From positions 1 through 30,114 of the IMG/VR virus record IMGVR_UViG_3300044620_000182: a stretch of DNA of 30,114 nucleotides. One strand, written 5' to 3'. Below are positions 1 through 30,114 of this stretch, piece by piece (the first letter of the stretch is position 1; each line of letters opens with the position of its first letter). The notes below the pieces were generated by a model. The model searched no databases. It was not told the DNA's origin and was given only the letters and a program-made list of their open reading frames with translations. The translations under genes and the position numbers were made by a program. This DNA is from a virus. Lineage: Duplodnaviria; Caudoviricetes.

Positions 1-129
1 TTTTTTTGTCAATTATTCAGCGAATTAATAAGCAATACCATAACCTCCTCAATGGTGAATCAGGAGATGGCGAAGAAGGTAGTGGATTTATGGCAAGGTG
101 GGGCTGGGTATTTAGCACTAAGCAGGTAG
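1..129 (+). CDS. 3' end of putative tail assembly chaperone (gpG-like), 5'-truncated
   Basis: Frame 1 is open from base 1 (FFCQLFSELISNTITSSMVNQEMAKKVVDLWQGGAGYLALSR, TAG 127-129) and begins in a T7 run; it overlaps a -1 frame ORF and lies upstream of tail genes. Confidence 0.45.
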   Translation, partial: FFCQLFSELISNTITSSMVNQEMAKKVVDLWQGGAGYLALSR

Positions 130-272
130 CCGATTTTCAGAACATCAAAGTTAATGATGCCTATGATCTGAGGGTAGTGGAGTACTTGAATACCCTAGCA
201 TATTTGAAGGATTACAATAAGGACAAAGAAGCGCAGTTAAAGAAATGGCAGTTGCAACAAAAACTCAAGTAG
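6..272 (+). CDS. putative frameshifted C-terminal extension of tail assembly chaperone (gpGT-like)
   Basis: ORF starts only at a TTG inside the T run and is in the -1 frame relative to 1..129; it contains GFMARWGW...LAYLKD. Confidence 0.5.
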   Translation: MSIIQRINKQYHNLLNGESGDGEEGSGFMARWGWVFSTKQVADFQNIKVNDAYDLRVVEYLNTLAYLKDYNKDKEAQLKKWQLQQKLK

Positions 273-865
273 CGAATTTAAACATAGGGGGAAGGAAACT
301 TGAGCCTAGCGAATATGTCGCTGCTGTAGAAGGCACGTTGATCAAAAACGTGAGCGATGCCATGACAAAACTAGGCATTAACATAGTTGAAAACCTAGCC
401 AAAAATACACCTGCGGATTCAGGTAGATTGTCTTCCTCTTTTTCTGTTATCGGGGTAAAGGAAACAAAGACCGGATACAGGCTTGAGATCGGGATAGGGG
501 TAGACTATGCCGACTACATAGATAAGGGGGTAAGGGGTATTCAAAACAAGCGCAAGACCTACAAGAATGATCAGGGAAAGTTCTACCAATTCAAGACCTA
601 TGGGATGCCTCCTGAAGCCTTACAGCAGTTGCAAGGTTGGATGCAACGGAAGAACATGGAGATAGAGGCTACTAACCTGATAGAGGGTAGAAATGTACTT
701 CCTCAGATTTCAACAAGTGCTAAGAGATTAGCCTACTACATCAAAAAGTACGGTATTGAAGGAAGGCAATTCATCAAGAAATCAATCGATGAAGCGACTC
801 CGGAATTTAACGTAGACATTCAAACCATTGGAAGTGATTCACTCGTTTTAAGAATAAGCAAATGA
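245..865 (+). CDS. HK97 gp10-like tail completion/neck protein
   Basis: Motifs TPADSGRLSSS, DYADYIDKG and GIEGRQFIKKSID resemble the HK97-gp10 family; tail context. Confidence 0.6.
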   Translation: MAVATKTQVANLNIGGRKLEPSEYVAAVEGTLIKNVSDAMTKLGINIVENLAKNTPADSGRLSSSFSVIGVKETKTGYRLEIGIGVDYADYIDKGVRGIQNKRKTYKNDQGKFYQFKTYGMPPEALQQLQGWMQRKNMEIEATNLIEGRNVLPQISTSAKRLAYYIKKYGIEGRQFIKKSIDEATPEFNVDIQTIGSDSLVLRISK

Positions 866-2043
866 TAACCCTAGTAGAACCAAGTATAGACATTCTTCCG
901 GCATTCAATCGGATTAACTACACGATAAGCAGCACGAACTCGGAAGAGATCGGTTTCAAGTATGTGGTCAAAGTATATAACTCAGATGATGAACTCGTGA
1001 CTACTGCATACTACGATTCACCTGCTGATCCTGGAGATCCTGTGGAGTTCGATGTTTCAAAATATGTATCTGTAGACTTCACCTACAGCAAAGGGTTCTA
1101 TGAAACGGCTACTTCCTCAAGTTCAAAGAATGCTATAAAGGGATACTACCTGAAGTGCTATGAGTACTATGAGGTTGATGGGGAATTTGTCATAGTCCTA
1201 GCAAGCGAAGTAGTGAGTGAGACCAAGTACGCTTTCGCAGGTGCTTTGCCTTTGCTAGAGTTGAAGAATTGGTACTCAGGCCAGGCTCAGTATTGGGGAT
1301 CTAGCAACACAGTCTACAAGCCTTTGACTGCATGGGATACCATCAAACTAAGAGAGACTGATGCTCAGGTTTTTGGCTTTATCAATACAGGGCTTTTGAC
1401 TAATGTAGAACTATTGGTAACCTACAATAACGCTACAACTCAGACCTACTATATCACACCTACCACAGTAACAAGCCCACATATCACCTACGTTCAGATC
1501 ACACCTTTGACCTATGGCGGTAGTGTGGCATCTATTCAATTATTCGTGAATTGGAATAACGGCTCTGCAAGGAGGTACAAATTCGCTACCCTATACACTC
1601 AATCATGTGGCAGGTACGATCCTATGAGGATAGCCTACCTAAACAAGTTCGGGGTTTATGATTTCTTTAACTTTGACCTAGTAAATAAGACTAGTTTTCA
1701 GATTGAAAAGAAGGGCTATGAGAGAAACTACAACGGAGATATATACGAGGCGAATGGGATCGTGGTGAAGAACGTTAATCCTATCTACTTCACAAAGGAA
1801 ACCCAGAACTGGAGAATCATTTCAGACTATATCAATGACGTGCAGGCGGAACTTCTCAGGGAACTGTACTCTTCCCCTTTGGTTTATTTGAACTTGGTGA
1901 ATGATAACTATATCACTCCTTCTTGGATTCCTGTGAAGCCTAACGCTACCACATACGAGGTGAAGAAAACTGCTTCGGATAAGTTATTCAATCTAGAAAT
2001 TGACGTAGAATTCCAACTACTAAACACCCGACAGGTAATATGA
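862..2043 (+). CDS. putative tail structural protein
   Basis: 393 aa, beta-rich; ATGA-coupled to both neighbours; C-terminal YLNKFGVYDFFNF motif of a kind seen in Bacteroidota-phage tail proteins. Confidence 0.55.
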   Translation: MITLVEPSIDILPAFNRINYTISSTNSEEIGFKYVVKVYNSDDELVTTAYYDSPADPGDPVEFDVSKYVSVDFTYSKGFYETATSSSSKNAIKGYYLKCYEYYEVDGEFVIVLASEVVSETKYAFAGALPLLELKNWYSGQAQYWGSSNTVYKPLTAWDTIKLRETDAQVFGFINTGLLTNVELLVTYNNATTQTYYITPTTVTSPHITYVQITPLTYGGSVASIQLFVNWNNGSARRYKFATLYTQSCGRYDPMRIAYLNKFGVYDFFNFDLVNKTSFQIEKKGYERNYNGDIYEANGIVVKNVNPIYFTKETQNWRIISDYINDVQAELLRELYSSPLVYLNLVNDNYITPSWIPVKPNATTYEVKKTASDKLFNLEIDVEFQLLNTRQVI

Positions 2044-4217
2044 GCGCAAGGCTATTCGTAGAAGGGATCGAAGCGGATACCCTTGGAGATATTGACGTAG
2101 ACTTCACCTTCTCGGTGGCGGATGTTAGCGACATTGAGAGGCGAAATACTTCCTATTCAAAGACTATTATCCTGCCAAACACGGCAAAAAACCAGAGCCT
2201 TTTTGGGAATATCTTTGATATTTCGGTGAATAATGACTACTATGAGGAGGATGTCAATATCGGGGTAAACTTTAACCCTGCTAAACAGGCAAAGGCTCAG
2301 ATCTTCCTTGATAACGTCAAGATATTTGACGGGGTTTTGAGGATGTCTAAGATTAATTCAAGGGAGGGAGATATCACTTATGAGGTTAATATGTTTGGAA
2401 GGCTTCGGGATATCCTCCATGAACTAGGTGATAAGACTCTGGCAGAACTAAATTTTGCAGACTATGACCATGTCTGGAATAGAACCAATATTGAAAATTC
2501 ATGGGGCAGGACTGAGTGGGTAGAAGGTGCGCAGAACTATGTCTATCCTTTGGTAGATTACGGCTATTCAGTTGACTCAATCACCTACCCTATCAAGAAC
2601 TTCAAGCCTGCTGTATTTGTCACAGAGATTTTGAGAAGGATATTTTCCGAGGCTAACTTTCAGGTAACTGCTCCTTTCTTCAATTCTTTCTATTTTAGAA
2701 AGTTGCTACTGATCACGGCCGAGAAGACCATCACAAGAGAAAGCACTACCCTACTCAATCAGACTCCTAACCTTCTACAGGTAAACGTCACGAATGATCC
2801 TGATTATTCTACCATCTTACGCTTCAGTTCGGTGGAGGCTTCAGGGTTTACCATCTCAGAACTAGGGTCAAAATTTACATGGACTAAGGCACAGCCTTTG
2901 AACACGGGATTGAACCTAAACTTGAGGGTATCTTTGACTGCATTACAAGCCTACACGGATAACGTGTGGACTGTCTCTGTTTTGAAGAACGGATCAGAGG
3001 TGCTGTACTCTTCTAGGAATGTCACCTTCATTCAGCAGGGGCAACTATTTATCTGGGATGTGGCAATAACCGGAGGCATTGATCTAGCACAAAATGATTT
3101 CTTTCAAATCAGGCTTACAGGTGAAGTGGCAGGAGGCGGAGGATATGGGGTAAACCTAGAAACTCAGGTAGTAGTAGCACCTATGGGGTCATTCAAGATA
3201 GGTAACACAGTACCCGTGGCGGTAGAACTTGAGGAAGGGGATACCATGAAAATAGGGTACACCTTGCCAAAGTCAATGAAGCAGCGGGATTTCTTGAAGT
3301 CTATCATTTCGATGTACAATCTTTATGTGACTCAAGACAGGCTTCGGACAAATGTCCTTGAGATCGTGCCCTATAATGAGTTCTACAGAACCTTCAAAGA
3401 TCAGGCACTTGATTGGAGTGATAAACTAGACCAATCACAGGACATCACTATCACCCCTCTTTCCGAACTATCGGCGAAGGAATACAGGCTTACCTTTGAT
3501 GATGATTCAGACTACTGGTCTACTTCCTATAAGACCAAATTTAATGAGGCTTATGGGGAATCTAGGACTATAATTGACAATGATTTTATACTTGATACAA
3601 AGACTGTGAAGGTGGTCTTTGCTCCTCCGGTAATGCGTGAACAGGTAGCAGGTAGAATCATGATTCACCTTTACAAGGTAGAGAATGGGGTCAAAGTACC
3701 TGATAACTTCAAGCCTAGAATAGCGTATTGGAAGCCACAGGTTGACTGCCCTTCTTGGAATATCGGATATTCTACGGGAAACATAGCCTATACTACCTAT
3801 CCGTATGCAGGTCACCTAGACGATCCTATCGAGCCGCAGACAGATGTGCTGTTTTCCTTCCCTCGGGAGGTCTATTTCAGCATTGGTTTATACCCTCAAA
3901 ATAATAACTTGTATACTGAGTATTACGAGGGGCTAATCACTTCGATAGGTGACAGGAATAGTAGGCTTTTGGAAGGGTATTTTTACCTAACCCCTACCGA
4001 TATTTCAAACCTAGATTTCAGGACTATTGTGAAGGTAGGTGTTCACTACTTCCAACTTGAGAAGGTGGATAAATATAACCCGATAGCGAACGGATTATCC
4101 TACGTTTCTCTATTCAAGATCCTGAGAAATGTAAGCCCTGTGGACTATGACTACATCCTTCTTGAGAATGATGCCTACATGCTACAGGAAAACGGAAGTT
4201 CTAGATTTTATATTTAA
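2040..4217 (+). CDS. tail tip / baseplate hub-like protein
   Basis: 725 aa; N-terminal FSVADVSDIERRNTSYSKTIILP, YVYPLVDYG and DWSDKLD motifs; directly upstream of the tail fibre. Confidence 0.6.
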   Translation: MSARLFVEGIEADTLGDIDVDFTFSVADVSDIERRNTSYSKTIILPNTAKNQSLFGNIFDISVNNDYYEEDVNIGVNFNPAKQAKAQIFLDNVKIFDGVLRMSKINSREGDITYEVNMFGRLRDILHELGDKTLAELNFADYDHVWNRTNIENSWGRTEWVEGAQNYVYPLVDYGYSVDSITYPIKNFKPAVFVTEILRRIFSEANFQVTAPFFNSFYFRKLLLITAEKTITRESTTLLNQTPNLLQVNVTNDPDYSTILRFSSVEASGFTISELGSKFTWTKAQPLNTGLNLNLRVSLTALQAYTDNVWTVSVLKNGSEVLYSSRNVTFIQQGQLFIWDVAITGGIDLAQNDFFQIRLTGEVAGGGGYGVNLETQVVVAPMGSFKIGNTVPVAVELEEGDTMKIGYTLPKSMKQRDFLKSIISMYNLYVTQDRLRTNVLEIVPYNEFYRTFKDQALDWSDKLDQSQDITITPLSELSAKEYRLTFDDDSDYWSTSYKTKFNEAYGESRTIIDNDFILDTKTVKVVFAPPVMREQVAGRIMIHLYKVENGVKVPDNFKPRIAYWKPQVDCPSWNIGYSTGNIAYTTYPYAGHLDDPIEPQTDVLFSFPREVYFSIGLYPQNNNLYTEYYEGLITSIGDRNSRLLEGYFYLTPTDISNLDFRTIVKVGVHYFQLEKVDKYNPIANGLSYVSLFKILRNVSPVDYDYILLENDAYMLQENGSSRFYI

Positions 4218-4225
4218 TCGATATG
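4189..4225 (+). promoter_or_regulatory. candidate late promoter (weaker copy) for tail fibre
   Basis: AAAACG-N14-TATATTT-N7-ATG(4223); similar geometry to the sites at 9656, 10594 and 12809. Confidence 0.35.
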
Positions 4226-7200
4226 GCAGATAAGAGAATAAGTCAACTAGTAGAACGCACAGACATTGCGAATAATGATGTGCTTCCTATTGTAGCAAGC
4301 GGTGCTACCACTACGAACAAGGTAACTATATCAACCCTTCAGGATTGGATGCAAGACAACCTAGATGTAGGGGTGACTTCGGTAGGTCTTTCAGTACCTT
4401 CTGCCTTTACTGTATCTGGTAGCCCTGTAACTACAAGCGGAAATATCACTATTTCAGGAGCAGGTACTACAGCGCAGTACATCCGTGGAGATGGTAGCCT
4501 AGCAGACTTCCCTTCAAGTTTAGGTGGAGGCGGTGCTTCAGTTTCTTACTACCTAAATGGATCAGTAAATCAAGGGACTATCGGAGGTGTGGCTTATCGT
4601 GAATTGAGCAAATCACCTATTTTGGGAGCAGGCACAGATTTCACCATCAATGCAGATGGCTATATAGCCTCATTCATTACGGATGCCGGAGATCCTAGCC
4701 TACTAGAAATACCTGGAGGTAATTGGAATTTTGAAACCTACTTTCAAGCATCTTCAGGAGGTGGAACTCCTACTTTCTATGTAGAACTTTACAAGGTAAG
4801 TTCAGGCGGTACTGCTACCTTGATAGCGACTAGCAGCGGAAGCCCTGAGTTGATTGCCTTCGGTACTAATACTACCCCTTACTTTTCTTCTTTGGCAGTA
4901 CCTACTACTACCCTAGCCCTTACAGATAGGCTTGCTATCCGTTACTATGTGGCTCACTCAGGTAGGACTATCACGCTACACACAGAAAATAATACCCTTT
5001 GTCAAATCATTACTACATTCACTACGGGCTTAACTGCTTTGAATGGATTGACTGCTCAGGTGCAGAACTTTGCAACGGGAACAAGTGGCACGGATTTCAA
5101 TATCTCAAGCGCAAGCACTACTCACACGTTCAATCTTCCAGATGCTTCTGCTTCGAATAGAGGGGTAGTAACTACAGGAAGCCAAGTTTTTGGAGGGGTT
5201 AAGACCTTTTCTAATGGCTTATCTTTATCTGCTGTAGGTGGTAGCAATCAGGTGACTAGATTGGTCAACATTGGAACTCTGCATGAAGGTAGTGCTACCT
5301 TGAACCAGATAGGCTTCAATAGTGCAAATAATATCTACTTCGGAAAAGGTCTTTCAAATGGAGGGGTACTTCAATGGACAAATTCAGCGGTAAGGTATTA
5401 CACTTTGCCGGATGCTGATGGTACTCTTGCTTTGGCTAGTCAACTAGGTGCTTATCTTCCTTTGGCAGGTGGTACTTTGACAGGTGCTTTAGGTGGTACT
5501 AGCCTAAACTTTAGCGGTGATATTCAAACGGCTACAAGGCTAATCTCCGCAACAGGTGGACAGCAAATTTTAATAAATGCAAATAATGGAGGATCTACCA
5601 ACCGAGTAGAAAGCGTAGGCACTTTACCTTTGGCTTTGGTATCTGCTGCTGCTATAACCCTAGCAGCCGGAGGAACTACTCCGCAGATTACTTTGGCTAC
5701 TACGGGCAATTTAGGTGTAAACAATTCTTCACCTGCTGAAAGATTAGTGGTAGGCGGTGCAATAATGTCAACTGGAGGAATCACAGGTCACGGAGCAAAC
5801 AGAACCACTATTTCACAAGAAGGAAGTAGTGGTGCATTTTGGCAATCTTACGGGGCTAATTCCTCAACAGTAGGAACTTTTGTTTTAAGGCAAGCAAGTT
5901 CAGATTTTAGCATTACAAGAACACCTTTATCAATTGATACCACAGGCGCTGCTACCTTCTCAAGCAGCGTGACTGCTAATAGATTAACTGCAAGCAATTC
6001 AACAGATTTGCTTTTGAATTTAGAAAGGACAGCAGTAGGGGCTTGGGGCTTTAATGTAACTTCAGGAGGTAATTTGTTTTTGAATAACAGATTCGGAACT
6101 AATGTTTTTCACATAGCCGATTTAGGCAACGTAGGCATCGGCACGGCTAGTCCTGTATCAAAACTATCCGTAGATGGTGATATAAAATTACAAAGTTCAA
6201 CTGCAACGGCTAAATCTATTTTATTCTCAAGCCCTGCATCAAATTGGGGACCTCAAGATTCAAGCATAAAATTCACTCCTGCTGATGGGACTAATGCCGC
6301 AACTTCTTTAAGTTTTAACTTATGGGATGGATTAACAAATACCACCGAAAGAATGCGCATTACTTCGGGGGGGAATGTATTAATCGGCACTGCAACGGAT
6401 AATGCAGGTGGGCAAAAATTACAAGTCAATGGTTCAGTACTTGTAGATGCTTTTAGTTCAGGTAATGAAACAGGCATATTTTTTAGAAGTGGTGCGGCAT
6501 CAAGTTTTAAGTACAATCTATCAATATTAGCATTTGACAATGATGCAGGAGGTTCCCCCGATGGTCTTTCTATCAATGGTTTTGATGGTGTATCTATTTG
6601 TACAGGTTCAAATACTAGGCAAGAAAGAATGCGCATCACTTCGGGGGGGGCATTTAAAGCAAGCAATTCAGGGGATTATTTAAATTCAACTGCTGCGTAT
6701 CACGAATTAAGACAAGGAACAACCGATACAAACATAGCAATATTTACAAATACTGCTGCAAGTCCTTACGGCCCTCTTTTTAGGTTTACAGGAGCAACAC
6801 CAAATAATGCGGTAAATTATTTCATTTCTTGCGATGATTCTTCAGGATCAGATAGATTTGTTGTGCTATCAAATGGTGGAATTAAAAACTATGCTGCCAA
6901 CAATGTAATTTTATCCGATGCAAGATTAAAAAAGGAGATTGAACCTTTGGAATCTTATTGGGATAAATTCAAGGCAATTGAAATAGTCAAATACAAGTAC
7001 ATTGACCAAACACATGATGATTTTAATATTGGGGTAATCGCTCAACAAGTTGAAAGCATAGCACCTGAATTTGTTGATGTAGATGGATGGGATACCAATC
7101 CTAAACTAGATGAAGAAGGCAATGAAATTGTAAGCGAAGAAGAACCAATCAAATCAATATATGCTTCCGACTTGCATCACGCAACTATCAAAGTACTTCA

Positions 7201-7273
7201 GGAAGCAATGGAAAAAATTGAAGAATTACAAATCCAAATCGATTCACTTAAAAACCAAATGCAAACAAAATGA
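4223..7273 (+). CDS. tail fibre/spike with C-terminal intramolecular chaperone (peptidase S74-like) domain
   Basis: 1016 aa, G/S/T-rich with GNVGIGT and ERMRITSGG repeats; C-terminal SDARLKKEI...IGVIAQQVE plus a terminal coiled coil is the S74 autocleavage signature. Confidence 0.85.
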   Translation: MADKRISQLVERTDIANNDVLPIVASGATTTNKVTISTLQDWMQDNLDVGVTSVGLSVPSAFTVSGSPVTTSGNITISGAGTTAQYIRGDGSLADFPSSLGGGGASVSYYLNGSVNQGTIGGVAYRELSKSPILGAGTDFTINADGYIASFITDAGDPSLLEIPGGNWNFETYFQASSGGGTPTFYVELYKVSSGGTATLIATSSGSPELIAFGTNTTPYFSSLAVPTTTLALTDRLAIRYYVAHSGRTITLHTENNTLCQIITTFTTGLTALNGLTAQVQNFATGTSGTDFNISSASTTHTFNLPDASASNRGVVTTGSQVFGGVKTFSNGLSLSAVGGSNQVTRLVNIGTLHEGSATLNQIGFNSANNIYFGKGLSNGGVLQWTNSAVRYYTLPDADGTLALASQLGAYLPLAGGTLTGALGGTSLNFSGDIQTATRLISATGGQQILINANNGGSTNRVESVGTLPLALVSAAAITLAAGGTTPQITLATTGNLGVNNSSPAERLVVGGAIMSTGGITGHGANRTTISQEGSSGAFWQSYGANSSTVGTFVLRQASSDFSITRTPLSIDTTGAATFSSSVTANRLTASNSTDLLLNLERTAVGAWGFNVTSGGNLFLNNRFGTNVFHIADLGNVGIGTASPVSKLSVDGDIKLQSSTATAKSILFSSPASNWGPQDSSIKFTPADGTNAATSLSFNLWDGLTNTTERMRITSGGNVLIGTATDNAGGQKLQVNGSVLVDAFSSGNETGIFFRSGAASSFKYNLSILAFDNDAGGSPDGLSINGFDGVSICTGSNTRQERMRITSGGAFKASNSGDYLNSTAAYHELRQGTTDTNIAIFTNTAASPYGPLFRFTGATPNNAVNYFISCDDSSGSDRFVVLSNGGIKNYAANNVILSDARLKKEIEPLESYWDKFKAIEIVKYKYIDQTHDDFNIGVIAQQVESIAPEFVDVDGWDTNPKLDEEGNEIVSEEEPIKSIYASDLHHATIKVLQEAMEKIEELQIQIDSLKNQMQTK
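6347..6649 (+). repeat. 27-nt direct repeat GAAAGAATGCGCATyACTTCGGGGGGG (6347-6373 and 6623-6649)
   Basis: 26/27 identical, 276 nt apart, in frame, each encoding ERMRITSGG. Confidence 0.9.
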
Positions 7274-7416
7274 AAATCACGCTTAACGAAGACCAAATCA
7301 AAATGCTTGAAGCATGGGCGCAAGAGTTGCCCACAAAGTACGGGATGTCCTTCATCCAATTCCTAGCACAGCAAGTGCAGGAGCAGAACCCGAAGGAAGA
7401 AGCAGAAGCAGAGTAA
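7270..7416 (+). CDS. small hypothetical protein (48 aa), not in ORF track
   Basis: ATGA overlap with the fibre stop; MKITLNEDQIKMLEAWAQELPTKYGMSFIQFLAQQVQEQNPKEEAEAE*. Confidence 0.7.
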   Translation: MKITLNEDQIKMLEAWAQELPTKYGMSFIQFLAQQVQEQNPKEEAEAE

Positions 7417-7424
7417 AAATCAAA

Positions 7425-7448
7425 TGGGGAATTCTTGGGGATTCCCCA
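7425..7448. other. intergenic hairpin (possible terminator or processing site)
   Basis: TGGGGAAT(7425-7432)/ATTCCCCA(7441-7448) perfect 8-bp stem; no immediate T-tract on the + strand. Confidence 0.4.
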
Positions 7449-7469
7449 AACCTTTAAAATACCTATCCA

Positions 7470-9677
7470 ATGGCTGAAGAAAATAAAATCATTTTAGATG
7501 CAGATGTCAAACCCCTCAAGAAACAATTAAGGGAAGCGACTCAGGAGTTACAACAAGCACGGCAAAAGTACGGTGAACTAAGTGATGAAGCGGTACAGGC
7601 AGCGCAGAAGGTAGCAGGCATTCGTGATGAGATTGATGCAGCCAATGAGGCGGCTCAGTTATTTGATCCAGGCAAAAGGTTTCAGGCATTGACTACGGCA
7701 GCCTCCACAGCAGCCGGAGGTATTGCAGCAGTTCAGGGTGCAATGGCTTTATTCGGTAACGAATCCGAAGATGTAGAAAAAGCACTCTTGAAAGTTCAGT
7801 CTGCAATGGCACTTTCTCAGGGGCTTTCACAATTGAAAGACATTGGAAAAGTAGGTGAGCAGTTGAGTATTACCTTCAAGGGATTGACGGCAGGGGCGAA
7901 CGGATTTAAAAAGGCTTTGATTTCTACGGGTATTGGTGCTTTGGTAGTGGCTGTCGGCCTATTAGTGGCTTACTGGGAAGACATCATGGCTTTGGTGGGT
8001 GGTGTATCAAGTGAGCAGAAAAAACTCAATGAGGCTACCCAAAAAGATCTAGCAGCGAATCAGGAAAAACTTGAGGCTATTGATGGGCAGACTAATCAAT
8101 TGAAACTTCAAGGAAAATCTGAGGAGGAGATACTTCAGTTGAAGATGGCACAAACCGATGAGGCTATCAAATCGGCTGAGATCAACCTTCAGAATGCAGA
8201 GGCTACTAAGCAAGCACAGGTAGAAGCGGCAAAAAGGAATCAGGCTATCCTTGCAGGGATACTTAAATTCGTTTCTCTACCATTGACAATGATCCTAGGA
8301 TCTATTGATAATATCAGCATGGCCTTGAAGCAGTTTGGGGTCATTGAGGAAGCAACTAGTCTACTAGATGACACCACTAACTACCTAGCCTCTTTTGTAT
8401 TTGATCCTGAAGCGGTAGCGGAAGAGGGAGATGCTACGATAAAAGAAGCGCAGGGTACTCTTGACCGATTGAAGGAGCAGAGAGCAGGCTACGATTTGGA
8501 AGTAATGGAAGGCCAAAAAGCAGCCGGAGAAAAGGCAAGTGCAGAAAGAGAAAAGCAGATGCAGAAGGAGATGGAGGCTGAGGCTATACTTCAGGAAGCA
8601 AGAACTAAAATGCTAAACGAGCAGCAGCAGCAGGAGGAAGCAATCAAGAAAACCTATGCTGAAAAGCAGAAGAAACTAGATGAAGCAGGGGTGAAAGATG
8701 ACGGCAGTTTGGAGGCTGCAAGAAGCAAAGAACTTCAGGCGGTACGGGAAAAATTCCAAAAGGAGGAAGCCCAGAAAGAGGCAGAATTCCAGAAGCAATT
8801 GAATGACATTCGAACTCAGACTAGGCTTGAAGGAATCACAGATGAAAACGAAAAAGCAAGGGAGCAGATCCTGATAGAATATCAGAAGCAGAGAGATGAA
8901 GTACTCAATAACGAGAAACTAACTTCCGAGCAGAAGACAGCACTTCAACTAGAACTAGCACAGCAGGAACAGCAGGCACTTGCTACCCTTCAGGAAAGCA
9001 TTGATCTAGCAAATTCAGAAAGGGCTATTGCAGAACTAGATGCAGAGATGAAACAGGCGGAGGCAAGTTTCCAAATTCAAAAGGATTTAATTGACCAGAA
9101 AGAAGCCCTATCCCTTGAGCAGTTTCAAAAGGGATTGATTAATGAGCAGCAATATAATGAAGCCTTAAAGGGATACTCTGAGGCTAGAATGGAAATAGAT
9201 AAAAAAGAGAATGAGGCTAAGATGGCAAATGCCGAAATGGCTTCAGGTCTTCTAAGTACTGTCTCTGATCTAGTAGGAAAGAACACGGCAGCGGGAAAGG
9301 CTACGGCCATTGCTGCTACCACTATTGACACCTATCTAGGTGCGCAGAAAGCCTATACTTCGCAGTTGATTCCAGGTGATCCATCTTCCCCTATTCGGGC
9401 TGCCATTGCTGCTGCTATTGCGGTAGCCGGTGGTATTAAGAACGTGAGGGAGATTGTGAAAACTAAGGTGCCTGGAGGAGGTGCTGCTTCTGCTCCTTCG
9501 ATTTCGGCTGCTGCTCCTGGTAGTGTTCCTCAAGTACCTACTATCGGGAACAGCCCTATCACGGCATTAGGTGCAGCAATGCAACCTACCCAACCTTTGA
9601 GGGCTTATGTGGTAGAAAGCGAAGTGACAGGAACTCAGAAGCGTGTGGCAGATATTGAACGTAGAGCAGGATTCTAA
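7470..9677 (+). CDS. tape measure protein
   Basis: 735 aa, helical, A/E/Q/K-rich, with hydrophobic segments (ALISTGIGALVVAVGLLVAYW) and C-terminal RAYVVESEVT motif. Confidence 0.8.
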   Translation: MAEENKIILDADVKPLKKQLREATQELQQARQKYGELSDEAVQAAQKVAGIRDEIDAANEAAQLFDPGKRFQALTTAASTAAGGIAAVQGAMALFGNESEDVEKALLKVQSAMALSQGLSQLKDIGKVGEQLSITFKGLTAGANGFKKALISTGIGALVVAVGLLVAYWEDIMALVGGVSSEQKKLNEATQKDLAANQEKLEAIDGQTNQLKLQGKSEEEILQLKMAQTDEAIKSAEINLQNAEATKQAQVEAAKRNQAILAGILKFVSLPLTMILGSIDNISMALKQFGVIEEATSLLDDTTNYLASFVFDPEAVAEEGDATIKEAQGTLDRLKEQRAGYDLEVMEGQKAAGEKASAEREKQMQKEMEAEAILQEARTKMLNEQQQQEEAIKKTYAEKQKKLDEAGVKDDGSLEAARSKELQAVREKFQKEEAQKEAEFQKQLNDIRTQTRLEGITDENEKAREQILIEYQKQRDEVLNNEKLTSEQKTALQLELAQQEQQALATLQESIDLANSERAIAELDAEMKQAEASFQIQKDLIDQKEALSLEQFQKGLINEQQYNEALKGYSEARMEIDKKENEAKMANAEMASGLLSTVSDLVGKNTAAGKATAIAATTIDTYLGAQKAYTSQLIPGDPSSPIRAAIAAAIAVAGGIKNVREIVKTKVPGGGAASAPSISAAAPGSVPQVPTIGNSPITALGAAMQPTQPLRAYVVESEVTGTQKRVADIERRAGF

Positions 9678-9691
9678 TACTTAAAGATATG
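9656..9691 (+). promoter_or_regulatory. candidate late promoter for protease gene
   Basis: TGAACG-N14-AATACTT-N6-ATG(9689). Confidence 0.5.
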
Positions 9692-10603
9692 GAAAAGAAA
9701 CTACCACTTTATGAAATGATGATTGGGGATACTATCGAAGGCGAAGAAGAAGTAGACTTCATTGCCCTAGTAGAATACCCTGCAATTCAGAAAAACTTTT
9801 TAGCCTTTTCGCAGGACTTTCAAGAAGATTCATACAATGACTACCCTCAATCAGCAAAGGATAATGCCGAAAGGGGAATCCGTTTGAATGAGGCAATAGG
9901 AAATAGATGCGCTACTCAGGTAGGAAAAGTTCGTGCGACTCAAATTATGGCAGGCGAAAACTTGTCTAGAGAGACCATCCGAAGAACATACTCCTACCTC
10001 AGTAGGGCTGCTGAGTATTATAACCCTGAAGATACTGAAGCCTGTGGGACTATCTCATATCTTTTGTGGGGTGGAGAGCCTATGCTTAGATGGGCAGAAA
10101 GCAAAATGAATCAGGAAGACTTTCGGGCTGTAGGTTTTAACAAGTTCAGCATTGAGAATCAAGATCAAAGAATCGTGACCGGGCCTTTGATGGTTGCAGA
10201 TTTACCGATCTACAGAAGGGATCAGGATGAGGAGTACTATGTTTCCTTTTCTGCTGCCGAGATCAAAAAGATAGTTCAGAGATTCTTTAAGAAAGGCTAC
10301 CAAAGTAAGGTAAATGTAGAACACTCTACCCCTGTAGATGGGGTCTTCATGTTTGAATCCTACATCATTGATCGGGAAAAAGGCATCATGCCTCCGAAGG
10401 GATTTGAAGATATCTCAAATGGCTCATGGTTCGGGTCTTTCAAAGTTGATAACGAGAAGATCTGGAATGAAGTGAAAGCAGGTACTTTCAAAGGCTTTTC
10501 TGTGGAGGGACTTTTCAGATATGAGAAGACCAACAAAGTAGTAACTCAGGAGGAGCAGATCATGCAGCAGATCTTCAAGATACTTTCTCAAATTGAACAA
10601 TAA
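9689..10603 (+). CDS. XkdF-like prohead protease with inserted domain
   Basis: IALVEYPAI, RIVTGPLMVAD, NVEH, GSWFGSFKV and GTFKGFSVEG motifs of PBSX XkdF-like proteins; upstream of scaffold and capsid. Confidence 0.75.
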   Translation: MEKKLPLYEMMIGDTIEGEEEVDFIALVEYPAIQKNFLAFSQDFQEDSYNDYPQSAKDNAERGIRLNEAIGNRCATQVGKVRATQIMAGENLSRETIRRTYSYLSRAAEYYNPEDTEACGTISYLLWGGEPMLRWAESKMNQEDFRAVGFNKFSIENQDQRIVTGPLMVADLPIYRRDQDEEYYVSFSAAEIKKIVQRFFKKGYQSKVNVEHSTPVDGVFMFESYIIDREKGIMPPKGFEDISNGSWFGSFKVDNEKIWNEVKAGTFKGFSVEGLFRYEKTNKVVTQEEQIMQQIFKILSQIEQ

Positions 10604-10629
10604 TTACTAACTAAATATTTCTTATTATG
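10594..10629 (+). promoter_or_regulatory. candidate late promoter for scaffold/capsid operon
   Basis: TGAACA-N14-AATATTT-N6-ATG(10627). Confidence 0.5.
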
Positions 10630-11223
10630 AACGCAAAAGAAGCACTAGTAGAAATCAAAAAACTACTTTTCTCAGAGGCAGAAAAGCAGGCAGCCTTCGC
10701 ACTTGTTGAAGGTAAACTTGTGGACGGCACAGTAGTAGCCTACGATCTTGAGGCGGGTTCGATCTTTGTAATCGGTGAAGATGGGGCGCAAATCCCTGCA
10801 CCTGTTGGAGAGCATCAACTTGAATCAGGTGAGATCGTGGTAGTACTTGAGGAAGGTAAAATTGCAGAGGTAAAGAAAGCAGAGGAAGAGCCTAAGATCG
10901 AAGTAGAGATTGAGGCTGCTGCTGAAGTACCTGCTGAAGAAGATCCTAAGAAGGATGAAGCAATGGCCAAAGTAGAACAGGCCATGGGTGACCTTGAAAA
11001 AAAGGTAGAAGAGTTGACTGCTAAGGTGAAGGCAATGGAAGAGAAAGCAGAAGAGGTAAAGGAAGCGGTAAAGATGTCCGCAGTAGTCCTTGAGTCTTTG
11101 GCAAAAGAGCCAAGTGATAAGCCTATCACAAGCCCTAACCAATTTGCAAAGCAGTTGAAAGTAGAAAAAAATGACAGGTATACAAACCTTCAAAGCGCAT
11201 TTCAAAAATTAAAAAACAAATAA
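10627..11223 (+). CDS. putative capsid scaffolding protein
   Basis: Acidic, coiled-coil 198 aa between protease and capsid; PAPVGEHQLESG motif. Confidence 0.65.
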   Translation: MNAKEALVEIKKLLFSEAEKQAAFALVEGKLVDGTVVAYDLEAGSIFVIGEDGAQIPAPVGEHQLESGEIVVVLEEGKIAEVKKAEEEPKIEVEIEAAAEVPAEEDPKKDEAMAKVEQAMGDLEKKVEELTAKVKAMEEKAEEVKEAVKMSAVVLESLAKEPSDKPITSPNQFAKQLKVEKNDRYTNLQSAFQKLKNK

Positions 11224-11227
11224 AAAA

Positions 11228-12184
11228 ATGGCACTAGATTTATCAGGATTAACTAACTATGTGAAGGAGAATGAATTGCAGTTGACTTCTGCAGCCATCT
11301 TCTCTGCAAAAACTGCTTCCCTTATCGAAGCACTTGGTAACGTTCAGGTGGGTGTAAAATCCGCTGAAACTATCAACATCATGACTACCGATGCGGTATT
11401 CCAGGCAGGCGGAACTTGCGGGTTCAATTCAAGCGGAACTACCACTATCACACAGCGTACTATCACTGTAGGTAAAATCAAAATTCAGGAAAGCATCTGC
11501 CCTAAAGCATTTGAGGCTAAGTACACTCAGAAGGCTTTGCGTGAAGGTTCTACCTATGACTACATGGCTTATGGTGCTGAATTCTCTGCTCAGAAAGTAG
11601 CAAGAATCGGTGCTGCCCTTGAGACTGCTATTTGGCAGGGAGATACTTCATCTCAAAATGGTCAATTGAACAAGTTCCAAGGATTTGCTACTATCATCAA
11701 TGCTCTAGGCTTTGGTGGTTCAGGTGACCCTATCAATGGTAACACAGGCAACCAAACTACTTTGACTTCTAGCAACGTAATTGCTGCTGTTGACATGGTA
11801 TTCGCTGCCCTTCCTGCTGCCCTTTTGGACAAGGATGATGTAGTAATCTTCTGCGGAAACGATACTTTCCGTGAGTATGTTCTTGCTTTGAGAGATGCTA
11901 ACTTGTATCACTATCCTGTAGATGCTGCTAACATGGAGTTGATTATCCCAGGTACTAACATCAAATTGATTGGTGTGAATGGCTTGAATGGTACTGACTA
12001 CCTAGTAGGTTTGTCTATGTCTAATATGTACCTAGGTACTGACCTTTTGAATGAGCAAGATCGTTTCGAGTTGTTCTATGCAAAAGAGGCAGATGAAATG
12101 AGATTTGTAGTTGAGTTCAAACTAGGATGCCAGATTGCCTTCCCGGATGAAGTAGTATTCTGGAAGAAGTACGTTGCTCCTTAA
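11228..12184 (+). CDS. major capsid protein
   Basis: 318 aa, position after scaffold, LETAIWQGD and FQGF motifs, followed by a strong terminator. Confidence 0.8.
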   Translation: MALDLSGLTNYVKENELQLTSAAIFSAKTASLIEALGNVQVGVKSAETINIMTTDAVFQAGGTCGFNSSGTTTITQRTITVGKIKIQESICPKAFEAKYTQKALREGSTYDYMAYGAEFSAQKVARIGAALETAIWQGDTSSQNGQLNKFQGFATIINALGFGGSGDPINGNTGNQTTLTSSNVIAAVDMVFAALPAALLDKDDVVIFCGNDTFREYVLALRDANLYHYPVDAANMELIIPGTNIKLIGVNGLNGTDYLVGLSMSNMYLGTDLLNEQDRFELFYAKEADEMRFVVEFKLGCQIAFPDEVVFWKKYVAP

Positions 12185-12194
12185 TTCAAATCAC

Positions 12195-12226
12195 GGGTAG
12201 GGGATTCACCCCTACCCTATTTTACT
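12195..12226 (+). terminator. rho-independent terminator after capsid gene
   Basis: GGGTAGGGG-attca-CCCCTACCC 9-bp stem followed by TATTTTACT. Confidence 0.75.
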
Positions 12227-12246
12227 AATCTTTAAAAAAATAAAAT

Positions 12247-12750
12247 ATGGCTTGCGCATTAACTCAGAACTATACCCTTGACTGCAAAGATTCTATCGGT
12301 GGTTTGAAGGCAGTATGGTTTGCAGCCGTAGAAGATATTGCATCATGGACAGGTACTGCCGGAACTTACACCGGTGTGACTATGGATTCAGGCAAGTATT
12401 TCTGGAAGTATGACCTAGTAAAGGAATCTTCCAACTTTGCTGAAGCCGTGAATACCAACGTTCAGAATGGCACTGTATTCTACGCTCAGACCTTGGAGAT
12501 CATCCTAAATAAATTGCAAGTAAATACTCGTAATGAGATCCTTCTACTTGCTAAGAATAGACTAGTAGCCTTGGTACTTGACAATAACGGAAAGACTTGG
12601 GTACTAGGTGAAGTGAATGGACTTGATTTGACCGGTGGCGGTTCAGGATCAGGTACTGCATTTGGTGATCGTAATGGATACACCTTGACCTTCACAGGTA
12701 ACGAGAAGGAACTTGCAGCCCTATTTACTGGCACTCCTCCTGTTGATTAA
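12247..12750 (+). CDS. putative major tail (tube) protein
   Basis: 167 aa; CKDSIGGLKAVWF, NGTVFYAQTL and GDRNGYTLTFTG motifs; flanked by terminators. Confidence 0.65.
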   Translation: MACALTQNYTLDCKDSIGGLKAVWFAAVEDIASWTGTAGTYTGVTMDSGKYFWKYDLVKESSNFAEAVNTNVQNGTVFYAQTLEIILNKLQVNTRNEILLLAKNRLVALVLDNNGKTWVLGEVNGLDLTGGGSGSGTAFGDRNGYTLTFTGNEKELAALFTGTPPVD

Positions 12751-12774
12751 TATTTGGTTTGTTGTTTAGATGTG

Positions 12775-12807
12775 AAAAGCAGCCCTAATTTCGGGGCTGT
12801 TTTTTTT
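12775..12807 (+). terminator. rho-independent terminator after tail tube gene
   Basis: GCAGCCCT-aatttc-GGGGCTGT stem ending in a T8 run (12800-12807). Confidence 0.85.
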
Positions 12808-12808
12808 G

Positions 12809-12844
12809 TGTACATACTTAAGGGTTTTAATATTTAAAGGTATG
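12809..12844 (+). promoter_or_regulatory. candidate late promoter for portal operon
   Basis: TGTACA-N14-AATATTT-N6-ATG(12842), immediately after a terminator, where re-initiation would be needed. Confidence 0.5.
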
Positions 12845-13201
12845 GTGATAATTGAGAAGGGTGCAAATAGCGTGATCTATATAGCCCTATTTGATAAACG
12901 AGAAACGACAAGCAATTCCTATACCTTTCTATTTCAGCATGAAGTAACAAAGGAGGAAGTGACTTTAAACCTAACCGATGTGAGTGATTTCAAAGATAGA
13001 TACTCAGAATTTTCAATCAGCGAAGCATCCTTTACAAGTAGCACAGTAGGCTTTTGGCGGTACTATGTTACCCAAACGGGAAGCGGTGCGGATGTTATTG
13101 CCACAGGTAAAATGGAATTGACTGCACCTAATCTTTCTACTACAGGAGTGGTAAGATATAACGGCTATAATGGTACTTATAAGACCTATACAACAGCATG
13201 A
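12842..13201 (+). CDS. hypothetical virion protein (119 aa)
   Basis: ATG 12842 preferred because the track start at 12806 lies in the terminator; ATGA-coupled to portal. Confidence 0.6.
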   Translation: MVIIEKGANSVIYIALFDKRETTSNSYTFLFQHEVTKEEVTLNLTDVSDFKDRYSEFSISEASFTSSTVGFWRYYVTQTGSGADVIATGKMELTAPNLSTTGVVRYNGYNGTYKTYTTA

Positions 13202-15201
13202 TAAAATTATTCAAGTTTGACCAAGTGCCTTTGCCCGTTTACAAAGAAGTTAAGGGTAAAGAATACGTTTACTACGGGGAGAAGAATGACTACCCTAACT
13301 ACCTACTGCGGATCTACAACAATAGCGCAAAGAATAATGCTATCATTACCGGCAAGGTAGACTATATCTGCGGTAATGGGTGGACTGTCAAGGCTGAGGA
13401 TGAGATGCAGAAGGCGAAGGCATTTGGCTTGATTGATCGAATCAACACTAAGGAGGAAAGCCTTAATGAGTTGACAAAAAAACTCGTTACCGATTTATCT
13501 ATTTTTGGAGGCTACTATCTTCAGGTAATCTGGACAAAAGGCACCGGTGAAATTGCAGAACTTTACCATGTTGACTATTACAAGGTTAGAACGAACCTAG
13601 ACAATAGTGAGTTCTACGTCTCAGACAATTGGATTAAGAATGATAACGTCAATCCAAGACCTGATTTCGAGACCTATCCTGCATTCGATCCTAATAACAC
13701 CACAGGCACACAGATTCTGTACTTTAAAGAATACAGAGCAGGTGCAAATACCTACTCCCTACCTGACTACAGAGGGGCTATTTCATACATTGAACTAGAT
13801 ATCTCTATAGGTGAATACCACCTGAACACGATTAATAACGGGATGTTTTCTTCTAAACTTATCAACCTAAACGGGGGTAAGGTAAGCCAGGAGGAAGAGG
13901 ATCGTATCGAAAGACAATTCAAGGATAAATTCTCAGGATCAAAGAACGCAGGAAAATTCATGCTTGCTTTCAATGATTCAAAAGAAAACGAGCCTTCAAT
14001 AGTAGACCTTTCCGGCACCGAATTAGATAAGCATTTTGACCTACTAAATAAAACAGTTCAGCAGGAGATTTTTACCGGTCATAAGGTGACTAGCCCTATG
14101 CTTTTTGGTGTTAAAACAGAAGGTCAACTAGGTGGCAGAGCAGAACTTCGGGAAGCATCTGAGTTGTTCCAGAACACCTATGTAAATGCAAAGCAGCAAA
14201 GCCTTGAAGAGGTAGTAAACTACCTTTTGAAATTCAATGATATCGTAGCAGAACTTGAGATCAAGAAAACTGAGCCTATTTCTTTCCAGTTTAGTGAGCA
14301 GATTATTTCTACTAACATGACTCAGGATGAGATCCGAGAGAAGTTGGGACTTGCTCCAATCGAGAAGAAAGAAAGCCAAGGCGCACAGGATATCATCAAC
14401 TCATTAAACAGCCTTTCTCCATTGATTGCGACTAAGGTAGTTGAATCTATGGATGTGAATGAATTGAGGGGCTTGATTGGCCTACCTATGAAGACTGAGA
14501 TCGTGACTCCTGAGAATATAAATCAAGAACCTGCTGCTGCTTTCTCTGATCACCTCCACCTTGAGTGCAGTATCTCAGAACACGATGCAGACATCCTTAA
14601 AAAGTTTGAAGGCAAAGGGGTATCAAAGGACAAATTCAAGGTCATTGAAAGTTCAAAGATGCACTTCTCAAGCATGGAAGACTTCATCAAGCAGGATCTA
14701 TTTGCCGAGTATCTACTCAATGAGGTGCAGAAAAAGATCCTTACTCAAATTCAACGCAATGATGCGGTGACTATCCCACAAATTGCAAAGGCTGTAGGGA
14801 TTGATGAGGCATCCGTGATCTCAAGAATCAATACTTTGATAGATGATCAGGTGCTAGTGGAGAAGATTAGCCGTGAAGGCTTGATCACTAGATCGGTGAC
14901 TAGAACAGGAGAAGCGGCTATCAAGAGACTTCAGCCTGTAACTTCCTTCAAGGTGCTTTATTCCTATGAGGAAAGACCAAACGTACCGGAAGCAAAGAGT
15001 GGATCTAGACCTTTGTGCGAGAAGTTGTACGGAAGCGGGCTATTCTTTACCAGAGAAGAGATTCAAAACATATCCAATCAGTTAGGCTATAGCGTTTTTC
15101 AACTTTGTGGTGGATGGTACACCAATCCCAACACAGGCAGAAGAACACCTTATTGCCGTCATGAGTGGAAAAGAAATGTAGTTGTAGAAAAAACATCCTA
15201 A
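13198..15201 (+). CDS. portal protein with C-terminal wHTH-like and Cys/His extension
   Basis: YGEKNDYP, YSLPDY, NGMFSS, GSKNAGK and HKVTSPMLFG portal motifs; about 200 aa C-terminal extension. Confidence 0.8.
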   Translation: MIKLFKFDQVPLPVYKEVKGKEYVYYGEKNDYPNYLLRIYNNSAKNNAIITGKVDYICGNGWTVKAEDEMQKAKAFGLIDRINTKEESLNELTKKLVTDLSIFGGYYLQVIWTKGTGEIAELYHVDYYKVRTNLDNSEFYVSDNWIKNDNVNPRPDFETYPAFDPNNTTGTQILYFKEYRAGANTYSLPDYRGAISYIELDISIGEYHLNTINNGMFSSKLINLNGGKVSQEEEDRIERQFKDKFSGSKNAGKFMLAFNDSKENEPSIVDLSGTELDKHFDLLNKTVQQEIFTGHKVTSPMLFGVKTEGQLGGRAELREASELFQNTYVNAKQQSLEEVVNYLLKFNDIVAELEIKKTEPISFQFSEQIISTNMTQDEIREKLGLAPIEKKESQGAQDIINSLNSLSPLIATKVVESMDVNELRGLIGLPMKTEIVTPENINQEPAAAFSDHLHLECSISEHDADILKKFEGKGVSKDKFKVIESSKMHFSSMEDFIKQDLFAEYLLNEVQKKILTQIQRNDAVTIPQIAKAVGIDEASVISRINTLIDDQVLVEKISREGLITRSVTRTGEAAIKRLQPVTSFKVLYSYEERPNVPEAKSGSRPLCEKLYGSGLFFTREEIQNISNQLGYSVFQLCGGWYTNPNTGRRTPYCRHEWKRNVVVEKTS

Positions 15202-15794
15202 TGAGCGCAAATGTTTTAATGATATCGGAGCAATCCTTCAAGGATTTCACGGTAGCCTCCGCAAATATTGACCTGAAGAACGTCACTCAGGTGATTAAGA
15301 TGACTCAGGATAGGTACATTCACCCTATCTGTGGGACTGCGCTTTATGACAAGATCCTTCTACTCATTTCAAATGGCACTATAGGCCAAGGAGGGAATGC
15401 AGTCTACAAGACCTTTCTAGATTCCTACCTTACAGATACCCTATTCAACTATGTCCTAGGTGAATTGCCTATGGCTATGCAGTATAAGTTTGTGAATAAA
15501 GGGGTAGTAAAAAGAAAATCTGAGAATATCACAGAGCCTACCTTCGCAGAACTTCAAAGCATTTCTCAATACTACAAGGGATATGCTGAATGGTACGCAG
15601 AACGGGCAATAAATTACCTATGTGCGAACTCTGAGCAGTATCCGGAATACTTGAATCCTGGTAGTGATGTGACTACTATCCAACCTGTGAGCAATCAGTA
15701 CAAGGTGGCTATCAATCTAGGCCGTGGGGACTATGAAGATCACAGGCCATACAGCGAAAGATACCAAGGGAACAGATACAAAAAACCATTCTAA
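15201..15794 (+). CDS. putative head-tail connector/adaptor
   Basis: TAATG-coupled start at 15201 (MSANVLMISEQ...); QDRYIHPICGTALY and YLCAN..YPEY motifs; follows portal. Confidence 0.6.
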   Translation: MSANVLMISEQSFKDFTVASANIDLKNVTQVIKMTQDRYIHPICGTALYDKILLLISNGTIGQGGNAVYKTFLDSYLTDTLFNYVLGELPMAMQYKFVNKGVVKRKSENITEPTFAELQSISQYYKGYAEWYAERAINYLCANSEQYPEYLNPGSDVTTIQPVSNQYKVAINLGRGDYEDHRPYSERYQGNRYKKPF

Positions 15795-15848
15795 AAATGG
15801 CTTATTCTAAAAACGAAAAAAAGTTAAAAGAATTCCTAAGCAAGCAGC

Positions 15849-16286
15849 ATGACATTAGTAGACCTAGTCAAAAAGTTAAAAGCAATCCAAGAAGCGCACC
15901 CAATGATCCGAACCTTCGGAGAGGGTGACATCTATGACTATGTAGATAATGGCGGAGAGATTCAATACCCTGTCCTGTGGACTGTGGTACGGCCTGCAAT
16001 CTATAATTCTACTACTCTACGCTACGATCTAGTCCTTCTCTTTGCTGATCTATTGACTGAAGACAAGAGCAATAGGCTACAGATTCAAAGTGATCAGATG
16101 CTTGTGGCTTTGGATGTGCTTGCAAAATTAAAACTTGACAATGACTACACCTTTAATACTGCTCCTAACTCGACTCTGGAATTTTTCCAAGAACGCTTTG
16201 ATGACTTTACAGCCGGTGTATCAATCTCTGTACAGGTTACTGCTCCTATGCCTTTAGACCTTTGTTCCATCCCTACCGAATCATAA
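15849..16286 (+). CDS. putative tail terminator/neck protein
   Basis: 145 aa; YPVLW and FQERFDDFTAG motifs, C-terminal CSIP; structural context. Confidence 0.5.
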   Translation: MTLVDLVKKLKAIQEAHPMIRTFGEGDIYDYVDNGGEIQYPVLWTVVRPAIYNSTTLRYDLVLLFADLLTEDKSNRLQIQSDQMLVALDVLAKLKLDNDYTFNTAPNSTLEFFQERFDDFTAGVSISVQVTAPMPLDLCSIPTES

Positions 16287-16287
16287 A

Positions 16288-16491
16288 ATGAATATCTTGC
16301 AGAAAGATGAAATAGGAGTACCCTCCACACTCGTAGCAGTCCTTGCGAATGTTTTCCAAGCCATAGGAATAGACTTCTTGAATGTGGTATTGACTATGAT
16401 TATTTCGCTGCTTTCAATCGTGTGGCTAGTGTATAAAATCAAAAACGAAAAGGCAATTTTTGACAGCAGGAAAGATGAAGAAGGGAAGTAG
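16288..16491 (+). CDS. putative holin
   Basis: 67 aa with 1-2 hydrophobic helices and a charged C-tail; upstream of endolysin. Confidence 0.55.
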   Translation: MNILQKDEIGVPSTLVAVLANVFQAIGIDFLNVVLTMIISLLSIVWLVYKIKNEKAIFDSRKDEEGK

Positions 16492-16597
16492 TGTTCAGAA
16501 GGCTTCTGCATTTGGGAAGCGAAGAAAAGGGAAGGCTAAAAAATCCTATGCAAAAAACGAAAGCAGACCTAAAAAGTACAGGGGTCAAGGAAGATGA
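16475..16597 (+). CDS. small basic peptide ending KKYRGQGR (40 aa), not in ORF track
   Basis: MKKGSSVQKASAFGKRRKGKAKKSYAKNESRPKKYRGQGR*; its stop overlaps the endolysin ATG (ATGA 16594-16597). Confidence 0.7.
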   Translation: MKKGSSVQKASAFGKRRKGKAKKSYAKNESRPKKYRGQGR

Positions 16598-17019
16598 AAA
16601 GACCTATTAAATATATTGCGATCCATTGCACAGCATCTCAACCTACTGCTACCGTGGCAGCCATTCAAAGGCATTGGAAAGATACGCTAGGATGGAAGTC
16701 TCCAGGCTATCATCTACTGATTGAAGCGAATGGCACTATTCACAGGCTCATGGATTTTAACGGAATAGCAAACGGGGTAAGGGGTTTCAATAAGGAATCA
16801 ATTCACATTTCTTACATTGGAGGGATAACCAAGGAAGGAAAGCCGATTGACAACCGAACCGATGCGCAAAAAAAAGCAATTTTGTTGTGCATAAAAGAGG
16901 TATTAGAGTGGAGTGATAATAAGAAACTAATCATTCAAGGGCATAGGGATTTTCCAAATGCAAACAAAGCCTGTCCATGCTTTGATGCGAAGGCGGAATA
17001 CAGAGGGATAGTACAATGA
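16594..17019 (+). CDS. endolysin, N-acetylmuramoyl-L-alanine amidase (T7 lysozyme/Amidase_2 type)
   Basis: IAIHCTAS, GYHLLI, SIHISYIGG and GHRDF..KACPCF zinc-amidase motifs. Confidence 0.9.
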   Translation: MKRPIKYIAIHCTASQPTATVAAIQRHWKDTLGWKSPGYHLLIEANGTIHRLMDFNGIANGVRGFNKESIHISYIGGITKEGKPIDNRTDAQKKAILLCIKEVLEWSDNKKLIIQGHRDFPNANKACPCFDAKAEYRGIVQ

Positions 17020-17204
17020 AATTGAAGAACCTAAAAGCATGGAAGACTACAGCCCTAGGAATTATTCTAATTCTGGCTAGTATCTTGAGTGTCTTTGTCA
17101 AAAGTGTATCTTGGTCTGATGCTTCCTTCGGGATAGGTATCGGCCTAGTTTTAATCTTCAGTCCTGATACCATATTGAGCAGGTTTGAAAAGTTCGTAAA
17201 GTAA
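17016..17204 (+). CDS. second holin-like membrane protein
   Basis: 62 aa with two hydrophobic segments (WKTTALGIILILASILSVF; FGIGIGLVLIF); coupled to endolysin. Confidence 0.55.
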   Translation: MKLKNLKAWKTTALGIILILASILSVFVKSVSWSDASFGIGIGLVLIFSPDTILSRFEKFVK

Positions 17205-17225
17205 AGGAAACCAAATATTCCCTAA

Positions 17226-18107
17226 ATGGAATTAAACAAAATAGCACGCAATGTGCATTCTCTTTCACTAAGCAAAGAGGAAAACAGAGTAGCCCTTCTT
17301 TCGGATATTCATTGGGATAATCCAAAGTGTGACAGGGATATGCTCAAAAGACATCTAGACTACTGCCTTGAAAATCAAATTCCTGTTTTTATCAATGGGG
17401 ATATGTACTGTTTAATGCAAGGCCGTGGAGATCGAAGAGGAAATAAAAGCGACATCCTTCCTGAACATAATAATGCAAAGTACTTAGATAGTATAGTTGA
17501 AACTGCTGTAGAGTGGTGGTCTCCTTATGCTTCCATCTTGACTGTGATAGGGTACGGAAACCATGAGACTGCCATCATCAAATATCAGGAGACCGATATC
17601 CTTCAGAGATTCGTAGACCTATTCAACTACAAGAATCAAAGCAATGTTTTTACCGGTGGATATGGCGGATGGATAGTTCTGAAATACGAGATCAAAACAA
17701 ATACTTTCATGACTAAAAGCCTGAAGTATTTTCATGGATCAGGTGGAGGTGGAATTGTTACCAAGGGCGCTATCAACTTGACAAGAGCCTTGGAGACCTA
17801 TGAGAATATGGATGTTTTTGTCATGGGTCACATTCACGAGAATGCTAGTAGAAATGATGTAAGGGACTGCCTCCACTATAACCAAGGGAAGCGGGTATAT
17901 GAATTACAGCAGAAGCAGATTCACCTTGCTATCACGGGATCTTACAAAGAAGAGTACGGGGATGGCTCTCATGGATGGCATATCGAGAGGGGCGCACCTG
18001 TCAAGCCTGTAGGCGGTAGAATACTAACCCTGCACGGCAGAAGATCAGTAAGGGATGGTTCAGAGAATTATGATATATTAGTAGACTCACATAAGTTCCC
18101 GCTATGA
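17226..18107 (+). CDS. calcineurin-like metallophosphoesterase
   Basis: SDIHWD, NGD, GNHE, HG and GHIH metal-binding motifs in canonical order. Confidence 0.8.
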   Translation: MELNKIARNVHSLSLSKEENRVALLSDIHWDNPKCDRDMLKRHLDYCLENQIPVFINGDMYCLMQGRGDRRGNKSDILPEHNNAKYLDSIVETAVEWWSPYASILTVIGYGNHETAIIKYQETDILQRFVDLFNYKNQSNVFTGGYGGWIVLKYEIKTNTFMTKSLKYFHGSGGGGIVTKGAINLTRALETYENMDVFVMGHIHENASRNDVRDCLHYNQGKRVYELQQKQIHLAITGSYKEEYGDGSHGWHIERGAPVKPVGGRILTLHGRRSVRDGSENYDILVDSHKFPL

Positions 18108-18325
18108 AAGTAGAACTATCATTCAACCTACCGGAGGAAGAGGAAGAATTCCGAGCAGCCATAAACGGGCAGAAGTTAAGGTCGATCACTTATGACTTTG
18201 ACCAATGGCTAAGAAACCAAATAAAGTATGAAGATCTCACAGATGAGGAGTATCAAACCTTGCAAAAATGCAGAGATCAATTCAGGGCTATGTTTTATGA
18301 TGAAGACCTTTTTATAACTCAATGA
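18104..18325 (+). CDS. hypothetical protein
   Basis: 73 aa ORF, ATGA-coupled on both sides. Confidence 0.6.
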   Translation: MKVELSFNLPEEEEEFRAAINGQKLRSITYDFDQWLRNQIKYEDLTDEEYQTLQKCRDQFRAMFYDEDLFITQ

Positions 18326-18870
18326 AAGAACTGCTTGACGATGAACGAATCAGGATTGCTACCATCTCTTTTTTGATTGGTGTAATTCTTGCTTTTGTGC
18401 TATTCCCTAAACCAGAAGTAGAGACAGTCTACAAAACAGAAACGAAGGTAGAAACGGACACAATTTACTCTCATGTAGTGGACACTATTTATGTGCCAAA
18501 AACAAAGATAAAAACTGAAGTTTTAAGGGATACGGTTCTTATTGATTACGAGCCTAAAATAAGCCTGTTTAAGACCTCTATTCCTTCGGAGTATGGAAGT
18601 ACCCATGTGAGCGGAGAAGTCCTTGGAGAAGTCCTTAAAATGACTGCTACAAACGATTTCAAGATTCCTGTGGTTACTAACACAATCACGAACACGGAAA
18701 CAAAGACAATAATCAAAAAGCCGAAGGGGATCTACCTGGGTGCCGGAGTGAATTCTCTATTGCAACCTAGCGCAAAAGTTTCCTACCTTGATAACAAGTA
18801 CCTGTTTTCGTATCAATTCGAACCAATACAGGGAGTGCATCAGGTAGGGGTATCTAAAAAATTGTTTTAA
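18322..18870 (+). CDS. membrane-anchored protein, possible spanin
   Basis: N-terminal TM helix (IATISFLIGVILAFVLF), T/V/D-rich middle, amphipathic beta C-terminus ending in Phe; near lysis genes. Confidence 0.45.
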   Translation: MKELLDDERIRIATISFLIGVILAFVLFPKPEVETVYKTETKVETDTIYSHVVDTIYVPKTKIKTEVLRDTVLIDYEPKISLFKTSIPSEYGSTHVSGEVLGEVLKMTATNDFKIPVVTNTITNTETKTIIKKPKGIYLGAGVNSLLQPSAKVSYLDNKYLFSYQFEPIQGVHQVGVSKKLF

Positions 18871-19115
18871 TGTGGATTGAAATAGAGGTGATGCTATCAG
18901 GTCAGACCATTGATTGGAAGTCTCTAGGTTTAGAAGTTCAGCACGAATGGAGCAGGCGGATGGTAAGGATAGGGGACATCCAATATGTGCAGGAGTTACT
19001 GCATGATATCCAGATCATCTACTTCTATGACAATACTTCCTGCTTGATCAAGGGCAGGTATCAAGATATCAGGACTGAGATACTTCATCTAGATCAGGAA
19101 AGCGACCTAGATTAA
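18870..19115 (+). CDS. hypothetical protein
   Basis: 81 aa, TAATG-coupled. Confidence 0.55.
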   Translation: MWIEIEVMLSGQTIDWKSLGLEVQHEWSRRMVRIGDIQYVQELLHDIQIIYFYDNTSCLIKGRYQDIRTEILHLDQESDLD

Positions 19116-19135
19116 TTCGGATTTTTCCCGAATTA
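19113..19135. terminator. hairpin between convergent operons
   Basis: TAATTCGG(19113-19120)/CCGAATTA(19128-19135) 8-bp stem; T-tracts weak. Confidence 0.35.
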
Positions 19136-19229
19136 GTGCATGAATTTTTACTAAAAGTTAATGCATTTTTATATGCCAAAAGATATAATTTTTTAAGGAT
19201 TTGGCAGATTATATGCAAATGAATATAGC

Positions 19230-19547
19230 CTAATCCTCGTTTGCTATCCTATTTTTAAGCCTGTTCTCCCTGTTCCTTTTGTACCTTTCCTCTTGTGTTT
19301 GAATCTTGAGCAGGACAAGGTAGCCGATTAAATCATTGATCACGTCTTCATCATCCTTTTCCAGGCTCCCGTTTTTTATCCGTTTAAGTTTATCATCTAT
19401 CCTGACCAGTAGTCCTTCCTTTGCGGACAACTTAGAGAAAACCCCTAGCGGCTCAAGGACTGAGTTTCCATACTTGAGATTTTTGGTAATCAGCAGTTCA
19501 CGGATTTCTAGTAGGTAGGAGGAAACCTTGTTTGCAAATTCATTCAT
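19230..19547 (-). CDS. Nmad1/DUF1599-like (nucleotide modification associated) protein
   Basis: KNLKYGNS...VRIDDKLKRI...DVINDLIGYLVL pattern matches this family. Confidence 0.7.
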   Translation of the reverse strand: MNEFANKVSSYLLEIRELLITKNLKYGNSVLEPLGVFSKLSAKEGLLVRIDDKLKRIKNGSLEKDDEDVINDLIGYLVLLKIQTQEERYKRNRENRLKNRIANED

Positions 19548-19639
19548 TAGTAGAAGAGTTCAAAGATGGCTATTACAATCAAGGCAAAGATAAGAGAAAA
19601 CCCTACAACTTTAAAGAAGGATTTAGATCTCTGACTCAT
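19547..19639 (-). CDS. 30-aa single-TM peptide, not in ORF track
   Basis: MSQRSKSFFKVVGFSLIFALIVIAIFELFY*; TAATG-coupled to the Nmad1-like gene. Confidence 0.55.
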   Translation of the reverse strand: MSQRSKSFFKVVGFSLIFALIVIAIFELFY

Positions 19640-19874
19640 GGCACTCCTTGAATGATTTGAACCTATCCCCTTTTAGGTATTGGCTTGATTGGAACTTTGA
19701 CCTACCCTTCTTGATCAGGAAGCCATCCTCAAATAGGATGTAGAATTCATTCTCAGATACTACCTCATTGAATTGAATGTAGTCTACCCACCACTCAGCA
19801 GGCTTTCTATTTTCATCAATGACTTTTGAAGCCCTTCCGTATCCAAACGGATTCAAGATCTCGATTTCTTCCAT
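19623..19874 (-). CDS. hypothetical protein (83 aa)
   Basis: ATG at 19874 after an A-rich leader is preferred to the track start at 19928. Confidence 0.6.
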   Translation of the reverse strand: MEEIEILNPFGYGRASKVIDENRKPAEWWVDYIQFNEVVSENEFYILFEDGFLIKKGRSKFQSSQYLKGDRFKSFKECHESEI

Positions 19875-19950
19875 AGTTTTTTTTGGCAAGTTATAACCAT
19901 AAAAAAGCACACTCGAAAAAAATCTCACTTTTTGTGTAAAATTTTTTCAC

Positions 19951-19995
19951 AAATATTTTTTTTTCTAATTTTTTCCTTCGATATTTGATTCATCA
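19951..19995 (+). promoter_or_regulatory. early promoter copy 1 (Bacteroidota sigma70-type)
   Basis: TTTT-N19-GATATTTG, close to TTTG-N19-TAnnTTTG; 40/45 identical to 22024-22068. Confidence 0.65.
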
Positions 19996-20021
19996 AACAG
20001 GGACATAAAACCAAAAACACC

Positions 20022-20234
20022 ATGAAAGCAATCGAAAAAGTACAGCAGGAACTAAACAAAGTATTCGCAATGCAGGATCAACTTCAGAAGGAAGTTTGGA
20101 CAAAGGAAAACTATCAGATCAATTCAATGAGAGAAGATATGCTTTCAGAAATGGCATCTACTCTTTCACAAGTATTGAGAAGCCTAGAAGAAGAAAATGA
20201 AGACTTGGAATATATCAGCCTAAACGAAAGATAA
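20022..20234 (+). CDS. hypothetical early protein
   Basis: 70 aa, first gene after promoter copy 1. Confidence 0.65.
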   Translation: MKAIEKVQQELNKVFAMQDQLQKEVWTKENYQINSMREDMLSEMASTLSQVLRSLEEENEDLEYISLNER

Positions 20235-20236
20235 AA

Positions 20237-20260
20237 CACAGCCCTTCGGGGCTTTACTTT
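20237..20260 (+). terminator. UUCG hairpin copy 1 (weak terminator/attenuator)
   Basis: CACAGCCCTTCGGGGCTTTACTTT, identical to 22270-22293. Confidence 0.6.
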
Positions 20261-20274
20261 AAACCCTAAAAAAA

Positions 20275-20541
20275 ATGAACTACGAAACAGAAAATTTCTA
20301 CGATCAAGAGATCGAATTCACCTACGAAGGTAGGGAGTATGTATGGCAAGGTGACTACACCATCGAACACACAGGTGAAGATGAAAGCGAGTATGCTCCT
20401 GCCTATGGCGAAATGGAGATCAGCATCGATCACACATCAAGCCTGTCCTATTATGATGAAGATCTCGAGAAGGTAGTGGAGGTCAAGCCTACTGCTTCGA
20501 TCCTCATGGAGTTAGAAATACAAATTGAAAGAAACTATTAA
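20275..20541 (+). CDS. hypothetical acidic protein
   Basis: 88 aa, very E/D/Y-rich. Confidence 0.6.
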   Translation: MNYETENFYDQEIEFTYEGREYVWQGDYTIEHTGEDESEYAPAYGEMEISIDHTSSLSYYDEDLEKVVEVKPTASILMELEIQIERNY

Positions 20542-20560
20542 CCAAATAAACACAAACCAA

Positions 20561-21109
20561 ATGGAAAGATCACCGAGTATTCAAAACCTTACCCAATCCC
20601 TAGCAAAGTTTCACGCTATGGTCGGGCGCATTTCAAAGGATGCAAAGAACCCCTTCTTTAAGTCCAACTATGCAAGCCTTCCTCACATCATTACAGAGAT
20701 AGCAGAGCCATTAGAAAAGGCAGGGCTAGTCCTATCTCAGTTCCCTAATGGGGATGGGCTTACCACTATGCTAATTCACGCAGATAGCGGGGAGTTTATC
20801 TCTGCTACCTACACCTTGCAAGTAGTACGGCAGAACGATCCACAGGCTCAAGGTAGTGCTATCAGTTACGCAAGGAGATATGCTATCACAAGCGTGCTGA
20901 ATCTAGCCATTTCAGATGATGATGCCGAGGCAGCCATGAAGCCTTTGAGACAAGCACCTGCACCGGTTAAGGTAGCACCTACTGAGCAGCAGTTCGCAGG
21001 AATAGTACAATACTTGAATGGAACTCCAGAGCAGCAGAAGACAGCCAAGGAGGCACTAAAAAAATACACGTTAACCAAGGATCAGCAAGAAATAATCGAA
21101 GGACTATGA
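20561..21109 (+). CDS. erf: ERF-family single-strand annealing protein
   Basis: KDAKNPFFKSNYASL, LIHADSGEFI and QAQGSAISYARRY...DDDA motifs; ATG at 20561. Confidence 0.85.
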   Translation: MERSPSIQNLTQSLAKFHAMVGRISKDAKNPFFKSNYASLPHIITEIAEPLEKAGLVLSQFPNGDGLTTMLIHADSGEFISATYTLQVVRQNDPQAQGSAISYARRYAITSVLNLAISDDDAEAAMKPLRQAPAPVKVAPTEQQFAGIVQYLNGTPEQQKTAKEALKKYTLTKDQQEIIEGL

Positions 21110-21588
21110 ACCTATACCAGATAACACAGGAGGCGCAGTATCTTGCTGCCCTCCTTGAAACAGAGGAACTGACTCCAGAACTAGAAGCAGAACTGCTAAT
21201 CAATCAGGAGCAACTACAAAGCAAAGGCATAAACTATGCGAAGGTGATAGCGAACTATCAAAGCGAAGCGGATCAAATAGATGCCGAAATCAAGCGGCTC
21301 AAGGCAATGAAAGAAAGCAGAGATAAAAAGGTAACCTGGCTAACAGAAAGCCTCAAGAAAGCGATGCTAGTAAGCGGAATCGAGAAGATAGAATTACCCC
21401 TATTCAAGATATCCTTGAGAAGATCCGAGGCAGTAGAGGTAGAAATACCAGAGGCTTTGCCGGTAGATTGGCAGGTCAAGAAGGTCACGATAACAGCAGA
21501 CAAAGTAGCAATCAAAAAAGCAATTAAAGAAGGGTACTCTATCACGGGTGCTAGACTAGTAGAAAACTTCAACCTATCAATCAAATGA
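21106..21588 (+). CDS. Siphovirus Gp157-like protein
   Basis: MNLYQIT, EIKRLKA and DKVAIKKAIKEG...GARLVE motifs; adjacent to ERF. Confidence 0.8.
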   Translation: MNLYQITQEAQYLAALLETEELTPELEAELLINQEQLQSKGINYAKVIANYQSEADQIDAEIKRLKAMKESRDKKVTWLTESLKKAMLVSGIEKIELPLFKISLRRSEAVEVEIPEALPVDWQVKKVTITADKVAIKKAIKEGYSITGARLVENFNLSIK

Positions 21589-21722
21589 AATACCTAGGGA
21601 AAGAAATACAGAGACCAGGAGACCTTGCCCCGAAGGGGGTGAAGTCTACCTACCAAACAGAAAAACTTCCATTCAATGAAACCTTTGAGAGAATATGGCT
21701 GCTTGCAAATACCAAAGCCTAG
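21585..21722 (+). CDS. small hypothetical protein (45 aa), not in ORF track
   Basis: ATGA-coupled; MKYLGKEIQRPGDLAPKGVKSTYQTEKLPFNETFERIWLLANTKA*. Confidence 0.55.
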   Translation: MKYLGKEIQRPGDLAPKGVKSTYQTEKLPFNETFERIWLLANTKA

Positions 21723-22024
21723 CACCCCTTGTCAAGGATCTATACGCTCAAGGCTATACGAGAAATAAGATAGCCGAGATTATGGGGGTCAAGAATATAG
21801 TAGTACAGTACATCCTCTATAAGATACTGCTAGTAAATAAAAGCAATCCAAGAAGTAACTTGATGGAAGTGCTGCCAAAGGATCAGGTTAACAGGATAAT
21901 AACCCTTTCCTGTTGGGGATACAATAACTACGAGATAGCAGAGGATCTAGATTTGCCCGTGAAGAATGTGACTCTGGTGATCAAGGAAGCACGGAATAAA
22001 AAATTAATTCAAAAATTTTGTTGA
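21695..22024 (+). CDS. tandem HTH DNA-binding protein
   Basis: Two HTH-like repeats, GYTRNKIAEIMGV and GYNNYEIAEDLDL. Confidence 0.6.
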   Translation: MAACKYQSLAPLVKDLYAQGYTRNKIAEIMGVKNIVVQYILYKILLVNKSNPRSNLMEVLPKDQVNRIITLSCWGYNNYEIAEDLDLPVKNVTLVIKEARNKKLIQKFC

Positions 22025-22068
22025 AATATTTTGTTTTCTAATTTATTCCTAAGATATTTGATACATCA
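22024..22068 (+). promoter_or_regulatory. early promoter copy 2
   Basis: TTTG(22030-22033)-N19-GATATTTG(22053-22060); 40/45 identical to 19951-19995. Confidence 0.7.
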
Positions 22069-22091
22069 TTTAACTCTAACCCATTCACAGT

Positions 22092-22268
22092 ATGAAAACT
22101 TTGACAAACAGATCAGGCAGCAAGGCAGTAAAAATCAGCAAAGATGCCACAGGAAAATTTAGAGCATTTTATGTTCAGTTCTTTCAAGGTATGGATCAGG
22201 TACTACTATCCAAGGACTTCTCAAGTATCAAGAATGCAGAGAAGTGGGCTGCTAAAATCCTTAACTAA
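22092..22268 (+). CDS. small early protein (58 aa), not in ORF track
   Basis: MKTLTNRSGSKAVKISKDATGKFRAFYVQFFQGMDQVLLSKDFSSIKNAEKWAAKILN*; fits between promoter copy 2 and hairpin copy 2. Confidence 0.7.
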   Translation: MKTLTNRSGSKAVKISKDATGKFRAFYVQFFQGMDQVLLSKDFSSIKNAEKWAAKILN

Positions 22269-22269
22269 T

Positions 22270-22293
22270 CACAGCCCTTCGGGGCTTTACTTT
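22270..22293 (+). terminator. UUCG hairpin copy 2
   Basis: Identical 24-mer to 20237-20260. Confidence 0.6.
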
Positions 22294-22300
22294 CTAAACC

Positions 22301-22402
22301 ATGAAAAAAGCACTTCAAATCACAGGCAAAATCCTCTACTTTATAGTAGCCATGTCTCCCATCTTTGCCCTAGGCTATATGCTAGGACTTAAATTAATCT
22401 AA
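22301..22402 (+). CDS. 33-aa membrane peptide, not in ORF track
   Basis: MKKALQITGKILYFIVAMSPIFALGYMLGLKLI*. Confidence 0.55.
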   Translation: MKKALQITGKILYFIVAMSPIFALGYMLGLKLI

Positions 22403-22416
22403 ACACCAAAACACCT

Positions 22417-22722
22417 ATGGAAAATTTCAAAATCAAAATCACGCAAACTCAGGAAGTAGAGAGTGAGGTCTCAATTCCAAAGTACTTCACCTTGAATAAG
22501 TACTATCACTACAAACTGCTTTCGGATTCGGCAGTGATAGCAGTAAACTACTTTACTGATAAACTTGACAACTTGGTAGCCCTTGAATTGTGGCCATCTA
22601 TCAAGGTGGAACACATCAGGTATGTCACCTACATTCTCAAGGCTGATAACCTAGAAGAGATCACAGAAGAGGAATTCACTTCACACCTAAATGCTGCTAA
22701 AAAATTAATCTACTCGCTATGA
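22417..22722 (+). CDS. hypothetical protein
   Basis: 101 aa ORF with A-rich leader. Confidence 0.6.
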   Translation: MENFKIKITQTQEVESEVSIPKYFTLNKYYHYKLLSDSAVIAVNYFTDKLDNLVALELWPSIKVEHIRYVTYILKADNLEEITEEEFTSHLNAAKKLIYSL

Positions 22723-22925
22723 AATCCACAGACTCACAGACTGCCTTGATCAAGGGTTGGCTATTGAATGGCTACTCGATCACTCAACTAGATGCCTTGA
22801 ATATGTTCGGCTGCTTCCGGTTATCCGCAAGGATAGCCAACCTTCGAGAGGAAGGGCTTGACATTGTGACAGACATGGTGAATGTAAATGATAAAAGAAT
22901 AGCAAAATACTACCTGAACAAATGA
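22719..22925 (+). CDS. small winged-HTH protein (HTH_39-like)
   Basis: SITQLDALNMFGCFRLSARIANLREEG pattern. Confidence 0.7.
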   Translation: MKSTDSQTALIKGWLLNGYSITQLDALNMFGCFRLSARIANLREEGLDIVTDMVNVNDKRIAKYYLNK

Positions 22926-23287
22926 CCAGAGAAGAAATCATCACCGAACTAAACCACCGTAGTACGCAGAAGTACTTGGTGTACCTAGCCCTGCAAGAGA
23001 TCATGCTTGACTACTATGAGGATGTATCCATGCTCAAGTTCTTTGATCTGGATCTGCAGACTAAGCATAAGAATATGATCAATGCATTGAAGCGAAAGTC
23101 TACGCAGGCTTTTAGATACCTTGAAGGGTACGATAATGGCGAAGCAACTATCAAGCAGTTCCATGAGTTCGTGACCTTATTTGAAAGGCTTCACACGGCT
23201 ATAGATGAAGGAGGGTCTATCTTCCATGATTGCCTTAATGCTGTAGAAGAAATCCTTGATAAGCATGAAAAGGCGCAGAGTAACTGA
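22922..23287 (+). CDS. hypothetical protein
   Basis: 121 aa, ATGA-coupled. Confidence 0.6.
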   Translation: MTREEIITELNHRSTQKYLVYLALQEIMLDYYEDVSMLKFFDLDLQTKHKNMINALKRKSTQAFRYLEGYDNGEATIKQFHEFVTLFERLHTAIDEGGSIFHDCLNAVEEILDKHEKAQSN

Positions 23288-23414
23288 AGAGGAAAAACAG
23301 ATGATCTTTGAAGGATGGCAGGACAGAAAGCCGATAAAGGTAATTGCTATAGAATTAGGCAGATGCTATGGGACTGTCTATACTGAATTAAAAAAAAGGT
23401 ATCTAGTAGGATAA
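23265..23414 (+). CDS. 49-aa HTH protein, not in ORF track
   Basis: MKRRRVTEEEKQMIFEGWQDRKPIKVIAIELGRCYGTVYTELKKRYLVG*; IAxxLGRxxxTV HTH pattern. Confidence 0.65.
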   Translation: MKRRRVTEEEKQMIFEGWQDRKPIKVIAIELGRCYGTVYTELKKRYLVG

Positions 23415-23428
23415 TTAAAAAAAAGTAT

Positions 23429-23436
23429 TATATTCG
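23429..23436 (+). promoter_or_regulatory. -7 promoter element for replication operon
   Basis: TATATTCG (TAnnTTyG), 8 nt before the structured leader. Confidence 0.55.
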
Positions 23437-23444
23437 TGAATCAA

Positions 23445-23533
23445 GAATCATTCCTGTGTGGAAGCGAGAATGATTCCATAGGTTAACTAAACCTGAGCCT
23501 GGCAGTCTTCCACCTGTCGGGCTTTTTTATTTT
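23445..23533 (+). ncRNA. structured 5' leader/small RNA with intrinsic terminator and loop-loop complementarity
   Basis: P1 GAATCATTC/GAATGATTC; P2 AGGTT/AACCT; P3 AGCCTGGCAG/CTGTCGGGCT plus T-tract; P1-loop GTGGAAG complements P3-loop CTTCCAC. Confidence 0.65.
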
Positions 23534-23539
23534 AAAAAA

Positions 23540-24253
23540 ATGAGCGGATGGATTAAAGTACACAGACAACTTCAGGAGCATTGGGTCTGGTCAAAGCCGG
23601 AGTATTTAAAATGGTGGCTTGACATTTTGATGTCGGCTAACATAGAGCCAAAGAAGGTTTTGATCAAGGGTCAACTTCTAGAAGTTAATAGGGGTGAGGT
23701 CATTTACTCCTACGAAACTTGGGCAAATAGATGGAAAATCAATAAGTCTAAGGTTTTGAGGTTTTTAAAAATGCTTGAAAAAGATTCAATGATCGTGCTA
23801 AAAAGCGAAACGGTTACGACACGGCTAACTATCTGTAAATATGATACTTACCAAGGTGAGCGAAACGATAGTGAAACGCAAGTGAAACGCACACGAAACG
23901 CAGGTGAAACGCAAGTGAAACCAACTAAAGAAGTAAAAGAATTAAAGAATGAAATAAGTAAAGAGACTTTGATTTCTTTGGATGAAGTAGAAGAAGAGAT
24001 GGGTAAGGAAAAGCCAATGCAAAGATCTTTCTTTATTAGAATGCAGTATATCTATAACCTAGATGAAAAGAAGGTAAAGGAAGCATTTAAGAATTGGAAG
24101 ATACTGAAGGAAGGAGAAGCAATGACTATAAGCAAAGCACAGAACTCATTCAATCTCTACCTGAAAAATAATGCAAGCACAGGATACAGCGAAAGCAAAG
24201 AAGTACATAAGCCTAAGTACGCAAAGTCTACTATTGAAAATAATTGGTGGTAA
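23540..24253 (+). CDS. replication initiator (lambda O/DnaD-like replisome organizer)
   Basis: GWIKVHRQL N-terminus, wHTH-like segment WANRWKINKSKVLRFLKMLEK, internal iterons, helicase downstream. Confidence 0.75.
   Translation: MSGWIKVHRQLQEHWVWSKPEYLKWWLDILMSANIEPKKVLIKGQLLEVNRGEVIYSYETWANRWKINKSKVLRFLKMLEKDSMIVLKSETVTTRLTICKYDTYQGERNDSETQVKRTRNAGETQVKPTKEVKELKNEISKETLISLDEVEEEMGKEKPMQRSFFIRMQYIYNLDEKKVKEAFKNWKILKEGEAMTISKAQNSFNLYLKNNASTGYSESKEVHKPKYAKSTIENNWW
23860..23964. repeat. iteron array plus A-rich tract (putative replication origin)
   Basis: GAAAC(G) at 23862, 23873, 23884, 23895, 23906 and 23917 (11-nt period), followed by an A-rich stretch. Confidence 0.75.
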
Positions 24254-24561
24254 TGGAAAGCAAGGATATACAAAAAATGAATGACCTTAATAGGGATATT
24301 TGGGGAATGATAGTACAGGCACAGCGAACTAAAAACTGGGCATTGATTGAAGTGAACTTGAAGAGGCTCTATTCCTTACAAAAAAAGTATATAAATCTTA
24401 TCAATATCATGGATTATGAGGTAAAAGGTACTACCTTGATGCTTCAAGATGAAATAAGGGTAAGGAATCAATTTGAAAAGCAATGGTTCAAAGATGTAGC
24501 AGAAAGAAATCATGCCTACCAGGAGATGAAAGAAAATATAGATAAACACTTTGCTGAATGA
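24253..24561 (+). CDS. hypothetical protein
   Basis: TAATG-coupled start at 24253; lies between initiator and helicase. Confidence 0.6.
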   Translation: MESKDIQKMNDLNRDIWGMIVQAQRTKNWALIEVNLKRLYSLQKKYINLINIMDYEVKGTTLMLQDEIRVRNQFEKQWFKDVAERNHAYQEMKENIDKHFAE

Positions 24562-25622
24562 GAAAGAAATCAGATAAGATTTTTGACCTGGACTTCTGCG
24601 AGGCATCTATCAAAACCTTTGCAGGGCAGAGAGATTCAATGCTGCAAAACTTCAGGAAAGGTAAGGAGGCAGGATCGAAGACCTATGTGAGGGACATTGA
24701 CCAAATCAGTAGTGGAGGTATTCAAAATAAAATGTGGTCTTGGAAGGCAGGAGAATTTAACCTGTGGACAGGCTACAATAATGAAGGAAAGTCACAGTTC
24801 CTGATCTTTCTTTGTGTTCTAAAAGCAATAAATGAGGGTTGGAAGTTTGCTTTTTTTAGCCCTGAAAACTACCCGCCTGATGAGTTCTTTGATGACATCA
24901 TCCACACGATACTTGGAAAAAGTACGGATAGATTCTACAAGAATTTTGATGTGAGTGAGCAGGAATATTTGAAGGCTTTTGACATGGTAAAGGACTCTTT
25001 CTACTTTGTCTATCCAGAAAAGAATGGGGTGCCTGATTTTACTATCGAGCAGATAGAATCAGTATTCGAATTCCTTGTATGGGAGAAAGATGTCAAGGCG
25101 GTGGTTGTAGATCCGTACATCAAGATACGGCACGAGATGACAGCGGGAGAGCCTGAACACCTGTATGCTTCTAGGTTCATGATGGATCGGATCAACTTCA
25201 CACGGAAGAATAATGTATCCTATCACCTTGTAATGCACCAGACTACACCTAGGAAGGAGAAGGATGGAAACTACCCTCCACCTAGCCTATACCAAATCAA
25301 AGGAGGTGGAACATTTGCAGACTCTACGGACAATTCTATCTCAGTATGGAGACCGAACAGGGCTACTGATCCAAATGATACCACAGTCATCATTAAAACT
25401 GATAAGATTAAAAAGCAGAAATTGGTAGGTGTACCTTTCGAAATTGAGATAGATTTCAATAGAAAAAAGAACAGGTACATGGGAAAGGATGGCTTTGACT
25501 ACTTTGAGAATGCGAAAAAAGTAACCGGTTCAGAACCGGTTCACGAACCAAGAGTAGAGAAATTTCACAGATCCGGAATAGAAGATTTTGAATTCAATCA
25601 GGAAACTATAACACCATTTTAA
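24558..25622 (+). CDS. SF4 (DnaB/T7 gp4/Twinkle-like) replicative helicase, no primase domain
   Basis: Walker A GYNNEGKS, FSPEN, Walker B VVVDPY, HLVMHQ and IKGGG.F motifs. Confidence 0.8.
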   Translation: MRKKSDKIFDLDFCEASIKTFAGQRDSMLQNFRKGKEAGSKTYVRDIDQISSGGIQNKMWSWKAGEFNLWTGYNNEGKSQFLIFLCVLKAINEGWKFAFFSPENYPPDEFFDDIIHTILGKSTDRFYKNFDVSEQEYLKAFDMVKDSFYFVYPEKNGVPDFTIEQIESVFEFLVWEKDVKAVVVDPYIKIRHEMTAGEPEHLYASRFMMDRINFTRKNNVSYHLVMHQTTPRKEKDGNYPPPSLYQIKGGGTFADSTDNSISVWRPNRATDPNDTTVIIKTDKIKKQKLVGVPFEIEIDFNRKKNRYMGKDGFDYFENAKKVTGSEPVHEPRVEKFHRSGIEDFEFNQETITPF

Positions 25623-26693
25623 ATGAAAGACAATAAGCACAGATTCCCGTACAAATGGAATCTAAAGGATGCAGTATTTACCAAGGATAAAGGAAAAGTT
25701 TTTTCCTGCTTTGCCTGCGGTGGAGGTTCTACAATGGGCTACAAGTTAGCCGGGTTTGATGTTCTAGGATGTAATGAGATTGATCCTAAAATGATGGAAG
25801 CATATAAGGCTAATCACAATCCAAAGTATTCTTTTCTTGAGGGTATCCAAACGTTCAAACTTAGAGAGGATCTTCCAGAAGAATTTTATAACCTTGACAT
25901 ACTTGACGGCTCACCTCCATGCAGTTCATTCTCTATGGCAGGGAATAGGGAATCCGATTGGGGAAAGGAAAAGAAATTTAGAGAAGGCCAGGCTGATCAA
26001 GTACTTGATACTTTGTTTTTTGATTTTATTGATTTAGCAAAAAAACTACAGCCAAAAGTAGTAGTGGCTGAGAATGTAAAAGGCTTACTTCTAGGAAATG
26101 CTATTGAGTACGTTAAGAAGATTTATAAGGAGTTTGACCAGGCAGGATACTATTGCCAGCATTGGCTACTTGATGCCTCAAAAATGGGAGTACCACAAAG
26201 AAGGGAAAGAGTATTCTTTATTTGCTTAAGAAAAGATATTGCAAAGCCTTTCCTTCAGCAAGTTGATTTCTTTACATCTCTTCCTAAATTAGGTTTAGAT
26301 TTTAAAGAACCTGAAATAAAGTTTAAAGAAATTGAGGATTTAAATGCTGAACTTATTCCTATTCATGAAACTGTAAAAGAATTGTGGTATAAAACTAATC
26401 CTGGTGAAAGTTTTGCAGATGCACATCCAAAGGGGCACTATTTTGGTGAAATAAAAATGCATCCAGAAAAGGTATGTAATACTATTATAGCAAATTCTAG
26501 TGGATCACATCTATATCACTATTCTATTCCTAGAATTTTAAATAATTATGAATACAAGAATGCAGGAACTTATCCTCAAGATTATAACTTTTTAAATAAT
26601 AAGCCTAAGTATTTAATTGGAATGAGTGTTCCACCGGTAATGACTGCACAAATTGCTACAGAAATTTATTTACAATGGCTTTCAAAAATTTAA
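25623..26693 (+). CDS. DNA (cytosine-5) methyltransferase, orphan
   Basis: FACGGG (motif I), GSPPCSSFS (IV), ENVKG (VI), PQRRER (VIII), IGMSVPP (X). Confidence 0.92.
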   Translation: MKDNKHRFPYKWNLKDAVFTKDKGKVFSCFACGGGSTMGYKLAGFDVLGCNEIDPKMMEAYKANHNPKYSFLEGIQTFKLREDLPEEFYNLDILDGSPPCSSFSMAGNRESDWGKEKKFREGQADQVLDTLFFDFIDLAKKLQPKVVVAENVKGLLLGNAIEYVKKIYKEFDQAGYYCQHWLLDASKMGVPQRRERVFFICLRKDIAKPFLQQVDFFTSLPKLGLDFKEPEIKFKEIEDLNAELIPIHETVKELWYKTNPGESFADAHPKGHYFGEIKMHPEKVCNTIIANSSGSHLYHYSIPRILNNYEYKNAGTYPQDYNFLNNKPKYLIGMSVPPVMTAQIATEIYLQWLSKI

Positions 26694-26695
26694 AA

Positions 26696-26872
26696 ATGAA
26701 AAAGATAATCAAGAGTTTCACACCTTCAAAGCAGGATCTGTTCAGCATTCAGTCTACCTTGCTTTCGATCTTTACCCTGCTCCATTTTGAATTTGAAGTA
26801 GGCTTTCTGTTTATGGTGATAGTAGCCCTGTACACTATCGGGATGGATCTAATCTATAAGGCTTGCAGATGA
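26696..26872 (+). CDS. small membrane protein
   Basis: ATG 26696; two hydrophobic stretches. Confidence 0.5.
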   Translation: MKKIIKSFTPSKQDLFSIQSTLLSIFTLLHFEFEVGFLFMVIVALYTIGMDLIYKACR

Positions 26873-27210
26873 TACAATTCAAGATAAATGAGAAGCCCAT
26901 GTCCGTCAATTTAGCCTGGCAGGGAAAGAGATTCAAAACAACTGCGTACAAGGACTATGAAAAGGGAATGATTTTAAGAATGCCAAAAGGTAAGATAGAT
27001 ACTGATGAGATGCTACGGGTAGAGTTCTTCTTTGGATTTAGCAACAAAGCAAGTGATCTAGATAATCCGGTCAAGTTACTCATGGACATAGCACAAAAAA
27101 AATATAGTTTCAATGACAAGATGGTCTTTGAATTAAATGTGAGGAAGTGCATTGTCAAGAAAGGTGAAGAATTTATTGAGATGGGGATCTATAAGATGCT
27201 ACCTTTTTAG
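26869..27210 (+). CDS. rusA: RusA-like Holliday junction resolvase
   Basis: KPMSVN, DLDNPVKLLMD and FND.MV motifs; ATGA-coupled start. Confidence 0.75.
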   Translation: MIQFKINEKPMSVNLAWQGKRFKTTAYKDYEKGMILRMPKGKIDTDEMLRVEFFFGFSNKASDLDNPVKLLMDIAQKKYSFNDKMVFELNVRKCIVKKGEEFIEMGIYKMLPF

Positions 27211-27230
27211 ACAAAAATTAACCTTTTACC

Positions 27231-27258
27231 TTGGATATTAATTTTAATACTATATTTG
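27231..27258 (+). promoter_or_regulatory. Bacteroidota-type promoter
   Basis: TTG(27231)-N17-TATATTTG(27251-27258), perfect TAnnTTTG. Confidence 0.65.
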
Positions 27259-27275
27259 AATAAATAACAAACTAA

Positions 27276-27485
27276 ATGAGCGTAGAAGAAGGAAGATTTA
27301 TCAGGCAAGCCAGGAAGAAAAGCGGCTTTACTCAGTTAGAACTTTGTAAGAAACTAGGCATAAGCCATGCACCGATTAACCAAGTTGAAAACGGATGGGA
27401 GTCAATCAGCCTTTTCAATCTTAGAATGATCTGCGAGGCAGTAGGTCTGGAGGTAGTCATCCGAGAAAAGAAACAGAATGCCTAG
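27276..27485 (+). CDS. XRE/Cro-family HTH regulator
   Basis: IRQARKKSGFTQLELCKKLGISHAPINQVENG. Confidence 0.85.
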   Translation: MSVEEGRFIRQARKKSGFTQLELCKKLGISHAPINQVENGWESISLFNLRMICEAVGLEVVIREKKQNA

Positions 27486-27729
27486 AATGCTCCCAAAATC
27501 CCGACTAGATTATTCTCTTGAGATCCGCTATAGGCTTTCAAGCGGAGAGTGGTCTAAGTGGATGAATAAGGGTAAGGGCAGTTTTCAAAGTATTGAAATA
27601 GTACAGCAGCAGATTAGACTCCTTGCGGCTTCATTTAAAGGCCGTGAGAAAGAGATCAGGTTCGAATGGAACGGATGGCTATGCGACTACGCAGGACTTC
27701 CCACAGGCGAAGTAATTAGCCTAAAATGA
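27478..27729 (+). CDS. hypothetical protein
   Basis: 83 aa, overlapping both neighbours. Confidence 0.55.
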   Translation: MPRMLPKSRLDYSLEIRYRLSSGEWSKWMNKGKGSFQSIEIVQQQIRLLAASFKGREKEIRFEWNGWLCDYAGLPTGEVISLK

Positions 27730-28211
27730 AAGCGATTGGATGGCTATATGACAATGAATTTAAATATGTTTTTCAGAACATAGGTAAAGACCTATGGGAA
27801 GATCTTAGGCAAGAGGTAGCGGTGATAGTCCTAGAATACGATCAGGAAAAACTCAGGGAATTAGAAGCCAAAGGAAAGCAGGTATTCAAGTTCTGGATTG
27901 TTAGGATCTGCTGCAATCAAACGAACAGCAAATATGGCAAATTCGGCAGGATGTATGCAGCCCTTGTACCCGTGGAAGACATAGTCAAATTTATCAAAGA
28001 AGAGGAGGAGATTGATAACAGCCAAGCGGTAGCAGATTCAATTTCAAAGATAGTCGAGGGGCTGTATTGGTACGATCAGGAAATACTCAAAATGTATGTA
28101 GAACTAGGTTCAGTTAGGAAGGTATCAAAGCAGACAGGCATACCACATACTTCAATTTTTATCACAATTAAAAACATAAGAAAATGTATCAAGCAGCAAC
28201 TAGTATACTAG
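27726..28211 (+). CDS. ECF-like RNA polymerase sigma factor / late transcription activator
   Basis: Region-2-like EDLRQEV...FKFWIVRI and region-4-like HTH SVRKVSKQTGIPHTSI; 161 aa. Confidence 0.65.
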   Translation: MKAIGWLYDNEFKYVFQNIGKDLWEDLRQEVAVIVLEYDQEKLRELEAKGKQVFKFWIVRICCNQTNSKYGKFGRMYAALVPVEDIVKFIKEEEEIDNSQAVADSISKIVEGLYWYDQEILKMYVELGSVRKVSKQTGIPHTSIFITIKNIRKCIKQQLVY

Positions 28212-28450
28212 GATCAATCGGGATTACCTTGATTTACTTTTACATCTTGAATGTACCTGCCATATTTACAAGGATCACAAAGAGAAAACTGGTCAAGCCT
28301 TTCTCCTGTTCCTTCTGTATGTCCTTCTGGATTAGCCTCTTTTTTCTAATCTTAAAAACGGATTTACTAGAAGCGATATTTATCAGTAGTATAGTACCCT
28401 TCATCTACCTAAATGTGGAGGATCATTTCACTAACAAATTTCAATCATGA
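28184..28450 (+). CDS. membrane protein with CxxC (DUF1360-like)
   Basis: Hydrophobic segments around KPFSCSFCMSFW. Confidence 0.55.
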   Translation: MYQAATSILGSIGITLIYFYILNVPAIFTRITKRKLVKPFSCSFCMSFWISLFFLILKTDLLEAIFISSIVPFIYLNVEDHFTNKFQS

Positions 28451-28797
28451 CTCCAGAAGATCACGAACTATTTAAGAAGCACTTTGAACTCTACGAGTGC
28501 TACAAAAAGCACGCTTTCATTCGCAACTATAGCAAGGAAGTATATGCGGAACTTATTCACTTGTATACTACCTATGTAAACCCTAAGCATAATTTTAGCC
28601 ATTGGTGCAGTTCATGTAGAGCAGAACTAGTCAACTACCTTTATGGATGGTACACCAATGACCAAAATACTACTTGGTACAGAAAGCAGCAGGAAGAGGA
28701 AGCAGCACAGGCTTTGCAGGAGGTAGAGGTAGCATTCACCACAGAGGCACCGGTGATAGAAAACAAGCCAATCAAGAGAAGAAGAAAAACCAAATAA
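28447..28797 (+). CDS. hypothetical protein with CxxC
   Basis: HWCSSCRAEL motif; basic C-terminus. Confidence 0.55.
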   Translation: MTPEDHELFKKHFELYECYKKHAFIRNYSKEVYAELIHLYTTYVNPKHNFSHWCSSCRAELVNYLYGWYTNDQNTTWYRKQQEEEAAQALQEVEVAFTTEAPVIENKPIKRRRKTK

Positions 28798-28805
28798 ATA
28801 AACAC

Positions 28806-29096
28806 ATGGACAGCAAACCAAAAACCAAACTAGGAAATGGGAAGAAAAGAAGTGATTCTTGGATTACGGCTTCCCTATGCCTATCAGATGCCGAGGCACA
28901 CGCCTATACCTACAACGGGAAGAAGTATGTCAACTTAAATGTAAACATCTACGATAAGCCGAACGAATACGGAAAGGATGTGGCAATCAGTTTGAATGAT
29001 TACAAGAAAGAGGAAGGGGCAAAGCCACAGGCAAACAAGATGCCTGCTACTCCTGCAACTCCTTACCAGGCTGAAGACTACGATCTACCCTTCTAA
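28806..29096 (+). CDS. putative single-stranded DNA-binding protein
   Basis: ATG 28806; beta-rich core (GKKYVNLNV), flexible linker and acidic EDYDLPF tail like an SSB C-terminus. Confidence 0.5.
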   Translation: MDSKPKTKLGNGKKRSDSWITASLCLSDAEAHAYTYNGKKYVNLNVNIYDKPNEYGKDVAISLNDYKKEEGAKPQANKMPATPATPYQAEDYDLPF

Positions 29097-29098
29097 CT

Positions 29099-29224
29099 AT
29101 GGCAAAGTTCAAACTAGAAGTGGAGGAAGGATTCTATGAATCGGACAGCCTTACATCCCTGATCCTTGAGGTGCTGAAGCATAGGTTTTGGCATCTCAGG
29201 ACTCATGGTAAGTGGATGGATTAA
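29099..29224 (+). CDS. 41-aa hypothetical protein, not in ORF track
   Basis: MAKFKLEVEEGFYESDSLTSLILEVLKHRFWHLRTHGKWMD*. Confidence 0.55.
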   Translation: MAKFKLEVEEGFYESDSLTSLILEVLKHRFWHLRTHGKWMD

Positions 29225-29257
29225 AAAGAAAACATAAACATCAAATCAATAAAAATC

Positions 29258-29443
29258 ATGTCAAACTTTCAATTGAATTTTAACAGTCCTAAAAAGGTAG
29301 TAAGCATCACACTAGATGAAGAGGAAGGAATCTTTCAACTTGCTTACTTGTTTAAAAAGTTACTAGATGATGCAGGAATCCCGAACAAATTAGAGGAGAA
29401 AGATGTAGAAGTAGTAGAGGCTACAGAAGAGAATAGCAACTAA
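29258..29443 (+). CDS. hypothetical protein
   Basis: 61 aa, A-rich leader. Confidence 0.55.
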   Translation: MSNFQLNFNSPKKVVSITLDEEEGIFQLAYLFKKLLDDAGIPNKLEEKDVEVVEATEENSN

Positions 29444-29462
29444 ATAGACAAAAATCCACAAA

Positions 29463-29804
29463 ATGGACTTAAAAAAGAAAGCATTTCTTGAAGCCTATAA
29501 AAAGGCCTTTGGTAACATATCAAAGGCCTGCAAGGCTACCAATATGGACAGGGGGACTTTCTATGATTGGAAGGTCAAAGATCCTGATTTCATGGCTGCA
29601 TTAGAATCTATTGAGCCTGATGAAGACTTTGCTGATTTTGTGGAGGATGCCTTAGTAGAAAAGATTAAGGATAAAGATACTACTGCTATCATTTTCGCCT
29701 GCAAAACCAAACTTAAAAAGAGGGGCTATGTAGAACGGCAGGAGATTACCGGTGCAGATGGGAAAAAGGTATTCGAGGTGAAGATCGTGGATGACGGCAA
29801 TTAG
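29463..29804 (+). CDS. terS: terminase small subunit
   Basis: HTH GNISKACK...TFYDW, TAIIFACKTK..KRGYVERQEITGADG; directly upstream of terL. Confidence 0.75.
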   Translation: MDLKKKAFLEAYKKAFGNISKACKATNMDRGTFYDWKVKDPDFMAALESIEPDEDFADFVEDALVEKIKDKDTTAIIFACKTKLKKRGYVERQEITGADGKKVFEVKIVDDGN

Positions 29805-30114
29805 TATAAAAACAAATAAGGTATTTCGCCATCTTGAGAGTAGTAAAAGCAAGATAGTAGTACAGCAAGGTGGCACGAGATCAGGGAAGACCTACAATAT
29901 CCTTCTCTGGATTATTTTTTCATACTGCGAAAAGAACAGCGGTAAGATCATCACTATATGCCGGAAGACATACCCTGCTTTGAGGGGTACTGTCATGCGT
30001 GACTTTTTAACTATCCTTAAGGATCACGAGATATACTCGGAAGATGACCACTCAAAGACAGCATCTGAATACAAACTAAATGGAAACACCATTGAATTCA
30101 TTTCTCTTGATATG
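29791..30114 (+). CDS. terL: terminase large subunit (PBSX-type), 3'-truncated, not in ORF track
   Basis: MTAISIKTNKVF...QGGTRSGKTY (Walker A)...ICRKTYPALRGTVMRDF; runs off the window. Confidence 0.88.
   Translation, partial: MTAISIKTNKVFRHLESSKSKIVVQQGGTRSGKTYNILLWIIFSYCEKNSGKIITICRKTYPALRGTVMRDFLTILKDHEIYSEDDHSKTASEYKLNGNTIEFISLDM

Follow-up and report, generated by a model that had tools for sequence, protein, structure and literature searches.

The window analysed here, a stretch of 30,114 nucleotides of viral DNA, carries on its + strand a replication module that starts with the gene for a DnaD-like initiator. Between this gene and a small upstream gene for an HTH_38 protein lies a leader RNA of about 85 nt, as counted from its predicted promoter to its terminator. 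This leader contains three hairpins, the last of which is an intrinsic terminator that ends 16 nt 5' of the initiator gene. The features of the region are as follows:

23265-23414, + strand: gene for an HTH_38 protein of 49 aa (Pfam PF13936, E = 8.4e-8), its stop codon 14 nt 5' of the promoter box
23429-23436, + strand: promoter-like -7 box TATATTCG, agreeing with the TAnnTTTG motif of Bacteroidota at 7 of 8 positions
23445-23476, + strand: hairpin P1, arms 23445-53/23468-76 (GAATCATTC/GAATGATTC) with 9 perfect pairs
23455-56/23465-66, + strand: upper part of P1, with a C-A mismatch, 2 further pairs and an 8-nt loop (23457-64)
23458-23464, + strand: L1 word GTGGAAG, positions 2-8 of the P1 loop
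23480-23494, + strand: hairpin P2, arms 23480-84/23490-94 (AGGTT/AACCT), 5 pairs, weak (-2.8 kcal/mol)
23495-23524, + strand: hairpin P3, terminator stem of 10-11 pairs with an 8-nt loop (23506-13), -16.8 kcal/mol
23507-23513, + strand: L3 word CTTCCAC, positions 2-8 of the terminator loop
23524-23533, + strand: U tract of the P3 terminator, T5-A-T4 past the last stem pair (T6-A-T4 overall), followed by six A and the ATG at 23540
23540-24253, + strand: replication initiator or helicase-loader gene (DnaD-like; phrog_2514, E = 2.7e-32), the first gene past the terminator
23804-23921, + strand: iterons of the GAAACG type within the initiator gene, arranged as tandem repeats of 11 nt (families D1 and D5)
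24558-25622, + strand: replicative helicase gene of the same operon (phrog_5482, phrog_239, phrog_19)

The hairpins and their setting

The three hairpins, the T tract and the complementary loops had been described in an earlier note, and all of them could be read from the sequence as proposed there, including a T tract that ends (at 23533) 6 nt 5' of the initiator ATG (23540). Beyond the perfect stem of P1, the pairs U23455-G23466 and G23456-C23465 place L1 in an 8-nt loop of the same size as the loop that carries L3, and the equivalents of both pairs covary among relatives. The fold energy of P1 is -11.5 kcal/mol. The core of P3 (23496-505/23514-23) has 10 pairs, including 2 G-U pairs, to which G23495-U23524 is added in the MFE structure. 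L3 is the exact reverse complement of L1. The two words are located on one RNA, 42 nt apart, and P1 is linked to P3 by only 3 nt, P2 and 0-1 nt.

The MFE structure of the window leader consists of three separate hairpins (-33.4 kcal/mol; z = -4.38), and none of 200 shuffled sequences folded as well. The z-score of the opposite strand was -1.69, which agrees with the view that this is a structured leader RNA of the + strand, as the note had supposed. Upon shuffling of the L3 region, a complementary run of at least 7 to L1 was obtained in 89 of 5800 trials; together with the compensatory changes among relatives described below, this places the match of the two words beyond chance. The cognate word duplex of the window has an energy of -8.9 kcal/mol, versus -2.5 to -4.6 kcal/mol for six non-cognate L3 words.

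P3 has the make-up of an intrinsic terminator, with an 11-pair stem (6 G-C), an 8-nt loop and then TTTTATTTTA. It was the first of eight sites listed by a terminator scan of 19-27 kb, and its 11 pairs were the most among them. On the promoter side, a box TATATTTG is present in most relatives, where it ends 6 nt 5' of P1; the TAnnTTTG motif itself is used here as described in PMC7366714. From the position of the box, the transcript is predicted to start a few nt 5' of P1. It should be noted that the TAnnTTTG motif shows no window-wide enrichment (30 matches versus 28.3 expected) and that the window's own box has one mismatch. A perfect TAnnTTTG box is absent from the + strand of the replication module (23540-27210).

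The HTH_38 gene is a near-constant left neighbour of the RNA, and nearly all family-1 loci have its '...LVG*' tail ahead of the element. The initiator gene lacks a Shine-Dalgarno sequence, and the 20 nt 5' of its start are 85% A+T. The iterons at 23804-23921, about 280 nt past the terminator, are likely to represent the origin of replication. No integrase, repressor, partition or lysogeny genes were recognised in the 30-kb record (estimated to be 89% complete), and no close prophage copy was found in the genome collection. A potential leader peptide (ATG ATT CCA TAG, 23470-81) was rejected, the ATG being lost in the GAATAATTC variants.

Pairing of the two loops among relatives

Leaders of relatives were retrieved without the use of L3, either via the initiator protein or via the P1 arms alone. 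In all 29 distinct leaders found via the initiator protein, L1 and L3 can form 7 or more Watson-Crick pairs. The same was true, with 7-9 Watson-Crick pairs, for 59 of the 60 distinct sequences found via the P1 arms, the 60th (L108) being an unrelated palindrome. Seven word types were distinguished among the relatives, all of the form GU-NNN-AG / CU-N'N'N'-AC. When blind positional rules were applied, 533 of 546 L1-L3 cells were Watson-Crick pairs, a value that none of 2000 shuffles reached.

In the MAFFT alignments A1, A2 and A3, the L1 words of the 8-nt and 10-nt loop types were one column out of register, and RNAalifold recovered only P1 from alignment A2. The two loop-length groups, comprising 41 and 31 sequences, were therefore aligned by model. 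Left out of the alignments were L108, six pattern hits that had no T tract and were not matched by the model (L111, L122, L134, L135, L152 and L166), the reverse-strand regex artefacts L028-, L020- and L150-, and a spurious reverse-strand model hit in L020.

In these model-based alignments, the loop-loop helix was 100% paired in both groups. Four of its pairs vary, always on both sides (in 17, 13, 8 and 13 sequences), with zero one-sided changes and not a single G-U or mismatched intermediate in 504 cells. Most of the word switches are transversions. P1 was paired in 99.1% of the cells, with two-sided changes at 4 pairs in the group of 41 sequences and at 2 pairs in the group of 31, and P3 was paired in 98.4% of the cells, 4 of its pairs showing two-sided changes in the subgroup of the window. 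P2 appeared in every single-sequence fold, although its support from covariation was weak (52% and 74% of the cells paired in the model alignments). The stems contain many G-U pairs, which would be C-A on the other strand, so that the helices exist only as + strand RNA. Only 20 columns are invariant, most of them inside helices or at the word ends GU/AG and CU/AC, which are fixed; the AUAGGU between P1 and P2 is nearly invariant. P1 and P3 are of similar height in both subfamilies.

A natural double mutant is provided by L006 and L048, which are the same from the base of P1 to the terminator except for an A>T change in L1 and a T>A change in L3, their flanks being 72-74% identical upstream and about 50% identical downstream. 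Across the word types, the cognate duplexes have energies of -8.9 to -10.7 kcal/mol, whereas the best non-cognate duplex reaches -6.8 kcal/mol. We conclude from this comparison that the L1-L3 pairing is real and that it covaries as a base-paired helix would. Conservation and covariation of the loop complementarity in homologs had been named in the earlier note as a test of its idea, and both the retrieved leaders and the model-based alignments show the complementarity to be conserved and covarying.

In every context of the element, the initiator gene starts 0-13 nt past the terminator. The initiators behind it belong to at least four N-terminal families (DnaD-like, Lin1244_N, DUF6291 and BT4734-like primase-helicase). 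At a recombination junction, the element goes with the promoter side, ahead of four unrelated initiator families. Identical HTH tails were found with several words, as was each initiator type, and the word accordingly tracks neither of the flanking proteins. Up to five word types occur on contigs of one dataset number. The leader is not indispensable, because 18 of 67 initiator relatives lack one.

Within 1500 nt on either side, the window and 35 relatives have no third conserved copy or target of the word besides L1 and L3, extra copies being scattered at no conserved position. There is no word copy in the translation-initiation region of family 1, and GTGGAAG occurs once more in the 30-kb window, which is not beyond chance. 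A second, related leader type has a word / anti-word / word layout in 3 of its 4 word types. In this type, an A-rich single strand of 15-20 nt joins a short first hairpin to a tall terminator hairpin, and the upstream gene differs from the HTH_38 gene.

As in the note, the element could not be assigned to a known family: Rfam gave zero matches at gathering thresholds over the whole window and chance-level matches only (E >= 0.27) at permissive thresholds over 23300-23700. A DNA search of 50,697 phage records gave no match. At the protein level, the phage records contained only initiators of less than 60% identity, in phages of many hosts, so that no host was assigned, and the genome collection contained only proteins of 31-34% identity, in four MAGs. 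The covariance model R1 had two matches (36.9 and 29.1 bits) in 151 Bacteroidota genomes plus one MAG; the match of 36.9 bits is an ordinary host terminator past a glycine-dehydrogenase-like gene. A small share of the sequence words searched for was present in one metatranscriptome; contigs from four runs came from relatives only (90-99% identity) and fell in coding parts, with nothing over 23376-23522, which is evidence neither way. In a catalogue of viral structured RNAs, the candidates DNAVirus_187, _704, _4859 and _4548 are placed 25 bp or less upstream of DUF4373-type initiator genes of freshwater phages, and these candidates may overlap with the present family (PMC10690425).

A proposed role in the control of the replication genes

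Altogether, the sequence comparisons suggest that the element is likely a terminator-gated leader or small RNA, with a loop code for type-specific control of the replication genes. In our main reading, to which we assign a probability of about 0.5, a terminated RNA of about 85 nt would be made 5' of the initiator gene, and the L1-L3 pairing would set the expression that passes the terminator into the replication genes. Transcription is likely to start from the TAnnTTTG-type box, with most transcripts probably stopping at P3 to give a stable small RNA, and with read-through past P3 probably feeding the initiator-helicase operon.

Two hypothetical steps could link the pairing to this read-through. 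In the nascent transcript, L1 may kiss L3 in cis, and the extended kissing complex may then strain the outer pairs of P3, thereby favouring read-through; such strain is conceivable because the linker between P1 and P3 is so short. Straining of outer terminator pairs by a kiss is the mechanism proposed for guanidine-IV riboswitches (PMC7736828), and a precedent for terminator loops as pairing sites is described in PMC11979758. Free terminated RNA of the same word type could, in turn, bind in trans to L1 of nascent leaders, or join the leader in a double-kiss dimer. This pairing would restore termination or block expression, and thus provide a negative, type-specific feedback on the replication genes, comparable to that of antisense RNAs in plasmid copy control and in the immunity of P4 and P1. 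The P4 CI RNA may serve as a precedent (PMC4825925).

The steric strain argument is one of rough geometry, and should the weak P2 melt, the linker would leave room for a cis kiss without strain. Since local hairpins usually form more quickly than contacts between loops, the kiss may arise only after termination. The reading of the element as an attenuator, as put forward in the earlier note, holds as far as a structured + strand RNA with a conserved loop pairing is concerned; a decision on termination by this pairing is hypothetical. In the seven leaders tested, no helix rivals P3, as leaving its 3' arm unpaired costs 11-16 kcal/mol. The 5' arm of P3 was not consistently paired in nascent prefixes of these leaders (0-9 of 9-11 nt), and they have no antiterminator that sequesters this arm in the manner of classical attenuators of the trp, pT181 or T-box type.

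More tentatively, the element may represent a sense-strand two-loop code of lytic phages with Shine-Dalgarno-free (probably Bacteroidota) hosts. A small terminated RNA placed ahead of any initiator would then engage in type-specific double kisses with the leaders of other genome copies. It could thus be a new determinant of replication incompatibility or superinfection interference, with at least seven orthogonal specificities that co-circulate and switch by paired single-base changes.

It seems unlikely, by comparison, that the element acts in cis only, as a terminator of the upstream early genes and a stable 5' structure in which the kiss compacts or stabilises the RNA or the 5' end of the mRNA. 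The words would then reflect neutral compensatory drift, with neither trans action nor regulation. This would fit with two loops that are 42 nt apart on one RNA, with the similar heights of P1 and P3 in both subfamilies, with the lack of a competitor helix for P3, and with the second leader type, in which the A-rich linker of 15-20 nt is what a cis kiss would need. However, seven word types with zero G-U or mismatched intermediates in 504 cells, switches that are mostly transversions, one switch on an otherwise identical RNA core, and the co-occurrence of several word types within one dataset look more like selection for distinct specificities than like drift. Cis-only action also leaves unexplained the constant place of the element ahead of unrelated initiator families.

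Somewhat less likely again is a stand-alone small RNA that multimerises via its two loops, as a closed double-kiss dimer or as chains of the kind seen for phi29 pRNA or bicoid mRNA, and that has a structural, priming, decoy or host-directed function with a target other than the neighbouring genes. The element does have its own promoter-like box and terminator, and rough geometry would favour intermolecular pairing, as the 7-nt words nearly fill both loops and the linker is short. Pairing of two different loops between copies has natural precedents, as described in PMC7357161. Such an independent role is at odds with the tight coupling of the element to the initiator start, which is 0-13 nt away throughout, with the lack of Rfam matches to pRNA or any other small-RNA family, and with the lack of word copies beyond chance in the window (one extra GTGGAAG in 30 kb).

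It appears improbable that the leader is riboswitch-like or protein-responsive, with a ligand or a protein, such as the neighbouring HTH_38 protein, that stabilises or breaks the kiss. The topology, in which an upstream loop pairs with the loop of a terminator hairpin, is the same as that described in PMC7736828, and both the near-constant HTH_38 neighbour and the nearly invariant AUAGGU between P1 and P2 would be compatible with this idea. Nonetheless, the family has no conserved unpaired stretch as large as an aptamer core, the letters that pair are themselves variable, and a perfect helix of 7-9 bp with -9 to -11 kcal/mol needs no ligand. Moreover, zero riboswitch families were matched in Rfam, and the second leader type has another upstream gene. 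Lastly, the words could form an inverted repeat in the DNA that is bound by a phage protein (the initiator, HTH_38 or a repressor), as an operator near promoter and origin with half-sites that covary upon changes in protein specificity, but this is very improbable in view of half-sites that are 42 bp apart, word types that track neither the HTH_38 tail nor the initiator family, and words that lie exactly in the loops of covarying stems with many G-U pairs, which exist in + strand RNA only.

Loop-loop RNA control of replication genes is textbook knowledge for plasmids, P4 and P1, whose incompatibility and immunity groups it defines. In the literature searched, such control is not described for ordinary tailed phages of environmental bacteria. 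The evidence for base-pairing is unusually clean: the word types number seven, mismatched intermediates are lacking, and nature has provided a compensatory double mutant. Should the proposed loop code work in trans, interference between co-infecting phages would have a simple and predictable determinant that can be read from metagenomes, and the words would offer a compact set of orthogonal RNA parts. Should the code work in cis only, it would be a ligand-free natural kiss with a terminator loop, which bears on how guanidine-IV-type switches work.

Comparison with known RNA systems

As in the window, two different complementary loops that covary are present on one RNA in the phi29 prohead RNA and in bicoid mRNA (PMC7357161). 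The prohead RNA differs from the present element in having 4 pairs, a three-way junction and a place in the packaging motor, whereas the window has three separate hairpins in a replication region and no Rfam match. The L5-L13 pairing of cobalamin riboswitches is one of kissing loops with a regulatory hairpin. In the guanidine-IV (mepA) riboswitch, as in the window, the loop of an upstream hairpin pairs with that of the terminator hairpin of one leader, and the kissing pair, being rigid and extended, has been proposed to pull on the linker and thereby to keep the outer terminator pairs from forming (PMC7736828). The element thus has the upstream-loop-to-terminator-loop contact of a kissing-loop expression platform, but not the conserved ligand-binding core. 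Whereas the guanidine-IV and cobalamin pairings are short, conserved and ligand-dependent, those of the window family have 7-9 perfect pairs, vary like a code and show no visible aptamer core.

In plasmid copy control (ColE1 RNA I/II, R1 CopA/CopT, pT181/pIP501 attenuation), small terminated RNAs make loop-loop contacts with the rep leader, and single-base changes in the loops create new compatibility types. These regulators are counter-transcripts of the opposite strand, the complementarity of which is automatic. The element of the window is not such a regulator from the opposite strand (z = -1.69 for that strand); both of its words belong to the + strand, where their complementarity has to be kept up by co-evolution. 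The pMV158 RNAII is a further case of plasmid copy control (PMC4485353).

Like the proposed small RNA of the window, the P4 CI RNA (seqA, seqC) is a small RNA from the leader of a replication operon and of the same strand, and a short word in it pairs elsewhere in the same leader to control premature termination before the replication genes (PMC4825925). The order word / anti-word / word of P4 is shared by the second leader type. In the window, by contrast, there is one partner only for the anti-word, and each word lies in a hairpin loop, one of them in that of an intrinsic terminator. In P4, termination depends on Rho, and processing gives rise to the CI RNA. Furthermore, the window has no sequence or Rfam similarity to P4, and, as no lysogeny genes were found in it, an immunity role in the sense of P4 and P1 would lack a context here. 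The likeness to P4 CI and P1 C4 drawn in the earlier note is a conceptual one only, as the window has one partner site in place of two, no Rfam match to C4 and no recognised lysogeny genes. An anti-word complementary to sites on both sides, as in these RNAs, is absent from the window and 35 relatives (+-1500 nt).

C4 acts on a downstream gene by blocking its ribosome site, whereas the window has no word copy at the start of the initiator gene and no Rfam match to C4. According to what Citron and Schuster reportedly found in 1990, the C4 antisense RNA of P1 and P7 (immI operon) is of the same strand as its target operon and co-transcribed with it, and its loop words are said to change from one heteroimmune relative to another, the targets changing to match. 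The window family is C4-like in this respect, with short loop words on the same strand that would form a type-specific code.

The leader RNA and its genomic setting

Re-reading of the sequence showed that the coordinates proposed in the earlier note for the box, the three hairpins (P1, P2 and the terminator P3), the T tract and the apical loops of P1 and P3 (L1 and L3) were all exact. The features of this region are as follows.

23265-23414, + strand: HTH_38 protein of 49 aa, early region
23429-36, + strand: promoter-like box TATATTCG
23445-53/23468-76, + strand: P1, 9 perfect pairs
U23455-G23466 and G23456-C23465, + strand: extra P1 pairs, closing L1 to an 8-nt loop, the size of L3
23458-64, + strand: L1, GTGGAAG, exact reverse complement of L3
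23480-84/23490-94, + strand: P2
23496-505/23514-23, + strand: P3, with two G-U pairs
23507-13, + strand: L3, CTTCCAC, exact reverse complement of L1
up to 23533, + strand: T tract T6-A-T4, then six A and the ATG at 23540
23540-24253, + strand: DnaD-like initiator/helicase loader, early region

Positions 2-8 of both 8-nt loops form a 7-nt word. The minimum free energy fold of 23429-23542 consists of exactly P1, P2 and P3 (-33.4 kcal/mol, z = -4.38). Of 200 shuffled sequences, not one reached this stability; the opposite strand gave a z of -1.69. P3 has the most pairs of all sites in a terminator scan from 19 to 27 kb. Transcription is likely to start from a conserved box with its end 6 nt upstream of P1.

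The window spans an entire IMG/VR virus record of 30,114 bases, classed as linear, with an estimated completeness of 89%. Its structural and lysis genes encode tail fibre, tape measure, portal and amidase, and its early/replication region, all on one strand, encodes Erf, a Gam-like protein, several small HTH proteins, HTH_38, the initiator, a helicase, a C5 methyltransferase and RusA. Neither an integrase nor a repressor could be recognised among the window's genes. Tandem 11-nt repeats (GAAACG-type iterons, four to six copies, 23804-23921) lie within the DnaD-like initiator gene, some 280 nt past the leader terminator, and are a likely origin of replication. Only 2 of 38 gene starts in the window carry a Shine-Dalgarno-like core and the start regions are A+T-rich, which is typical of hosts without Shine-Dalgarno pairing. 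According to PMC7366714, a TAnnTTTG-type box and few Shine-Dalgarno sites are traits of Bacteroidota. A Bacteroidota host therefore fits the few Shine-Dalgarno cores, the A+T-rich starts and the TAnnTTTG-type box; the searches did not identify the host itself.

Several further observations concern the early region. No perfect TAnnTTTG box is present on the + strand inside 23540-27210. TATATTTG at 27251-27258, one of only two such perfect + strand boxes in 19-30 kb, lies 18 nt before an HTH_3 gene at 27276 where it may serve as promoter for the transcription unit that follows. Two modules are duplicated at a distance of about 2.05 kb: an A+T-rich, promoter-like segment of 58 nt (19938-19995 / 22011-22068, 83% identical, ending in GATATTTGAT) and, about 300 nt beyond it, a segment of 56 nt (20234-20289 / 22267-22322, 77% identical) with the common hairpin AGCCC-TTCG-GGGCT. 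With a small ORF between each pair, they may be a pair of similar units of early transcription, or else additional small RNAs. The sole long opposite-strand ORFs among those scanned for families, 19230-19547 and 19623-19928 on the - strand, face the early region over a gap at about 19930-20020, a possible divergent control region; one matches phrog_1485 (unknown function) and the other nothing.

Conservation and covariation of the two loops

A search with the initiator protein yielded 80 viral loci, 67 of them with a match reaching the protein's N-terminus. The same three-hairpin leader was found directly upstream in 35 of these 67 and a second type of leader in 12, while 18 had neither type, one had no upstream DNA and one carried the leader about 450 nt farther upstream, behind an inserted small gene. 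The 35 loci and the window represent 29 distinct leaders. All 29 showed the three-hairpin fold, with no fewer than 7 Watson-Crick pairs joining L1 to L3 (mean 7.8, compared to 4.1 for cross-type combinations); upon shuffling of the L3 region, a run of at least 7 pairs was obtained in 89 of 5800 trials.

To avoid circularity, a second retrieval used patterns of the P1 arms only, or the P1-loop frame with NNN at the variable letters. The yields were 89 and 42 loci (131 in total), from which 6 were dropped that had no T tract and were not matched by the covariance model described below; the remaining 125 represent 60 distinct sequences. One of these was an unrelated palindrome and not a leader. 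The other 59 all had a perfect L1:L3 match, with 7 (n=40), 8 (n=7) or 9 pairs (n=12). Seven word types of the form GU-NNN-AG / CU-N'N'N'-AC were distinguished, with GGA (the window), AGG, CGG, GAG, GGU, AGC or CGC as NNN. The loop complementarity reported in the earlier note is thus conserved and covaries in homologs. No conserved third copy of either word was found within +-1500 nt, and the 30-kb window contains no extra word copies above chance.

A blind positional rule took the GT...AG match within the loop of P1 as L1 word, and positions 2-8 of the predicted P3 loop as L3 word. It was applied to the 78 distinct sequences of both sets. Here, 533 of 546 cells were Watson-Crick pairs and 75 sequences were perfect; the three exceptions, artefacts of the rule (a loop shorter by 1 nt in two, a second regex match in one), were all perfect in a free L1:L3 search. 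Sliding L3 by one position left 72-87 Watson-Crick cells, and shuffling L3 among sequences never reached the observed count (0/2000).

MAFFT placed the L1 words of 8-nt loops one column off from those of 10-nt loops, and RNAalifold on this alignment recovered P1 alone. For this reason, the helices of the window were used to construct a covariance model that did not include the loop-loop pairs. The model found one element in each of the 72 building loci plus one weak reverse-strand hit, and it gave no match in 8 second-type loci, in 10 relatives that lack a leader, in the 6 loci dropped above or in 3 loci from MAGs. The two loop-length groups were realigned apart; it should be noted that these alignments are fitted to the model's own helices.

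Pairing in the two realigned groups (41 and 31 sequences)
Loop-loop helix (7 pairs), 41 sequences: 100% paired, two-sided changes at 3 pairs (17, 13 and 8 sequences)
Loop-loop helix (7 pairs), 31 sequences: 100% paired, two-sided change at 1 pair (13 sequences)
P1, 41 sequences: 99.1% paired, two-sided changes at 4 pairs
P1, 31 sequences: 99.1% paired, two-sided changes at 2 pairs
P3, 41 sequences: 72% paired, with a bulged subfamily imperfectly aligned
P3, 31 sequences: 98.4% paired, two-sided changes at 4 pairs
P2: 52% (41 sequences) and 74% paired (31 sequences)

The loop-loop helix had no one-sided changes and no unpaired cells in either group; P2 is poorly supported. Since P1 and P3 contain many G-U pairs, the structure is assigned to the + strand RNA. 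Altogether, the element is a conserved structured + strand RNA of which the two apical loops covary like a paired helix.

Neighbouring genes and the second leader type

The element ends in a strong intrinsic terminator, always immediately before a replication-initiator gene. Among 177 element-bearing loci, which include some contigs more than once and reduce to 118 distinct contexts, three being artefacts of the reverse strand, a start codon follows the T tract by 0-13 nt. The first gene encodes the window's DnaD-like type, a Lin1244_N + DUF7833 replication initiator, a DUF6291 protein with a C-terminal part in common with the window's initiator, or a BT4734-like primase-helicase; in three loci, a small extra gene precedes the DnaD-like gene. 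This inserted gene (L035:1061-1504, also in loci L191 and L203) encodes 147 aa in L035, with faint PDDEXK/HSDR_N-like matches below Pfam cut-offs, and its end overlaps the start codon of the DnaD-like gene. In the DUF6291-type proteins (loci L042-L049 and L067), residues 115/138-237 are 66-85% identical to the window's DnaD-like protein and the N-terminal domain differs; the swap point of these modular initiators lies behind a common leader RNA.

On its left, the element nearly always adjoins the 49-aa HTH_38 gene. Every common word type is found in front of several kinds of initiator, and loci with identical HTH tails carry different words. Hence the word tracks neither of the flanking proteins; this speaks against an inverted repeat bound by a protein and shows that the element lies at a recombination junction. 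A host terminator behind a glycine-dehydrogenase-like gene (L304:1550-1600, genome G096) has a stem CCCGACAG...CTGTCGGG with a T tract that nearly equals the P3 stem of many leaders; lacking P1 and complementary loops, it was rejected as a leader element.

The second leader type was found with initiators that are 48-58% identical, upstream of the initiator start (loci L050-L063, L068 and L225-L240), and behind a gene other than HTH_38. It comprises a TAnnTTTG box, a short word-loop hairpin, an A-rich single strand of about 15-20 nt and a tall terminator hairpin with the anti-word in its apical loop. In three of its four word types, a third word copy lies in the translation-initiation region, and all three sites covary (GTTGCAG/CTGCAAC/GTTGCAG, GTGCAG/CTGCAC/GTGCAG, AGGCAG/CTGCCT/AGGCAG). 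A search with a second-type initiator gained more sequences and no new word types.

Possible mode of action and comparison with known systems

We estimate the probability that loop-loop pairing gates replication-gene expression at roughly one half. With transcription from the conserved box, P3 would stop most transcripts to leave a small RNA of about 85 nt, and the operon would rely on read-through. The L1-L3 kiss may act on P3 as proposed for guanidine-IV riboswitches, for which PMC7736828 puts forward rigid extended kissing hairpins, including the terminator stem, that stretch a short linker and thereby keep the outer pairs of the terminator from forming. In computed folds, the nascent prefix of some types prefers a long-range L1:L3 helix over P1. 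Free terminated RNA of the same type might, in addition, compete for L1 of nascent leaders or dimerise by a double kiss, and the outcome would be negative, type-specific feedback on the replication genes.

This type-specific trans version, which takes the larger part of the above half, is put forward tentatively. A trans component is favoured by the word diversity without intermediates, by a switch on an identical core and by the co-occurrence of types. Between the P1 base and the terminator, two retrieved loci, L006 (GUGGAAG/CUUCCAC) and L048 (GUGGUAG/CUACCAC), differ by one base in each loop and nowhere else, namely A>U in L1 and U>A in L3. They show 72-74% identity in the upstream flanks and have unrelated downstream genes (about 50% identity). 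Cognate word duplexes have computed energies of -8.9 to -10.7 kcal/mol, and the best non-cognate one -6.8. Contigs under one dataset number contain up to five word types (loci L009, L020, L024, L099 and L145), and those under another contain four.

A purely cis role of the L1-L3 pairing would agree with the presence of both loops on one RNA and with the long flexible linker in the second leader type. A classical antiterminator is dismissed, as unpairing the P3 3' arm made the best fold 11-16 kcal/mol worse in the 7 leaders tested.

A full-text literature search found no description of such a leader. The catalogue of PMC10690425 comprises 8,495 candidate structured RNAs derived from IMG/VR; among the entries of its Supplementary Tables 1 and 3 are unnamed candidates that lie immediately before DUF4373-type initiator genes of freshwater phages. 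A count over the text of that paper gave no occurrence of the word 'kissing'. The leader family may already be present there without interpretation.

The likeness to P4 CI, P1 C4 and plasmid copy control drawn in the earlier note holds for the conceptual working and not for family membership. By the tests run, the element would work like P4 CI, P1 C4 and plasmid antisense copy control and is a member of none, because Rfam gives no match, the window contains a single partner site, the two words lie on the same strand and no lysogeny genes were recognised. It shares its topology with kissing-loop riboswitch platforms, but has no aptamer core. Two mutually complementary loops are also found in phi29 pRNA and bicoid mRNA, according to PMC7357161. 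The P4 CI RNA, as outlined in PMC4825925, halts transcription ahead of the replication genes by pairing with seqA upstream and seqC downstream; this word / anti-word / word layout is shared by the second leader type.
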